Origin: an uncultured Poribacteria bacterium
Lineage (GTDB): Bacteria; Poribacteria; WGA-4E; WGA-3G
DNA: 64,000 nt
Reading direction: 5' to 3'
Assembly: GCA_951813565.1 (NCBI GenBank)
Contig: OX638351.1
Span: 608,001-672,000 of the forward strand
The position numbers and the translations under genes are program-made. Below are positions 1 through 64,000 of this stretch, in pieces. The first letter of the stretch is position 1, and each line of letters opens with the position of its first letter. The notes beneath the pieces were generated by a model. The model was not told the DNA's origin and searched no databases. It worked only from the letters and a program-made list of their open reading frames with translations.

Positions 1-572
1 CTATGACAATTCCAAGTGATGGAAAACGTGTGCTTCGTGAGGGTGAGCATACAAACTGGCTTCAAAATGGGATTCATCCGTTATCACTGCTGTTGGCAGT
101 TGGTGGGAAGGTATCGTCTGTAACGGTGCATCGAGGCACACGCGGTGGCGGGGTGTGTGTATTAGAATTTGCCAGCGGCGCGCTCGGTAATTTTCATCTT
201 GCAGATGGTGCGAGGCATGGACAACCGTCTGAATTTTATCAGTTCTTTGGTGATGGATGCCACGCTGAAATTCGGAACGGCACACATGTTTTGTTACAAC
301 GCGGAATGCAGTTCAATTACAGTGGCAGCACAAGTTTTGTGTCTGAAGGTTTTGATAGCGGTGCCATCGTCTGGGAACCACAATACAGTCTCGGTACACT
401 TGAAAACAAGGGGCTTTTCGTCCAAGGTTTTTATCAAGAGATGTGGTATTTCTGTGATTGTATTTTGGAGGGAAAACCTGCTGAACAAGGATCGCTTGAG
501 TTTGCTTTAGATGTGATGAAGGTGTATGAGGCGGGGCTTCGTTCTGAAGGTGAGACCGTCGCTATACTGTAA
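1..572 (+). CDS. Gfo/Idh/MocA-family oxidoreductase, C-terminal part (5' truncated by window)
   Basis: ORF 3..572; [15 protein letters not shown] and C-terminal [15 protein letters not shown] resemble the C-terminal domain of this family. Confidence 0.6.
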
Positions 573-608
573 GGACAATTGTAGTTTTAAAATTTTTCTG
601 GAGCAAAA

Positions 609-2336
609 ATGCTAACGAAATTGACTTGTCGTAATTTTAAAAGGTTTGGCGAAATAGAAGTCGAATTAGGGAATCCGGTCGTCTTCATCGGTCCAAATAA
701 TTCTGGCAAAACGACAGCGTTACAAGCTTTGGCTCTGTGGGAAATAGGTCTAAAACGGTGGAATGAGAATCACAAGGGAAAACCAAATTCGGCAAAACGT
801 TCAGGAGTTGTTATCAACCGGCTTCACCTTATCTCTATTCCCGTTCCAAGAGCACGTTTGCTCTGGCGGAACTTGCAGGTTCGTGATGTTGAGAGGATTG
901 ATGGTAAACAACAGCAACAAAATATCCGCATAGATATTATTATTGAAGGTGTCACTAAAGGCAAAAACTGGAAATGTGGATTAGAATTCGATTATGCCAA
1001 TCAGGAATCTATCTACTGCCGTCCGTTGAGAATATCAGAAGACGGAGGAAAGGTAACCTCGCGAATGTCTATTCCTGACGAAGTTGGAGAACTCTCTGTT
1101 GCTTATCTTCCACCGATGTCTGGACTCGCATCTAATGAAATCCGATTAGAGGAAGGCACGATAGGTGTCCGGATCGGAGAGGGGCGAACAGCAGAGGTGC
1201 TGCGCAACCTATGTTATCAGATTTCACAGCATAACAAAACATGGGATAAACTCTGTCAACAGATCCGTGTCCTGTTTGGTGTGCAACTTGATAGACCAGA
1301 TTATATTGCAGAACGTGGTGAGTTTGTGATGAACTATCGCGATGAGTCAGATATCTCGTTAGACCTCTCTTCATCAGGACGGGGATTGCAACAAACCTTA
1401 TTGCTACTTGCCTATATCGCTGCACATCCCGGTTCTGTGCTTCTACTTGATGAACCGGACGCACACCTTGAAATTCTTCGGCAGCGGCAGATTTATCAAG
1501 TACTTACAGAATCGGCAACTGAACACGGCAGTCAGATCGTAGCTGCCAGTCATTCCGAAGTTATCCTTAGTGAGGCAGCGGAACGCGATGTCGTCATCGC
1601 TTTTCTCGGAAAACCACATCGAATTGATGATCGCGGCAGTCAGCTATTGAAATCGATGGGGACAATCAGTTCTGAAGAGTATTATCAAGCAGAACAACAG
1701 GGATGGATTCTTTATCTTGAAGGGGCAACCGATCTTCCAATCTTGCGAGCATTTGCCCAGAAACTTAACCATCAATCCCAAACTGTATTAGAATCACCTT
1801 ATGTACACTATGTTGGCAACCTGCCACGGGAAGCTCGTAAACACTTTTACGGATTGCGTGAAGCAAAGCCAGATTTGGTAGGATTTAGCCTGTTCGATCG
1901 GATTGATATCAAACTTTGCTCACGACCTGAATTAACGGAGTACGCATGGCAGTGTCGTGAGATTGAAAATTACATTGTATTCAGCAAACAGGTGCTAATC
2001 AATTGGGCACACAATGAAGCAGCGGAACATGCTGGGGGTATTTTATCCTCAGAAGATTGTGTATCTATGATGGAGGAAAGGATTACAGAAATTGAAAACG
2101 CGCGAGAGACGCTTGGTCAAGAATCGCCTTGGTCGTCAAGTACGAAGGTCAGTACAGAATTTCTGGATCCTTTGTTTAACTCATTTTTCAAAAAACTTGA
2201 GTTGCCAAACCTTATGCAAAAGACGAATTATCACACTTTAGTCCAATTTGTTCAAGCGGATCAAATTGATCCGGAAGTTACCGACGTGCTTGATGGCATT
2301 TTAGAAATTGCCAATAAAGCGAAGACATTAAGTTGA
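609..2336 (+). CDS. ABC/AAA ATPase fused to a TOPRIM-like domain (OLD-family-like ATP-dependent nuclease)
   Basis: N-terminal RNFKRF, Walker A GPNNSGKT, signature SSGRG, Walker B LLLDEPDAHL, H-loop SHS; C-terminal LYLEGATD...LFDRID...REIENY. Confidence 0.75.
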   Translation: MLTKLTCRNFKRFGEIEVELGNPVVFIGPNNSGKTTALQALALWEIGLKRWNENHKGKPNSAKRSGVVINRLHLISIPVPRARLLWRNLQVRDVERIDGKQQQQNIRIDIIIEGVTKGKNWKCGLEFDYANQESIYCRPLRISEDGGKVTSRMSIPDEVGELSVAYLPPMSGLASNEIRLEEGTIGVRIGEGRTAEVLRNLCYQISQHNKTWDKLCQQIRVLFGVQLDRPDYIAERGEFVMNYRDESDISLDLSSSGRGLQQTLLLLAYIAAHPGSVLLLDEPDAHLEILRQRQIYQVLTESATEHGSQIVAASHSEVILSEAAERDVVIAFLGKPHRIDDRGSQLLKSMGTISSEEYYQAEQQGWILYLEGATDLPILRAFAQKLNHQSQTVLESPYVHYVGNLPREARKHFYGLREAKPDLVGFSLFDRIDIKLCSRPELTEYAWQCREIENYIVFSKQVLINWAHNEAAEHAGGILSSEDCVSMMEERITEIENARETLGQESPWSSSTKVSTEFLDPLFNSFFKKLELPNLMQKTNYHTLVQFVQADQIDPEVTDVLDGILEIANKAKTLS

Positions 2337-2581
2337 TGGGTTTTACTGAAAGTTTATATTGTCCGTTGTGTAGGTCTTGCGAAACCCAACACGGATACGT
2401 AAATGTTTGGTTTCGCTACGCTTTACTCTTAGGAATTGAATCTGAATTTGTGAATAGGCACAGCCCAGAGGGACGAAAGGTATCCAACTCAAGAGATTAT
2501 TTTACCGCGTATCTACACATCTATCATCTCGCTGGGTTCAAGAGTGTGTTTGACACTGTTTTCTTACAAAGAGAAGGTTAA

Positions 2582-3046
2582 ATGGCAACAGTATCCCTCA
2601 GACCAATCACACAGATAAATTTTCATGAGTGTATCTCCTTAAGGGTCGCTGATAATCAAAAGAAATTTGTTGCCACCAATGTACAGTCTCTTGCCGAAGC
2701 GTTTGTCAATCCAACATATCATCCTTTCGGCATCTATGACTCAGAAGCACATTACCAAGCGAATCCGTCTATGGTAGGATTTACAATGTATGAACTTACC
2801 GACGCAGTAGGCTTCATCTTACGGTTGATGATAGATGAAAAGTTTCAAAGGAAGGGTTATGGTAGGGCAGCAATGATTGAAGTTATACGAAGATTGAAAT
2901 TACACCCAGAGGTTGAGCGGATTGCCACAAGTCATGAGAGGCAAAATGAAGTTGCCGAGCGACTCTATAAAAGTTTGGGATTCGTTGATTGGCAACATGA
3001 ATTAAGGGGTGAAGAGTATTCCGGTGAAAGGTATTTGATTCTTTAA
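2582..3046 (+). CDS. GNAT N-acetyltransferase (spermidine/diamine acetyltransferase-like)
   Basis: RLMIDEKFQRKGYG acetyl-CoA motif; NEVAERLYKSLGF. Confidence 0.85.
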   Translation: MATVSLRPITQINFHECISLRVADNQKKFVATNVQSLAEAFVNPTYHPFGIYDSEAHYQANPSMVGFTMYELTDAVGFILRLMIDEKFQRKGYGRAAMIEVIRRLKLHPEVERIATSHERQNEVAERLYKSLGFVDWQHELRGEEYSGERYLIL

Positions 3047-3054
3047 CGCTCCCC

Positions 3055-3454
3055 GTCAAATCCCCATGCTTTAGCTTGTGGGATGTCCACGGCTAACAAT
3101 GTGATGGACAGCACGAAATGTCCAGCGAAAGCGGAATAAAACCCATCGCTATAACGAAATCTATAAAGTTGGTGGATAGCGTCCATATCAAGCCACTGCA
3201 GCACTGCAGACTGGAATGCGTGAGCGGAGGCAACCCCTCCCGAAGTCTAAGGACTTGTCGCGTGGCGTGCCTGGTAGAAAGGGCAGCTATAAAATGGGTG
3301 GAAACAGAGCCAACCCACGACATTGCGAAAAATAAATCAAACGGGCAGGCTTGGCTGCCTAAAGTGGAGTGACAATAAGACGGTGGACGCTAAGCGAAAA
3401 CCGCAGTCGCGAGGAAGCACAAGCCCCTACCTTTAGGTAGTGGGTACCTATGAC
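3055..3454 (+). mobile_element. Non-autonomous IS200/IS605-type element with omegaRNA-like right end and structured interior
   Basis: Left hairpin ATCCCCATGCTTTAGCTTGTGGGAT; right hairpin AAGCCCCTACCTTTAGGTAGTGGGTACCTATGAC; no TnpA/TnpB ORF. Confidence 0.6.
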
Positions 3455-3484
3455 GAAGATAGCATCTAACCGTCGGAGGGAATT

Positions 3485-4504
3485 TTGGAATACAGAAGGC
3501 TCGGCAAAAGTGGTCTGAAAGTTTCAGAAATCTGTTTAGGAACGATGACGTTTGGTCATGGTGCAGATGAAGCAGAATCTGAGCGCATGGTACATCTTGC
3601 TTGGGATGCAGGGGTCAACTTCTTTGATACTGCAAATTCGTATGGAGACGGAGAATCAGAGATATTGCTCGGTAAGGCACTAAAAGGCAGACGCCGCGAT
3701 GCTATTGTAGCCACAAAGTTTTTCAATCCGATGAGTAAAGGTCCTAACGATTCTGGCATGTCCCGCGTACATATCCTGCAAGCAATTGACGACAGCCTTA
3801 AACGACTTCAGATGGAATATGTAGACATCTATTATATCCATCACGTTGATACACAAACGCCATTAGAAGAAATGCTACGCGCGTTGGACGACCTTGTCCA
3901 TCAAGGCAAAGTTCGTTACACAGCGTGCAGCAACTACCAAGCGTGGCGGTTATCTGAAGCATTATGGCTCAGCGATTCGCTTAACTTAGCACGATTTGTG
4001 TGTTATCAACCGCAATATAGTCTCGTTGTGCGGGATATAGAACAAGAATTAGTTCCGCTATGTGAATACAAGGGATTGGGCATTGTTGTGTGGAGTCCAT
4101 TAGCGGGCGGATTTCTCTCTGGTACATATAAACCCGGAGAACGCACCCAAGCGGAATCTCGATCAGCGGAAGGTTGGGCGTTCCCACAACGCTATTTTGC
4201 AGCAAACGCAGATGAAACATTAAAAACTCTCTTTGAGATTGCAAAAGAATTGGGGCAGAGTCCCGCACAGACAGCACTCCGATGGGTGCTTGAACAACAA
4301 GCAATGACCTCTGTGATTGTCGGTGCAAGGCACACTACACATTTGCTGGATAATCTTGGTGCCGCTGGTTGGAAGTTAGAGGGAGAAGCACTTGAAAGAC
4401 TAAACGAAGTTTCACATCTACCTGACCGATATCCCGAAGCGATGGAAAAGAATATGCACGAACGTCGGGATAGTGCTGTTGATATGCCGCTTCGCCTTTC
4501 TTGA
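3485..4504 (+). CDS. Aldo/keto reductase
   Basis: YRRLGKSGLKVSEICLGTMTFG, FFDTANSY, SLKRLQMEYVDIYYIH, WSPLAGG; TTG start after GGAGG. Confidence 0.92.
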   Translation: MEYRRLGKSGLKVSEICLGTMTFGHGADEAESERMVHLAWDAGVNFFDTANSYGDGESEILLGKALKGRRRDAIVATKFFNPMSKGPNDSGMSRVHILQAIDDSLKRLQMEYVDIYYIHHVDTQTPLEEMLRALDDLVHQGKVRYTACSNYQAWRLSEALWLSDSLNLARFVCYQPQYSLVVRDIEQELVPLCEYKGLGIVVWSPLAGGFLSGTYKPGERTQAESRSAEGWAFPQRYFAANADETLKTLFEIAKELGQSPAQTALRWVLEQQAMTSVIVGARHTTHLLDNLGAAGWKLEGEALERLNEVSHLPDRYPEAMEKNMHERRDSAVDMPLRLS

Positions 4505-4686
4505 AATGAATTGAACAGAAATTAGAGAAATTATACACCAATTAACTGGTAACGAAAACGCGAACTTTTCTCTATCTAATTTGACTAAAAGATAAAATAA
4601 AGATGTGGGCGAGGTATATATAGATAGTAATATTCTTAGTGTCATTTTGATTACGCAGACTCAACCGAATTATAAGGGGGATTCCG

Positions 4687-6738
4687 ATGAACAAGTGGAA
4701 AATTATCACAATTGTTGGTGTAGTTGTGCTTGTCGTAGGTGCCGCAGTCGTCATCGGACGTATGGTATTTGCTACTAAAGGAGACAATAGCAATTCAGAC
4801 ACACCTGCGGTACAAACAGCAACTGTACAACGAGGTGACATTGCTGTGACAATTGATGCTACAGGGACTATTAAGCCGCTGAATATCGTTGAAATCAGCT
4901 CAAAAGCGAGTGGAAAGATATTAAAGCTTAATGTTGACGCGGGCGATTATGTGGAGAAGGATGATGTCATCGCGATAATTGAAGACACTTATGTGCAGAT
5001 TAGTTTAGAACAAGCGGAAGCAGATCTGAAAGCGGCGGAAGCACGTCTTCAACAGTCTGAGATTGACATTCAACTCCAAAAGGAACAGTCGGAAATCCAG
5101 ATTCGGCAAGCCAAAGAATCACTTGCGGAGGCAAAGAAACGTTTAGAACAGATTAAAGAGCAAATTCGGCTTGAGAAAATAGCAAATAGACGCGGTGTAA
5201 AAGACGCAGAAAATAGTCTGAAGATTGCTAATCTCAGGTATAAACTGCTAACTTCTGAAACAGTTCGCGAGGAAAGTAAAAAACGTGCGGAAGCCTCTGT
5301 CACACAGGAAAAGGTTAATCTCGATTTAGTAAAAACTGAGCATGAGCGTAACGTGAAGTTGCATGAACAGGAACTTATCTCAGATGCAGCCCTTGAAACT
5401 TCCCAAGCACAGTATCGTTCTGCAGAGGCGCGATACGAATCTGCTCAAGAACAATTTAAGTTAGTTGAAAAACCCGCGAGTGAAGTAGAACTTGAATTGT
5501 CACAGGCTGATATTAAAAAGGCTGAATTTGCCTTGGAAGTTGCAAATGAACGAATTGAAGCTGAGTCGTCTCGTGATATGGATATTGAATTGCAGCAGCA
5601 ACGCATTACACAGGCAGAAGACGCGTTGAAACTTGCACAAACTAACCAGAAACAGATTGACAGGAAAGAACGGGACCTTGAGAGTGCAAAAGCATCTCTC
5701 AAACGGAGCCAAGGACAACGCGACCTGCGACAAATTGAGTTTGAAGATACCATAATCAAGGCACCTATTTCTGGCACTATACTTGAAAAGAAGGTCGAAG
5801 AGGGACAAGTTATCACTTCTCGACTATCATCTATTGCCTCTTCAGAAGGACAAACTATAGTTACAATGGCAGACTTGAACACTGTATTTGTTGTAACTGA
5901 GGTTGATGAAACTGACATTGGTAAGGTAAATATAGGGCAACCTGTGACGATTACGGTGGAAGCGTATCCAGAAATGCCGTTTGAGGGACAAGTCCTGAAA
6001 ATAGCACCTATGGGACAAGTAATTCAGAATATCACAACGTTTGAAGTGACCTCCGAGTTGAAAAATGTTGGTGCTGCTGGTTCTCAACAAGGCAGCATGG
6101 GTAGAGGAGCAGGCAGATGGCAAGGCGGAGAAATGGGGAATTTGACGGAGGAACAGCGGGAACGTTTCCGTGCAATGCGTCAACAACGCCAAGCAGAAGG
6201 TGGCAATCAGAATCAGGTGCGTAAACCAGAACAGCAAGAATCTACCGCGCAAGCACCTGTGGAACCCTCTATCGCTAAGACAGAGGAGGAAAGTGAAGAT
6301 GATTGGGGCGCTCTCTTTGGCAATGTTTTTGAGCAAACTCCCGCTGAAAATACACCTGACATTACACAACAACCAGAACCTGAATCAGCAAAAATGCCAT
6401 TTCTCAAACCTGGCATGAACGCAAGTGTCCAAATCTCGGCAGTGAATAAAACAGGTATACTAACGCTTCCATCCGAAGCTATCCTTGATATGCGCGGAAG
6501 GAAAATGGTCAGACCTATTGGAGAAGACGGACAACCCGGTCGCCCACAACCTATTGTGGTTGGGGTGAGTAGTTTTGACAAAGTTGAAATCATCTCAGGA
6601 CTTGCTGAAGGAAACGTTGTCGCAATTGGTGGTTTTGAAAGAGGCGGCGGTTCAAGTGAAATGTTCAGACGCATGATGCAAAATCCTGCTTCCACAGTGC
6701 GTAGGATGGGCGGTGGTGGCGGTCCACGAGGCAGATAG
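4687..6738 (+). CDS. Efflux periplasmic adaptor subunit (MacA/HlyD-like) with long coiled coil
   Basis: N-terminal TM, ATGTIKP, IKAPISGTI, VDETDIGKV, LKPGMNASV. Confidence 0.88.
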   Translation: MNKWKIITIVGVVVLVVGAAVVIGRMVFATKGDNSNSDTPAVQTATVQRGDIAVTIDATGTIKPLNIVEISSKASGKILKLNVDAGDYVEKDDVIAIIEDTYVQISLEQAEADLKAAEARLQQSEIDIQLQKEQSEIQIRQAKESLAEAKKRLEQIKEQIRLEKIANRRGVKDAENSLKIANLRYKLLTSETVREESKKRAEASVTQEKVNLDLVKTEHERNVKLHEQELISDAALETSQAQYRSAEARYESAQEQFKLVEKPASEVELELSQADIKKAEFALEVANERIEAESSRDMDIELQQQRITQAEDALKLAQTNQKQIDRKERDLESAKASLKRSQGQRDLRQIEFEDTIIKAPISGTILEKKVEEGQVITSRLSSIASSEGQTIVTMADLNTVFVVTEVDETDIGKVNIGQPVTITVEAYPEMPFEGQVLKIAPMGQVIQNITTFEVTSELKNVGAAGSQQGSMGRGAGRWQGGEMGNLTEEQRERFRAMRQQRQAEGGNQNQVRKPEQQESTAQAPVEPSIAKTEEESEDDWGALFGNVFEQTPAENTPDITQQPEPESAKMPFLKPGMNASVQISAVNKTGILTLPSEAILDMRGRKMVRPIGEDGQPGRPQPIVVGVSSFDKVEIISGLAEGNVVAIGGFERGGGSSEMFRRMMQNPASTVRRMGGGGGPRGR

Positions 6739-6756
6739 ACGCAAAGGAGGTAAACT

Positions 6757-7968
6757 ATGAGTATCCTTGAAAGTCTTGCGAACGCATTTCACGGTTTATT
6801 GGCAAATAAACTTCGGTCGATTTTAACAATGTTAGGCGTTATTATTGGTGTTGGGGCAATTATCACGACAACTTCAATTGGGGAAGGAGCGAAAGCCGAT
6901 ATAACTGAACGGATTCAGACATTAGGTGCAAATATCCTTGCGGTGCGTCCAGGGCAAAGTATGTTTCGTGGACGTGGTTCAGCTGATGCACGTAGAACCC
7001 TCACTGTTGAAGACGTTACCGCATTACGAGAACGTGGACAGAATTTTGGATATATTACCCCTGAAATCAGTAGTCGAGCACAAGTAAAATACCTCAATAA
7101 AAATTCAAACACCACAATCATCGGAACTTCTCCTGAATATCTCGTCACTGCAAATTTTACGGTTGAGAATGGAAAGTTCTTTAGCGAAAACGATATCCGT
7201 TACCGGAAAAAAGTTTGTGTTCTTGGCAAAACCGTTGTGGACAATCTCTTCGATAAGAGAGATCCAGTGGGTAAAACGGTCAAGATTCGTAATATCAGTT
7301 TTCACGTATTAGGTGTTATGAAGGAAAAAGGGGCAACTGGATTTCGAAATCCAGATGATCAGGTTTTCATCCCGTATTCCACGGCAATGAAACGTGTTTT
7401 TGGCGCAGAATATCTATCAAGTATCAGTTTACAAGCAAATACCGATAAACTCATTCAGGCAGCTGAAACAGAGGTAACAGAACTGCTACGTAAACAGCAC
7501 AAAATACCTATAAATAAAGAACCTGACTTTCACGTCCGCAACCAAGCAGAATTCATGGAAACTTTGGAAGAGTCAAGCCAAACATTTACCAACATGATTT
7601 TAGGAATTGCCGTAGTATCATTACTTGTCGGTGGTATCGGAATTATGAACATTATGTTGGTCTCTGTTACAGAACGAACGAAAGAGATTGGTCTCCGAAA
7701 AGCGGTTGGTGCACAACGTTTGGATATCCTTGTACAATTCCTCGTTGAATCTACAACGTTAGCTTTGATCGGTGGTCTTGTTGGTGTTGGTGTCGGGATA
7801 GCTGGTGCAGAGATGGTGCCATCACTTTGGGGATGGCGAACCGTGATCTCACCTGTCTACGGTCTTCTATCATTTGTTGTCAGTGCGCTTGTTGGTGTAT
7901 TCTTTGGCGCATATCCTGCATGGAAAGCAGCAAAACTCCATCCGATTGATGCGCTCCGGCACGATTAG
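6757..7968 (+). CDS. MacB/FtsX-family ABC transporter permease
   Basis: NKLRSILTMLGVIIGV, VGGIGIMNIMLVSVTERTKEIGLRKAVGA, PIDALRHD. Confidence 0.93.
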   Translation: MSILESLANAFHGLLANKLRSILTMLGVIIGVGAIITTTSIGEGAKADITERIQTLGANILAVRPGQSMFRGRGSADARRTLTVEDVTALRERGQNFGYITPEISSRAQVKYLNKNSNTTIIGTSPEYLVTANFTVENGKFFSENDIRYRKKVCVLGKTVVDNLFDKRDPVGKTVKIRNISFHVLGVMKEKGATGFRNPDDQVFIPYSTAMKRVFGAEYLSSISLQANTDKLIQAAETEVTELLRKQHKIPINKEPDFHVRNQAEFMETLEESSQTFTNMILGIAVVSLLVGGIGIMNIMLVSVTERTKEIGLRKAVGAQRLDILVQFLVESTTLALIGGLVGVGVGIAGAEMVPSLWGWRTVISPVYGLLSFVVSALVGVFFGAYPAWKAAKLHPIDALRHD

Positions 7969-7997
7969 GTTTCAGCACTAATGGTAGACTGTTGCTT

Positions 7998-8170
7998 GGT
8001 GCGGTTAGGAAACCGCACCTACCGTGGAAGGTAAGGTTTTCAACGCAAACTTCTTCTTGTAGGAGCGACCTCCCGGTCGCGACCAGGAGGTCGCTCCTAA
8101 AGAATGTAAAAAGCGCTAAAATACCAAACGCGCATTTGGCGTTGATTTGGCAATGAATTGCGCGATTACA
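7998..8170. repeat. Cluster of REP-like palindromes
   Basis: GGTGCGGTT-AGGA-AACCGCACC-TAC (7998-8022); GTAGGAGCGACCTCC...GGAGGTCGCTCCTA (8059-8099); GCATTTGGCGTTGATTTGG unit also near 22790 and 30435. Confidence 0.75.
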
Positions 8171-8250
8171 AATACGTTTTTTGTTTATGAAAACCGGTCA
8201 ATTAGAATGTTATAAGATGTTTACATATTTTACTATATGGAGGGATCAAC

Positions 8251-8967
8251 ATGTCAAAAGTTGCAGTGATTGCAGGAGTAGGTCCAGGTTTAGGCGCGGC
8301 AATTGCCCGTAAATTCGCGAATGAAGGATGCAATCTTGCATTGCTGTCGCGTTCATCCGCATACAGTATCAATTTATCAAATAGATTAGAAGAAACAGGT
8401 GTATCAGTTATACCCATCCCAACAGATATTACGGATGCCGCGCAGGTCACTGCAAGTTTTAGCCAAATTCGCGAAGAATTAGGCACTCCGGATATTTTGG
8501 TGAACCACGCAGGAAATGCGGCATGGGGTAATCTTTCAGAACTGACACCTGAGGCATTTGAAAGCGCATGGCGGGTTTGCACACTCGGTGCGTTTCTCTG
8601 CATTAAGCAAGTAGTCCCGGGAATGATTGAAAAGAGCAGCGGAACAATCCTCTTTTCTGGTGCGACATCTGCTGTCCGTGGTAGAGCAGGTGCAATTGCT
8701 TTTAGCAGCGCAAAATTCGCAATGCGTGGTTTAGCATCAGCACTGGCACGTGAAGTTGGACCGCAGGGAATCCACGTTGCACATATCATAATTGACGGTG
8801 TGATTGACACACCCGGTGTCAGAGAGCGGTATCAGTTAGGGCCTGATGAACCTTTGCTCACACCTGACTCTATTGCTGACACCTATTGGGCTCTTGTGCA
8901 GCAAGAACGTAGTGCCTGGAGTTTTGAGGTAGATGTCAGACCATATAATGAGGAATTTTTTACATAG
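8251..8967 (+). CDS. Short-chain dehydrogenase/reductase
   Basis: IAGVGPGLG, VNHAG, FSSAKFAMRG, GIHVAHIIIDG. Confidence 0.9.
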   Translation: MSKVAVIAGVGPGLGAAIARKFANEGCNLALLSRSSAYSINLSNRLEETGVSVIPIPTDITDAAQVTASFSQIREELGTPDILVNHAGNAAWGNLSELTPEAFESAWRVCTLGAFLCIKQVVPGMIEKSSGTILFSGATSAVRGRAGAIAFSSAKFAMRGLASALAREVGPQGIHVAHIIIDGVIDTPGVRERYQLGPDEPLLTPDSIADTYWALVQQERSAWSFEVDVRPYNEEFFT

Positions 8968-9019
8968 ACAGATATACAAATGCGAAATATGTATAATTGT
9001 TGATAAAAAGGAGATTACC

Positions 9020-10114
9020 ATGGTTAGAACGGTTATTACTTTTTTGATATTGCTTATCGGTATTACGCTCTCTTTTTCGGACACAATAGCTGAAACAAAG
9101 TGGACTGTACTACGAGATGACGATATCATCCGAGGTGATGGCATTCAAGGGATGTTACATGATGTGCATTTTTGGGATAATCAAAACGGTTTAGTGATTG
9201 GTGATAGTGGCTTGATGCTTGTGACGGCAGATGGTGGGAAAACTTGGACCAAAAAAGAGGTGAATATGCGCCCACCCGGTGCAACTACAGGACAGAGACC
9301 TGGGCGTCCGCCTGGTGCTGGTGGTCCTCCGGCAGGCTTCGGTGGCGGTGGTTCTCCTACACTCTATAATATCTACTTTGTCAATGAAAAAGTAGGCTAC
9401 ATCACAGGGGCAAGAGGAACTATTCTAAAAACTGAAGATAACGGGAAAACATGGAACCGAAAAATAGCAAGAAGTGAGGCTGCAGGACAAAATAATAACC
9501 CACGTAGAGGTGGAATACGTGCTAACTTAATGGGAATTCAGATAATCAACGAAACGGTCGGTTTCATTGTGGGATCAGAAAACACTATTCTCAAGACAAC
9601 TGATGGTGGTGAAACATGGGTGGGCAGATCAGAACGCGCACGTGTCGGGGAAACCCGAAACAACCTTGAGGATATCTGGTTTGTTACGCCGACAACAGGT
9701 TGGATTGTTGGGTCTTATGGAACACTCTTGCATACGACAGATGGTGGCGAAACATGGGAAAAACGCGAAGCGGGATTCGATAATAACCTATTCGGTATCT
9801 ATTTCTTTGATGAGAAGACAGGTTGGATCTGTGGACAGGAAGGATTGATCCTCCACACCAACGATGGCAAAACATGGAATCAGCAGAAAACGGGTTCTAT
9901 TGATAACCTTCATGATATTATTTTCGTTGATAACATGATAGGTTGGACAGTTGGAGATTATAGTGCTGTTTTGCATACCACAGATGGTGGGAAAACGTGG
10001 GGTGCTTCAAAAGCTGGCGGAAGCGGAACACTCAAAGGGGTATACGCCACGGATAAAAACCACTGCTGGACAGTTGATGATTGGGGTGTAATCTCAGCAT
10101 ACAAAACGAAATAA
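9020..10114 (+). CDS. Secreted YCF48/BNR-repeat beta-propeller protein
   Basis: Signal peptide; repeated T-x-D-G-G-x-T-W motifs; RBS AAGGAG before ATG 9020. Confidence 0.85.
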   Translation: MVRTVITFLILLIGITLSFSDTIAETKWTVLRDDDIIRGDGIQGMLHDVHFWDNQNGLVIGDSGLMLVTADGGKTWTKKEVNMRPPGATTGQRPGRPPGAGGPPAGFGGGGSPTLYNIYFVNEKVGYITGARGTILKTEDNGKTWNRKIARSEAAGQNNNPRRGGIRANLMGIQIINETVGFIVGSENTILKTTDGGETWVGRSERARVGETRNNLEDIWFVTPTTGWIVGSYGTLLHTTDGGETWEKREAGFDNNLFGIYFFDEKTGWICGQEGLILHTNDGKTWNQQKTGSIDNLHDIIFVDNMIGWTVGDYSAVLHTTDGGKTWGASKAGGSGTLKGVYATDKNHCWTVDDWGVISAYKTK

Positions 10115-10125
10115 TATTGTGGGTA

Positions 10126-10151
10126 AGGGCTACGTTCCGTACCCTTTTTTT
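10126..10151 (+). terminator. Probable intrinsic terminator
   Basis: AAGGGCTACG-TTC-CGTACCCTT hairpin followed by T-run. Confidence 0.55.
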
Positions 10152-10178
10152 ATCAGAATATTTCTAATGGAGGAATGA

Positions 10179-11390
10179 ATGTCGGAACAGAAAAGCCATA
10201 AAGTTACGATGCTCGGTACAGGACTCATCGGCATGTTTTACACGATGACGCTCCACAATCAGCGCGGCGCGGACCGCGTTTATGCTGTTTACTCCCGACG
10301 TGAAGAACGCGCAACCGAATTTGCGAAAGAGTGGGATATTCCTAACGCTACAACCGATTTAGCGGAAGCGATCAATCATCCTGAAACAGATGTAGTTGTT
10401 ATCGGACTACCGAACAATCTACACATGAAAGCGGTTGAACTTGCAGCAGAAGCAGGTAAGGCGATCCTCTGCACAAAACCGCTCGGACGCACTGCTGAAG
10501 AGGCGAAAACGATGTTAGACCTCGTTGAAAATGCTGGTGTATTTGGAGGTTATCTTGAAGATTTGGTGTATCCTCCCAAAACACTTAAGGCGTTAGAAGC
10601 CGTTCAAAACGGGGCACTTGGTAAGATTTTATGGGTGCGTTCCAGAGAAACACATCCCGGTCCACATAGTGACTGGTTTTGGGATTTGGAACAAGCAGGG
10701 GGCGGTGCTATTGTTGACATGGGATGCCACTGCATTGAGATTATCCGAAATTTTGTTGGAAAGAACAACAAACCGCTTGAGGTAATGTGTTGGGCAGACA
10801 CACTTGTGCATCCGATTGATGCAGAGGACCACGGCATCGCGCTCATCCGATTTGAAAGTGGCGCGATGGGACAGTTTGAAGTCGGTTGGGCATTTCGTGG
10901 TGGCATGGATTTACGAGATGAAGTTTCTGGTAGCGAAGGGACGATCTGGCTCAATCACTGGCTTCGCACAGGTTTTGAAATGTTTACAGCTGTCGGACAG
11001 GGAGGTTATGTCGCTGAAAAGGCTGAAAGTGACACCGGTTGGCTTTTCCCTGTCGGTGATGAAGTAGCGGAACTCGGTTACCGGGATATGTTCCTTGATA
11101 TGTTCAATGCGATTGATGAAGGCAGAGAACCTCTGGAAACGTTCTATGATGGCTATGTTGTGAATGCAATCATTGATGCCTGCTATAAATCTGCAAAAAC
11201 AAAGCAGTGGGAAGCAGTTGAACTTGAAGACTGGCGTGGTGAAGCGGAAACTGATGACGCACAAGCAGGAAAATCAGACGCAGATGAACGATATGCTCAT
11301 CTCAAAGATGAGCGGATGCCAGATGGTAGAATGAAACGTATCTTTAGAGACCGCGAAACAGGTGAGATTATTGAGCGAGTAGAGGATTAA
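10179..11390 (+). CDS. Gfo/Idh/MocA-family oxidoreductase
   Basis: [28 protein letters not shown]. Confidence 0.9.
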
Positions 11391-11457
11391 AACCCTTACA
11401 ACGTCTATTGCCGGAAAAGGCACATTTTGCAACAAACTAACAAAAAGAGGTATTACG

Positions 11458-12210
11458 ATGGCATCTTCAAAGCAATATCAAATTCCCTATGCTCGGACAG
11501 ATGAATCGGATATATATCCTGAATTGGATGGAGAACCTCTCGCTGAAACAGAACGGCATCTCCGCGAAATTTTTCGGATGCTGGATATTCTTGGGACCCA
11601 TTTTGCGGAAATTCCAGATGTTTATGTCTGGAGTAATATGATGATGTATTACGAAAAAGGCAATCCTCGCGCATTCGTCAAACCGGATATTTTCGTATCC
11701 TTTGGTATTGGCAAACAGGAGCGCCGCATCTATAAAGTGTGGGAAGAGGGTAAACCTCCCGATTTCATCATGGAGTTTGCCAGCAGGAGCACTTACAATA
11801 ACGACTTAGGGGGCAAGAAGGAAATTTATGCTGCCATGGGGGTTACGGAATATTTTCTTTACGATCCATTTCGGTGTTGTTTGCCCGCTCCGTTGATGGG
11901 ATTTCGACTTTTTGACGGTGATTATGTTGAAATTCTACCGCTCGCTAATGGAGGTGTGCCATCAGAAACCCTAAATCTTGAATTTCTTTTGCAAGACGAT
12001 GGTATCGGTGTTTATACAACAATGGCGGGAGGACAGTTAAAAACGCGTGCTGAGCAAGAAGCAGATGCACGACATCAAGAAGTCATCGCACGGCAAAATG
12101 CTGAGGCACGCGCACAACGGGAAGCTGAGGCACGCCGTGATGCTGAGGCTGAATTGGCAGAACTCCGAGAAAAACTCAAACGCTTGGAAGCAAAATCCAC
12201 TAATTCGTAG
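11458..12210 (+). CDS. Uma2-family (PD-(D/E)xK) endonuclease-like protein with C-terminal coiled coil
   Basis: YPELDGEPLAET, VKPDIFV, PPDFIMEFASRST, GVTEYFLYDP. Confidence 0.88.
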   Translation: MASSKQYQIPYARTDESDIYPELDGEPLAETERHLREIFRMLDILGTHFAEIPDVYVWSNMMMYYEKGNPRAFVKPDIFVSFGIGKQERRIYKVWEEGKPPDFIMEFASRSTYNNDLGGKKEIYAAMGVTEYFLYDPFRCCLPAPLMGFRLFDGDYVEILPLANGGVPSETLNLEFLLQDDGIGVYTTMAGGQLKTRAEQEADARHQEVIARQNAEARAQREAEARRDAEAELAELREKLKRLEAKSTNS

Positions 12211-12252
12211 AACTACGATTCACAATCTACAAACTATCGGTACAGAATTACA

Positions 12253-13098
12253 ATGGATACAACATGGCTTGAATATTGTGCCACCGACGAACAACTCAAG
12301 GCGTTTAACGACACCGGTTACCTCATTGTTGAGGATGCTTTAAGTTCTGAGATGGTAGATGCGTTAGAGGTGGTAGCAGACCGAATTGATGCCGAAGAGC
12401 GTTTCAAAACGGGACTGGCACCGCACAAATTGTTGTCAAAGTTCCGCACGGTCATTGAAGACGACATCCTTCTGGAATTGCTTGACAACAAGAAGATTTT
12501 CCCACTGCTCTGGGACATCTTAGGTTGGAACATCCAACTTTATATCTCACACCTCATCATGTATCCACCAGAACCTCCTGATACACCGCGTGTTACCAAA
12601 GCCGCACATTGGCATCAGGACGGTGGCAGACCTGTTCCAGAGATGGAACGTCCGCATCCACGATTGTCGCTTAAGGTGAGTTATTGGTTAACTGACGTTA
12701 CACACCGGGATAACGGTGCGATGCGCCTTATACCGGGCAGTCACAAACTTGATACTTTGCCCCCACGAAACGATCCTGATAGCGACCCCGAAGGTGTGAT
12801 GGACCTGCTTGTTAAAAGCGGTACTGCTGTGCTTTTCGATCGGAGGATGTGGCATTCACGCGGCTGGAATTTTTCCGATGTAACGCGTAAGGTGTTTTTT
12901 ATGGGATATAGTTATCGTTGGCTGCGCGGTTTGGATTACAACCTCATGCCTCCCGAAATTCTCGAAAAATGCGATCCAATTCGGCGGCAGTTGTTAGGAG
13001 ATGGCGTGAATATCAAAGGGTGGTGGCAACCTACAGATGCTGACGTTCCCTTGAAGACATGGATTGCAAAGCATCGTGGGGAGGAATATGTGCGGTAG
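12253..13098 (+). CDS. Phytanoyl-CoA dioxygenase (PhyH) family 2OG-Fe(II) oxygenase
   Basis: FNDTGYLIVEDAL, WHQD, NGAMRLIPGSH, WHSRG. Confidence 0.9.
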   Translation: MDTTWLEYCATDEQLKAFNDTGYLIVEDALSSEMVDALEVVADRIDAEERFKTGLAPHKLLSKFRTVIEDDILLELLDNKKIFPLLWDILGWNIQLYISHLIMYPPEPPDTPRVTKAAHWHQDGGRPVPEMERPHPRLSLKVSYWLTDVTHRDNGAMRLIPGSHKLDTLPPRNDPDSDPEGVMDLLVKSGTAVLFDRRMWHSRGWNFSDVTRKVFFMGYSYRWLRGLDYNLMPPEILEKCDPIRRQLLGDGVNIKGWWQPTDADVPLKTWIAKHRGEEYVR

Positions 13099-13176
13099 AG
13101 ATTCTCGTCAGAATCTCACAATTTTTTGAAGTCTAAGACACATTATAAATAACGGAAACTTATGTCCCGCTAATAT

Positions 13177-13907
13177 TTAAGTATTATCCTCAGATTTTTC
13201 TGATGTCTTATGTTTGGATGGGTCAAAATAGGATACATATTTTATTCCATTCCGTTTGCCCTCTTCTTCTTTTGCCTTCAGATACGCATAGAATTCGTCC
13301 AAGGTCTTGAATTGCGCGCTAATTTCTGCTTTGATTCGATAACATTCCTCAAGGATGGGATCCGTGTAAGTTTCTGGGTCAAATTCTGGTTGTTTTTCTG
13401 GAGTTTCTTTCATCTGAATTTCCTCCATCAGTTCTATAGGTGTACAGATTGTAATGGGCTGAAAACCGGCTTCTTGACATACAGGATTGATCTGCTCACG
13501 TTTGTGCTCATTCACAATATGTTTATAGTTCCACGATACCAAGTAATCAACACTGTGTATTGTTGCAACAGCAATATGTTCTGCATAGGCACAGAATTTC
13601 GTGGCACTGCACCAGCATCTAAAAGTTTTTGTACAAGTACATTTGTCTCTGGTCTGCTTTTTAGTACAGTAAGAGATGAAATCGCTTTGATCCGCTGCTG
13701 TGCTGCGGTTGCGTCACCCCGTTGAATTTCGGTACGAACTAATTCTGAAATAACAAACTCAAATCTATCCGCATAGTTTTGCCACAATCGTTGAGTCGCT
13801 CTTTGCCGAGATGCTGATATTGGATTATTGCTGGGTCTCGCTACCAAGTAACTAACAACTGTTGCTTCAACGTAGACTCTCGGTTTTATTGTCGTATATT
13901 TTAGCAT
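13177..13907 (-). pseudogene. PIN/VapC-domain protein with C-terminal extension, frameshifted near 13586
   Basis: VYVEATVVSYL in ORF 13512..13907; (D)AEHIAVAT...YLVSWNYKHIVN continues in the other frame into ORF 13177..13542. Confidence 0.75.
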
Positions 13908-14003
13908 AAAAAATTGTGTTTTTCAAATCAAATTGCCCAATTTGCAACATTCGACAAAAACAATCATTGTCTAATGGTAATTTTGGGAAAGAGTTCTACC
14001 CAT

Positions 14004-15239
14004 TCATTCTCTGATTTGACCTGTGATATCCCATAGATCCACTTCGCCGCACTCATCACCGCTTGCGAGCATGATGTTATCGGGAGCAAATGCTAAAGCA
14101 GTGATTTCACACGGAGAATCTGTATCTATCATAGACATCAACCGTTGGGTAGTCAAGTCCCAAACAAGAATCTTGCGACTATCTGCCCATCTTTTGCTGC
14201 CATCACTTGCAAGGTATTTCCCATCAGGAGAAAATGCAAGTGTATCGACTTTCCATCTTGGCGTTCTGAGGGTAATCTTCGGCATTCCTGTTTCTACATC
14301 CCACAAATGGATTTTTCCAGCAGTTATATTAAACGGTTGAAACTCACTCCGACTACTACTGGTGAGTATTCTACCGTCTGGAGAAAATGCTAATGCCTGA
14401 ATCGGATACGAATGTGATGAAAGATAAATTGGCAGGAGATTGGGACCTGGTGTCAATGCAATTATACCTTTATCATTGAAAACTTCTGAATTCAAAATAG
14501 AATTCAAGTTCTCTGGTGTGTTATCAACGTTCTGGTCTTTGACAACCCAATTCCATCTGGTGATAATACGTTCTCTGCTATAATCGTAATACCCGTGTCC
14601 GTAGAGATGAGCCAAACGGGCGAACGCAAATGTCCCAAGTATGCGTTGATGTGTAAGACCTATAATGGTGTCCCACGTTGTTATTAATCCATCACTATTC
14701 GCGCCAACCAGAGTTGCACCGTCGGGAGAAAAATCTAACGTTGCTATCCAAGATGTATGCCCCGAAAGAGATGCTTTTACTTGTCCTGTAGTGGTATCGT
14801 GCAATATAACTGGGTGTTGATTAGACTTTTTGCTAATCGCGAAAGTTTTGCCATCCGGTGAGAATGTCAGATCAGTAACTATTCCTGCATGCTCATTCAT
14901 CGTGTACAGGGGATCACCAGTTTTTACGTCCCACAATATAATCTCACTATACGCAGTACAAGCAAGCGTTTTGCCATCTGGTGTAAACGCTAACGTGGTA
15001 ACAGGCTTGCTGGGTGTAGAAAAAGTAGAAATATGTGCATACTCTTGTGCATGTTCGGGAAGTAGATACGGGGTAGACTCCAACAGGAGGGGCAGAAAAA
15101 TCTTGAACAGGACATATAGAATAAGCACATCACAAGCAGCAAAAGCAGATACAAGAAAAATTAGAAACCAGTGCCTCTTTTTTCTTTTCCTTCGTGTGTA
15201 CTCTAATGGATATTTGCTGATTCGTCGTGTTAAGTACAT
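14004..15239 (-). CDS. Membrane-anchored WD40-repeat protein
   Basis: N-terminal TM; repeated LAFSPDG...LAS...LWD. Confidence 0.9.
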   Translation of the reverse strand: MYLTRRISKYPLEYTRRKRKKRHWFLIFLVSAFAACDVLILYVLFKIFLPLLLESTPYLLPEHAQEYAHISTFSTPSKPVTTLAFTPDGKTLACTAYSEIILWDVKTGDPLYTMNEHAGIVTDLTFSPDGKTFAISKKSNQHPVILHDTTTGQVKASLSGHTSWIATLDFSPDGATLVGANSDGLITTWDTIIGLTHQRILGTFAFARLAHLYGHGYYDYSRERIITRWNWVVKDQNVDNTPENLNSILNSEVFNDKGIIALTPGPNLLPIYLSSHSYPIQALAFSPDGRILTSSSRSEFQPFNITAGKIHLWDVETGMPKITLRTPRWKVDTLAFSPDGKYLASDGSKRWADSRKILVWDLTTQRLMSMIDTDSPCEITALAFAPDNIMLASGDECGEVDLWDITGQIRE

Positions 15240-15395
15240 CGGTCAACCTCCGTAAGTATAGGCAGATAATACCAATCTGCCCAACAAAGACAATCCATTA
15301 CCAAATTAACTTGATTAAAGATTTCTTGATAGGATGGGAAAGTGAACCGTGATGCCAAATCAACACTAAAATCTATAGATTGCTTTTAATTCGGG

Positions 15396-16460
15396 TCACA
15401 GTGTGTCCTCCCCATCTGTCAACCACGCTAAATCAAACTTTGCAAACGACAATGTTTCATAAGCACTTTTGTCACCGCGCTCATAGAGACAACATATATT
15501 CATGTCTGAATCGATACAGAGATCGGAGTAAGCAGCGGGGCCTTCGTGTAGGACTTTGCCATCGTTCCAACTGCGACACTCATCGTAACTGATACGCACC
15601 GTCAACTTCTCGCGCCCTGTGCTTGCTGGATTAGAGAACAATACCCGGTTTTTGTCGTGAGAATTGGCATCTGTATAACGGACCAAGCTGGCTTGGCAAA
15701 TAGGTTCAATCAAATCATCGTCGTAACCGAATTCGGTGAACGTGTCGCCACCGTCAGAACTCCAAGCGTAAGCACGCCGTTTCGGTGCTACATAGTTTCG
15801 GCAGTTGAAATATAGATCGCCGTTTACAGTCTCTACGATAACGGATTCATTTGTACCGGGTTGTGCTTCACCCGCGATATGCCACGTTTCACCGTGGTCA
15901 TCACTAACAATTAAATGTGAATAACCCATCTCAGCATAATTCCGGCTTTGCCCAAGCACATGATCACACGGAATAACTAATCTGCCACTTGCCAATTGAA
16001 TGCCGTGACAGGGGCCTGTTGCATACCACGTCCACGTGTCTAATTTTGTATCAGCAGTGATCTCTTTGGGTTCTACCCAAGTTTCGCCATCGTCGGTGCT
16101 TGAGGTTACCCAAACAGTACGCGGCGCCTCTCCTGCGATAATTCTGCCTTCACCGCCATCAGCGAAATTTTTGCAGAAAAGTAGCCAGATGGTGCCTGTA
16201 TCACGGTCAACTACTGGCGCAGGATTACCATCTGTATCTGCCCCGGTAGAGACAACGACTTGCATCGGTTGCCATGTTTCTCCGTTGTCAAAACTCCGTT
16301 TCAGCACAATATCTATGTCACCGGAATCACCACCACTTTTTCGCCTACCTTCGCAGAACGCCAATAGTGTTCCGTTATTTGATGCAGCGAGTGCCGGAAT
16401 ACGAAATGTATTATATCCTTCTTTCCCCGCTATAAAAAGCGGACTTTCTGTTTTATACAT
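15396..16460 (-). CDS. Exo-alpha-sialidase (GH33)
   Basis: FRIP motif; Asp-boxes SFDNGETW, STDDGETW, SDDHGETW, SSDGGDTF; AYSDL...LYE. Confidence 0.93.
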   Translation of the reverse strand: MYKTESPLFIAGKEGYNTFRIPALAASNNGTLLAFCEGRRKSGGDSGDIDIVLKRSFDNGETWQPMQVVVSTGADTDGNPAPVVDRDTGTIWLLFCKNFADGGEGRIIAGEAPRTVWVTSSTDDGETWVEPKEITADTKLDTWTWYATGPCHGIQLASGRLVIPCDHVLGQSRNYAEMGYSHLIVSDDHGETWHIAGEAQPGTNESVIVETVNGDLYFNCRNYVAPKRRAYAWSSDGGDTFTEFGYDDDLIEPICQASLVRYTDANSHDKNRVLFSNPASTGREKLTVRISYDECRSWNDGKVLHEGPAAYSDLCIDSDMNICCLYERGDKSAYETLSFAKFDLAWLTDGEDTL

Positions 16461-16550
16461 TTATAGTCCTCAGTTCAGTTGTATGAAAATAAGCCCCGAG
16501 TAGTTCAACCAACAAAAGTGAATAGGGTGGACTATAGTCCACCCTGTCAG

Positions 16551-17270
16551 TTATCTTACGGTTTTCAGTTGTCCCCAAGTTATCGTCAATTTCCCAAGGG
16601 GTTGAACCGGTGCGGGATCATCAAGTACTAATTCACCCGCCTCCTTCTGATGGTCAGATATCCGAAGCCCATCAACAACACAATTCGTTGGAAAATTAGG
16701 AGAGGGTGGAGAAGCATTGTTAATTTCAAAGGTTTCTGCGAAAACAACAGGGCCTTTAGTAGAAGCATCTTCCGCTTCCAGTTTGCCATCCAGATAGAGT
16801 TTCAAACCACCCGGTCCCCACGTTCCTGCCATGTGGTGATGTTCTCCTTTTTTCCAGTTAAGTGCGCCACTGTCCGCGTTGAACCAACTCCCCGCGCTTT
16901 TGATACGCATGCGAGCTTTTCCACCATTGTCAAATTGCAGGAAAACCGCATCAGTTCCACGCTTATAAGTCATGAACAGAAAAAGTTCACCTGTAACCGT
17001 TGAAGCATCAAACCCCATTGTTACCCATAACTCAACTGTTCCTTCATCAAGGTTAACAAACCTATCTTCTACCGGAAAGTGGATGACATCCCCCTGTTCT
17101 TCACTGACAAAACCGTTGCCAAATTTGCCGGGGACAAAATTGCCTCCATTAACAGTACCTCCCTCTTTTTCAACCTCTTCTTTACTTTCAAGGGCTGAAA
17201 AGAAAGTCTCTTTTGCCATTGCGACAGAAAAACAGAGCAATGTAATTACTATAACACATAATGTTTTCAT
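16551..17270 (-). CDS. Secreted LamG/ConA-like domain protein with C-terminal TWGxLK motif
   Basis: Signal peptide; GKFGNG, EGTVELWV, HHMAGTW, LYLDG; ends PVQPLGKLTITWGQLKTVR. Confidence 0.85.
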   Translation of the reverse strand: MKTLCVIVITLLCFSVAMAKETFFSALESKEEVEKEGGTVNGGNFVPGKFGNGFVSEEQGDVIHFPVEDRFVNLDEGTVELWVTMGFDASTVTGELFLFMTYKRGTDAVFLQFDNGGKARMRIKSAGSWFNADSGALNWKKGEHHHMAGTWGPGGLKLYLDGKLEAEDASTKGPVVFAETFEINNASPPSPNFPTNCVVDGLRISDHQKEAGELVLDDPAPVQPLGKLTITWGQLKTVR

Positions 17271-17410
17271 GGAATTTCTCCTTTGTTTTAAATTAAGATG
17301 TGCATAATCGTTTGGCAGAGCAACACAGACAGTGACGCACTTTTTGCGCCTTCATTTAGAGTCGTGTAACTCATTGCGTCTCTTATGTCAGTTTTCAGTG
17401 TAAACCTACT

Positions 17411-17488
17411 GTAGGTTGGGTAGAACAACGTGAAACTCAATAACATACTGACAAAGTTAGGTTTCACTTATGCTTTTCCCAACCTACG
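17411..17488. repeat. GTAG-type REP/MITE inverted repeat
   Basis: GTAGGTTGGG...CCCAACCTAC; related copies near 2370-2420, 30129-30274, 30664-30687 and 50455-50490. Confidence 0.7.
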
Positions 17489-17581
17489 AACCTACTACTT
17501 TTAAGCATATATTATATCAGTTTGCAGAATTTTATGGTAGTTTCTCTGGCAAAATGTGAAAAACAAGAGATTTGAACGCGC

Positions 17582-18379
17582 TTATTTCGGTTTTGCACAT
17601 ATCGCATATACATACGGTGACGTTAACTGCTGATTTGGAACGCGGATTGCCGCCAGAAAATTGCCGACTACAATATCTGTAAGATTGACAAACTTGCATA
17701 ATACTTCGTGTCCCCATTTGCCAATAACTGCGCGCCACGGTGAATAATCAACAACACTTAACTTTAAAGGGCCGCCTGTGTATCCAAATTCTGTAACTTG
17801 AAATCCGACATTGCGCAACAACCCTGCGAGTGTTATAGGTGGAATCTCTCTGTGTGTGGCAAGAAGTTTTGGACTCGCGATGCGAGCTATGGGTGTATAC
17901 ATACCACGTAGGTTTGGGGTTATTGTTAACATTGTTCCTCCCGGTTTAAGAAGGCTATACATCTCTTCCAAAACCGCTTGTGGGGAGGTGAAATGTTCAA
18001 TCAGCCCCATTGAATAGACAAAATCAAAATCGGCTATATGTGTTTTGGCATAAGTAAAAAAATCTTCACATAGAATCGTGCCTTTTACGCCTGCAAGGGC
18101 GAGGTTGCGTTGTGCAAGCTGACATCCCAGTTCCGAAAAGTCAATTCCGTAACACTCACTATCATATTTTTTTGCGAGATATGGCAACCACAAGGAATCA
18201 GCACATCCCAATTCAATTAGCGTTGGCTGTGTGAAACTGGACAGTGACCGATGGAACAACCTTGCGAGGTGGCGGTTCGCCACATAAGCCCATCGTAGGT
18301 GGCGAATTTTATGTTGCTGTCCGTCCCAAAGCGTTGTCCAATAGGATTCGTCAGTTAACGGAGAAGCATTTGAACCCAT
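17582..18379 (-). CDS. Class I SAM-dependent methyltransferase
   Basis: LIELGCADS, GIDFSE, FDFVYSMGLIEHF, LLKPGG. Confidence 0.88.
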   Translation of the reverse strand: MGSNASPLTDESYWTTLWDGQQHKIRHLRWAYVANRHLARLFHRSLSSFTQPTLIELGCADSLWLPYLAKKYDSECYGIDFSELGCQLAQRNLALAGVKGTILCEDFFTYAKTHIADFDFVYSMGLIEHFTSPQAVLEEMYSLLKPGGTMLTITPNLRGMYTPIARIASPKLLATHREIPPITLAGLLRNVGFQVTEFGYTGGPLKLSVVDYSPWRAVIGKWGHEVLCKFVNLTDIVVGNFLAAIRVPNQQLTSPYVYAICAKPK

Positions 18380-18380
18380 T

Positions 18381-19871
18381 TTAACTTTCCTCTAATAAAA
18401 CAGCATTATGCTCTAAAATGGGACATAAATCACAAAGTTGATCGGCACAGAAGTTCTTGTAAAGCCGCATCATGCCCTGCTGAATTTTAGCCGTAGGTTT
18501 TATCAGACGCATCGGTTGCACTTCTGTAAAAACTTGTTTCCCAACCTGACGAATAATACTGTTTTCCTGCAATTTAGTATAATCACTGTAAAGTCTCAGA
18601 ATAGCGTCCTGTAATTTCTTGCTTTCTGATTCAACTGCCCAAATATACGCTACAGGAAGGATTTTGTTGACCATGATGTCTAACGCTCTTGATTCTCCGA
18701 TCAGTTTAGCTTTTTGAGTTCCGCCTTTTCCAAAATTGGAATGTGTTTCCCAATAACCGATAGGTTCCAGCATTAAAAGTTCAAGTAGTTCCTTTCGGAT
18801 AGTACCCAACAGTTTTGGTGTGTCCACGATTGCTGCTCTTTCACATGTAGGCAGGAAGCACATCATCAAACTTCCTCGGCAATGATAAATCAACTGACTC
18901 ATTGCAGCAATACGTCGGGTTGGATAGTTAAAAGGACGGATTTTACCAAACTGCCAATGTGATGCATTCATGTGGTCTGAACGCTTAGCATGTTCCGAAG
19001 TTTTCCATAATGTCTCTAATGCCACAATTAACGGATCATCTGTTTCCTTTTCAGACAGTGGTTTCTCTGATTGTGATGGCAATAGACCAGCAACACCAAA
19101 AAGGATGGCTTGAATTTCATGCTCGGACTTCTGATCAAAATCGGAAAAAGGCACGCGTTGTGCCAGTTCACGCAAGGGTTTGCTGTTTTGCGAGTATCCT
19201 AACGCTTCCATAATGCCTTCATAGAGGATTTGCTCAAAATTGAGACGTGTTCTTAATAGTCGCACAGCATCAGCTTTTTCTAAAAAACGTTCAGTCCCTA
19301 ACGCCTCAAATGTACTTTTGAGGTTATCTATGTTTAAGCGGTTTCCTGTTACTCGACAGAAATTAGATGCATCTGTTTCTGTTTGTGCCGTTTCATCAAA
19401 TAGGTTTCCGATGGGCGCATCAATCCATTTGAGGAGTTCCAATGTCGGAATTCGTTTGCCGTTCTGCAGTCGTGTGCGGAGGTTAAAGTCATCATTAAAG
19501 AAAACCACATGGAGAACAACACGGTTATATCTTGAGTTCAGATGATGTTTATGCGCGTACCATTCCGAAGATTTGACATGAATTTCGACATCACCGACGT
19601 GCAGCTTACCATTAATTTCAATCTCCGCGCGCATAAAATCAGGACCTTCTTCACGGTTCCAGACACCAGGTTTCAGCACACGAATTTCTCTACTGTCAAT
19701 TGACATCAGATTGGCATTGAAAAAACGTTGCCCATTCCATAATTTCTGCACGAAGTCTTCATCAATCTTATCAAAATCCGGTTCGTAAACCTGATCTACT
19801 TCCCTGAATTCCTTAGACAATAATTTATTTTTTGAGTGGTCATATTCATCAATTTGAGAACGTTCGGTCAT
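18381..19871 (-). CDS. DUF2851-family protein
   Basis: PGVWNREEGPDF, GDVEIH, WYAHKH...YNRVVLHVV, RPFNYPTRRIA, C-terminal CxxxxCxxCP. Confidence 0.85.
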   Translation of the reverse strand: MTERSQIDEYDHSKNKLLSKEFREVDQVYEPDFDKIDEDFVQKLWNGQRFFNANLMSIDSREIRVLKPGVWNREEGPDFMRAEIEINGKLHVGDVEIHVKSSEWYAHKHHLNSRYNRVVLHVVFFNDDFNLRTRLQNGKRIPTLELLKWIDAPIGNLFDETAQTETDASNFCRVTGNRLNIDNLKSTFEALGTERFLEKADAVRLLRTRLNFEQILYEGIMEALGYSQNSKPLRELAQRVPFSDFDQKSEHEIQAILFGVAGLLPSQSEKPLSEKETDDPLIVALETLWKTSEHAKRSDHMNASHWQFGKIRPFNYPTRRIAAMSQLIYHCRGSLMMCFLPTCERAAIVDTPKLLGTIRKELLELLMLEPIGYWETHSNFGKGGTQKAKLIGESRALDIMVNKILPVAYIWAVESESKKLQDAILRLYSDYTKLQENSIIRQVGKQVFTEVQPMRLIKPTAKIQQGMMRLYKNFCADQLCDLCPILEHNAVLLEES

Positions 19872-19892
19872 ATATTTCTACTCTCCAAAGTT

Positions 19893-20534
19893 CTATTTTA
19901 TGCCTGCTTTTGCTTGCTGGATCTCTTGTATAAGACTTTGCGTTGCTGCGAGCGGGTCTCGCTGTGCACACACAGCAGAAATGACAGCGATTCCGTGTGC
20001 GCCTGCTTTTATGACCTCCGCCGCAGTTGGCAACGTAATTCCGCCTATAGCAATTACAGGACATTGCGCGACTTCGGACATTCTACGTAAGCGTTCCAAC
20101 CCCTTAGGTGTTTCTGCGTCCGATTTTGAGGGTGTCTGATAAATGGGGCCAAACCCAATATAGTCTGCGCCTTCTGAAATAGCCTCAAGTATCTTTTCTT
20201 CGGTTCGTGCTGATGCACCTATAATGGTTTCTGTGGAGAGGATACTTCTCCCGATGGCAACAGGCATATCATCTTGCCCAAAATGTGTTCCCGCTGCGCC
20301 AACAGCCAGCGCAATATCTGCTCTATCGTTTACAATTAACGGCACTCCATGTCGCGTGCATATTGCCTGCATTTGCTCTGCAATTGCGATTAATTCACGT
20401 GTCGTTCCGTTCTTGTGTCGGAATTGGACGGTATCTGCACCGCCCTGAATTGCAAGTTCAGCCAGTTGCGGATGTGTAAAACGAGATTGAAGTGTTGTAT
20501 CCGTAATGACATGGAGAACTCCGATGTTTTTCAT
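19893..20534 (-). CDS. thiE: Thiamine-phosphate synthase
   Basis: VQFRHK, LIVNDRAD, HFGQDD, ADYIGFGPIYQTPSK, VIAIGGI. Confidence 0.93.
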   Translation of the reverse strand: MKNIGVLHVITDTTLQSRFTHPQLAELAIQGGADTVQFRHKNGTTRELIAIAEQMQAICTRHGVPLIVNDRADIALAVGAAGTHFGQDDMPVAIGRSILSTETIIGASARTEEKILEAISEGADYIGFGPIYQTPSKSDAETPKGLERLRRMSEVAQCPVIAIGGITLPTAAEVIKAGAHGIAVISAVCAQRDPLAATQSLIQEIQQAKAGIK

Positions 20535-20568
20535 GTTGGCATTCTATTGAAAATGTGGTAAGTTAATT

Positions 20569-22027
20569 CAATACCTTCGCCAAAAATAATTGAATAAATA
20601 GGGCGTCTGTCCTAAAGTTATAACAGTTAACCATAACTTAGAAAGGACAATCGCCCATGTCAGAAATTATAGCACTGTTTACTGTTCTTAATCCATGTTT
20701 ATCCGCAACGATGACGCGGCAGTTATGCCGAGTTGTATTCGCACTACTTGCGATGAGTGGTCGGGTAACCATGTTAAATATCTCTCGTTGGACAACCCAA
20801 GGCGGTAGCTACCGCACCATACAACGCTTTTTCAACACTGTTATGCCTTGGACGACGATGTGTTGGATGTTTTTTCGCACGCATCTGTTTGATCGTGAAA
20901 GTGACTACATCCTCACAGGAGACGAAGTGGTTGTGCCAAAAGCAGGAAAATCTACTTATGGTTTATCTCGTTTCTTTTCTTCATTGTATGGCAAAGCGGT
21001 CCCCGGTTTGTCGTTTTTAGCCGTGTCCTTAGTGAGTGTCAACCGAAGGCGTTCATACCCGATGGTTATGGAGCAAATCGTGCGTGGCACCTCATCGTCA
21101 AATCAAGGAGTTTGTGCTTCCGAACATCAGGACAACACCGAGACAGCAACACCAAGACATAAATGCGGGCGTCCAAAGGGAAGCCGAAACCGAAACAAAG
21201 ACGATGTCATGCTCAGCGATGTGTTGAAGCAACTTCAAACGATGGTCAAGGCGTTGCTAAAACTGGTTGGCAACTTGATCCCACTCCGTTATCTTGTGCT
21301 TGATGGATACTTCGGACATAATAATGCGCTACAAATGACAAAGCAATGTGGACTACATCTCATTTCAAAACTACGCATAGATGCTGCGTTGTATCTGCCA
21401 CCGACGACACCTTACGCCGGACAAGGGCGCCCACGCATCTACGGAGAGCGTTTCACCCCACGACAGATTGACCCTAAGTATTGTGTTTCTGCCGACACAC
21501 AGGGAAACCTGAGAACCGAAGTGTATCAAATGAACTTACGCCACAAAAAGTTCACAGACTTCCTAAATGTAGTTTGCGTTCTCAAAACGAACTTGACGAC
21601 GAAACAACAAGCACACGTTTTACTGTTCAGTTCTGATTTAGCGTTAGACGCTGAAAAACTGATTGATTATTATTCCCTCCGTTTTCAAATCGAGTTCAAC
21701 TTCCGCGACGCAAAGCAATATTGGGGATTACAAGATTTTATGAATGTCAACAAGATACCAGTAAACAATGCAGCGAACCTCTCAATGTTTATGGTGAATG
21801 TGAGTGCTAAACTCATAGATACGCTCCGTTGTAAAAATACTGCGTCCAGTGTTTTAGACCTAAAAGCACGCTACCGAGGTTTGAAGTATTTACACGAAAC
21901 ATTAAAAATACTTCCGCAAAAACCTGAACCTATTGTTATTCAACAAATCGCACAACATTTGGGAACAATCGGTGCTATTCATCACACACAACCAAAACTG
22001 AACCCCGGATAATTGGCGAAGGTATTG
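20569..22027 (+). mobile_element. Complete IS element (IS4/IS701-like DDE)
   Basis: 15-bp perfect inverted repeats CAATACCTTCGCCAA (20569-20583) and TTGGCGAAGGTATTG (22013-22027); flanking direct repeat TTAATT on both sides. Confidence 0.9.
20657..22012 (+). CDS. DDE transposase
   Basis: GDEVV, VLDGYF, YSLRFQIEFNFRDAKQ. Confidence 0.9.
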   Translation: MSEIIALFTVLNPCLSATMTRQLCRVVFALLAMSGRVTMLNISRWTTQGGSYRTIQRFFNTVMPWTTMCWMFFRTHLFDRESDYILTGDEVVVPKAGKSTYGLSRFFSSLYGKAVPGLSFLAVSLVSVNRRRSYPMVMEQIVRGTSSSNQGVCASEHQDNTETATPRHKCGRPKGSRNRNKDDVMLSDVLKQLQTMVKALLKLVGNLIPLRYLVLDGYFGHNNALQMTKQCGLHLISKLRIDAALYLPPTTPYAGQGRPRIYGERFTPRQIDPKYCVSADTQGNLRTEVYQMNLRHKKFTDFLNVVCVLKTNLTTKQQAHVLLFSSDLALDAEKLIDYYSLRFQIEFNFRDAKQYWGLQDFMNVNKIPVNNAANLSMFMVNVSAKLIDTLRCKNTASSVLDLKARYRGLKYLHETLKILPQKPEPIVIQQIAQHLGTIGAIHHTQPKLNPG

Positions 22028-22111
22028 TTAATTGGAACGTCAAATCTTAAGCAACTATGTAAGTAAAATTCAATATGTCCATTATTAGTATATCACATAA
22101 GGAGATAGTTT

Positions 22112-22747
22112 GTGAGTAATTTATTATTTGAATCTGGAGATAAGGTGCTTTTTATTGGAGATAGTATCACGGATTGTGGCAGGAGAGGTGATCACGCGCC
22201 TTTAGGTCATGGGTATGTCCGCAAAATAACCGAACTGATTACTGCCAAGTACCCTGAACGCGATATCGCTTACGTCAACAAAGGGATTGGTGGGGATATT
22301 GTTGAAGGTTTAGAAAACCGTTGGGATACCGATGTTATTGCTGAAAAACCGGATTGGCTCTCAGTTAAAATTGGTATCAACAATGCAAGTCGGCAGCTTG
22401 GAGAAGGTATTTCAAATGAAGACTATCTGCCAAAGTGGGAAGCCTGCTATAGGCGAATTCTCACGCGTGTGAAAAATGAGTTGGATGCGCCGCTTTTCTT
22501 GTTTGAAATTTTCTATATTGAAGAAGATGTTGAAAATCCGCGCCCATTAGCGGTAGATGCTTACAACGCAAGTATCCATAAACTTGCTGATGAGTTTGAT
22601 GCGCGGTTAATTTTGACGAATGATGCGTTTGATAATGCAGTTGCCGCGAGACCCGGTGCGTTATGGACAACACAAGATGGCGTCCATCCGAATGCGGAAG
22701 GACATACCTTGATGGCATTGGAATTCTTGAAACAGGCAGGCTGGTAG
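22112..22747 (+). CDS. SGNH/GDSL hydrolase
   Basis: FIGDSITD, NKGIGG, IGINN, DGVHPN. Confidence 0.92.
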   Translation: MSNLLFESGDKVLFIGDSITDCGRRGDHAPLGHGYVRKITELITAKYPERDIAYVNKGIGGDIVEGLENRWDTDVIAEKPDWLSVKIGINNASRQLGEGISNEDYLPKWEACYRRILTRVKNELDAPLFLFEIFYIEEDVENPRPLAVDAYNASIHKLADEFDARLILTNDAFDNAVAARPGALWTTQDGVHPNAEGHTLMALEFLKQAGW

Positions 22748-22837
22748 TTCTACGAGTTATACGAACATTGGTCGGTGTCAAATGCCATACGCGCATTCGG
22801 CGTTGATTTAGTGATTGTAGCAGCCTACCCTAAAGTA

Positions 22838-23332
22838 TCATTCTGATTCAAGATGTTTTTTAACATTTTCTTTTCCAAATGCCCAAACTTCGTCACCAAG
22901 TTCCATCAAGCGGGAAGCGAAAAGCGAGTTATCAATTTCGTCTTTGAAGAAATCGCTTAAATACGGATTAAGAAAATGAAGTAGAAGCGAAATAATAAGT
23001 ATGCTTGAAGCAATGCCTATCGCTAAACCGAGCAGACTGTTCAACCATCCTAAAATTCCTTTCTCAAAAATTCGATGGATTCGTTCAAATACTGCGTCGG
23101 TTACGATAGATGTAATAATTATCAGGACAATTATACTGATCCATTTTGTGACTTCTTCATTCGAAACAATTTTTTGGATGGGCAAAGCGAGGTACTGCCA
23201 CAATTGACTCGCAACGATGAGTCCGGCACCGATGGCAAAAATCCCCCATACGCTACGAGTAAAACCTGCCTTGTAGCAACTAAATCCGGCTATTCCAACG
23301 ATGATAAGGATGACAATATCTAATTTGGTCAT
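22838..23332 (-). CDS. CvpA-family membrane protein
   Basis: LDIVILII...GF.RS, four hydrophobic segments, LGWLNSLLG. Confidence 0.8.
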   Translation of the reverse strand: MTKLDIVILIIVGIAGFSCYKAGFTRSVWGIFAIGAGLIVASQLWQYLALPIQKIVSNEEVTKWISIIVLIIITSIVTDAVFERIHRIFEKGILGWLNSLLGLAIGIASSILIISLLLHFLNPYLSDFFKDEIDNSLFASRLMELGDEVWAFGKENVKKHLESE

Positions 23333-23429
23333 AGTGAGGGAAGCATCAAGTAAGCATGTCATCTATTATGAATGCTTTATGCAAGTTTCAAACGAGGAAC
23401 AAAGGACTCGGGGCGACTTTTTTATTTGG

Positions 23430-24437
23430 TTAATCGGGTAATAAACTCTTTTTATAAGTTTGCTGCATCGCTGTTTCAATCGGAGTCCTGTTTCCTAAAA
23501 GACAGAGAAGTTGGCGCATAGAAGAGAATCCATTCTCATCAATTAACGTAGCGACAATCGCTGCAGATTGGAGATAGGCAATTTTCCGTTCTGAGGCGGA
23601 GAGTTCAGTAAATGGCTGGTTGAGTTCCGACAATGTTGGTAAAGTGCCGTTTTTGTCTGCCTGCTGCAGCGCAAGTTTCTCAAAGGATAGTAACGGACGT
23701 GCAATCGTTTGTGCAAGTCCCTCGTTAAGCCAAAGTGGACAATTCCCATGTGTTAGCAGATCAACTAACAGATGTGTCCACTCATGCCGAATAAGCGCAT
23801 ATAGAACACCAAGTTCTGGTTCTCCGTCAGCACAATAATTCAGATGGATATGTCCATCGTAGCACCCACTGGCCCATTTTGGAACGTGCGTCTTCATCAA
23901 GCCATCGTGCGTATTTACGATTGAGATGGATATCTGGTGGGATGGATAGCAATTGAGTTGGATACCGACTTTGTTATACGTTTTTTCAACGAGTTGATAG
24001 ATATACCAGACTGTTTTTGGCGCAACAGCGGGTTGAACAGTCAGTTTGAAAAACTGGTGTTCTATAGTATTCTGGGGATGTGGCGATTTTTTTGATTCGA
24101 GTGTTGGTGTAAAATCTGAGGGGAGATCATCCACTAATTTGCTCTCGCTAATTAGGGTTTGGTAGTACTCTTTTTCCTCATTGATGCGCGCTTTGCGCCT
24201 GAGAACTGTTGGTGAATCAGGACACAACTGGAGAGCAATGTCTAAATACGTCAATGCCTGTTCCCATTTTCCAACCATTTCGTAGGCTTTAGCAAGGTCA
24301 GCATAAATGTGGTAACGGCTCTGGTCATATCTTAAACCCGATAAATAGTGTTGAATTGATTCAACGTAACGGGTTTGTTGATAACAAGTTGCCGCCTGCT
24401 GAAAATAGGATAAGGCGAGAGAAGACTTATCACGCAC
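23430..24437 (-). CDS. TPR protein with zinc metallopeptidase (peptidase MA-like) domain
   Basis: N-terminal TPR helices; HEWTH...PLWLNEGLA. Confidence 0.82.
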   Translation of the reverse strand: MRDKSSLALSYFQQAATCYQQTRYVESIQHYLSGLRYDQSRYHIYADLAKAYEMVGKWEQALTYLDIALQLCPDSPTVLRRKARINEEKEYYQTLISESKLVDDLPSDFTPTLESKKSPHPQNTIEHQFFKLTVQPAVAPKTVWYIYQLVEKTYNKVGIQLNCYPSHQISISIVNTHDGLMKTHVPKWASGCYDGHIHLNYCADGEPELGVLYALIRHEWTHLLVDLLTHGNCPLWLNEGLAQTIARPLLSFEKLALQQADKNGTLPTLSELNQPFTELSASERKIAYLQSAAIVATLIDENGFSSMRQLLCLLGNRTPIETAMQQTYKKSLLPD

Positions 24438-24548
24438 GGATTTCAGTTTTCTCGGTTAGGTGAGAACGAAGGGAGTAGACGCACAAGTATCTAAATAAAA
24501 TGAAACCGCGTTTTAAATGTGGTGATTACTCCCTGTTCTCCTAATAAC

Positions 24549-25190
24549 TTAAGACTTCTCAATATCAACGACCTGGAAAGTAATATCTCCACATTTAAAC
24601 TCCGCACCTTCCTGAATAGGAGCAGAATCTTTAACGCGAATTCCTTCAACATACGTGGGTGTTGAACTTCCCATATCTGTGATAGAGACTTCATCATCTT
24701 GCATCTCAAAAGAGAGATTCAGATGAGCCAGTGTTCGGGAATCAGTTTCTTTTGCATCTTCAGAATTCTGCCAGCGTTCCAATTCTTCTTCAGTCGGAGG
24801 CGTTTGCGACACTGGGAAAACATCGGTATCTACGTTCCCCATTGCTTGTGGACTATAAGCGGCCTGTGGACTGAGCGTAACAGGCACTTCTTGAGTAGTC
24901 TCCTGCGATTCTCCTCTGATCGCTTTCATAAGTTTTTCAGCGACCCGTTCCTTAGAGCCTGGGCGAGGTGTAACGCTTTCTGTTTCCTGAAAACGATAAT
25001 GTGCGAAATCTATCAGGTCTTTTGCTTTATGAAAATGGCCTGATTCCTGAATATTTTTTAGAAGACCCTTCTGTTTGCGGCTAAGCTTTTCGTTTTTCAG
25101 CCAACACGTATAAGCTTCTAAAATTTCTGCTTCTTTAACATCGGTATCTGTATACCGAGCGGACTTTGGAGTTTTTCTAAAAAACTGCAT
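24549..25190 (-). CDS. Hypothetical protein with partial C-terminal FHA-like domain (candidate anti-sigma factor)
   Basis: Directly downstream of ECF sigma; C-terminal ITDMGSSTPTYVEG...IQEGAEFKCGDITF. Confidence 0.55.
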   Translation of the reverse strand: MQFFRKTPKSARYTDTDVKEAEILEAYTCWLKNEKLSRKQKGLLKNIQESGHFHKAKDLIDFAHYRFQETESVTPRPGSKERVAEKLMKAIRGESQETTQEVPVTLSPQAAYSPQAMGNVDTDVFPVSQTPPTEEELERWQNSEDAKETDSRTLAHLNLSFEMQDDEVSITDMGSSTPTYVEGIRVKDSAPIQEGAEFKCGDITFQVVDIEKS

Positions 25191-25224
25191 TAGTAATCCT
25201 CCATGTTAGTAAATATAAATTAAA

Positions 25225-25842
25225 TTATTGAATCCAACGAATACCTTTATTAACCAGAATTTGTCTTAACTCTTGTGTACACCGGAAAATCCAGATTTTA
25301 ACAGTGCCATCTTTCCGATTAAGAATACGGGAAATTTCGGCGACACTACACCCTTCAAGGTGTCTTAATATCCACGCGATGCGGTGGTTCGGTTTTGTGA
25401 CCTGCTCAAGAGCACTTTCCAATATTTCTTGTGCCTCTTGCGCTATTATATGTTTGTCAGGTCCAGGTCGTCTATCCTCGTATTCATTTAGCGGCAGATC
25501 ATCCTGCTCTTCAAGGGTAAGGAGGGACTCGCGTATCCGATCTCTTCTTCGAATCGCATCAATAATAGTATTACGGGCAACTATATTCAACCATGCTTGG
25601 AAACTACCCTTTTCGGGGTCCCATTTATCTTTGTCGAGTTTCTGCCAGACTTTAGTAAAAACATCTAAACTAACTTCTTCAGTATCCTGATGGTCCCCGA
25701 GCATTCTATAAGCCTTGCTATAGACCCAATTATAGTGCTTCTCAAATAACTGACTAAATGCAGCCTCGTCACCTTGTTTAGCTTGCGTAGCTAAATAAAT
25801 GTCTTCAGTAGCCGATAGGTCATTTTTCGCTTGGCGCGCCAT
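25225..25842 (-). CDS. ECF sigma-70 factor
   Basis: GDEAAFSQLF, DTEEVSLDVF, SFQAWLNIVARN, EGCSVAEISRIL...GTVK. Confidence 0.92.
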   Translation of the reverse strand: MARQAKNDLSATEDIYLATQAKQGDEAAFSQLFEKHYNWVYSKAYRMLGDHQDTEEVSLDVFTKVWQKLDKDKWDPEKGSFQAWLNIVARNTIIDAIRRRDRIRESLLTLEEQDDLPLNEYEDRRPGPDKHIIAQEAQEILESALEQVTKPNHRIAWILRHLEGCSVAEISRILNRKDGTVKIWIFRCTQELRQILVNKGIRWIQ

Positions 25843-25909
25843 TAGATAAGCCCTCCTCTGTCCTCCTTTAGCCAAAGGATTAATCAAACCTATTTCGTTT
25901 TATTAAGTA

Positions 25910-25940
25910 TAAGAACGAAACTTTTTCTTGTTACGTTTCA
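25910..25940 (-). promoter_or_regulatory. Candidate ECF-type promoter upstream of the sigma gene
   Basis: Minus strand TGAAAC-N17-CGTTCTTA. Confidence 0.4.
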
Positions 25941-26100
25941 GAAAATTATAAAATCTTCCTATAGTAAAAATAAAAAGGAAATTGGCACATAAGAGGATAT
26001 TTATGGAATAATGAAATGTAAGAAATATGGAATGTTTTAAAGTATAGTGTTTTTAAACTATATCATATAACGAAAATTGAATCAATAAGTTTAATGAGTA

Positions 26101-27254
26101 ATACCAAATTAACGTAAGTCATATTGTGTTTTCCATTTTGCAAATCCACTGAAAACCGACATGTTCTTGCACCTTCTTTCTGTTTTTGGAGAACCACTGA
26201 CACCTTTTCACAAGCACTTCTTCAAGGTCTGATAGCGTTCTAAAAACTTTATTGGCAACCACCTCTCGCAACAGAGGCCATAGCCGTTCGGCAGGTTGAA
26301 GTTCCGGTGTATACGGCGGTAAAAAAAATAACTCAATACCTTGTGGGACATCTAAATCCTTACCCGTGTGAAAACCGGCACGATCTAATAAGAGGATTAT
26401 CTGTTTCTTGCCTTCCGGGTTTACATCCCGAGCAAACTCTGCCAACGCAAGGTTCATCACTTCAACACTCACACTCGGCATCAGAAGCCAATAAGTCTCA
26501 CCCGTCTGTGGACGGACAAAACCGAAACCATAAAGCCATTTATATGACGGACACACCGAGGCTGTCGGTCTTTCACCTTGCTTCGCCCAGACACGCCGAT
26601 GAACCGGCAATAATCCCACGCGTGCCTCGTCTTCTGCCCAGACTTCTACCGATTTCTCCGGGTGCTGACCTTCAAGCTCAGCTACCCGCTCCCTAAGTTT
26701 TTTTTTAATGCTTGCTGCTCATCTGGTGTTGCAGCTGACTGATGTTGAGGACGAGGTGTTTGTAAAGTATAACCGAGGCGCTTGAGATATTTCCAACCTG
26801 ACACATTACTGACAGGACGCTTGAGTGTCTCGGATATCCACGCAGCCACCTTCGGACCTGTCCACAGACCGCCATCAGCAGGAGGCGAAGAAAGTGCAGC
26901 TTCAAGGGCTGCTTGCTGTGTTTCATCCAAAATACGCTTGCGTCCATTGTTTTTGCGTTTGTCTCGCATAGCTGCTTCGCCTTCAGCGTTGTAGCGTTTG
27001 AGCAACTTCCGAACCCAGTCCGGCGTGCATCCTACAATCTCAGCAACTTCGCGAGGTGTTCGCGGATGTGTGGTATCAGCAAGAAGCCAAATAATATGCC
27101 AGTGCGTCCGTTCAATAGGACATTCACATTCAAGATACCTTTGTTTCAGAACTTCTACTGAAAAGTGAGGGGAAACCCCATGTTTTTTATTTTTCATCTG
27201 ATCACAATAACACATCCAAAAAATAAATGCAAGAACAATCATATTAATATGGTA
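26101..27254 (-). mobile_element. IS630-family element; two ORFs joined by a probable -1 frameshift
   Basis: HTH ORF 26682..27197 and DDE ORF ending 26119 (AEDEAR, LLDRAGFH, LPPYTPELQPAERLW); A9 run at 26698-26706; imperfect IRs ATACCAAATTAA / TTAATATGGTAT. Confidence 0.88.
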
Positions 27255-27257
27255 TAA

Positions 27258-27392
27258 GGGTGTGTAAAGTTTTTGGCACGAATATTTCTCAACTCTTGTA
27301 GAAGGGCTTTGTCCGCCCGATTTATCAGAGTTCAAACCCTTCCTACAAGAAAGATGACATGGTTAATGCCAAAAAACAAAACTTACACACCC
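27258..27392. mobile_element. MITE with ISKra4-type ends
   Basis: Left end GGGTGTGTAAAGTTTTTGGCACGAA matches the IS end at 47210 in 24 of 25 nt; right end ...TTACACACCC; palindromic core. Confidence 0.8.
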
Positions 27393-27561
27393 AAATCTTC
27401 CCAAACACTTGACTCCTAAATATAAAACGATATATTATAAATCACATGAGTTCGTTATAACAATTTATGGAAACTGGTGCGGTTATGAGAATAGGATTCA
27501 AGCATTAAGAACTGCATATCTCGGACACCGAACTCACATTATAAATAGATTAGGAATTAAT

Positions 27562-28290
27562 ATGCAAACCCAACGAATTTGTCTTTGGTCGGGACCACGA
27601 AACATCTCAACAGCATTAATGTATGCTTTCGGACAACGAAGCGATACCGAAATCATTGATGAGCCATTATATGCACACTATCTTCATGTCACAGGGGCAA
27701 CGCACCCTGGCCGAGAGGACGTTATGACATCCATGCAAACTGATGGTGCTGCTGTCATTCGTGATGTTATTCTTGGACCTTGTACAAAGTCAGTCCTCTT
27801 TATGAAACAGATGGCACATCATCTCGTCGACATTAATGCATCTTTCATGCGGAAAACGGTAAATATATTGCTAATCCGTGATCCAAAGGAAATGCTTCTG
27901 TCTTTAACGAAAGTTATCGGAATTCCGACACTGAAAGATACTGGTTTAAAGATGCAAGCCGAATTGTTGTCAGAATTAAGAGAGATGGGACAATCGCCCC
28001 CCATTTTGGATGCGCGGGAATTGTTGCTTGCACCGAGAGATGTACTGTCAATATTGTGTGATCGGTTAGATCTTCCGTTTGAGGAATCCATGTTGTCATG
28101 GCCGCGTGGTGGACATCCTTCGGATGGTATTTGGGCACCGCATTGGTATCATAATGTGCATCGGAGTGCAGGTTTTGTGTCATATCAACCGAAACGTGAA
28201 CCGTTTCCTGAAGCGTTGGAAGGTGTTTTATCAGAGTGTTTACCGTATTATGATATGCTACGTGCCGATGCAATTTGTAGCGATTCGTGA
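27562..28290 (+). CDS. Sulfotransferase-like P-loop protein
   Basis: LWSGPRNISTALM, DEPLY, FMKQMAHH, LLIRDP, DGIWAPHWY. Confidence 0.8.
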   Translation: MQTQRICLWSGPRNISTALMYAFGQRSDTEIIDEPLYAHYLHVTGATHPGREDVMTSMQTDGAAVIRDVILGPCTKSVLFMKQMAHHLVDINASFMRKTVNILLIRDPKEMLLSLTKVIGIPTLKDTGLKMQAELLSELREMGQSPPILDARELLLAPRDVLSILCDRLDLPFEESMLSWPRGGHPSDGIWAPHWYHNVHRSAGFVSYQPKREPFPEALEGVLSECLPYYDMLRADAICSDS

Positions 28291-28309
28291 AGGCGTCTAC
28301 ATTAAAGCA

Positions 28310-28804
28310 TTAAGTTTCATAACGCTGGGTTTGCTGGATAAACGATTCCAGACTATACCCTCGTTCAGGTGAACAAGCAATTCCGAAACTTGCTACCCCT
28401 AATATAGCATCTGCGAAAACTATCGTCCAATTAGGCGTTGTTGAAACTGAAAGTCCCAAGAAATCAAGAAAAGTAAAAAGAAAGTTGTCACAACCGCAAT
28501 CCGTTACAGGCAGTTCTTTCCACAACACATTTGCCAACGCAACCGAAAAAATCAAAAAAAGGAGCGAGGCAAGTATACCTGCACCACGCGAAAAATAGCC
28601 GATGCTTAACGCAATTCCCAGCGCTACCTCTGCCGAAACCAACAGATAACTTGTTGGTTTTACCAGTGCTGTCGGTAACATTTGATAACCAGCTACGGTT
28701 GTCACAAAAGCACTGAAATTAGTAAGTTTAGCGATACCCGCAAAAAAGAGAATTGATCCAAGGATTATTCTGATAGCTGTTACCAACAGTGATAAAGTCG
28801 TCAT
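28310..28804 (-). CDS. MauE/DoxX-family membrane protein
   Basis: RIILGSILFFAGIAKL, TM helices, DCGC motif; start overlaps upstream stop (ATGA). Confidence 0.82.
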   Translation of the reverse strand: MTTLSLLVTAIRIILGSILFFAGIAKLTNFSAFVTTVAGYQMLPTALVKPTSYLLVSAEVALGIALSIGYFSRGAGILASLLFLIFSVALANVLWKELPVTDCGCDNFLFTFLDFLGLSVSTTPNWTIVFADAILGVASFGIACSPERGYSLESFIQQTQRYET

Positions 28805-29307
28805 TCTGTTACTAATGGATATCCCAATGCTTGCCAACCTCTCAATCCACGCGAAAAAAACTTTACATTTTGATAACCGTGCGCTAAAAGAATATTCATC
28901 AACTGGTAAGCGTTCGGACATTCAACGCTTCCGCAATACGTAATCAAGAGCATTTTTTTGTCTGTTGGCAAAATAGATAAGTTTTGTTTTGCTCGGTTGA
29001 TGGGAACATTTACGGCATCTGGGATATGTCCTCGTCTGAAGCTGGCTGCAGAACGAGCATCCACGAAAACTGCCCCTTTTTGTTGCCATATCTGATAGAC
29101 AAGCGGAAAATCAACTTGCAGGGTAGAATCGCTACGTGTTTGAAAGTTGGAAGAGAAAAGTCCAAAACCATCTGCACCCCAGAGTGTTAAGGCACCGAAT
29201 GCGATCCAAATACTAACAATCAGCATTTCCTTAATAATCTGCTGTAATGTTTTTCGTTCAGACACATTTGATATGTCACGTTCGGTTTGTTTGGGATAGC
29301 TAAACAT
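28801..29307 (-). CDS. Rhodanese-domain protein with N-terminal TM (start uncertain)
   Basis: FVDARS, GHIPDAVNVP, ITYCGSVEC, GLRGW. Confidence 0.85.
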   Translation of the reverse strand: MFSYPKQTERDISNVSERKTLQQIIKEMLIVSIWIAFGALTLWGADGFGLFSSNFQTRSDSTLQVDFPLVYQIWQQKGAVFVDARSAASFRRGHIPDAVNVPINRAKQNLSILPTDKKMLLITYCGSVECPNAYQLMNILLAHGYQNVKFFSRGLRGWQALGYPLVTE

Positions 29308-30023
29308 TATCTTCTCTTAAGTTGTGCCCAAGTTGATGTTACTTTTACTTCTGGAGAAACGTTTAATCCTGAAATTGTGAATGAATCAATCCAACCTTTT
29401 CCAACCCATTCGTTTGCGATAGTAATACCTTCTACAACAAATCCAAGGATATCAATTCTATTGAAGTTTGCGTCTCGGAATTTTGCGCGAAATTCGCCAT
29501 CAGCGAACAGTAGAAAATTACCTGAGTTAAAATGTAACCTCATCTCTGTCAAGCTCTCGGTGTCCCACCGCACACGAGGTTCCCGAGACAATCGAATCTG
29601 AAACGGATGACTACTACCTTTGCCATCAAAACGTCGAGCTCTAATCTCATCAAGAAAAAACACATAAAAAAACGGGTCTTCTTCGGAGGTATCAGGGAAA
29701 CGCCGCCCTACACAGAAACCAAATCGGAGCTTGTCAACACCAAAATCCTTAATCGTAACTGTAAAATCTCGATAAGGAGCGGGAAATGCAATAAGTTGGT
29801 AGAGATCGTATTGAACTTCCCAATCTCGATTAACTTCAACGCGTAAAAAACCTTCTTCTACCTTCCATACATTATCGTTACCCACGGTGTGCCACGCGTC
29901 CGAATTCTCGGAATCAAAATCGTCGTGCCAGATCTCCGCGGATGTAGAAATGATGCCACCGACAGAGAAAAATATGATTATCAAAATTATGGAAATGGTT
30001 CGCATCGTTTTTCTGTTTGGCAT
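29307..30023 (-). CDS. Secreted beta-sandwich-like hypothetical protein with C-terminal TWxxLK motif
   Basis: Signal peptide, WHDDF, WKVEEGFLR; ends VSPEVKVTSTWAQLKRR; paralog of 31516..32199. Confidence 0.75.
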   Translation of the reverse strand: MPNRKTMRTISIILIIIFFSVGGIISTSAEIWHDDFDSENSDAWHTVGNDNVWKVEEGFLRVEVNRDWEVQYDLYQLIAFPAPYRDFTVTIKDFGVDKLRFGFCVGRRFPDTSEEDPFFYVFFLDEIRARRFDGKGSSHPFQIRLSREPRVRWDTESLTEMRLHFNSGNFLLFADGEFRAKFRDANFNRIDILGFVVEGITIANEWVGKGWIDSFTISGLNVSPEVKVTSTWAQLKRR

Positions 30024-30101
30024 GAAGTATAGAAGACTCCGTTTTTTCGGACTATATGCGGTAAAACTAACGTGAGTTTGATAAATCCCGTAGGGAATCA
30101 A

Positions 30102-30690
30102 CACCGAATGCGCCTACGGCATTCGGTGGGGTAGAACGGAATGGACAATAAAAACAGACCGTAAAGAGAGGTTGTTGAGCTATTTGAGGACGATATTTCC
30201 GAAAAAATAAGTGAAACCCAACTCTTTAGGACTCTCAAAACGGTTGAATTGTTGGGTTTCGCTTCGCTCTACCCCATAAGTGTCAACTTAAGAAAAAATG
30301 CTGTATTTTCTCTTGTGGGAGGGCTTTGTCCGCCCGATATAATATAGCATCAGAAATCGGGGTTGAAAACCCTCCCACAAGAGAAAATCTGGTAATTATG
30401 TGCTTAAGTTTACACCCGCCAAATGCCAAAAAGCGCATTTGGCATTGATTTGGCAGCATGCCGGACGGGGAATGCCAAAGGGCATTCGGACCCGGTGAAT
30501 GACTAAAGACGAATGCGCTTGGTAGAATACGCTTTTGGTATTCTACATGATTCGCCATGATTCATACCGTTGATTTCTTGATTTGGCGCATGCTGCGTTG
30601 ATTTAGCTGAATCATGCGGAATACCAAAAGCGTATTCCGCCAAAAGGCATTCATAGCGTTGATTGGGTTTCGCTTCGCTCTACCCAACGG
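30102..30690. repeat. Compound intergenic repeat region with nested MITE/REP palindromes
   Basis: CACCGAATGC/GCATTCGGTG hairpin; GGGTTTCGCTTCGCTCTACCC twice; TIR element 30280-30415; GAATACGCTTTTGGTATTC / GAATACCAAAAGCGTATTC inverted pair. Confidence 0.8.
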
Positions 30691-30751
30691 ACATCTATAT
30701 TTATTCTAATTATCAAGCTCACGTTAAAACTAACAACAATTATGTGTTGTG

Positions 30752-31495
30752 TCAATTGATCTTTATACAATCGTACCACCGTAGTGTCCGCTTTCCTTTT
30801 CGACTCAACACTCCGGGTTTTCGTTCAACAGGGGAACCAAAGTCACGATCTTTCTGCCGCAAGACGTTCCAGTCTGGTGGAAACCATGCTCTCAGCGTTT
30901 TACAGTTTACCTCAAGATTTTCACCTTCCCATCCACCGGTTTTATAATACATCGGGCAGATCCACCGTTCCCTCCCCCGAGCATACTGCCGCCATCCCAT
31001 CACAGAGGCTTGTGATCGGATAATGTTGCCATCTCGCCAATGTCGTTCAATCCCACTCCATGGGTAACCTGTTGTCCCAGTGCCACGATTAATTTCACTC
31101 CACCCGAGGTCATCATGAAGTGTGATATAGGAGACGTTTGTGCCCCAAGGTGTTTGATCACTGGCAAAACCCCACTTTTGCCGCCGGTACCAATGTAACG
31201 CACCTCTAATATTTGACTTGGATACAACGGCATTCTCAATAGTTTCTATAATGTCAAAAAATCCTCTGTTATTATAAGGGTTATGCACTCCCTCACAGAG
31301 TGTTAAGGAGTTCACTTCAGGACCGAACCATTTTCCGTTTTTACCGGGGGTTCTATAATATGATCCCGATGCCGCAGGCGCAGCGCGCTCGCTCGGATTC
31401 AACTTCGCCTTTGCAAATGTGCTCCAGAACGCCACGCCTAAAACTGCTAATAGCAAGAAAGCATTAAAAACCAGATCTAAATTCTTCCGCAACAT
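30752..31495 (-). CDS. Secreted or membrane-anchored hypothetical protein, Trp/Arg/Gly-rich
   Basis: N-terminal hydrophobic segment; co-oriented with neighbours; no recognised domain. Confidence 0.6.
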   Translation of the reverse strand: MLRKNLDLVFNAFLLLAVLGVAFWSTFAKAKLNPSERAAPAASGSYYRTPGKNGKWFGPEVNSLTLCEGVHNPYNNRGFFDIIETIENAVVSKSNIRGALHWYRRQKWGFASDQTPWGTNVSYITLHDDLGWSEINRGTGTTGYPWSGIERHWRDGNIIRSQASVMGWRQYARGRERWICPMYYKTGGWEGENLEVNCKTLRAWFPPDWNVLRQKDRDFGSPVERKPGVLSRKGKRTLRWYDCIKIN

Positions 31496-31515
31496 TATTT
31501 TTTTTATTTTTAGGG

Positions 31516-32199
31516 CTATTCTCGTTTCAGATGTCCCCATGTTGTTGTTAATTTCCGTTTTGGTGATACTGGAAGTCCAGAAATAGTAATTTTATCAACC
31601 CATGCTTCGCCTATGTTCGCCATATCAGTAACATACCCAACGAGAACAAAACCGATAATGTCCATTTTCGGTAAGTTCGCGTCCCTAAAATCCATGCGCG
31701 ATTCGCCATCACCGAACAGCTGAAATCTGCCCCCATCAAAGTGGAGCACCATCTCGTTGAGGGCATCTGTGCCCCAGCGTTTGCCGGGACCGAGAAACAC
31801 CTTACCATCTCTTGATGCCTGCATATCATTCGTGAAAAATAGGTAATAGCCTATCTCCTCTATCTCCGCATCGTCATTGAAGAAATGTTTTCCAAGTGCT
31901 ATGCCGAATTTAATATCCCCTGCTGCGCCGATATTATCAATCTTAATTGTAATGTTATCGTAAGGTCCTTGGAAGGCAGTAAATTGGTAGAGTTCAAATA
32001 TAGGGAGCCACTGTTTTTGTGTCTCAATTTTTGCCCTTAAAAACCCTTCCTCAACCTGCCATACAGAATCGCTTCCCTGTAGTTGCCAGTTATCTTCCAT
32101 TTCTTGATTAAAGTCATCTTGCCATGTAACAGCACTCGCGATTCCTTGTAACGCGAGGAAAGCAAAAATCGTGATGAACATTCTAAAGACGTTTATCAT
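31516..32199 (-). CDS. Secreted hypothetical protein with C-terminal TWGxLK motif
   Basis: Signal peptide, WQDDF, WQVEEGFLR; ends VSPKRKLTTTWGHLKRE. Confidence 0.78.
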   Translation of the reverse strand: MINVFRMFITIFAFLALQGIASAVTWQDDFNQEMEDNWQLQGSDSVWQVEEGFLRAKIETQKQWLPIFELYQFTAFQGPYDNITIKIDNIGAAGDIKFGIALGKHFFNDDAEIEEIGYYLFFTNDMQASRDGKVFLGPGKRWGTDALNEMVLHFDGGRFQLFGDGESRMDFRDANLPKMDIIGFVLVGYVTDMANIGEAWVDKITISGLPVSPKRKLTTTWGHLKRE

Positions 32200-32274
32200 G
32201 TTTTCATTGGTTTAAGGATTAAGAATTCAGTCAAGGATGCGAGACAGAAACCTGAGACCCTAACTACCAGAAAT

Positions 32275-32526
32275 TTAGACTCTCTGCCAAGCAATTTTCA
32301 ACATCTCGTTAGCATAATCCTGACCAGATGTTGGCAAAGGTAGGGTTTTACCCTCGCTCTGGTATTGATCAATTATCTCTTCAACGATGTCACACAATTC
32401 TGAAAAAACCTCTTGTTCGTCATCACCGTGACATCCACCATAAAAGAGGCCAGGACAACTACCAACATAGCACTGATCTTCATCAGACCATTCAACAATT
32501 TTTACGTAACGGGTACTTGGTTTCAT
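32275..32526 (-). CDS. hicB: HicB-family antitoxin
   Basis: YVKIVEWSDEDQCYVGSCPGL...HGDD...GKTLP. Confidence 0.8.
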   Translation of the reverse strand: MKPSTRYVKIVEWSDEDQCYVGSCPGLFYGGCHGDDEQEVFSELCDIVEEIIDQYQSEGKTLPLPTSGQDYANEMLKIAWQRV

Positions 32527-32720
32527 TTTTTTGATTCCTCAATAGCTGCTTTGACAACCCTTTCTTGATAGTGTTTTGCGTCCGAACCGAGCTGACCAGA
32601 AAGGATTACAAATTTCGAAACTTTGGGATGCACAAATTTTTTATGACTCCCTTTTCCACCACAGTTTACAAATCCAGCAGTTTCCAGGTCTTTAATGAGT
32701 TCTCTAATTTTACGAGGCAT
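32523..32720 (-). CDS. hicA: HicA-family mRNA interferase toxin
   Basis: ELIKDLETAGF...GKGSHKKFVHP; overlaps the hicB start. Confidence 0.85.
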   Translation of the reverse strand: MPRKIRELIKDLETAGFVNCGGKGSHKKFVHPKVSKFVILSGQLGSDAKHYQERVVKAAIEESKK

Positions 32721-32771
32721 GTGTCAAATAGGTTAAATTCCAATTCTGCTTATCCATTTTCTTTATGTTTT

Positions 32772-34919
32772 TTATTTTTTTGTGGATGTAGTTGCAAATG
32801 GTGTTCCATCGGCCTTTCCAAGATAGATATGATATGTATTATCGCTACAAACTGGAATTGCAACCTCTTTCTGAATATGCACACGTTGATATATTTCTTT
32901 TTCGAATACCGATTTGATGGCACGGATGTGTAACTGATAACGTTCCTGATTCAAATTTGAAAACGAAAATTTACCTTGTGCGTCTGTCTCCATTTCAAAA
33001 CGGTCTAATGTTAATGACATATCATATCGGCTTAATTCCCATGGATACCATGAACGCGACACTAAGGCATTCTGCACTGGCCTGCCTGTATCTACCCAAA
33101 ACACTTGTCCTCTTATCTCTGACGTTGGCCTATCCGCTACGATGAATACCTCTCCGCCATTTTCAGATGCTTTGACGTCTACTTCTGTTGCAGCAATATC
33201 TTTTCCCACAATATAGAGTTTATATTTTTCTTCAAAGAGACCATCCAATACAAAAGTCGTTTCCGTTACAGGAAATTGTTTGGAAATGAGTGGTTTGTCC
33301 AGTGTCAGAGGATTCAGCGTTGGTTCCATTTTGACATCTTCGGGGAAAACCTTCACTTCATAATATCCATCTGATGGAATATCACGGGAAAAGATAATGC
33401 GTCCCTTAATAGCATACCCTTTTTGAAGCACAACATCCAACGGACCTTTTCCGATTTCCACTTTCGGGTATACCCTTGAAAGGTAACCTTTTTTTGACAC
33501 CTCAATGGACAAAAGGTGCGGTCCTGTTTCTAACAGTTGCATTTGGAAAGCACCGTTCGCATCCGTTTGCGTCATGGCAAGGATCGCGGCGTGTCCGTTT
33601 GGGTTTTCACTTTGGCGTGCTGCATAAAGTTTCGCATCAGTAATGGGACGTTGTTGTACATCAACAACCTTACCGTATAAGGTTTTCAGTTTCGGCAAGC
33701 GGATTTTAAGATGTTTTTTGCTTTGTGGATTGACCGACTCTAAAAATGCTATAATAACATCATTCCGAGACATTGTCAAACTGTATTCAATCGGATGGAG
33801 TTCAGAGAACAGGAAATTACCTTCTGCGTCGGTGTGTACAGTATGTTCAGGTTGCGCTGCGGCGCGAAAAAAGTCCGCAGATCTGTTGTGCATTTTTAAC
33901 CGCACTGTGAGTCCTTCAACGGTGTTTTTTGAGTTTGAAGTAAAAACCTTGCCTTGTAAGGAGAGAAAAGGTTGCAATACGAGTTCACCTAATGCATACA
34001 CATTTTTGCCCGGATCCATATTCCATCGCCAACGTTGTGTTTGATACCGTGGATGCGATGTTATTAGCGTAAAAGCGTAATAATTTTCGGCATCATTCGG
34101 TGTTGTGAGGCGAAATTCACCGTTTGTATCCGACTCTGTCTCATGCGCGAATACCCCATCAGGATAAAAACTCCCTATCTTTTCTGATGCCACGCTAACA
34201 AAAACTCCGGATATAGGCTGCCTATTTTCTGCGTCAACAAAGCGTCCTTGAAGGGATGCTCCCGGTTTCAAAAATACTTCTACACCGCCGACATGGCTAC
34301 TCGGATAAACCGTCACTATAGGCGAGCGGAATGCGCGTAAGGCATTCCGCATAATCGCAAAAACATAACTATCAAAAGCATCAATAATAACGTAGCGTCC
34401 CGACAACAGGTTTTTGACTTCAAAATATCCATCTAAGACTTTGCCACGGTATATCCTTTCTATATGTTCATCGTCATGTGTAAGTAGACCAATCTGTATT
34501 TCATCCGTAATCGGTAGCAGCAATTTGTTAACGGAATCAAGCAAGAATCCGGAAATGATTCCTGTGCCTTTAATCACAAAATCTGCATTAACTTCTGTTT
34601 TTTCACCAACCGTAACTTCGCGTTGTGCTATCAGTGTCCTGAAATGCTGGACTGTTACCTCCCAAGTGTCAGTAGGAAGATTCGTTAGTGCAAACTGCCC
34701 CCCTGAATCCGTTTTGGCGGCGTAAGTTATGTTGTCTGTTTGTGAAATTGCTGAGATGATGTAACCGGTGAGGGGATTGTTCTGTTTATCTGTAACCTGT
34801 CCTTGTATTGTGCCGACATTTTGGGATTGACAGATTCCTATAGAAGTGCCGAAGCATACCATGAACAGAACGATATGTGTGAGAATAGCGTTGTACATAA
34901 GGTTTATTATCCGATTCAT
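32772..34919 (-). CDS. Secreted protein with repeated carboxypeptidase-regulatory-like (beta-sandwich) domains; start uncertain
   Basis: Repeated G-x-V-x-D...P...TD-x-x-G-x-F units. Confidence 0.78.
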   Translation of the reverse strand: MNRIINLMYNAILTHIVLFMVCFGTSIGICQSQNVGTIQGQVTDKQNNPLTGYIISAISQTDNITYAAKTDSGGQFALTNLPTDTWEVTVQHFRTLIAQREVTVGEKTEVNADFVIKGTGIISGFLLDSVNKLLLPITDEIQIGLLTHDDEHIERIYRGKVLDGYFEVKNLLSGRYVIIDAFDSYVFAIMRNALRAFRSPIVTVYPSSHVGGVEVFLKPGASLQGRFVDAENRQPISGVFVSVASEKIGSFYPDGVFAHETESDTNGEFRLTTPNDAENYYAFTLITSHPRYQTQRWRWNMDPGKNVYALGELVLQPFLSLQGKVFTSNSKNTVEGLTVRLKMHNRSADFFRAAAQPEHTVHTDAEGNFLFSELHPIEYSLTMSRNDVIIAFLESVNPQSKKHLKIRLPKLKTLYGKVVDVQQRPITDAKLYAARQSENPNGHAAILAMTQTDANGAFQMQLLETGPHLLSIEVSKKGYLSRVYPKVEIGKGPLDVVLQKGYAIKGRIIFSRDIPSDGYYEVKVFPEDVKMEPTLNPLTLDKPLISKQFPVTETTFVLDGLFEEKYKLYIVGKDIAATEVDVKASENGGEVFIVADRPTSEIRGQVFWVDTGRPVQNALVSRSWYPWELSRYDMSLTLDRFEMETDAQGKFSFSNLNQERYQLHIRAIKSVFEKEIYQRVHIQKEVAIPVCSDNTYHIYLGKADGTPFATTSTKK

Positions 34920-35182
34920 GTGAGATGGTTCATAATAATCGTGTGAATCAGAATCGTGAAAACAATGATATTGTGAACTAACGGACAATGTGTGCTTGGC
35001 GTTGGAAAAGGCAAGATGAAACATTCTTTCAAACGGATCTCTGCAATCAATCTGTTTAAAGCATACCCCACCTGTGAAAAAGAATCAAGGTATCCCATAA
35101 AGATTTATGAGATACCTTGTAATATAACTGTAATTTGGACAATTCATTCTGAATGTTCTAATGTTGTCCAAACTATAGGAAG

Positions 35183-35740
35183 CTAAAGATTATTAGCAAT
35201 GCGAATCTCTTCATCACTAAAACTTTCGTCATGCCATTCAGTGATACGCCATTCATCGTCTCTTTTTTCGAAGATAAACAGGTTATCGCCTTCCGCGAAC
35301 CATCCGACAAATCCACCTTCAAGTGACTCACCATCTGCCACAAAACCTTGGATTCTATAGTGATTTCGGACTTCGGCTTGCGTGCCATCTTTATTCATAG
35401 ATATTTCTGGTGGGATAGAGAGTTCTATTTCAATATCCTGAAATCGGCTAAAGACATGAATTGCAGAATCACGTTCGTCTCGAATATCATCAAATATGAG
35501 GTCGTCAGTTTTATCGCCGTCTGTTCCCCAGTCTGAGACGTATCGGAAACCTTGCGACCAGTAGGCACTCATGTAGGTTTCCACATCTTCAGTTTCATAA
35601 CCCTCTCGCCACCGTTTTAAAACACCGTTAATTGCTAAATAATCCTCAGATGACACCGGAATCTTATCAACGTCGCCACATCCAATAACAAACACCAATA
35701 ACGTGATTATACCACAAATTTTACCTAATTCCTGAAACAT
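35183..35740 (-). CDS. NTF2-like lipoprotein
   Basis: Lipobox VIGC; WREGYETEDVETYMSAY, FEKRDDEWRITEW. Confidence 0.7.
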   Translation of the reverse strand: MFQELGKICGIITLLVFVIGCGDVDKIPVSSEDYLAINGVLKRWREGYETEDVETYMSAYWSQGFRYVSDWGTDGDKTDDLIFDDIRDERDSAIHVFSRFQDIEIELSIPPEISMNKDGTQAEVRNHYRIQGFVADGESLEGGFVGWFAEGDNLFIFEKRDDEWRITEWHDESFSDEEIRIANNL

Positions 35741-35951
35741 TATGATTTCCTTTCAAACAAAGTACGGATGGCATGTTGGAGTGTGCCTGCTACCCTGTAT
35801 ATATTTATATTCCACCATACATAAACTATTATCCTTTTTATTTTTAGTTATCAACGGAATCCCTTTTCTTCAAAAAAACTTGCTAATGTCCTTGAAATTT
35901 CACATAATGAGCATAACGAAAATTTTCATTCCAAACCGGCCTGCCTTTTTA

Positions 35952-35981
35952 TGTAACCTTTTTGTCTTATTTTCATTCTTA
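35952..35981 (+). promoter_or_regulatory. ECF-type promoter upstream of the sigma gene
   Basis: TGTAAC-N16-CATTCTTA; same elements and spacing at 36746-36775. Confidence 0.7.
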
Positions 35982-36108
35982 ACTTACAATGAAGGTTCAA
36001 AAAGCAGAGATTCAAGGCAAATAAAATTAAGCGTTTCACAAAACAATAGACATCATTGAATCAAATGAATTTCAATTAAGTTATGACAGAAACTGAGGTT
36101 GTGGTGTA

Positions 36109-36726
36109 ATGGATGAGTTTCGTGACGAAGAATTGGTGCATCAAAATATAGGCGATGCTGATGACGGAGCATTTGAAATCCTCTATCACCGTTACGAGGG
36201 CCCACTCCTCAGTTTTTTCTATAGGCGCGTTGGCAATTGGGAAACCGCGCAAGACCTTGTGCAAGAGACATTTATTAAAGTGCATCAAAATCTACGGACA
36301 CTTCGGGACCCAAAAAGTTTTTCCAGTTGGCTGTTTAGCATCGCGCACCAACTCATTGCAGCGCACTTCCGCGAAGCCAAGAGAAAACTCGAAATCGGTT
36401 CACTTGAAAGGAATCCTGAAGCATATCTGGTTGACCTTGAACATCGTTCCCCAATTTATCGTATCATAGCGAAAGAACAGATGGAGATTGTCTATGCTTT
36501 AGCACAACGACTGCCAATTTCCGAGCAAGAAGTATTTGAAATGAAGCTGGCAAACCCCAAAATGATGTTGGAAGAAATTGCCAGTATGTTGAACATTTCT
36601 TTGCCAGCCACCAAAGTTCGGCTACATCGCGCAAAGAAAAAAGTTATTGCTTGGATGAAAGCGGAATATCCTGGTGAATTTGACCACATATTTGGAAAAC
36701 AAGAGGAGGCAAAACAGGTTGAATAG
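36109..36726 (+). CDS. ECF sigma-70 factor
   Basis: AFEILYHRY, AQDLVQETFIKV, SFSSWLFSIA, EEIASML...ATKVRLHRAK. Confidence 0.93.
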   Translation: MDEFRDEELVHQNIGDADDGAFEILYHRYEGPLLSFFYRRVGNWETAQDLVQETFIKVHQNLRTLRDPKSFSSWLFSIAHQLIAAHFREAKRKLEIGSLERNPEAYLVDLEHRSPIYRIIAKEQMEIVYALAQRLPISEQEVFEMKLANPKMMLEEIASMLNISLPATKVRLHRAKKKVIAWMKAEYPGEFDHIFGKQEEAKQVE

Positions 36727-36745
36727 TCCAGCAAAACGAATTTTA

Positions 36746-36775
36746 TGTAACCTTTTCAGCCGATTTGCATTCTTA
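36746..36775 (+). promoter_or_regulatory. ECF-type promoter upstream of the paralog array
   Basis: TGTAAC-N16-CATTCTTA followed by RBS AAAGGAG and ATG 36795. Confidence 0.7.
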
Positions 36776-36794
36776 CGCTAAAAGGAGAACACAC

Positions 36795-37517
36795 ATGACG
36801 CCGAATGATGTCAAGGAATTGCTAAAAACTTTAATTGCGGAGGAGGGATTATCGATTGATGTTATTGAAGTAACCCCTTCACAGGACTTAGACACATCGG
36901 ATTATACCACAGAGGGACGCATCAAAGATGTTATCCATCAATGGAACAAAGATGGTAAAATTTACACGCGTCATCCCGGGCGAGCAGAAATTATGGAATT
37001 CTATACCAAAACCGATTCTGCTTCGCCTGCAAAAGAATTGTTAGAATCCTTAGAAATTGAAGCACTCCTTGAATCTATCATAACAGAACAGAAATTGCCT
37101 ATCTGTTTCACCGATCATGGTTTCCGATTGGTTACATTGGCTGAGGATGACACAACGCGGTACCCTGTCAAAATTCTTCACGGTGGATTTCGGTTAGAAA
37201 AAAAACAGGGGGCTAAGGTTCTGTCAACGCAGCTTGATGGGGTGGCAAATCGCTTTGAAATGCTCCTAAAGGAAAAACGTATCAAGGCGAAATTGTTCCA
37301 CCGAGGTTTCAGATTAGAGAAGACTTCTGAAGTGAACATACCTCTCTCAAAAGTTGATGAGATTGCAAAACGGATAGATGATACTCTCGGCATCAACTAT
37401 GTGTTGGATTCATACAACACACCACCTTCCGAGGAAGTCTTTAAATCTACGAGTTGCACAAGTGCCAATATCCGAATTTCTTTGTGGCGTTTCCCACGAC
37501 GCCAATGGAAAAGTTGA
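36795..37517 (+). CDS. Hypothetical protein, paralog 1 of an unrecognised repeat family
   Basis: Strong RBS; MxPNxVxxLLxxLIxE start and repeated HxGFxL motifs shared with the next two genes. Confidence 0.85.
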   Translation: MTPNDVKELLKTLIAEEGLSIDVIEVTPSQDLDTSDYTTEGRIKDVIHQWNKDGKIYTRHPGRAEIMEFYTKTDSASPAKELLESLEIEALLESIITEQKLPICFTDHGFRLVTLAEDDTTRYPVKILHGGFRLEKKQGAKVLSTQLDGVANRFEMLLKEKRIKAKLFHRGFRLEKTSEVNIPLSKVDEIAKRIDDTLGINYVLDSYNTPPSEEVFKSTSCTSANIRISLWRFPRRQWKS

Positions 37518-37564
37518 AAGACTATACTTTACTGCAACCTGATTCTACGATAGGAGGTTGAATT

Positions 37565-38377
37565 ATGGATCCCAATGATGTTAACGAATTACTGAGATCC
37601 TTGATTAACGAATTTGCCCTATCAATCACCTCTGTCGAAAAAGGCCCTCTATTGATCTCTGAAGATGACAATCCTGTTTCGAGATCATACACGGAGAATA
37701 TAATTAGACGGTGGAAGGGAGATGAAATCGCGGAAAAATTAAAAAAATTTACAATCAGTGGACATTGGTGTCTTTCAAGAGGGCGTAAGATTTCTGATGT
37801 ATATGACGAAGTAGAACATTTAGCGTCAAATTCAACTCGTATTGCGGAAGTTAAGGAGGTACTCCGATCCTTAATTAAAGAACGAGAGCTACCTTTCAAT
37901 ATCCTTCACTTACGGTTTACAGTAGTTATTCTCCCGGATGATCCGATGCAATTCCGTACTGACGATATGGTAGAACTTGAGACCCTGCAGGAGCGGATGA
38001 CCCTTGAAGGATGTTTCGGAGAAGATAATACCAACTTTCATGTCCGTCACGCAGGTTTTTCCCTATATCCAAAGGAAGATGCCCCCGATGTCCAGTATTC
38101 AAAGGTGCAGGAAGCAGCACTGCGTTTACAATCTAAAATAGGAAAGCACGGACTACAAGTGAGATTGATCCATAACGGTTTTCAATTAGAGAAAGACAGA
38201 GAAGTTGAGATAAATGTCGCGGAGGCTAAGGAATTGGCATCCCGTTTAATGTTTATGACAGGTATTGATTATAGTGTAGGAGCTTACGGTATGGGACCTA
38301 AAAAGGGTGTGAAGCCTGGATGGACACACACAATTAATTGGAAACACGCACGGGTAAGTTCATCCCGGCCCTGGTAA
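37565..38377 (+). CDS. Hypothetical protein, paralog 2
   Basis: RBS AGGAGG; MDPNDVNELLRSLINE, HAGFSL, HNGFQLEK. Confidence 0.85.
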   Translation: MDPNDVNELLRSLINEFALSITSVEKGPLLISEDDNPVSRSYTENIIRRWKGDEIAEKLKKFTISGHWCLSRGRKISDVYDEVEHLASNSTRIAEVKEVLRSLIKERELPFNILHLRFTVVILPDDPMQFRTDDMVELETLQERMTLEGCFGEDNTNFHVRHAGFSLYPKEDAPDVQYSKVQEAALRLQSKIGKHGLQVRLIHNGFQLEKDREVEINVAEAKELASRLMFMTGIDYSVGAYGMGPKKGVKPGWTHTINWKHARVSSSRPW

Positions 38378-38405
38378 CTTTAACAACACAAAAGGAGTAT
38401 AAATT

Positions 38406-39149
38406 ATGAACCCAAATAAAGTTAAGGCATTACTCAACACTTTGATCAACGAACTCAAATTACCAATCCATGTTTCTGTTTCTCATAATGGACCTACATT
38501 AGTTTTTGGACCGGGAAGTAGTTCAACACGATCACGAGCAAAAAATGTGTTAGAACACTGGTCTGATGGAGGCAAGCGTAGTTGGGTCATTTCTGTCGGA
38601 CTGCCTGTGAAAGAGAGGGATAAGGCAGCAACGCGCCTTGCTTTGGACACACATCGCACGACAGAGATAAGGCATATATTGGAATCATTAATCGCTGAAC
38701 AAACACTCCCTTTGACCGTTGTTGATGGTGGTTTTCAATTGGAAATCCTAACTGATGAAGGGATAGACTATTGCAGTGAAGATATGATGCAACTGGAAGC
38801 ACTTTTAACAAAAGAGGGCATAGATGTTCCAGTACGTCATAGCGGTTTTAGTTTACGACACAAGGAAGATGATGGTGAACTTCTGTTTTCGGAAGTCAAT
38901 ACACTGGCAAATCATCTCTCGTCTTTATTAGTAGAACACGGGTTACATGTGCGATTGCTCCATAATGGTTTTAGACTACATAAAGACCAAGACGACGCAA
39001 TAGATATTGCAGAAGTGAAGGAACTCATCTACCGATTAAAGATTATGGTAGGTATCCGCTATATCCAAGATGGTTGTGATTATTCGAATGACGTGTCAAA
39101 CCCTGAAATTCATTGGAAATCTGCTGACGTGAATACCGCCTTCCCATAG
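38406..39149 (+). CDS. Hypothetical protein, paralog 3
   Basis: RBS AAGGAG; MNPNKVKALLNTLINE, HSGFSL, HNGFRL. Confidence 0.85.
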   Translation: MNPNKVKALLNTLINELKLPIHVSVSHNGPTLVFGPGSSSTRSRAKNVLEHWSDGGKRSWVISVGLPVKERDKAATRLALDTHRTTEIRHILESLIAEQTLPLTVVDGGFQLEILTDEGIDYCSEDMMQLEALLTKEGIDVPVRHSGFSLRHKEDDGELLFSEVNTLANHLSSLLVEHGLHVRLLHNGFRLHKDQDDAIDIAEVKELIYRLKIMVGIRYIQDGCDYSNDVSNPEIHWKSADVNTAFP

Positions 39150-39193
39150 TTTCTAAATAGAACATCGGATTAACATGTGTGCTAATCCTTGTC

Positions 39194-39220
39194 GGAACTC
39201 ATAAAATAACAAACCGTCCA
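39194..39220 (+). promoter_or_regulatory. Candidate ECF-type promoter before ferredoxin 1
   Basis: GGAACT-N16-GTCCA, equivalent to AAC-N16-CGTC. Confidence 0.4.
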
Positions 39221-39250
39221 GTCAAAACATATAAAAGAAGGAATTCTGCA

Positions 39251-39514
39251 ATGACCTATGTAATTTGCGAACCTTGCATTGATGTAAAAGATCACGCTTG
39301 TGCTGAAATATGCCCTGTTGAATGTATTCACCCAATGCGTGACGAAAACCCAGACGAATTTGAAGAAGTAGAACAACTCTATATTGATCCTGAAGAATGT
39401 ATTGATTGTGCTATATGCGAACCTGCATGTCCTGTTGAGGCTATCTTCATAGAAGAGGATGTGCCAGAAGAATGGGAACACTGTATAAAAATAAACGCTG
39501 ATTATTTCCAATAA
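39251..39514 (+). CDS. FdxA-type (7Fe) ferredoxin 1
   Basis: MTYVICEPC...CAEICPVECI...YIDPEECIDCAICEPACPVEAI. Confidence 0.92.
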   Translation: MTYVICEPCIDVKDHACAEICPVECIHPMRDENPDEFEEVEQLYIDPEECIDCAICEPACPVEAIFIEEDVPEEWEHCIKINADYFQ

Positions 39515-39568
39515 TAAAAAATCAATTGACAATATGTTAGTAAATACACATAATAGGAGTACAGTTAA

Positions 39569-39850
39569 ATGACTTACGTAATTTGTGAGCCGTGCGTTGA
39601 TGTAAAAGACAGTGCCTGTGTTGATATTTGCCCTTGTGATTCCATCCGCCCACACCCAAGGGAGGAATCCGAGGACTATGAAGGAGTAAATCAACTCTTC
39701 ATTGACCCAGAAACATGTATCGAATGTGGTGTGTGTGAACCGGAATGCCCTATTGAAGCAATCTTTTTTGATGAGGATGTTCCTGAACAATGGAAACATT
39801 CCATACAAATAAACGCTGATTATTTCAATAAACAACAACTTAGTGTCTAA
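39569..39850 (+). CDS. FdxA-type (7Fe) ferredoxin 2
   Basis: MTYVICEPC...CVDICPCDSI...CIECGVCEPECP. Confidence 0.92.
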   Translation: MTYVICEPCVDVKDSACVDICPCDSIRPHPREESEDYEGVNQLFIDPETCIECGVCEPECPIEAIFFDEDVPEQWKHSIQINADYFNKQQLSV

Positions 39851-39881
39851 GCAAAAAAACAAACGAAAGGAGAACGACAAA

Positions 39882-40145
39882 ATGACGTATGTAATTTGCG
39901 AACCTTGCATAGATGAAAAAGACAGCTCTTGTGTTGATGTCTGTCCAGTAGATTGCATTCACCCGCATCCAACAGATGCACCTGACGACTTCGAAGAAGT
40001 AGACATGCTCTACATCGATCCGGAAGAATGCATCGATTGTGGCGTATGCGAACCGGAATGCCCCGTTGAAGCTATCTTTATGGAAGAAGATTTGCCGGAA
40101 GAATGGGAACATTTCATAGAGATTAACGCTGCATATTTTGAGTAA
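39882..40145 (+). CDS. FdxA-type (7Fe) ferredoxin 3
   Basis: RBS AAGGAG; MTYVICEPC...CVDVCPVDCI...CIDCGVCEPECP. Confidence 0.92.
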   Translation: MTYVICEPCIDEKDSSCVDVCPVDCIHPHPTDAPDDFEEVDMLYIDPEECIDCGVCEPECPVEAIFMEEDLPEEWEHFIEINAAYFE

Positions 40146-40332
40146 ATAGCACCGAATTGATTGCTTGTCAGTCAAAAACTAAGGGTGTTGTCTTAACATT
40201 ATTTGATATACGTGTGGGTTTTAATCATAAAATCTATGCTATATCATTCGTTAGGCAACACCTTCTTTTTATTAAAAGATGTAAATATTCGCTGGACAAA
40301 CAAAGGTTAAAAACGCGATACTAAATTTAGAT

Positions 40333-40434
40333 TATGGTGAATTATAAAAATAAATAGACACTTGCGTCCCCGGTAGGCGAGGTTTCCTAACCTCGCTGGT
40401 GCAGAGTGCCCAAGTAATTCCAAAGTCTACCATA
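40333..40434. repeat. MITE-like element with REP core
   Basis: TATGGTGAATT...AGTCTACCATA ends; core GTAGGCGAGGTT-TCCT-AACCTCGC; similar shell at 46896-47031. Confidence 0.6.
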
Positions 40435-40475
40435 AATGCATCCTAAATGAATAACGTACACCTCGGAGAACAATT

Positions 40476-42818
40476 ATGAGTATGAGAGAAAAATACGATT
40501 CTACAGATTTCTGGTATACGTTCATCAATTCACTCCATAACGAGGGACTCTCAGCTGGTAGGGGCGAATTGGAAATGGACGAGGAAATGCAGAAAAAACT
40601 TCTCGCTTACCTCAAAGAAAATATTGAAAAGGGAGTTACAAACGAGGAAACGGTACTCCCACCTACTCTTTCCGACTATTTATCGCGTTTTCCACAAGAA
40701 ATGCTGCCAAAGCTGCAGTCATTAGCAGAAAGTTTTCTTGACACGGATCCTGACAATGGACCAGCATCCGTGCTATTGGCAACTGTTGCCTATACGGAGA
40801 TGGGAAGTATCGGATCATTGCCGTTTGTAGGAAAAGCATTAACACTTGTGCCAAAAGATCTATGTCTGAATTTACTTATAATTTACAAGTACGGGAGGAA
40901 CTGCGGAGCCGCGGAACAAATTATTCTCACTGTACTTGAAAACGTATTTGAGTGGGCAAAACAACAAGATAATTCTGCCCGTTACCATGAAGTGAGAAAT
41001 TTCTATCGGCGACATAGAGTAACACCTTATTCAGTATATACAAGACTAAAAACATTCGATAAACGATATTGGGAAAAGCGAGAAGGGGACAGGATTATGG
41101 GAATAGGTGAAGGTAAAGGTACAATTGGGAAATGTAGAGATTTGATATCCGAAGAACAAGCAGCATTTAACAAAGTAATGGTAGAAGAATCAGACAATCC
41201 AAACATCTTTGGTGAGGAAACATCTGAGAATACAGATTTTTGGGATGCTTATCTTGACACATTAGAAGACCGTGGACTTTCAGTACCCAGATGGAAACTG
41301 GTACCCAAGGTGCAAGAAAAACTTTTAGATTACTTCAAGACAAAAATAGAAGCTGGGGTTATTGACGGTCTGACTACGTTACCATCACAACTTCCAGAGT
41401 ACGTTCCACTGTTCCCTGATGCGATGCTTCTGGAGCTGAGAGAATTCGCTGAAGAGGTATATGAAAAACAACCTGAAAATGGTGCTGCAGCAAAAATGTT
41501 AGCGGTAATTGAGCAGAAAGGTTATATTACATTTAATGAACAAGCAATCACTTTGGCACCTAATGACGCAGAAATCTGCTTTTATGCAATTAGTTATAAT
41601 ACTTCGCTTACGTTACTTGAAAAGTTGTTTGAAAGGGCACAACGACGAGGCGAATCAGAATTGTACCATTGGTTAGTAAGACTTTACAAAGAGATAGGTA
41701 CAACACCATGTGTTAGTTACCGGAAGTTGATGAAAAGTTCCGAGGGAAACGTAGAGTTGATTACACGGTATAAAGCATTGATTGTGCAAGCACAACAGAC
41801 TTTTGAGCATCGTCTGGAACAGGAACCTGATGACTGGTATGCTCTACGCGGACTCGGTGATATTTATGAAACGTTGGGTGAGACCGAATTGACACAAAAA
41901 TATCCGTGGGAGGGACATTCAGATACAAAGATTGCATGGCAACAGAAAGCATGGGTTGGCAGAAAACTGCCAGATTTTTCAGCGACTCCACTTGATGGCA
42001 CACCTATATCTGTATCGGATTACCGTGGTAAAATGTTAGTGCTAAATTTCTGTGCGAAATGGTGCGGTTTTTGTGCGCCTGAAATTCCTTATCTCAAAAA
42101 AGTCTATGAGGAACATCACGACAAAGGGTTAGAAGTTATTGGTGTGAGTCTTGACGAAAACGAAGCGGAACTATGTGAGTTTATTGACGCACATGATATA
42201 CCGTGGCCAAATATCTTTGATGGAAAAGGTTGGGAAAGTGACCTTGCTCGGTATTTTGGAATAAATAGTGTTCCTTCGCAATGGCTTATTGACAGGGATG
42301 GGACAATTATATCAGTTGGAACTAGACGAGAGACATTGGGACAACTCGTGAAGTGGGCAGAAGCATCGCGTGTTGGTAACCTGGTTCCGGATTTCTCAGC
42401 AGTTGATGTAGATGGGAATCTTGTTTCACCCTCGGCATATCGCGGTAAAGTTGTATTACTCTATTTTTGGACAAGCCAAGACTACTGTGAAAAAGAACTA
42501 ACTTATATGGACGCAGTCTATCAAAAATATCACACCAAGGGATTTGACATTGTCGATGTCAACATTGCAGGATGGAAAAATGAAGAAGATTTTCACCGAT
42601 TACTCAGTAAAAAAAACTATCAAGGCCACCATATCTATGATGGAGGCAAATTGAAACAGGGTCCACTTGCTCAGCAATTTGCCATTCAAGAAATCCCTAC
42701 ACTTCTGCTGATAGATACCGATGGTAAAATTATTGATGCACGGTCAGGAAAAGTACATTCACCTGAAGCATGGACTGCAAGATTAGAAAAGCTTGTGGCT
42801 ACACATCTTGGAATGTGA
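40476..42818 (+). CDS. TlpA/redoxin-domain protein with duplicated helical N-terminal domains and two thioredoxin-like domains
   Basis: PDFSA...DYRGKMLVLNFCAKWCGFC; second domain YRGKVVLLYFWTSQDYC; two TDFW...L...GLS units. Confidence 0.85.
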   Translation: MSMREKYDSTDFWYTFINSLHNEGLSAGRGELEMDEEMQKKLLAYLKENIEKGVTNEETVLPPTLSDYLSRFPQEMLPKLQSLAESFLDTDPDNGPASVLLATVAYTEMGSIGSLPFVGKALTLVPKDLCLNLLIIYKYGRNCGAAEQIILTVLENVFEWAKQQDNSARYHEVRNFYRRHRVTPYSVYTRLKTFDKRYWEKREGDRIMGIGEGKGTIGKCRDLISEEQAAFNKVMVEESDNPNIFGEETSENTDFWDAYLDTLEDRGLSVPRWKLVPKVQEKLLDYFKTKIEAGVIDGLTTLPSQLPEYVPLFPDAMLLELREFAEEVYEKQPENGAAAKMLAVIEQKGYITFNEQAITLAPNDAEICFYAISYNTSLTLLEKLFERAQRRGESELYHWLVRLYKEIGTTPCVSYRKLMKSSEGNVELITRYKALIVQAQQTFEHRLEQEPDDWYALRGLGDIYETLGETELTQKYPWEGHSDTKIAWQQKAWVGRKLPDFSATPLDGTPISVSDYRGKMLVLNFCAKWCGFCAPEIPYLKKVYEEHHDKGLEVIGVSLDENEAELCEFIDAHDIPWPNIFDGKGWESDLARYFGINSVPSQWLIDRDGTIISVGTRRETLGQLVKWAEASRVGNLVPDFSAVDVDGNLVSPSAYRGKVVLLYFWTSQDYCEKELTYMDAVYQKYHTKGFDIVDVNIAGWKNEEDFHRLLSKKNYQGHHIYDGGKLKQGPLAQQFAIQEIPTLLLIDTDGKIIDARSGKVHSPEAWTARLEKLVATHLGM

Positions 42819-42845
42819 TAGAATAGAAGGTAGGAGGGAACTGTT

Positions 42846-43304
42846 ATGGCGTATTTCATCACTGACGAATGCATCGGGTGTCTGCAGTGTCTATGTAAAT
42901 GTCCGGTAGATGCAATTACTGGTGATCGTGGTAAGTTGCACATCATTGACCCGGATGTGTGTATTGATTGTAGTGCTTGTGGGATGGTGTGTCCGGTGGA
43001 AGCAATTCACGACCAATTCGGGGAAGTGTGTAAATTTATCAAACCTCTCTCACATCGCCCTATAGCCGTTATCTATGAGGAACTATGTTCCGGATGTGAT
43101 TTCTGTGTTCAGATATGCCCTTGGGAGTGCCTTGAAATAATAAACCCGGTTACAAATGAACATGCAGATAGTTTCTTTGGTATTTGTGAACTTGTGAAAC
43201 CGAAGGATTGTGTCGGTTGTAAGCTTTGCGAAGAAGTTTGTATCAAGGACGCTATCCGAGTTGAATCGCCAGTGTTATTGGAACTCGCTGAGGCTGCAGA
43301 TTGA
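42846..43304 (+). CDS. Polyferredoxin with four [4Fe-4S] motifs
   Basis: Four CxxCxxCxxxC motifs. Confidence 0.9.
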   Translation: MAYFITDECIGCLQCLCKCPVDAITGDRGKLHIIDPDVCIDCSACGMVCPVEAIHDQFGEVCKFIKPLSHRPIAVIYEELCSGCDFCVQICPWECLEIINPVTNEHADSFFGICELVKPKDCVGCKLCEEVCIKDAIRVESPVLLELAEAAD

Positions 43305-43368
43305 GATTTACCGATACGCCAATTGAAACGAGAGAAAATTGTATAGGTTTATAAGTTTTACTATAAAC

Positions 43369-43409
43369 AAAGAAGCCCAACCCACAGTAGATGGGTTGGG
43401 CTTCTTTTT
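43369..43409. terminator. Intrinsic terminator between the convergent polyferredoxin gene and tRNAs
   Basis: AAGAAGCCCAACCCA...TGGGTTGGGCTTCTTTTT. Confidence 0.8.
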
Positions 43410-43416
43410 GGAAAGA

Positions 43417-43491
43417 TACCCCCGACGAGATTTGAACTCGTGTCGCCGCCGTGAAAGGGCGGTGTCCTTGGCCAGGCTAGACGACGGGGGC
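43417..43491 (-). tRNA. tRNA-Glu (TTC)
   Basis: GCCCCCG acceptor stem; anticodon arm CCGCC-CTTTCAC-GGCGG; T-loop GTTCAAATC; CCA not encoded. Confidence 0.95.
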
Positions 43492-43507
43492 ATATAGAAA
43501 AAATGAA

Positions 43508-43580
43508 TGAGCCGTACAGGAGTCGAACCTGTGACCACCTGATTAAAAGTCAGATGCTCTACCAGCTGAGCTAACGGCTC
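43508..43580 (-). tRNA. tRNA-Lys (TTT)
   Basis: GAGCCGT...TAGCTCAGCTGGTAGAGC; anticodon loop CTTTTAA; GGTTCGACTCC. Confidence 0.95.
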
Positions 43581-43596
43581 AAATTCACAATATATT

Positions 43597-43625
43597 ATGA
43601 TACAACCTTTCTTGGCAAATGTCAA
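43597..43625 (-). promoter_or_regulatory. Sigma70 promoter for tRNA-Lys/Glu
   Basis: TTGACA-N17-TATCAT. Confidence 0.75.
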
Positions 43626-43692
43626 GTTAAAATGCAAAAACTTGAAAGCTTATTGGAAGGTTGTAGGGGTAGGATAGTTTTGGTGCCGCTCT

Positions 43693-44985
<1,293 letters not shown>

Positions 44986-45234
44986 CTATCTCGCAAGACA
45001 TTAGTCCGCAATAAGATATACAACCTGTCTCATGAATCGTGGGAGGGCTTTGTAAACGCGATCTTCAAGAAATGTTTACTTCAGTAGAAACGCGTTTGTA
45101 GTCGCGCAATTTATTGCGCCTCGGACATTTGCATTAGTATTTTACGGCTTGGATTGAGCGTAGTGAAACAACAAATTCCGATTTATGAGATGCACTCTAT
45201 ATAAAGCCGTGAAATACACCGACACTCTCCAAAA

Positions 45235-45630
45235 TTAACGTTTAGAGAATTGAAATCTTGCCCGTGCGCCTTTCTGCCCGTATTTTTTGCGTTCTACCAT
45301 CCGTGGGTCGCGTGTTAAAAACCCAGCTTTTTTCAGTGCAGGCTTCAACGCTTCGTCTGCTTTAACGAGTGCGCGTGCAAGACCGTGCGAAATAGCACCG
45401 GACTGACCGGTATTGCCTCCGCCACGGACATTCACGTGGACAGCGAATTCACCAACTCGCTCAACGTGCTCAATCGGTCGGCGCGCTGCCTGCACGTGAT
45501 CTGAACGGTCAAAGTACTCCTCAATAGGTTTTTTATTGACAAGAATGCCGCCTTCACCACCTGGGATAATTCGGACGCGCGCGACAGAGGTTTTACGCCT
45601 ACCAGTTCCCCAATATTGTTCAATGGCCAT
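45235..45630 (-). CDS. rpsI: 30S ribosomal protein S9
   Basis: [12 protein letters not shown]...[14 protein letters not shown]...QFSKR. Confidence 0.97.
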
Positions 45631-45645
45631 ATATTTCCTCAACTG

Positions 45646-46083
45646 TTAAAATGTTAAGACTTCCGGTTCCTGGGCTTGGTGCGGGTGGTTTGGACCTGTA
45701 TAGACTTTTAACCCCTTCATCAATTTTGCACCGAGGCTATTCTTAGGCACCATACCTTTGACCGCAGCAGTAATAATAAATTCTGGGCTGCGTTCCATCT
45801 GTTCATTGAACGTTCGATATCTGTCACCACCAGGATAACCGCTATGCCGGAAATAGGTTTTCTGTTCACCTTTATTTCCGGTCACAACAACCTTTTCGGC
45901 GTTAATCACAGCAACACGATACCCTAAATCCGCGTGGGGTGTAAAACTGGGGTCATGTTTCCCTCTCAGTACTTGCGCGATTCCGGATGCCAACCGTCCG
46001 AGCACTTGCCCTTCTGCATCCACAACGTACCACTTAATCTGTTTATCGGATTTAGGAAAATGGGTTTTTGTTTTCAATACCAT
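45646..46083 (-). CDS. rplM: 50S ribosomal protein L13
   Basis: WYVVDAEGQVLGRLAS, LRGKH, HSGYPGG, HPHQAQ. Confidence 0.97.
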   Translation of the reverse strand: MVLKTKTHFPKSDKQIKWYVVDAEGQVLGRLASGIAQVLRGKHDPSFTPHADLGYRVAVINAEKVVVTGNKGEQKTYFRHSGYPGGDRYRTFNEQMERSPEFIITAAVKGMVPKNSLGAKLMKGLKVYTGPNHPHQAQEPEVLTF

Positions 46084-46148
46084 AATTCTTTACCTTCTCA
46101 GAAAATGCTTGCTTTTCTAAATGATATTTGCTCACATGCATATACTGT

Positions 46149-46177
46149 ATTATACTATAAAAAGTGTGGGTTGTCAA
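46149..46177 (-). promoter_or_regulatory. Consensus sigma70 promoter of rplM-rpsI
   Basis: Perfect TTGACA-N17-TATAAT. Confidence 0.85.
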
Positions 46178-46193
46178 AATTAAATAACCCTGG

Positions 46194-46288
46194 GGGTGTG
46201 TAAATATTTGGTTACATAGGTTCAATTTACAATGATTACGCGGCGTTTTCCACTGTAGGGCGGATTTCTACAAAAACTTTACACACCC
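46194..46288. mobile_element. MITE with ISKra4-type ends
   Basis: GGGTGTGTAAA...CAAAAACTTTACACACCC. Confidence 0.75.
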
Positions 46289-46459
46289 AGTTAAAAACTA
46301 TGCCGTGTTTATCAATTGTAACACAATATTGAGTTTTTATCCATTCCAAAGATAAACGGTGATTCAAAGCTGAAACCAAAATAAACTCCTAAACGTGTTA
46401 TGTATGGATAGGTTTAACGACCTGCAATAATTAATACATTAACATTTTAGGAGGAATTT

Positions 46460-46882
46460 ATGAAACTCAACCCCTACTTAACCTTCAACAATGATTGCCG
46501 TGAAGCGTTTGAATTCTACCGCTCAGTTTTCGGCGGAGAGTTCATAAACATATCAACATTCCGTGAAGCACCAGAAGACCTTGGCGTTGCGGAGGAAGAC
46601 CTTGATCGTATCATGCACGTTTCCCTTCCGATCGGATCCAACGTCTTGATGGGCAGCGACACTTGTTCATCGTTCGGACCACCGCGTGTTGCTGGTAATA
46701 ACTTCTCGCTCTGCTTTGAAGCAGATAACAGACCACATGCAGACGAAGTCTTTGCTAAACTATCTAATGGTGGCAAAGTCATGATGCCGATGGGCGACAT
46801 GTTCTGGGGTGCGTATTACGGTAAATGCACTGACAAATTTGGAATCACCTGGGATATCCTTGCTGAACACGCGCAGGAATAA
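46460..46882 (+). CDS. VOC/PhnB-family glyoxalase-like protein
   Basis: LNPYLTF...AFEFYRSVFGGE, IMH, MGSD, FWGAYYG...DKFGITW. Confidence 0.9.
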   Translation: MKLNPYLTFNNDCREAFEFYRSVFGGEFINISTFREAPEDLGVAEEDLDRIMHVSLPIGSNVLMGSDTCSSFGPPRVAGNNFSLCFEADNRPHADEVFAKLSNGGKVMMPMGDMFWGAYYGKCTDKFGITWDILAEHAQE

Positions 46883-47209
46883 TCCTGCACGTTATTATAG
46901 TAAACTTTAGAATTAACGGGACATTTTGAGACGTAGGAGGGAATTCCGATTCCCGACTATCAGTGAGGTTCGTCTCGATTCGGAGATCGCTCCTACAGAA
47001 AATGTGTATCTTTATTTTTAAAGTTCACTATAAATAAAATGTTCCTTAGAACCGAGTTTTTCAAAAAGCTCGGTTCTAAGCCTTCCCTAACTGTCCCCAC
47101 CATCTTGTGAGTAGGTCTCTCCTCCCATCCACTCGTTTGAACGGAAATCGGCTTTACAACCCTTCTACAAGAAATTTATCCCGTACATCCATACATTAAA
47201 CTTCCTTAC

Positions 47210-48667
47210 GGGTGTGTAAAGTTTTTGGCATGAAATTGAAATGAATGGAGTTCTTGCACAGAATGTATACAAATGGTATCCTGACCTCATAAATAAGATA
47301 CTTTTTTAGGAAGGATACCAATGCCAAGTATATCATTAAGTCCTTGTGAAGGCAACGATTACAAAGCAGATTTTAACGAGTTTGTAAAAGAGATCAACGA
47401 TCTTTATGTAGACATCAATTCTGACGAGGGTTTATCTTTAGGTGATGTTGAAGTCCGTGTTTCCGAAGCATTTTGTTCTTTTAAACAAAAGTTTTTAGAA
47501 ATGTGTGTTTCTAAAAAGTCAAATAAGAAAGAGCGTGAACCAGTTGAATGTCCAGCGTGTTAAGAACTTTGTCGTCCATTGCGTATGCGTGCGCGTTATT
47601 TCACAACACTTTGTGGAAAAACAAGCGTAAATCGTTGGGTGTATTGTTGTGAACAAGGACATCGTCACGCGCCGTGGGAGGTCAAACAGAAGTTATTGGG
47701 TCAATACACGCGTCGTGTTGCTGAAGCGATGTGTCGTCTGTCTGCCCTTCTTGACTATAGAGAAGCGGCATCGGAGTTGTCGCATCAAGGTATAGAAGTC
47801 AGCCACACGACGCTCCAACACAAAGTGAGTGAATGGTCAGAAGATTTGAGCGTCTGTGAACAAGTGGCACCTCAAAAACTCGCAGAAAATGAGCGATGGC
47901 CTGTGAGTTGTGATGGGTGTCATACCAACTCCCCTGATGGGTGGAAAGAGACAAAAGTTGGTTGTGTTTACAGAGATTATCCACAATGTGGTTCTGATGC
48001 GGTGTCAAGTGCGAGAGAGACAAGTATCCGTTATGTCGCAACGCGTAATGATGCGGCACATTTTGGTAAGGAGTTATATGCGTTAGCAACCAATAGTGGC
48101 ATCTACCAAGAAGCGATAGATACGCAAGAGATTGTGTTTCTTGGTGATGGTGCAGCGTGGATATGGAACTTAGCGGATGAATACTTCCCCAATGCTGTAG
48201 AGATTGTGGATTATATGCATGCGAAGTCTCATCTATATGATGTTGCTAAAGTTGCCTTCGGAGAGACTGAAACAGAGGCGATACAAGACTGGGTAAAAAC
48301 GACAGAACCTATCCTTTATGATGGCAACATTACAGAAGTAGCCGCACGCATTCGTGGCTTAGACACACAGACCCCGGAAGTATCGGATATTTTAGAAAGA
48401 GAAGCGCGGTATTTCGAAAAACACGCGAAGCGAATGCAGTATAAAGCGTTTAGAGAAAAAGGGTATCAGATTGGCAGTGGTGTGATTGAAAGTGCGTGTA
48501 AACATGTTGTCGGACAAAGATGCAAACAAGCTGCTATGAGATGGGAGAAACCGGGTATCAATGCTGTGCTGAAGTGGAGGTGTTTGTTGAAAAATGAAGC
48601 ATGGAATAATTATTGGTATACAAACACAAAAGCAGCGTGATATTCATGCCAAAAACTTTACACACCC
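47210..48667 (+). mobile_element. ISKra4-family IS; transposase 47321..48640 interrupted by in-frame TAA at 47561
   Basis: 25-bp perfect IRs GGGTGTGTAAAGTTTTTGGCATGAA / TTCATGCCAAAAACTTTACACACCC; LGDGAAWIW, VDYMHA, IGSGVIESAC. Confidence 0.9.
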
Positions 48668-50382
48668 CATTCCGCAGTTGTTAAATCAGATTTTAAGTAT
48701 TTATGTTATACTGTTGTATCTTGAATAATAGGAGATGATACCATAACTGAACCTACTTTTACAACCCTACGCTTAGATCATCTTGGCATTGTTGCTGGTG
48801 TATGTGATCGTATTGACTTGATTGACACGATTGATACCTTTATTGGTCTAACGAAACGGAAAGTCTCAGTGGGTGAAGCTGTGATGGCAATGGTCTTGAA
48901 TGCTTTAGGCTTTGTCTCACGCCCTCTCTGCTTGACACCTGAGTTTTTTTCAAATAAACCCGTGGACTTGTTGGTCCGGTCTCACCGCTGTGCTGCCGAT
49001 TTTTCGGACGATAGTCTTGGGCGTGCTTTAGATACTCTTTATGAAAACGGAGTTACCGAACTTTTTGCGATAGTTGCGTCCAAGGCATTATCAACATTTG
49101 ACATAGCCCATCGTTTTGTCCATCTGGATAGTAGCACGTTTAGTTTGCATGGAGACTATGATACCGAAACGGACGATGAACACGCCATTCACATCACCCA
49201 CGGATATAGTCGGGATCAGCGTCCGGACATCAAACAGGTGGTTGTCCAACTCATTTGTTCTTATCGGTCTCAGTTCCCGGTATAGTTCAAAGCACTTGAT
49301 GGAAATAAGGCTGATAAAACAAGTTTCCCAGACACGATCCGCGCATATCTGGCGCAACTGCGTGGCAGTGAACCGCCTTATTTTGTAGCGGATAGTGCGC
49401 TCTATACCGCCCATAACATTACGACGCTCTGTGATGTGCGTTTTATTACGCGTGTGCCTGAGACGATCAAAGCTGTCAAAGCCCTCTATCAAACTATCTC
49501 CACTGAAGCGATGCAGCCGGCACTACTTGATGGGTATCGTTATCTTTCGGTTGATAGCACCTATGGCGGTGTTCCTCAAAGGTGGTTAGTTGTTTATTCC
49601 GATGCAGCGTCCCATCGTGAAGTGGCGACTTTGGAAAAAAAGATTGCCAAAGCACAGGGGGTTGCCGAGACATCCTTCAAGCGATTGCAGCATAAAACGT
49701 TTGACACCTATTCAGCTGCTGAAGCCGCTGTGGCAGATATATCCAAATCGTGGAAGTATCATCAACCTTGTGCCACCATCATCTCTGTTCCACATTATAC
49801 AACTCCGGGACGACCTAACAAAACGGATAAACCGACACACTTCCGTTATCGGATTGAGGGTAAAGTCGTTGCGAATGTGGAAGCGATTGAAAAACTCAAG
49901 CGCAGCAAAGGCAGATTTGTGCTCGCCACGAATGAGTTAGACACAACTTTACTTGACGATGCCACTTTACTTGATGTGTATAAAGCACAGAACATCTCTG
50001 TAGAACGCAGTTTTCGCTTTTTGAAAGACCCTTTATTCTTTGCCGCCAGTCTATATCTAAAAAACAACCAACGCATCATGGCATTGCTGATGGTGATGGG
50101 ACTTTCGCTGCTTGTTTATGCGCTTGCGGAACGATGGGTTCAAACCGAGTTGGTCAAACAAGAACAAACGATACCCAACCAAGTTGGTAAGTCAACGCAG
50201 AACCCAACACGCCGACGCATCTTTCAAATGTTTGAGGGTATTGATGTCCTATTGATAGAACAAAACGGTCATATACAACGCACTATCGTGAACATAACAG
50301 TGATAAAGTCTCAAATTATCAACATATTAGGTATAGAAGTCAAAAAAGTTTATTTTCCAGATCCGTAACTGCGGAATGTAGG
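48668..50382 (+). pseudogene. IS1634-family element with defective transposase (ATA at expected start, TAG at 49283)
   Basis: LDHLGIVAG, HLDSSTF, GYSRDQRPD, VADSALY, VERSFRFLKDP in a single frame; IRs CATTCCGCAGTT / AACTGCGGAATG. Confidence 0.88.
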
Positions 50383-50607
50383 ATTAATCGTTATAATAGA
50401 CATTATAACGTTTTAATTGTCCGTAGTTTTTGGTCTTTCATAAAATCTAAAGTTCGTCCGTCGGGTAGAGCTTGCGACACCCGACGGACACGCCATCCAC
50501 TTTTTGCCTATATTTCGGTCTTGGCATTATCAGACACTTCCGATTAAATCATTATAATGTCTAATGTCTATTATAGATTAGGTCTCTTTCTGATTGGTTG
50601 TAGTCGA

Positions 50608-50919
50608 CTACTGAGATTTGCGCATTCCCGTCAAAACGACGAGGGGTTCTGAACTGGTGACAGTTAGTGAATGATAGGTATTCGCAGGAACATCAATGCG
50701 GTCGCCTCGTTTAACAGTGTCGTGGTCATCGGCGACTTTCACATCTGCTGTGCCAGATAATACGCAAACAACTTCATCTTGGCTATGGATGTAATCAAGG
50801 TAAGCGCCGCCAGGACGTCCTGTCCACTGATATGCATCAAATCCCTCGGATTGTAACTGCTTCTTTAGGGCATCGGTATCATCATTCTGTTCTAACCAAT
50901 TTGATTTCCATTCCATCAT
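50608..50919 (-). CDS. Cupin-domain protein
   Basis: HSQDEVVCVLSG, GDRIDVPANTYHS. Confidence 0.8.
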   Translation of the reverse strand: MMEWKSNWLEQNDDTDALKKQLQSEGFDAYQWTGRPGGAYLDYIHSQDEVVCVLSGTADVKVADDHDTVKRGDRIDVPANTYHSLTVTSSEPLVVLTGMRKSQ

Positions 50920-50928
50920 ATATTCTCC

Positions 50929-53625
50929 TTATAGCGGTTCTAATCGGACAGGACACACTTTCAACTCGGCTGTGTGGGTCACAGGGTCATATCCAGAACC
51001 TGTTAAAAGATTGACGGGAACATCGGCAAAACTGAAACTGGCGAAAACTGTGCCACGTGGTGAGCGATTCGTTGCCTTAATTTTAATGTTGATACTTCCT
51101 CGGGCACTGCTCATTTTGCACCATTCACCGTCTGCCAATTTCCATTTATCAAGGTCAGCAGGATTTACTTCAAGGGATTCTTCCGGTAATAGATAGTCAA
51201 TTCCTTGTGCTCTACCCGTTTGAGTTCGTGTATGGTAAGATTGTAAGCGTCTTCCAGTTGTTAGCCATACAGGAAATTCATCGCTAATTGTTTCTGCCGG
51301 GTCTCGGTAATGAACGTTGGAAAATATCCCTTTTCCATTGACGAACGTATTTTCGTGTAATCTTGGCGTGCCAGGGTGTTCTTTATGTGGCACAGGCCAC
51401 TGGTATTCACTTTTATCAATGCGTTCCCAATCCAAACCTGCATAAATTGGCGAAAGGTGACAGAGTTCATTGAAAATCGGTTTTGGCGCGTTGAAATCAA
51501 AACCTTTGAACTCAAGCCGCTGTGCAATTTGGCAGATAATCCACCAATCAGGTTTTGCTTCACCGGGAGGAGGAACAGCAGCACGCATGCGTTGGACACG
51601 GCGCTCAGTATTGGTGCAAACCCCGTCTGTTTCGCCCCATGCTGTTGCTGGTAGCACGACATCAGCGAGTTCTGCGGTTTCGGTCAGAAAGATGTCAATC
51701 ACAACGAGATGGTCCAAGGAACGAAGTGCATGCTCACAATGCTCACGGTCAGGGTCAGATAGCAATGTATTTTCGCCATCAATTAGCATCGCATGGATGC
51801 TGTCACCACAGAGTTCCAAAGCAGTGACTTTTGTAATGCCTTTCTCAAGGTCAATTTCTTTACCATACGCCTCTTTGAATTTTGCCTGATGTTTGGGATC
51901 GGTGACAGATTGAAAACCGGGATAGTTGTTTGGTAAAGCACCACTATCTCCCGCCCCTTGGATATTATTTTGCCCGCGCATCGGGTTGATACCTGTTCCC
52001 TCGCGTCCAATGTTTCCTGTCATCAATGTAAGATTACACAGACTTTGGACATTTTCTACACCGCAAATATGTTCTGTAATACCGAGTGTATAGTAGATAG
52101 CACCTTTGTCCGCTGTGCCGTACCATATCGCTGCTGTTTCAATGTCTTTCGCAGGGACACCCGTAATAGATTCTGCCCACTCCGGTGTCCATTGACTGAT
52201 GTGTTCAAAGAAGTCATCAAACCCAGTTGTGCGATTTTTGATAAAATCTTCGTCAATCAAGCCTTCGCGAGCAATGACGTGCGCCATTCCCAGAAGCAGT
52301 GCTGTATCTGAACCGACACGGAGCGGCAAATAGAGATGGGACATCTCTGCTAAACCGATCCGCCTTGGGTCTGCAACAATTAGTTTTGCCCCGCGTGCGA
52401 TTGCCTTTTTCAATCCAGTCGCTGCGACAGGATGACATTCTGTCATGTTCGTGCCGATACAGAAGATTACATCAGGTTTCTGCATGTCAACAAGAGGATT
52501 TGACATCGCGCCACGTCCAATCGTTGCTGCCAGACCGGCAACAGTAGGCGCATGTCAGGCACGGCTGCAATTATCAATATAGTTTGTGCCAAATCCGACC
52601 CGTATAAACTTCTGCATGAGATACGCTGCTTCACTCGGCGCGCGCCCAGAAGCAATGCCATAAACGCTGTATCTACCGTGCTCGGAATCAACTTTTCGGA
52701 AGCCTTCAGCAGCTTTATCAAGCGCATCTTCCCACGCGGCTTCGTGTAGTTCGCCATCCTCACCACGTATAAGCGGTGCTTTTAATCTATCAGGGTGTTG
52801 CACGAAGTCGTAAGCAAACTGCCCTTTGACACAGAGCGCACCTTGATTAGCAGGACCGTCCATAGCGGGATGGATACCAACAATTTTTTTGTCTTTTGTC
52901 AGCACATCAACGGAACAACCGACTCCGCAATAGGGGCAGATAGTGCGGGTTTTGTCGAGGGTGGCATCAACCACCTCATCAACGGCACGGAGTGCTTTTT
53001 TGTCAGCGAGTGCGCCTGTCGGACAGGTTTGAATACATTGACCACAAAAAGTACAAGCAGAATCTTTGAGAAGTCCATCAAATTCTGTTGTAATCTGTGT
53101 TCGAAAACCACGATTCATCACATTGATGGCATGGTCCCCTTCTTGTTCGGCACAGACACGCACGCACCGATAACATGAGATACAGAGATCATAATCTCTG
53201 AGTATAAATGGGTTGTCATCGTCTTTGGTCGTGCCGGATTTTGTGCCGGTTATTTTTGCTTCGTTGATTGCGTATTTGTCACGGAGGTCTGCAAGTTCAC
53301 CTGAAGCGTAACCGCTTAATGGATGGACATCAACCTCGCGATTCTCACTAATCACCATCTCAAGTAGTGTCTTCCGATACGTTTCTATTGGACCGGTTGC
53401 AGTACGGACAATCATGCCAGATGTGGCTTTTGTTGTACAGGATGCCATCGGATTACGTGCACCTTCTACCTCAACAATGCACAGACGGCATCCACCAAAA
53501 GGTTCCAACCGTGGATCATAACAAAGCGTAGGAATCTCTTTTTGATGTCGCTGTGCCACTTCAAGCACGGTTTCACCTTCGGAAAAGGTGACTTCGATTC
53601 CATCAATTTGCATTTTATCTGACAT
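50929..53625 (-). CDS. fdhF: Selenocysteine-containing formate dehydrogenase alpha subunit (Mo/W-bisPGD, N-terminal Fe-S domains)
   Basis: ORFs 52555..53625 and 50929..52506 are in frame across TGA 52555-52557: DNCSRA-U-HAPTVAGL; CPYCGVGC, LCVKG, RGQNNIQG. Confidence 0.92.
52522..52554 (-). promoter_or_regulatory. Bacterial SECIS element
   Basis: UGA-CAUGCGCCUACU-GUUGCC-GGUCU-GGCAGC hairpin, resembling the E. coli fdhF SECIS. Confidence 0.8.
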
Positions 53626-53685
53626 AGGCCGCGCTCCATCTTTACCAAGGATTACAGATTTTGATGCTATGGACAGTTACTATCA

Positions 53686-54744
53686 TTATTCCTTTGCTTG
53701 CGTGAAATCAATTTGTGGTACTTCCAACTCACCAGAAAGAATTTTGGCTTTTGCTGCTTCAACAGCGTCAAGCACTTCTTGTGGTATCTTATCTTTCAAC
53801 TTGTCATTGTAGGTTAGTGTGATTGCCTGATCCGTCAACATGTTGAAGGTGAAAAGCTGCGATTTGAACTCAGTATCCGGTTTGAACTTAGCGTCCTTTA
53901 CCTCTTTAGCAACCTTAACAAAAGCTTTTGGCGTAATCACAGCGTTTGCAAGCACTGTTGTTGGGGAAATCTCACTTTTGTCTCGATTTGCACCAAACGT
54001 GTATACAGTTTTCCCTTCTGCTTGGGCGTTTTCAGCAGCTTCAAAAGCGCCGAGACCTGCTGCATCCGCGTTAGGAAAAAGAAAGTCAACACCTTCATTA
54101 ATTAATGCGGTTGCAAGTTCCTTTCCTTTAACAATATCCTCCCAATTCCCAACGTACACTGAGCGCACATCTACATCAGGGTTAACGCTTTTCGCACCAG
54201 CTTCAAAAGCGATAAAAGTGCTCTTGACAGACGGAATTTCATCGCCGCCAATAGTGCCGAGTTTATTCCCTTGTGTCATCATCCCTGCAATTATCCCTAA
54301 TAGGTAAGCGGGTTGCTCAACACGGAAGTTGACTGGGGCAATATTGGTGGTGATAGTGCCACCTGAAGATGTCATAAAAATTGTGTCAGGAAAATCAGGT
54401 GCCACCGCTTTTGCGGGGTTTTGAAATTCATAGCCGTGTCCAAAGACAAGGTCGAATCCCTTTTCTGCATAATAACGAAAGTGTTGTTCTTGTTCAGTAG
54501 AAGTTCGGCTTTCAACATCCATAATTTTTGCCCCAAGTTCTTCTTCAATAGCCAGAAGTCCTTCGTAGGCTAAAGCATTCCAACCTGCGTCGGTTTTGGA
54601 AGCAGGAAGAAGCATTGCAACTTTAAATTCATCTTCCGTTTTAGTATCTGCGCATCCGATAAGCATAAAGCCGAGTGTGAAAATACATAGCATGCACAGC
54701 GCAATTCTTGTATTAAATTTATTTGACAAACAAATCTGTTTCAT
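53686..54744 (-). CDS. BMP-family (PnrA-like) substrate-binding lipoprotein
   Basis: Lipobox LIGC; DAGWNALAYEGL, VFGHGYEF, AYLLGIIAG, FEAGAKSVNPD. Confidence 0.88.
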   Translation of the reverse strand: MKQICLSNKFNTRIALCMLCIFTLGFMLIGCADTKTEDEFKVAMLLPASKTDAGWNALAYEGLLAIEEELGAKIMDVESRTSTEQEQHFRYYAEKGFDLVFGHGYEFQNPAKAVAPDFPDTIFMTSSGGTITTNIAPVNFRVEQPAYLLGIIAGMMTQGNKLGTIGGDEIPSVKSTFIAFEAGAKSVNPDVDVRSVYVGNWEDIVKGKELATALINEGVDFLFPNADAAGLGAFEAAENAQAEGKTVYTFGANRDKSEISPTTVLANAVITPKAFVKVAKEVKDAKFKPDTEFKSQLFTFNMLTDQAITLTYNDKLKDKIPQEVLDAVEAAKAKILSGELEVPQIDFTQAKE

Positions 54745-54780
54745 AATAGTGTTTTCCTCCTATAGTATTGACGCGTGATT

Positions 54781-54809
54781 ATTATAGCATATTTGCTAAG
54801 AGTTGTAAA
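54781..54809 (-). promoter_or_regulatory. Sigma70 promoter for the BMP gene
   Basis: TTTACA-N17-TATAAT with TGn extended -10. Confidence 0.6.
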
Positions 54810-55021
54810 GTTGCCAAAAATTCTAATCAGGGTCATTCAATTCTCCAATAATTCTTCCTTTTCCTAATACCTCTTCCTGTAGGAGCGAGCTCCAGCTCGC
54901 GACCATGTTCAAAATGGTGAGAAAAACACGAAAACTGAATGACTCTGAATTCTTACTTCAGGCAGCTAAGCAAGTAGTTGGATAGTTTTCTCTAAAGTTT
55001 TTACGTTGTATTTTTGACAGT

Positions 55022-56383
55022 TCATAACAACGGTTGTGAGGTTTTCCCAAGTACCCGCGGAAGCCAGAGACTTAACTCAGGGATATAAGTTACAAGTATT
55101 AAGGCTATCAGCAACAAACCGATAAACAGTAGGACGGACCTGTAAAGCAGTACTACCGACTTGTCAAACTTCATGCTTGAAATGAACAGATTCATGCCTA
55201 CGGGTGGTGTCAGATAACCTATTTCAAGATTTGTCAATATGATTATGCCGAGGTGTACCTTGTCTATTCCAAACTGTTCGGCTATCGGAAGCAGCAATGG
55301 AACGATGATGATTATCGCTGAAAAGATATCCATTAGACATCCAACGATGAGAAGAAAGATATTGAGACCGATAAGTGTAATGACTTTGTTTTCTGTAATA
55401 GACTGAATCCAATCAAGGACAATCATAGGCACCTCAAGTGTATTGAGATAACCCGTTAATCCTAAAGCGATACCGAGGATGATAAGGATTGCGCCCACAA
55501 GGAGCATGCTTTCTTTGACAAGACGTGGCAGAATTTTCACAGAAATAGACCGGTGAATACATATTTCTACGATACAGACATATATGACTGTCAATGCAGC
55601 AACTTCATCAAGTGTAACAACCAATGGAGAGATTTCACCTAATTCGAGAAATGGCAATAACTTTTCTAAATGCGTCAATATGGCCCGTTGTAACTGTCCA
55701 GAAAAGATTCCACCTAATACAAGAAATGGCAACATCAGTTCCCATTTTGCTTCCCAAAGTGTTCGCGCGAAAACCGACAAACTAAACCGGGTTGTTTCCG
55801 TCCGTTTGAAAACGCTCCATCCGCAGCAATAAACGCTTAGGATGGCGAGAATGAGCATCCCTGGAATAATTCCCGCGAAGAACATCGTACCGATTGGCAC
55901 TTGTGCAACAATAGCATAAAGGATAAGCGGAATACTGGGTGGAAAGAGGAGTCCAATACTCCCGGAGGCAGTTATTAAGCCGAGTGAAAATTTTTCGTTG
56001 TAGGTTTGTCGTAGAATTGGATAGACCAAACCACCGAGGGCGATGATTGTTACGCCAGATGCCCCAGTAAAAGTGGTAAAGAAAGCGCAGGTGCCAAGCA
56101 CAACTACAGCAATTCCGCCCGGTAGCCAACCAACACTTGCACGCGCAAACGCTACCAACCGTTGCGGTGCTTTTCCTTCTGCGATTATATATCCTGCAAA
56201 AGTGAAAAGTGGAATAATCGGAATTGTTGTATTTTTTATGATTCTGTTAAAATCAATTAGAATTGTTGAAATTGGTAAGTCTGCTGTAGCGTATCCAATA
56301 ATTGATGCGCCTCCAAGTAATACAAAAAGCGCACCACCGAAAAGTGCGAAACCCGCTAACACGATACCGATTATTAATCCCAT
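55022..56383 (-). CDS. TRAP transporter large permease (DctM)
   Basis: IPLFTFAG, GSIGLLFPPSIPLILY, NLEIGYLTPPVGMNLF. Confidence 0.93.
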   Translation of the reverse strand: MGLIIGIVLAGFALFGGALFVLLGGASIIGYATADLPISTILIDFNRIIKNTTIPIIPLFTFAGYIIAEGKAPQRLVAFARASVGWLPGGIAVVVLGTCAFFTTFTGASGVTIIALGGLVYPILRQTYNEKFSLGLITASGSIGLLFPPSIPLILYAIVAQVPIGTMFFAGIIPGMLILAILSVYCCGWSVFKRTETTRFSLSVFARTLWEAKWELMLPFLVLGGIFSGQLQRAILTHLEKLLPFLELGEISPLVVTLDEVAALTVIYVCIVEICIHRSISVKILPRLVKESMLLVGAILIILGIALGLTGYLNTLEVPMIVLDWIQSITENKVITLIGLNIFLLIVGCLMDIFSAIIIIVPLLLPIAEQFGIDKVHLGIIILTNLEIGYLTPPVGMNLFISSMKFDKSVVLLYRSVLLFIGLLLIALILVTYIPELSLWLPRVLGKTSQPLL

Positions 56384-56910
56384 TATTCCGATTCTCCTTC
56401 AATTTCATCCTGAAGGTGATCACGTTTTGTCAATTGAATACAAATCTGAAGTATTATGTGAATCCCAATGAGAACAAATCCTATCGGGATAATGGTTTTT
56501 GCCCACCAAAGTGGGATAGATCCTATCAATGTTGCTGGACTTTTTTGTTCTTCTATCAGAAAGCCAAAACCGAAATAAGCTAAAATGCTCACCACAATCA
56601 GACTCAACACATCAATGATATAAGAACTATAACGTAGGACGTTTTTAGGTAAAATTCGGCTGAGCACATCAATGCTAATGTGTCGTCTTTCAGAAGAAGC
56701 GAGTGCTGCACCTAAAAAACACATCCAGAGTGTTAAGTTTTGAAACATAATGTGTTTCCACAACAGACTCTCTTTAAAGCCGTAACGTAGGACAATTTCA
56801 AGCACTGCGAGTCCAATCATCATGGCAACAATTACGCATAACAAACCGGTTTCAATTTTGCCAAGGAGGGTATTTATCCGTTGTAAGTAGTTTCTGAAAG
56901 GAGATTCCAT
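56383..56910 (-). CDS. TRAP transporter small permease (DctQ)
   Basis: Four TM segments; WMCFLGAALAS...HISIDVL. Confidence 0.9.
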   Translation of the reverse strand: MESPFRNYLQRINTLLGKIETGLLCVIVAMMIGLAVLEIVLRYGFKESLLWKHIMFQNLTLWMCFLGAALASSERRHISIDVLSRILPKNVLRYSSYIIDVLSLIVVSILAYFGFGFLIEEQKSPATLIGSIPLWWAKTIIPIGFVLIGIHIILQICIQLTKRDHLQDEIEGESE

Positions 56911-56921
56911 TGGATTCTTTG

Positions 56922-58181
56922 TTATTTTTCTTCTGCTAAAACCTGAATTCCCGCTGAAGGTAGGATTGCGACTTTCGCTTTTGCTGGGAGTTTTTCAGCG
57001 AATAGTTGGATCAGTTGTTCTAAGTCACGGAAGAGGAGGGCGTTTGCGTGTTTTTTGTAAAAATCGTCTACTCGAAAATTTTCAGACCAGACGTGAAGTT
57101 GATCAATGCTTCCAAGTTTGGGTTCAGGAAGTTCTGGGGGAGTTCTTTCAGCTCTCTGTTCAAGATAGCGGGTATAATCAATCTGATCAAACAACCCATG
57201 GTAGCAGATACCATCGCTTGCGGGATTAAGTGCCATCTTATATGCTTTCTCAAAGTAACCGCTCGCCCACAGCGCTTTTCCTGTTTGAATAGGATCGCTG
57301 TCAAGCGGATAGCAATTTAGGACGATCAGATCAGTCTCTTTCCGAGATTGCATCGGTATCTCTGTGCCGTAGGTTTCTAATGCGAAATGTGCACCCGCAC
57401 GGTGTGCCTCCACAAAATCTCCAACAAATAATCCGCAAATCTCACGCCGAGAATTAAGGACGACATTTGCGATTACATCAAGACCGATGGCAGCCGCAAC
57501 CTCTTCAGCAAAATCTCGATGGTCAGGTGTGCTGCTCTTTCTTTCAATGACAGCGTGTCCACGACTCGGTGAAAAGGTGTGGAAATAAAACATCGTTGCA
57601 AACCCAGAGACACCGGGAACAATCAACTTTGCACCACCGCCAAATCCAACAGAACCGTGCGGATAGATACCACCCAAACAGATTTTGAATTCCGCATCTG
57701 CAACAATACTGTTGATATAGATAGGCATTCCGTTATCAAGGCTCCCATAGCCACGGAGGTCACCGCTCATAAAGTTATGACTTGTTACCTCATATTCTGC
57801 CGCAATGTTGACACCGACTTTTTTCGATGCTTCTTCGTCAGTGAGAGGTCTGTGTGATCCACCGCCTACAACAAATCTGATTTCTGATTTCGGAACACCT
57901 GCTGAGGTGAGTTCACGTAGTAGAAACGGGATAACATCGGCTGCAGGGGTCGGACGGCTCAGGTCATCAACGACGATGGCAGCACTCTTTTTGCCTTTTG
58001 CAAGTTCAGCAATACGTGGGATACCGATTGGTTCAGCAAAAGCGTGTTCAATCTGCTTGTCAGAAAGTACCGGTGCGTCTTTTGGCCCTAACATTTCTAC
58101 TTCCCATCCTGTTGGGAAATTCAGTGTCAGTTCCTCATCACCATACCATGCACGGGAATGGACTGTGGCAGTGTTGTTCAT
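56922..58181 (-). CDS. LarA-family (lactate racemase domain, DUF2088) protein
   Basis: VVDDLSRPTP, GSHR, PHGSVGFGGGAK. Confidence 0.85.
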   Translation of the reverse strand: MNNTATVHSRAWYGDEELTLNFPTGWEVEMLGPKDAPVLSDKQIEHAFAEPIGIPRIAELAKGKKSAAIVVDDLSRPTPAADVIPFLLRELTSAGVPKSEIRFVVGGGSHRPLTDEEASKKVGVNIAAEYEVTSHNFMSGDLRGYGSLDNGMPIYINSIVADAEFKICLGGIYPHGSVGFGGGAKLIVPGVSGFATMFYFHTFSPSRGHAVIERKSSTPDHRDFAEEVAAAIGLDVIANVVLNSRREICGLFVGDFVEAHRAGAHFALETYGTEIPMQSRKETDLIVLNCYPLDSDPIQTGKALWASGYFEKAYKMALNPASDGICYHGLFDQIDYTRYLEQRAERTPPELPEPKLGSIDQLHVWSENFRVDDFYKKHANALLFRDLEQLIQLFAEKLPAKAKVAILPSAGIQVLAEEK

Positions 58182-58276
58182 GGTTGTCCTCCATTTCTGA
58201 ATCTGAAATCGATGAATAAAAGATGTGTCTATTCTATCAAAATATCAACTCGTGTCAAGGTATTTTGCTGCTAACT

Positions 58277-58554
58277 CATAGGCGTCAATTTAGTGAGTAA
58301 GGTTAATGCGTCTGATACACCTTTCGCCCCTCTGGGGCTTGATATTGGTGGGATCAATGCTTACTATACACCTTTCGCCTCTCTGAGGCTTTAGTAAATC
58401 ACATATTAGCACCAGCGGTGCGGAAGGTGTATAGAATATATATCACCCCAAACCGAAGCACCAGCGGTGCGAAAGGTGTGTGGGCTAAAATCGGGCTTAT
58501 AAAGCCCTCCCACAAGAAAAACCAACATATATTTTCTTAAATTGACACCTATGA
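58277..58554. mobile_element. MITE containing four REP-like units, flanked by a direct repeat
   Basis: TIR TCATAGGCGTCAATTTA / TAAATTGACACCTATGA; GTATTTTGCTGCTAACTCATA at 58260 and 58556; internal ACACCTTTCGCC twice and GCACCAGCGGTGCG twice. Confidence 0.8.
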
Positions 58555-58689
58555 AGTATTTTGCTGCTAACTCATATCATATCTAATTGGCACATTAAAA
58601 ATGATATAACAATTCACCTTTGATCGGTGCGCTTACAAAGCGCGCCTACAAGCGGATATCTGCACTTTTTCAGATTTTCTGCTATGGGA

Positions 58690-59949
58690 TTACTCTGGTG
58701 TTAACACCTGAATTCCTGCCACAGGTAAAACAGCAACTTTAGCACTTTTGGGAAGTTTTTCAGTTAACAATTGAATTAACTGATCTAAGTCACGGAATAG
58801 AATTGAGGAAGGATACTCCTTGTAGAAATCATCTCTTTCAAAATGCTCAGACCAAACATGTAGTTGAGATCGTCTCCCAAGTTTTGGTGCGGGTGATGGG
58901 GTAGTGGGTATGTGTTCTGCTTTCTGCTTAAGATACCGTTGATAATCAAGTCGATCAAACAGTCCGTGGAAGCAGGTGCCATCGGTTGCGGGATAGAGCG
59001 CAATTGTATAAGCGTTTTCAAAATAGGAAAAAGCAGCAAGTGCTTTATCAAGTTGAATAGCATCAGCATCAAGCGGGTAGCAGTTAATCACGACAAGATC
59101 GCTTTCTGTGCGTGTTGTTTCCGATATTTTTGTTCTGTAGGTGTCCATCGCAAAATGTGCGCCTTTACGGTGTGCTTTAATGAAATCTCCTACGAAAAAC
59201 CCACAAATTTCACGGCGGCTATTAAGGACAACATTAGCGATAGCGTCAAGACCAAGAACAGCTGCAGCCATTTCAATGGTATCGCGACGATCTGGTTCAT
59301 CGCTTTGTCCTTCAATCACTGCGGGACCGCGTCCCGGTGGAAAGGTATGGAAATAGCACATCGTGGAAAATCCTGCGGTCCCGGGTACAATCAGTTTAGC
59401 ACCACCACTAAAACCGACTGAACTGTGTGGATAGATACCACCGAGGCAGATTTTGAAGTCAGCATCTGCAACAGTCCGATTGATATAGACAGGTGTGCCG
59501 TTTTCAAGGTGTCCCAATGCCCGAAGGTCATTGCTCAGGAAATTATGGTTGGTTATCTCATATTCTGCTGCGATGTCAACTCCAACTTTCTTTGCCATCT
59601 CTTCCTCGGAGATGGGTCGGTGTGCACCGACACCAACGACAAATCGGATTTCTGATTTTGGCACACCTGCTGCAAAAAGTTCCCGCAACAGAAACGGGAT
59701 TACTTTAAATGCTGGGGTCGGACGACTTAGATCGTCTATGATGATGGCGGCACTCTTTTTGCCTTTTGCAAGTTCAGCGATACGTTTTGTACTGATCGGT
59801 TCTGCGAATGCTTGTTCAATTTGTGCGTCAGAAAGTGCGGGTGCGTCCTTAGGATTCAACATCTCCACTTCCCAACCGGTTGGAAAATTGAGCGTCAGTT
59901 CGTTATCTCCGTGCCAAGCACCGGAGCGAACTGTAGCAACGTTGTCCAT
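58690..59949 (-). CDS. LarA-family protein, tandem paralog
   Basis: IIDDLSRPTP, GAHR, PHSSVGFSGGAK; colinear with 56922..58181, both 419 aa. Confidence 0.85.
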   Translation of the reverse strand: MDNVATVRSGAWHGDNELTLNFPTGWEVEMLNPKDAPALSDAQIEQAFAEPISTKRIAELAKGKKSAAIIIDDLSRPTPAFKVIPFLLRELFAAGVPKSEIRFVVGVGAHRPISEEEMAKKVGVDIAAEYEITNHNFLSNDLRALGHLENGTPVYINRTVADADFKICLGGIYPHSSVGFSGGAKLIVPGTAGFSTMCYFHTFPPGRGPAVIEGQSDEPDRRDTIEMAAAVLGLDAIANVVLNSRREICGFFVGDFIKAHRKGAHFAMDTYRTKISETTRTESDLVVINCYPLDADAIQLDKALAAFSYFENAYTIALYPATDGTCFHGLFDRLDYQRYLKQKAEHIPTTPSPAPKLGRRSQLHVWSEHFERDDFYKEYPSSILFRDLDQLIQLLTEKLPKSAKVAVLPVAGIQVLTPE

Positions 59950-59960
59950 GATTCCTCTCC

Positions 59961-61574
59961 CTAATCACTTTTTTCTTTTTGATAACGTAGGACTGCTGCA
60001 ATGAATTCGCGGAATAGCGGATGTGGCGTGAGAGGTTTAGATTGAAATTCCGGATGGAATTGTGAACCAACCATCCATGGATGATCAGCCACCTCTGCAA
60101 TCTCCACAAGGCTTCCGTCAGGCGATACGCCACTAAAACGGAGTCCTGCCTCTTTCAATTGCGAACGGTAGTTGTTATTCAATTCGTAGCGATGCCTATG
60201 CCGTTCTAAGATAATAGGTTGTTGATACGCTTCGTAACTTTTGGTATCTTCCTTAAGAACACACGGGTAATGTCCAAGTCGCATCGTTGCCCCTAAATCA
60301 GCTATTGCGCGCTGTTCCAACATTAAATCTATGACGGGATACGGTGTTTTTTCATCAAATTCGGTGCTGTTTGCATTTTTTAGGTTCGCCATGTGTCGAG
60401 CAAATTCAATTACAAGACACTGCATGCCGAGACATAACCCAAAATAAGGGATACGATTTTCACGAGCGTATTTAACCGCTGTTATCATTCCTTCGATGCC
60501 ACGATCACCAAAACCACCAGGCACCAAAATTCCGTCAATATTTTCAAACAATTCATCAAAATTAGGATGATCTGTCAACATTTCAGCTTCTATCCATTCA
60601 ATATGGACCTCTGCTTCGTTTGCTATACCACCATGTTTAATAGCTTCTTGGACACTGATATAGGCATCATTCCCAGTAGTATATTTTCCTACGATAGCGA
60701 TGTTCGTGGTGTGTTTAGGATTTTTTAGTCTTTCCACCATGGCTATCCATTCAGCATCCAATGTTGCGCGCCTCTCAAGACCTAATTTCTTTGCGACGAG
60801 ATGTCCCATACCCTGTTCTTCAAAATTGAGTGGGATTTCATCTACGCATTTTGTATCCAATCCTTCCAAAATAAATTCTTCGCCGATACCACAGAGGAGC
60901 GCAATCTTTCTACGGACGCCTTCCTCAATGTGTTGACTCGTGCGGCATAATAATAAATCAGGGTGGATACCTAACTCTTGGAGTTTTCTGATGCTGTGTT
61001 GGGTCGGTTTACTTTTACTTTCGCCATTGGGTAAGGTATAGATGAGCGAAACGTGGAGGAACAAAGTGTTTTCTCGTCCGACCTCCACAGCCATTTGTCG
61101 GATAGCTTCAACAAACGGAGGTGTTTCAAAATCACCAATAGTGCCACCGATTTCTGTGATGACGATGTCTACATCGCTATCTTTTCCAATCTGGTAGATC
61201 CGGCGTTTGATTTCATCCGTAATATGTGGAATCAGTTGAACTGTTTGCCCCAGATAATCACCACGTCGTTCTTTCTCAATTACTTCCTTATAAACAGCAC
61301 CGGTAGTAAAGTTAGACTGTTTATTCAAGTCAACACCGAGAAAACGTTCATAATTTCCTAAGTCTAAATCTGTTTCAGCACCATCATGCGTTACAAAAAC
61401 TTCGCCGTGTTGGAAGGGATTCATTACCCCCGCATCAACATTGAGATATGGATCAATTTTGACGACATTAACTTTGAAGCCACGGTTAATGAGCAATCTG
61501 CCTAATGCTGCAGTTGTAATTCCTTTACCTATTCCTGAGATAACGCCGCCTGTTACAAAGATATATTTTATCAT
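59961..61574 (-). CDS. pyrG: CTP synthase
   Basis: KYIFVTGGVISGIGKG, DPYLNVD, GLCLGMQ, ERHRHRYE, QFHPEF. Confidence 0.97.
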   Translation of the reverse strand: MIKYIFVTGGVISGIGKGITTAALGRLLINRGFKVNVVKIDPYLNVDAGVMNPFQHGEVFVTHDGAETDLDLGNYERFLGVDLNKQSNFTTGAVYKEVIEKERRGDYLGQTVQLIPHITDEIKRRIYQIGKDSDVDIVITEIGGTIGDFETPPFVEAIRQMAVEVGRENTLFLHVSLIYTLPNGESKSKPTQHSIRKLQELGIHPDLLLCRTSQHIEEGVRRKIALLCGIGEEFILEGLDTKCVDEIPLNFEEQGMGHLVAKKLGLERRATLDAEWIAMVERLKNPKHTTNIAIVGKYTTGNDAYISVQEAIKHGGIANEAEVHIEWIEAEMLTDHPNFDELFENIDGILVPGGFGDRGIEGMITAVKYARENRIPYFGLCLGMQCLVIEFARHMANLKNANSTEFDEKTPYPVIDLMLEQRAIADLGATMRLGHYPCVLKEDTKSYEAYQQPIILERHRHRYELNNNYRSQLKEAGLRFSGVSPDGSLVEIAEVADHPWMVGSQFHPEFQSKPLTPHPLFREFIAAVLRYQKEKSD

Positions 61575-61584
61575 TTTCTTCCCT

Positions 61585-62337
61585 TCAAAAATGAGGGCCT
61601 CCCTTTTCTAAAATCTGTTTTACCCGTTCCAAGTCTGCAGGTACATCAACTCCAATAAGGGGTATGTTGGTTTCAACAACATGGATGGGGACACCGTGTT
61701 CTAAAAAACGTAACTGTTCTAAACCCTCAGCAATCTCATAAGGAGTGCGCTCCCAAGATGTGAATGCAAGTAGTTGTTCCTTTCGGAATGCATATAATCC
61801 AATATGTCTAAACACTAAAGCATTTTCATCAAAATTATGCTGCTTGTTTATTGGTGTGCTGGGAATAGAACTTCTTGAAAAATATAACGCATCACCTTGA
61901 AGATTCGTAACGACTTTAACGATGTTCCTGTTAAGAAAATCCTCCATAGTGTAAATACGCTCTTTTAATGTGCAAACTTGGACAGATGGATTTTCAATGA
62001 AAGGTTGAAGCATTATATCTATCTGTTCGGGTTCAAGCAAAGGTTCATCACCTTGGACGTTAACAACAACATCACATGTCAATTTTTCTGCTACGACTGA
62101 CACTCGGTCGGTACCGGTGACACATTCGCCTGTCATCTGGACATTTCCACCAAAGTTTTTAACGGCATTGTAGATTCGTTGGTCATCTGTAGCGACGATA
62201 ACTTGACTAAGTATTTTGGACTTACAAGCACGTTCATATACATGCTGGACCATCGGCTTTCCCAAAATATCTGCTAACGCTTTTCCTTCAAAACGGCTTG
62301 AGGCATAACGGGCTGGGATAATTCCTACACTTTTCAA
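61585..62337 (-). CDS. kdsB: 3-deoxy-manno-octulosonate cytidylyltransferase
   Basis: IPARYASSRFEGK, GTDR, NVQGDEP, ALYFSR, LEQLRFL. Confidence 0.95.
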   Translation of the reverse strand: MKSVGIIPARYASSRFEGKALADILGKPMVQHVYERACKSKILSQVIVATDDQRIYNAVKNFGGNVQMTGECVTGTDRVSVVAEKLTCDVVVNVQGDEPLLEPEQIDIMLQPFIENPSVQVCTLKERIYTMEDFLNRNIVKVVTNLQGDALYFSRSSIPSTPINKQHNFDENALVFRHIGLYAFRKEQLLAFTSWERTPYEIAEGLEQLRFLEHGVPIHVVETNIPLIGVDVPADLERVKQILEKGGPHF

Positions 62338-64000
62338 ATGTTGTTTCTCTCTTTACGCGGTAAATTTTGATACATTACTGCCCCACTAATAATTGCGATT
62401 AACAGGAAAATTAATCCGATTCCGGTAAAACCTAATAGGAGTTTGCCAATGCTGAATAGAAACGAGTAGATGAAAATTACGCCAACAACCCAATTGACTA
62501 AAGCAGGAGTCTTAGAACCTGTTTGAGAGTTTTGTCTATTTGTCCCGTCTGTTACTTCTTTTGTTTCAGCTGCAATAAGTTTCCAACCGCCTTTACTCGG
62601 TCTAACTCTGTTATAGAAGTTTGTTAACGTTTCAGTCGAAACAGGTTCTGTTAAGAACGTAACAACTATCCAAACTACAGTGGAAATTGGTACAATTATC
62701 AGCATTTGGAGTGCAAATTCATCTTTCGTTTGTGGTAGGGTAAAGACAACAATAGAAACGACCAGTGCTGCGAACATCGCAGAAATTTCTGACCAAGCGT
62801 TGATTCGCCACCAATACCATCGCAAAATCTGGACGAGTCCGATTCCTGCATTTAGCGCGATGAGAAATTTCCAAGCACCAGCAATGGAATTCATGAAAAA
62901 ACTTGTCGCACCTGCGATTAGCATAATAAGAATTACAGAAAGGCGAGAGACAACAACGTAATGTTTAGGGGTCGCTTCCGGTTTAAAAAAACGTTTATAG
63001 AAATCGTTGACAAGATAGGATGCCCCCCAGTTCAGATGTGTGTCAATCGTTGACATAAACGCTGCTAAAAATGCAGTGAGCATGAGTCCCAGTAATCCGA
63101 CAGGTAGGTAATCAAGCATTAGCATCGGATAGCCAGCTTCAGCATCATGCAGTGCCGGATTGACATGCTCAGGGTCGCCAAGTCCAGGATAAACCACCAT
63201 TGCGACTAATGCAACGAGTATCCACGGCCAGGGACGGAGTGTATAGTGTGCGATATTGAACCACAGTGTTGCTAAGAGCGTGTGTCTTTCATTCTTCGCT
63301 GCGAACATCCGTTGCGCGATGTATCCGCTACCATCAACACCGTTTGCTGCCCACCACTGCATGCCGAGATAGACACCAAACGTTATAATAGCCATTTTCC
63401 CCGCACTAAAATCAGGCGTAAAATTCAGTATGTTGTGTTCAGCACCATAGATACCTGTAAGTTTTTCTTTAAGGACGCCAATGCCACCTATTTTATTAAC
63501 GGCTATAATTGCAAGTGCGATTGAACCTACCATCGCCATGCCGAACTGCACAATGTCCGTCATCACAACACCCCAAAACCCTGACAACGCACAGTAGATA
63601 CCAGCAATAAGTAAGCATGCCAAGACAACCAATATCTTTGTGTTAGCATCATCTGGCAGGTCAAAGGTCAGTCTAACAATTTTCTGCATTGCGAGGATTA
63701 CCCATCCCATCGTAATGCAGTTAATTGGTAAACCGATATAAAGTGCGCGAAAACCGCGCAGAAAACTTGCTGATGGTCCTGAGTAGCGGAGTTCAGTAAA
63801 TTCAACATCGGTGATGATATCAGAACGTCGCCATAATCGGGCAAACAAGAATGTAGCTAACATGCCGCTCAAAACGGCATTCCACCACAACCAATTGCCC
63901 GCTATTCCATCATTGACAACAATGCCAGTAACAGCAAGTGGCGTGTCAGCAGCGAAGGTTGTCGCCACCATAGAGGTGCCCGCCAACCACCACGGGAGAT
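62334..64000 (-). CDS. Sodium:solute symporter family protein (5' truncated by window)
   Basis: GTSMVATTFAADTP, YIAQRMFAAK, AAFMSTIDTHLNWGASY. Confidence 0.9.
   Translation of the reverse strand, partial: LPWWLAGTSMVATTFAADTPLAVTGIVVNDGIAGNWLWWNAVLSGMLATFLFARLWRRSDIITDVEFTELRYSGPSASFLRGFRALYIGLPINCITMGWVILAMQKIVRLTFDLPDDANTKILVVLACLLIAGIYCALSGFWGVVMTDIVQFGMAMVGSIALAIIAVNKIGGIGVLKEKLTGIYGAEHNILNFTPDFSAGKMAIITFGVYLGMQWWAANGVDGSGYIAQRMFAAKNERHTLLATLWFNIAHYTLRPWPWILVALVAMVVYPGLGDPEHVNPALHDAEAGYPMLMLDYLPVGLLGLMLTAFLAAFMSTIDTHLNWGASYLVNDFYKRFFKPEATPKHYVVVSRLSVILIMLIAGATSFFMNSIAGAWKFLIALNAGIGLVQILRWYWWRINAWSEISAMFAALVVSIVVFTLPQTKDEFALQMLIIVPISTVVWIVVTFLTEPVSTETLTNFYNRVRPSKGGWKLIAAETKEVTDGTNRQNSQTGSKTPALVNWVVGVIFIYSFLFSIGKLLLGFTGIGLIFLLIAIISGAVMYQNLPRKERNNI

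Follow-up and report, generated by a model that had tools for sequence, protein, structure and literature searches.

We found that the conserved unit in this stretch of a Candidatus Poribacteria genome (the window, 64,000 nt) is a sigma factor gene followed by an array of orphan genes, which we call U, and by ferredoxin genes, a core smaller than the nine genes in which it is embedded. The core is probably a dedicated, autoregulated sigma module. The order of sigma, U array and FdxA-type ferredoxins was kept in all 55 loci that we read, which were drawn from 71 genomes with U arrays (G016 also has an incomplete U copy at another site, which we did not count). A sequence-only reading of the window had held that U homologues lying away from the sigma factor and the ferredoxins would count against a shared system, and in all 55 loci U lay between them.

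Nine open reading frames, all on the forward strand, extend from the sigma gene through a polyferredoxin gene (36109-43304), and the ORFs and domain searches bore out the gene identities that had been proposed, together with both promoter motifs. The ECF sigma gene (36109..36726, 205 aa, a lineage-specific orthologue group) is preceded by P1 (35951..35979), a predicted ECF promoter with -35 and -10 boxes, and the same motif recurs as P2 (36745..36773) upstream of U1. U1 (36795..37517, 240 aa) is class A and is the first and most conserved of the orphan family; U2 (37565..38377, 270 aa) and U3 (38406..39149, 247 aa, with helix-hairpin repeats) are accessory class B paralogues. Three 7Fe-type ferredoxin genes follow, F1 (39251..39514), F2 (39569..39850) and F3 (39882..40145), and then an accessory gene for a TPR-TlpA-like redoxin of a multi-copy family (40476..42818, 780 aa) and an accessory gene for a 4x[4Fe-4S] polyferredoxin with four Fer4 stretches (42846..43304). 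Two elements had not been noted before: a sigma-70 consensus-like promoter 5' of F2-F3 (39526..39554, forward strand, 11/12 consensus match) and, between F3 and the TlpA gene, a dispersed repeat with approximate ends at 40326..40445 and no assigned strand, identified by blastn and a read-depth peak. A sigma-70-like element with a 9/12 match also lies 5' of the TlpA gene (40293..40322, forward strand). Two more DNA runs, from a second study according to their record, matched the locus with a few substitutions and no indels, and a single contig reached across 35486-40036, which indicates that the locus is not mis-assembled. Two runs guessed to be RNA placed no reads on the operon, a result that counts neither for nor against its expression.

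The sigma protein has the sigma2 and sigma4 domains within about 200 aa that define ECF (group 4) factors. Pfam Sigma70_r2 (63.6 bits) and Sigma70_r4_2 (30.5 bits) both exceeded their cut-offs, as did the NCBIfam model TIGR02937 (77 bits, cut-off 42.9). Among the best 25 of 87 NCBIfam matches this superfamily model was the only one over cut-off, and the named ECF subfamilies (SigW, SigX, SigM, RpoE, BldN) were all below theirs. A bipartite autoregulatory motif 5' of the sigma gene, as expected of an ECF factor, was present in silico in 54 of the 55 loci, and the contig of the 55th begins within sigma; P2 likewise matched in 54, being a one-base variant in G018. A weight matrix built from 81 homologous sites found two sites above 14 bits in the whole 5.43-Mb genome, P1 and P2, and none in the reversed genome. 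Across the phylum, the motif and the U profile marked the same 72 of 176 genomes, no motif occurred in the 104 genomes without the U family (reversed control, 0), and a sigma orthologue at E<=1e-35 was found in 71 genomes, all among the 72; these 71-72 genomes belong to one Poribacteria family and are not independent, and because these loci supplied the motif, finding it at them is partly circular.

Copy numbers varied widely around this fixed order, with 1-9 U genes and 1-3 ferredoxins per locus. U1 was the first U gene 3' of sigma in all 55 loci (an IS200 gene intervening in G018) and was the sole U gene in four of them. At least one ferredoxin lay 3' of the U array in every locus across three genera, with varying wider flanks. 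The 3+3 symmetry of the window, previously taken as a sign of pairing, is a chance state: 6 loci out of 55 had a U-to-ferredoxin ratio of 3:3 and 19 had 2:3, and ratios reached 9:3. U number is not matched to ferredoxin number, and the correlation between the two was weak (Spearman 0.44 over 55 loci, among which kin are not independent). A metagenome scan yielded four loci among 136 candidate stretches.

U1, U2 and U3 are mutually 27-34% identical (E 1e-20 to 1e-42). No Pfam or NCBIfam family exceeded its cut-off for any of them, PHROGs gave nothing below E 0.04, PDB sequences gave four weak matches, all at E>=0.016, and 1.84 billion representative proteins contained 17 matches to the family. 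Two U homologues carried the labels "DUF1115" and "RelBE antitoxin" in their source records, for which a Pfam scan gave no support. We also considered and rejected RicT/PSP1. The PSP1 profile matched 10 of 96 U members at E<=0.05 (best 2.3e-4; U2 of this window, 20.5 bits against a cut-off of 27), hhalign gave probabilities of 0.2-1.2% against seven Poribacteria RicT sequences, and the RicT/PSP1 cysteine motif CX4CCX30CX4CC, as given in PMC6751060, is absent from U. The alignment in fact has no conserved cysteine (best column 25% overall, 69% in class A), making it unlikely that U itself holds an Fe-S cluster.

No membrane helix was found in U, which is a soluble helix-hairpin repeat protein. 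Repeats 3-5 are homologous (hhalign 93-98%), and H145 (U3 numbering), invariant in 96/96 sequences, and H186, present in 94/96, occupy equivalent hairpin positions of homologous repeats; H129 and H169 of U1 are invariant. These histidines may simply shape hairpin turns. Class A proteins also keep invariant Lys/Arg, and the ferredoxins are strongly acidic. The predicted models of U1 (pLDDT 80.4) and U3 (pLDDT 90.6) are alpha/beta. Foldseek searches of PDB and viral models returned no match at E<=0.001, and VIA-align returned none at Z>=8 for either model, which is not proof of a new fold, the N-terminal 75 residues of U3 being barely covered; the best Z for U1 was 5.5, the Protein Atlas gave no usable match to U3, and neither Foldseek nor VIA-align recognised a catalytic fold in the models. 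About 73-96 U residues superposed on permuted ferredoxin-like domains of alpha-beta-beta-alpha-beta-beta order (EpsM 1uv7, XcpY 6ghu, HAD caps, the H-NOX C-subdomain) with Z 5-6.9 and rmsd 2.6-4.7, values within the tool's "common arrangement" range; just one third of U aligns, from distant chain segments, and no function follows from the likeness. H-NOX and V4R ligand sensors scored Z 4.0-6.1 over a subdomain of only 79-87 residues, tied with unrelated folds. BON, STN, pentein and LAGLIDADG folds, which U may resemble, were not among the best 50 structural matches listed.

The three ferredoxins are 63-72% identical to one another and form stable orthologous groups within the genus. Their alignment was closest in the PDB to the 7Fe ferredoxins 2v2k (M. 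smegmatis), 1h98 (T. thermophilus) and 1bc6 (E 5e-26 to 3e-24), with which they share the motifs CxxxxxxxCxxxCP and CxxCxxCxxxCP, and the cysteine columns are invariant. They differ from the FdxA type in a 10-residue acidic loop insertion and in lacking the C-terminal extension (87-93 versus 105 aa), and they scored below the FdxA equivalogs NF045480 (87-95 bits, cut-off 125) and NF045490 (65-80 bits, cut-off 135). In M. tuberculosis, stress induces the gene for the 7Fe FdxA as part of the DosR regulon (PMC6469627); in contrast, the module has three stable paralogues and predicted ECF control rather than a two-component system. F2 has a shifted cysteine (CPC in place of CPVxC), and in four relatives a TGA stands at a ligand cysteine codon of the ferredoxins. 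The sigma-70 consensus promoter was found 5' of 35/36 F2 genes versus 0/106 other module ferredoxin starts, and the first ferredoxin of the array had no consensus promoter in nearly all loci. F1 is predicted to be the sole ferredoxin here that depends on P2 alone. F3, 92-98% identical across the genus, is likely expressed at a housekeeping level. Six genomes without the module (G102, G104, G106, G156, G038, G055) carry the same ferredoxin tandemly duplicated at another site, so tandem arrangement says little in itself. Most genomes have another ferredoxin-like gene, which proved to be a fusion to a membrane domain and unrelated to U.

The genes at the 3' end are best explained as separately expressed neighbours that are optional to the module. 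Of the 55 loci, 20 had the downstream TlpA gene and 6 had the polyferredoxin gene, and an 85% identical paralogue of the polyferredoxin lies elsewhere in the genome. TlpA genes are multi-copy and scattered, with 1-9 matches per genome. Of 21 long TlpA genes examined at this downstream position, 7 are preceded by an element similar to 40293..40322. The repeat at 40326..40445 had up to 29 overlapping blastn matches in the genome, itself included. The TlpA-like protein shares the CxxC thioredoxin fold of TlpA/ResA thiol-disulfide oxidoreductases and matched the ResA model with E 4e-46, below the model's cut-off. Of its two thioredoxin-fold domains only the first has a CxxC (WCGFC), and unlike TlpA/ResA it has a long helical/TPR N-domain. 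TlpA/ResA proteins typically have an N-terminal membrane anchor or signal; by hydropathy no N-terminal anchor was found in the TlpA-like proteins (19-residue maximum, median 0.18, highest 1.46).

Other redox genes stand behind the motif in relatives. Of 54 loci, 25, from both large genera, have a TPR-TlpA paralogue (mostly with WCGPC, and fragmentary in two) that separates the P1 motif from the sigma gene, and in G110 an 810-aa TlpA gene is directly 3' of a third motif site. In 4 of 14 genomes checked, the motif occurs 137-218 nt 5' of the gene for the Fe-S carrier Mrp/NBP35, with boxes kept and spacers diverged; this site is confined to one clade, is absent from the present genome and is retained in G004, where sigma was not found. 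Other third sites lie ahead of WD40 genes or of a gene for a small CxxC protein, or have no obvious gene behind them. Within genus g13, the TlpA N-domain family was found in 29/32 genomes with the module versus 10/33 without. These TlpA and mrp genes lend indirect backing to the redox theme of the sequence-only reading, which had proposed a dedicated stress or redox module, and the dedicated sigma module itself is upheld.

Judging from the motif, the sigma factor very probably recognises P1 and P2, which would make a positive loop. P2 would likely yield a U1-U2-U3-F1 message, and F2-F3, driven also by the housekeeping promoter, would supply everyday ferredoxin. What relatives have recruited behind the motif leads us to favour, by a little, Fe-S or thiol damage as the trigger. 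The sigma, U and ferredoxin genes likely make up a small redox-stress unit, in which, as we tentatively propose, U is a metal-binding effector that would work with F1. It is likewise only conceivable that the U proteins would be the payload: U1 would form a core that cannot be dispensed with, class B paralogues would widen specificity and the histidine pair would hold the metal.

We consider it doubtful that U1 is instead a new soluble anti-sigma or sensor that would restrain sigma until its histidines register a signal, from a metal or of redox kind, which may be the state of the ferredoxin, with class B proteins as extra inputs and F1 and TlpA as output. Such a role would fit the constant place of U1 behind sigma, also where it is the only U gene, its co-occurrence with sigma across genomes and the lack of any other regulator conserved in the loci; according to PMC8999054, anti-sigmas of the soluble kind have diverged and are difficult to identify. 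Against it, the U models are alpha/beta rather than a helical anti-sigma domain. ZAS anti-sigmas of the RsrA/ChrR type carry an HxxxCxxC zinc motif, which is absent from the U alignments. U arrays reach nine copies, and we know of no anti-sigmas in arrays of that size. The invariant C-terminal motif of sigma, considered as a U-binding handle, recurs in a sister sigma (40% identical) with no U nearby and so is not a U-specific handle. A more elaborate version is quite unlikely: U1 would be a ferredoxin-gated regulator, a His-metal repeat protein that releases the ECF sigma after sensing the 7Fe ferredoxin, through either its redox state or its cluster state, with up to eight paralogues as alternative inputs and a selenocysteine-ligand ferredoxin tuning the set point in some species.

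Somewhat unlikely, too, is a real but non-redox sigma-U regulon, with U a structural oligomer or a binder of nucleic acid or small molecules and the ferredoxins and redoxins picked up as neighbours. The separate promoter of F2-F3, the scattered TlpA copies and the ferredoxin tandems that arise without U agree with it, and the U subdomain is no less similar to folds that build rings and dimers (EpsM at Z 6.8, phage tail terminators at Z 5.4-6.6) than to any other; it is opposed by the ferredoxin retained after the U array in all 55 loci amid changing flanks, by the consensus promoter that the first ferredoxin lacks in nearly all loci and by the TlpA gene that both large genera carry between P1 and sigma. 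A single nine-gene system whose three U proteins would each have a ferredoxin partner, as the earlier reading had it, is highly improbable. Co-orientation, the weak count correlation and the stability of the F1, F2 and F3 groups are in its favour, but copy numbers largely refute it, the TlpA and polyferredoxin genes are mostly missing elsewhere, and the block is broken up by the internal housekeeping-type promoter and the dispersed repeat.

Autoregulated ECF sigmas with small adjacent regulons are a known layout; the U payload is of no known kind. Comparable systems are ECF12 (SigH/RshA) and ECF11 (RpoE/ChrR). These ECF systems, with a soluble anti-sigma for thiol or oxidative stress, resemble the module in three ways: the sigma has a bipartite motif of its own in front, the gene immediately 3' encodes a conserved soluble protein, and thioredoxin-fold genes follow the motif, the last in many relatives in the case of the module (PMC8999054). 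The module differs in that U has neither the ZAS cysteines nor a helical anti-sigma domain, its sigma is below the cut-off of the named equivalogs among the best 25 of 87 matches, and it combines two predicted sites in this genome with a ferredoxin in the unit and a paralogue array. Our search, conducted outside subscription papers, a Poribacteria pangenome paper and supplements, found no publication naming a sigma-U-ferredoxin module. Because sigma, promoter and the few targets are all predicted, the module could be rebuilt in a laboratory host even though the organism is uncultured, and its U proteins would represent a new class, of ferredoxin partners or else of anti-sigmas.

The nine co-oriented genes that the sequence-only reading described at 35952..43304 of the window were all found as claimed. 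Family scans recognized one ECF sigma factor, three dicluster, FdxA-type ferredoxins (F1-F3), a TlpA-like protein in which two domains have the thioredoxin fold, and a polyferredoxin with four clusters, while the three paralogues U1 (class A), U2 and U3 (class B) matched no family above cut-off. The window genome is a single 5.43-Mb contig, the stretch was reproduced by two further DNA runs, and close homologues bearing a name were Ca. Poribacteria. A divergently oriented gene for a SnoaL-like protein (35183-35740, minus strand; E 1.4e-4, below cut-off) lies upstream of the module, as it does in 13 of 35 loci of one neighbourhood set. Two further minus-strand stretches, 32275-32720 and about 43415-43580, were labelled by eye as a putative pair of HicA/HicB-like genes and as two putative tRNA-like sequences. 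A second polyferredoxin elsewhere in the genome (C1:2971865-2972323), 85% identical to the window's copy, precedes a guanylate-kinase-like gene, labelled by eye.

We read 55 of the 71 loci with arrays, comprising the window, all 37 others of its genus, genome G107 and 16 of the 32 from the large sister genus g13; a partial second-site U copy in G016 was excluded from this count, and G134 and G004 were viewed apart. The order sigma-U-ferredoxin was kept in 55/55 loci, so that U homologues stayed between the sigma factor and the ferredoxins, the association on which the sequence-only reading had staked its case. The nine-gene system with a "3+3" pairing of U and ferredoxin genes was unsupported. 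Loci carried 1-9 U copies and 1-3 ferredoxins, at 3∶3 in 6 and 2∶3 in 19 of the 55, in a count that scored split U genes as two and overlooked a TGA-containing ferredoxin in G113, G149 and G155, neither of which affects the 3∶3 figure for intact arrays. The polyferredoxin was in reach of the module in 6/55 loci and a downstream TlpA gene in 20/55, at 115-5559 nt, although some contigs stop earlier. The class-A gene is the first U of the array and can occur without any other, and class-B genes form several subfamilies, each retained or lost. U and ferredoxin counts correlated weakly (rho 0.44), which slightly favours the proposed pairing, but a difference between genera alone may explain it.

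Several loci depart from this plan. Two represent states of decay: in G134 an apparent deletion has joined the N-terminus of the sigma factor to the C-terminus of U1, and G004 retains the promoter motif P1 and the TlpA gene, with no sigma gene found. The arrays of G008 (L027) and G026 (L044) contain a second block of the promoter motif P2 and U1, and the different subclade of this U1 suggests that lineages have exchanged cassettes. An IS200-type transposase gene lies within the module of G018 (L037:3653-4126) and of G025 (L043, assigned by clustering).

The sequence-only reading was borne out in its claim of matching promoters before the sigma and U genes. The predicted ECF motif preceded the sigma gene, or a TlpA gene ahead of it, in 54/55 loci (P1) and U1 in 54/55 (P2), the remaining P2 locus having a one-base variant; the window genome contains exactly two occurrences. 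A consensus housekeeping promoter precedes F2 in 35/36 cases and is absent ahead of the remaining 106 ferredoxin starts in the modules, which leaves U and F1 as the genes predicted to depend on the ECF sigma factor alone. Between F3 and the TlpA gene lie a separate sigma-70-like element and a dispersed repeat (40326-40445) with up to 29 blastn matches in the genome.

A U profile built from 96 sequences matched 72 of 176 phylum genomes, all within the window's own family: 38/39 others of its genus, and 1/1 and 32/65 in sister genera, against 0/64 genomes outside the family. One match, G004, was weak (E 0.006), and the sigma orthologue was found in the other 71. The promoter pattern occurred in the same 72 genomes (reversed control, 0). 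Absence of a marker from an incomplete genome is no proof, yet many closed genomes lack U, sigma and motif alike. Against 1.84 billion representative proteins the profile gave 17 matches; a word-indexed search gave 218 among 7,997 scored candidates, and those with a named organism among the 120 matches listed were Poribacteria. A sister ECF sigma factor (L103-L107; about 40% identity, similar C-terminal motif) has no U nearby and adjoins genes for apparently secreted proteins.

AlphaFold2 models of U3 (pLDDT 90.6, pTM 0.84) and U1 (80.4 and 0.79, with one helix fewer) consist of helix-strand-strand units. Repeats 1, 3, 4 and 5 share homology, with four of their pairs at 93-98% in hhalign and the other two at 81% and 8%; repeat 6 reached 42% at most. 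H145, G147 and G188 are invariant and H186 almost so, and U has neither a conserved cysteine nor a membrane helix. Foldseek returned no match at E<=0.001 against PDB and viral models. VIA-align matches were confined to some 75-95 residues of U3, a subdomain (best Z 6.9, 83 aligned, rmsd 3.7), with FtsK, EpsM, HAD caps and designed proteins tied, and reached at best Z 5.5 with U1. A relationship to PSP1/RicT was tried as a lead and failed; RicT/PSP1 itself is present in 7/176 Poribacteria genomes (L138-L144), none in the window genome's order.

Throughout the order, the family of the module ferredoxins also occupies another site, adjoining a GBBH-like-N gene, where it is tandemly duplicated in genomes without the module as well. 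Many genomes of the window's genus have four ferredoxin matches, a number that fits three copies in the module and one fusion protein; from these counts we infer that F2-F3 probably took over from the second site in those genomes. In the 430-aa fusion (L058:4877-6169; window genome C1:3069876-3071168), the partner of the FdxA-type ferredoxin is a hydrophobic domain lacking a Pfam match; such a fusion was also seen in two further families of this order.

In four g13 genomes (G113, G123, G149 and G155; L096-L099; 4/112 in the family), TGA replaces the second cysteine of CxxCxxCxxxCP in one module ferredoxin and the frame runs on to its normal end. Upstream synonymous codon differences number 16-21 in 5/6 pairs and 6 in one. 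A 15-base hairpin core is common to the four and occurs exactly in 0/136 cysteine forms, yet 6 of the cysteine forms exceed every TGA form in folding stability. SelA was found in 5/5 genomes tested, three of them TGA carriers, and tRNA-Sec in the window genome, whose own ferredoxins have cysteine. On sequence grounds these are likely selenocysteine ferredoxins, altered at a [4Fe-4S] ligand position. In the parts consulted, we did not find FdxA-type ferredoxins in the 119-family table of PMC13188914, which includes HgcB with another motif, or in PMC2398784.

What U does can be read in several ways. Its position and co-occurrence with the sigma factor would suit an anti-sigma factor, but U has no known anti-sigma feature and we consider this unlikely. 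A redox theme is suggested by the TPR-TlpA gene, mostly WCGPC, between P1 and sigma in 25/54 loci, and by extra motif sites before TlpA (G110, G004) and before the Fe-S carrier gene mrp/apbC (Mrp/NBP35) in one clade, G018, G022, G025 and G004 (L079:1054, L082, L084 and L145), 4 of the 14 genomes checked; the other 10 lack the mrp site. A precedent exists in the 7Fe FdxA of M. tuberculosis, which is induced by stress and is reported to have passed electrons to no P450 tested (PMC6469627). Against the theme, the window genome has no mrp site, some of the additional motif sites lie before WD40 genes or before no clear gene, and multi-copy TlpA genes are present in 77/176 genomes, some of which lack the module. 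We consider a non-redox role about as unlikely as an anti-sigma role. Extra sites also precede a gene (L080:1054-1425 in G015; L081 in G025) whose 118-123 aa product has two CxxC-like pairs and matched nothing in Pfam.

Together the genes form a real, lineage-restricted unit with a new protein family, predicted to be an ECF regulon. Our best reading, held tentatively, is a self-amplifying stress switch, in which the sigma factor would amplify its own expression and its payload would be the U array and F1, with U acting as a predicted histidine-metal effector.
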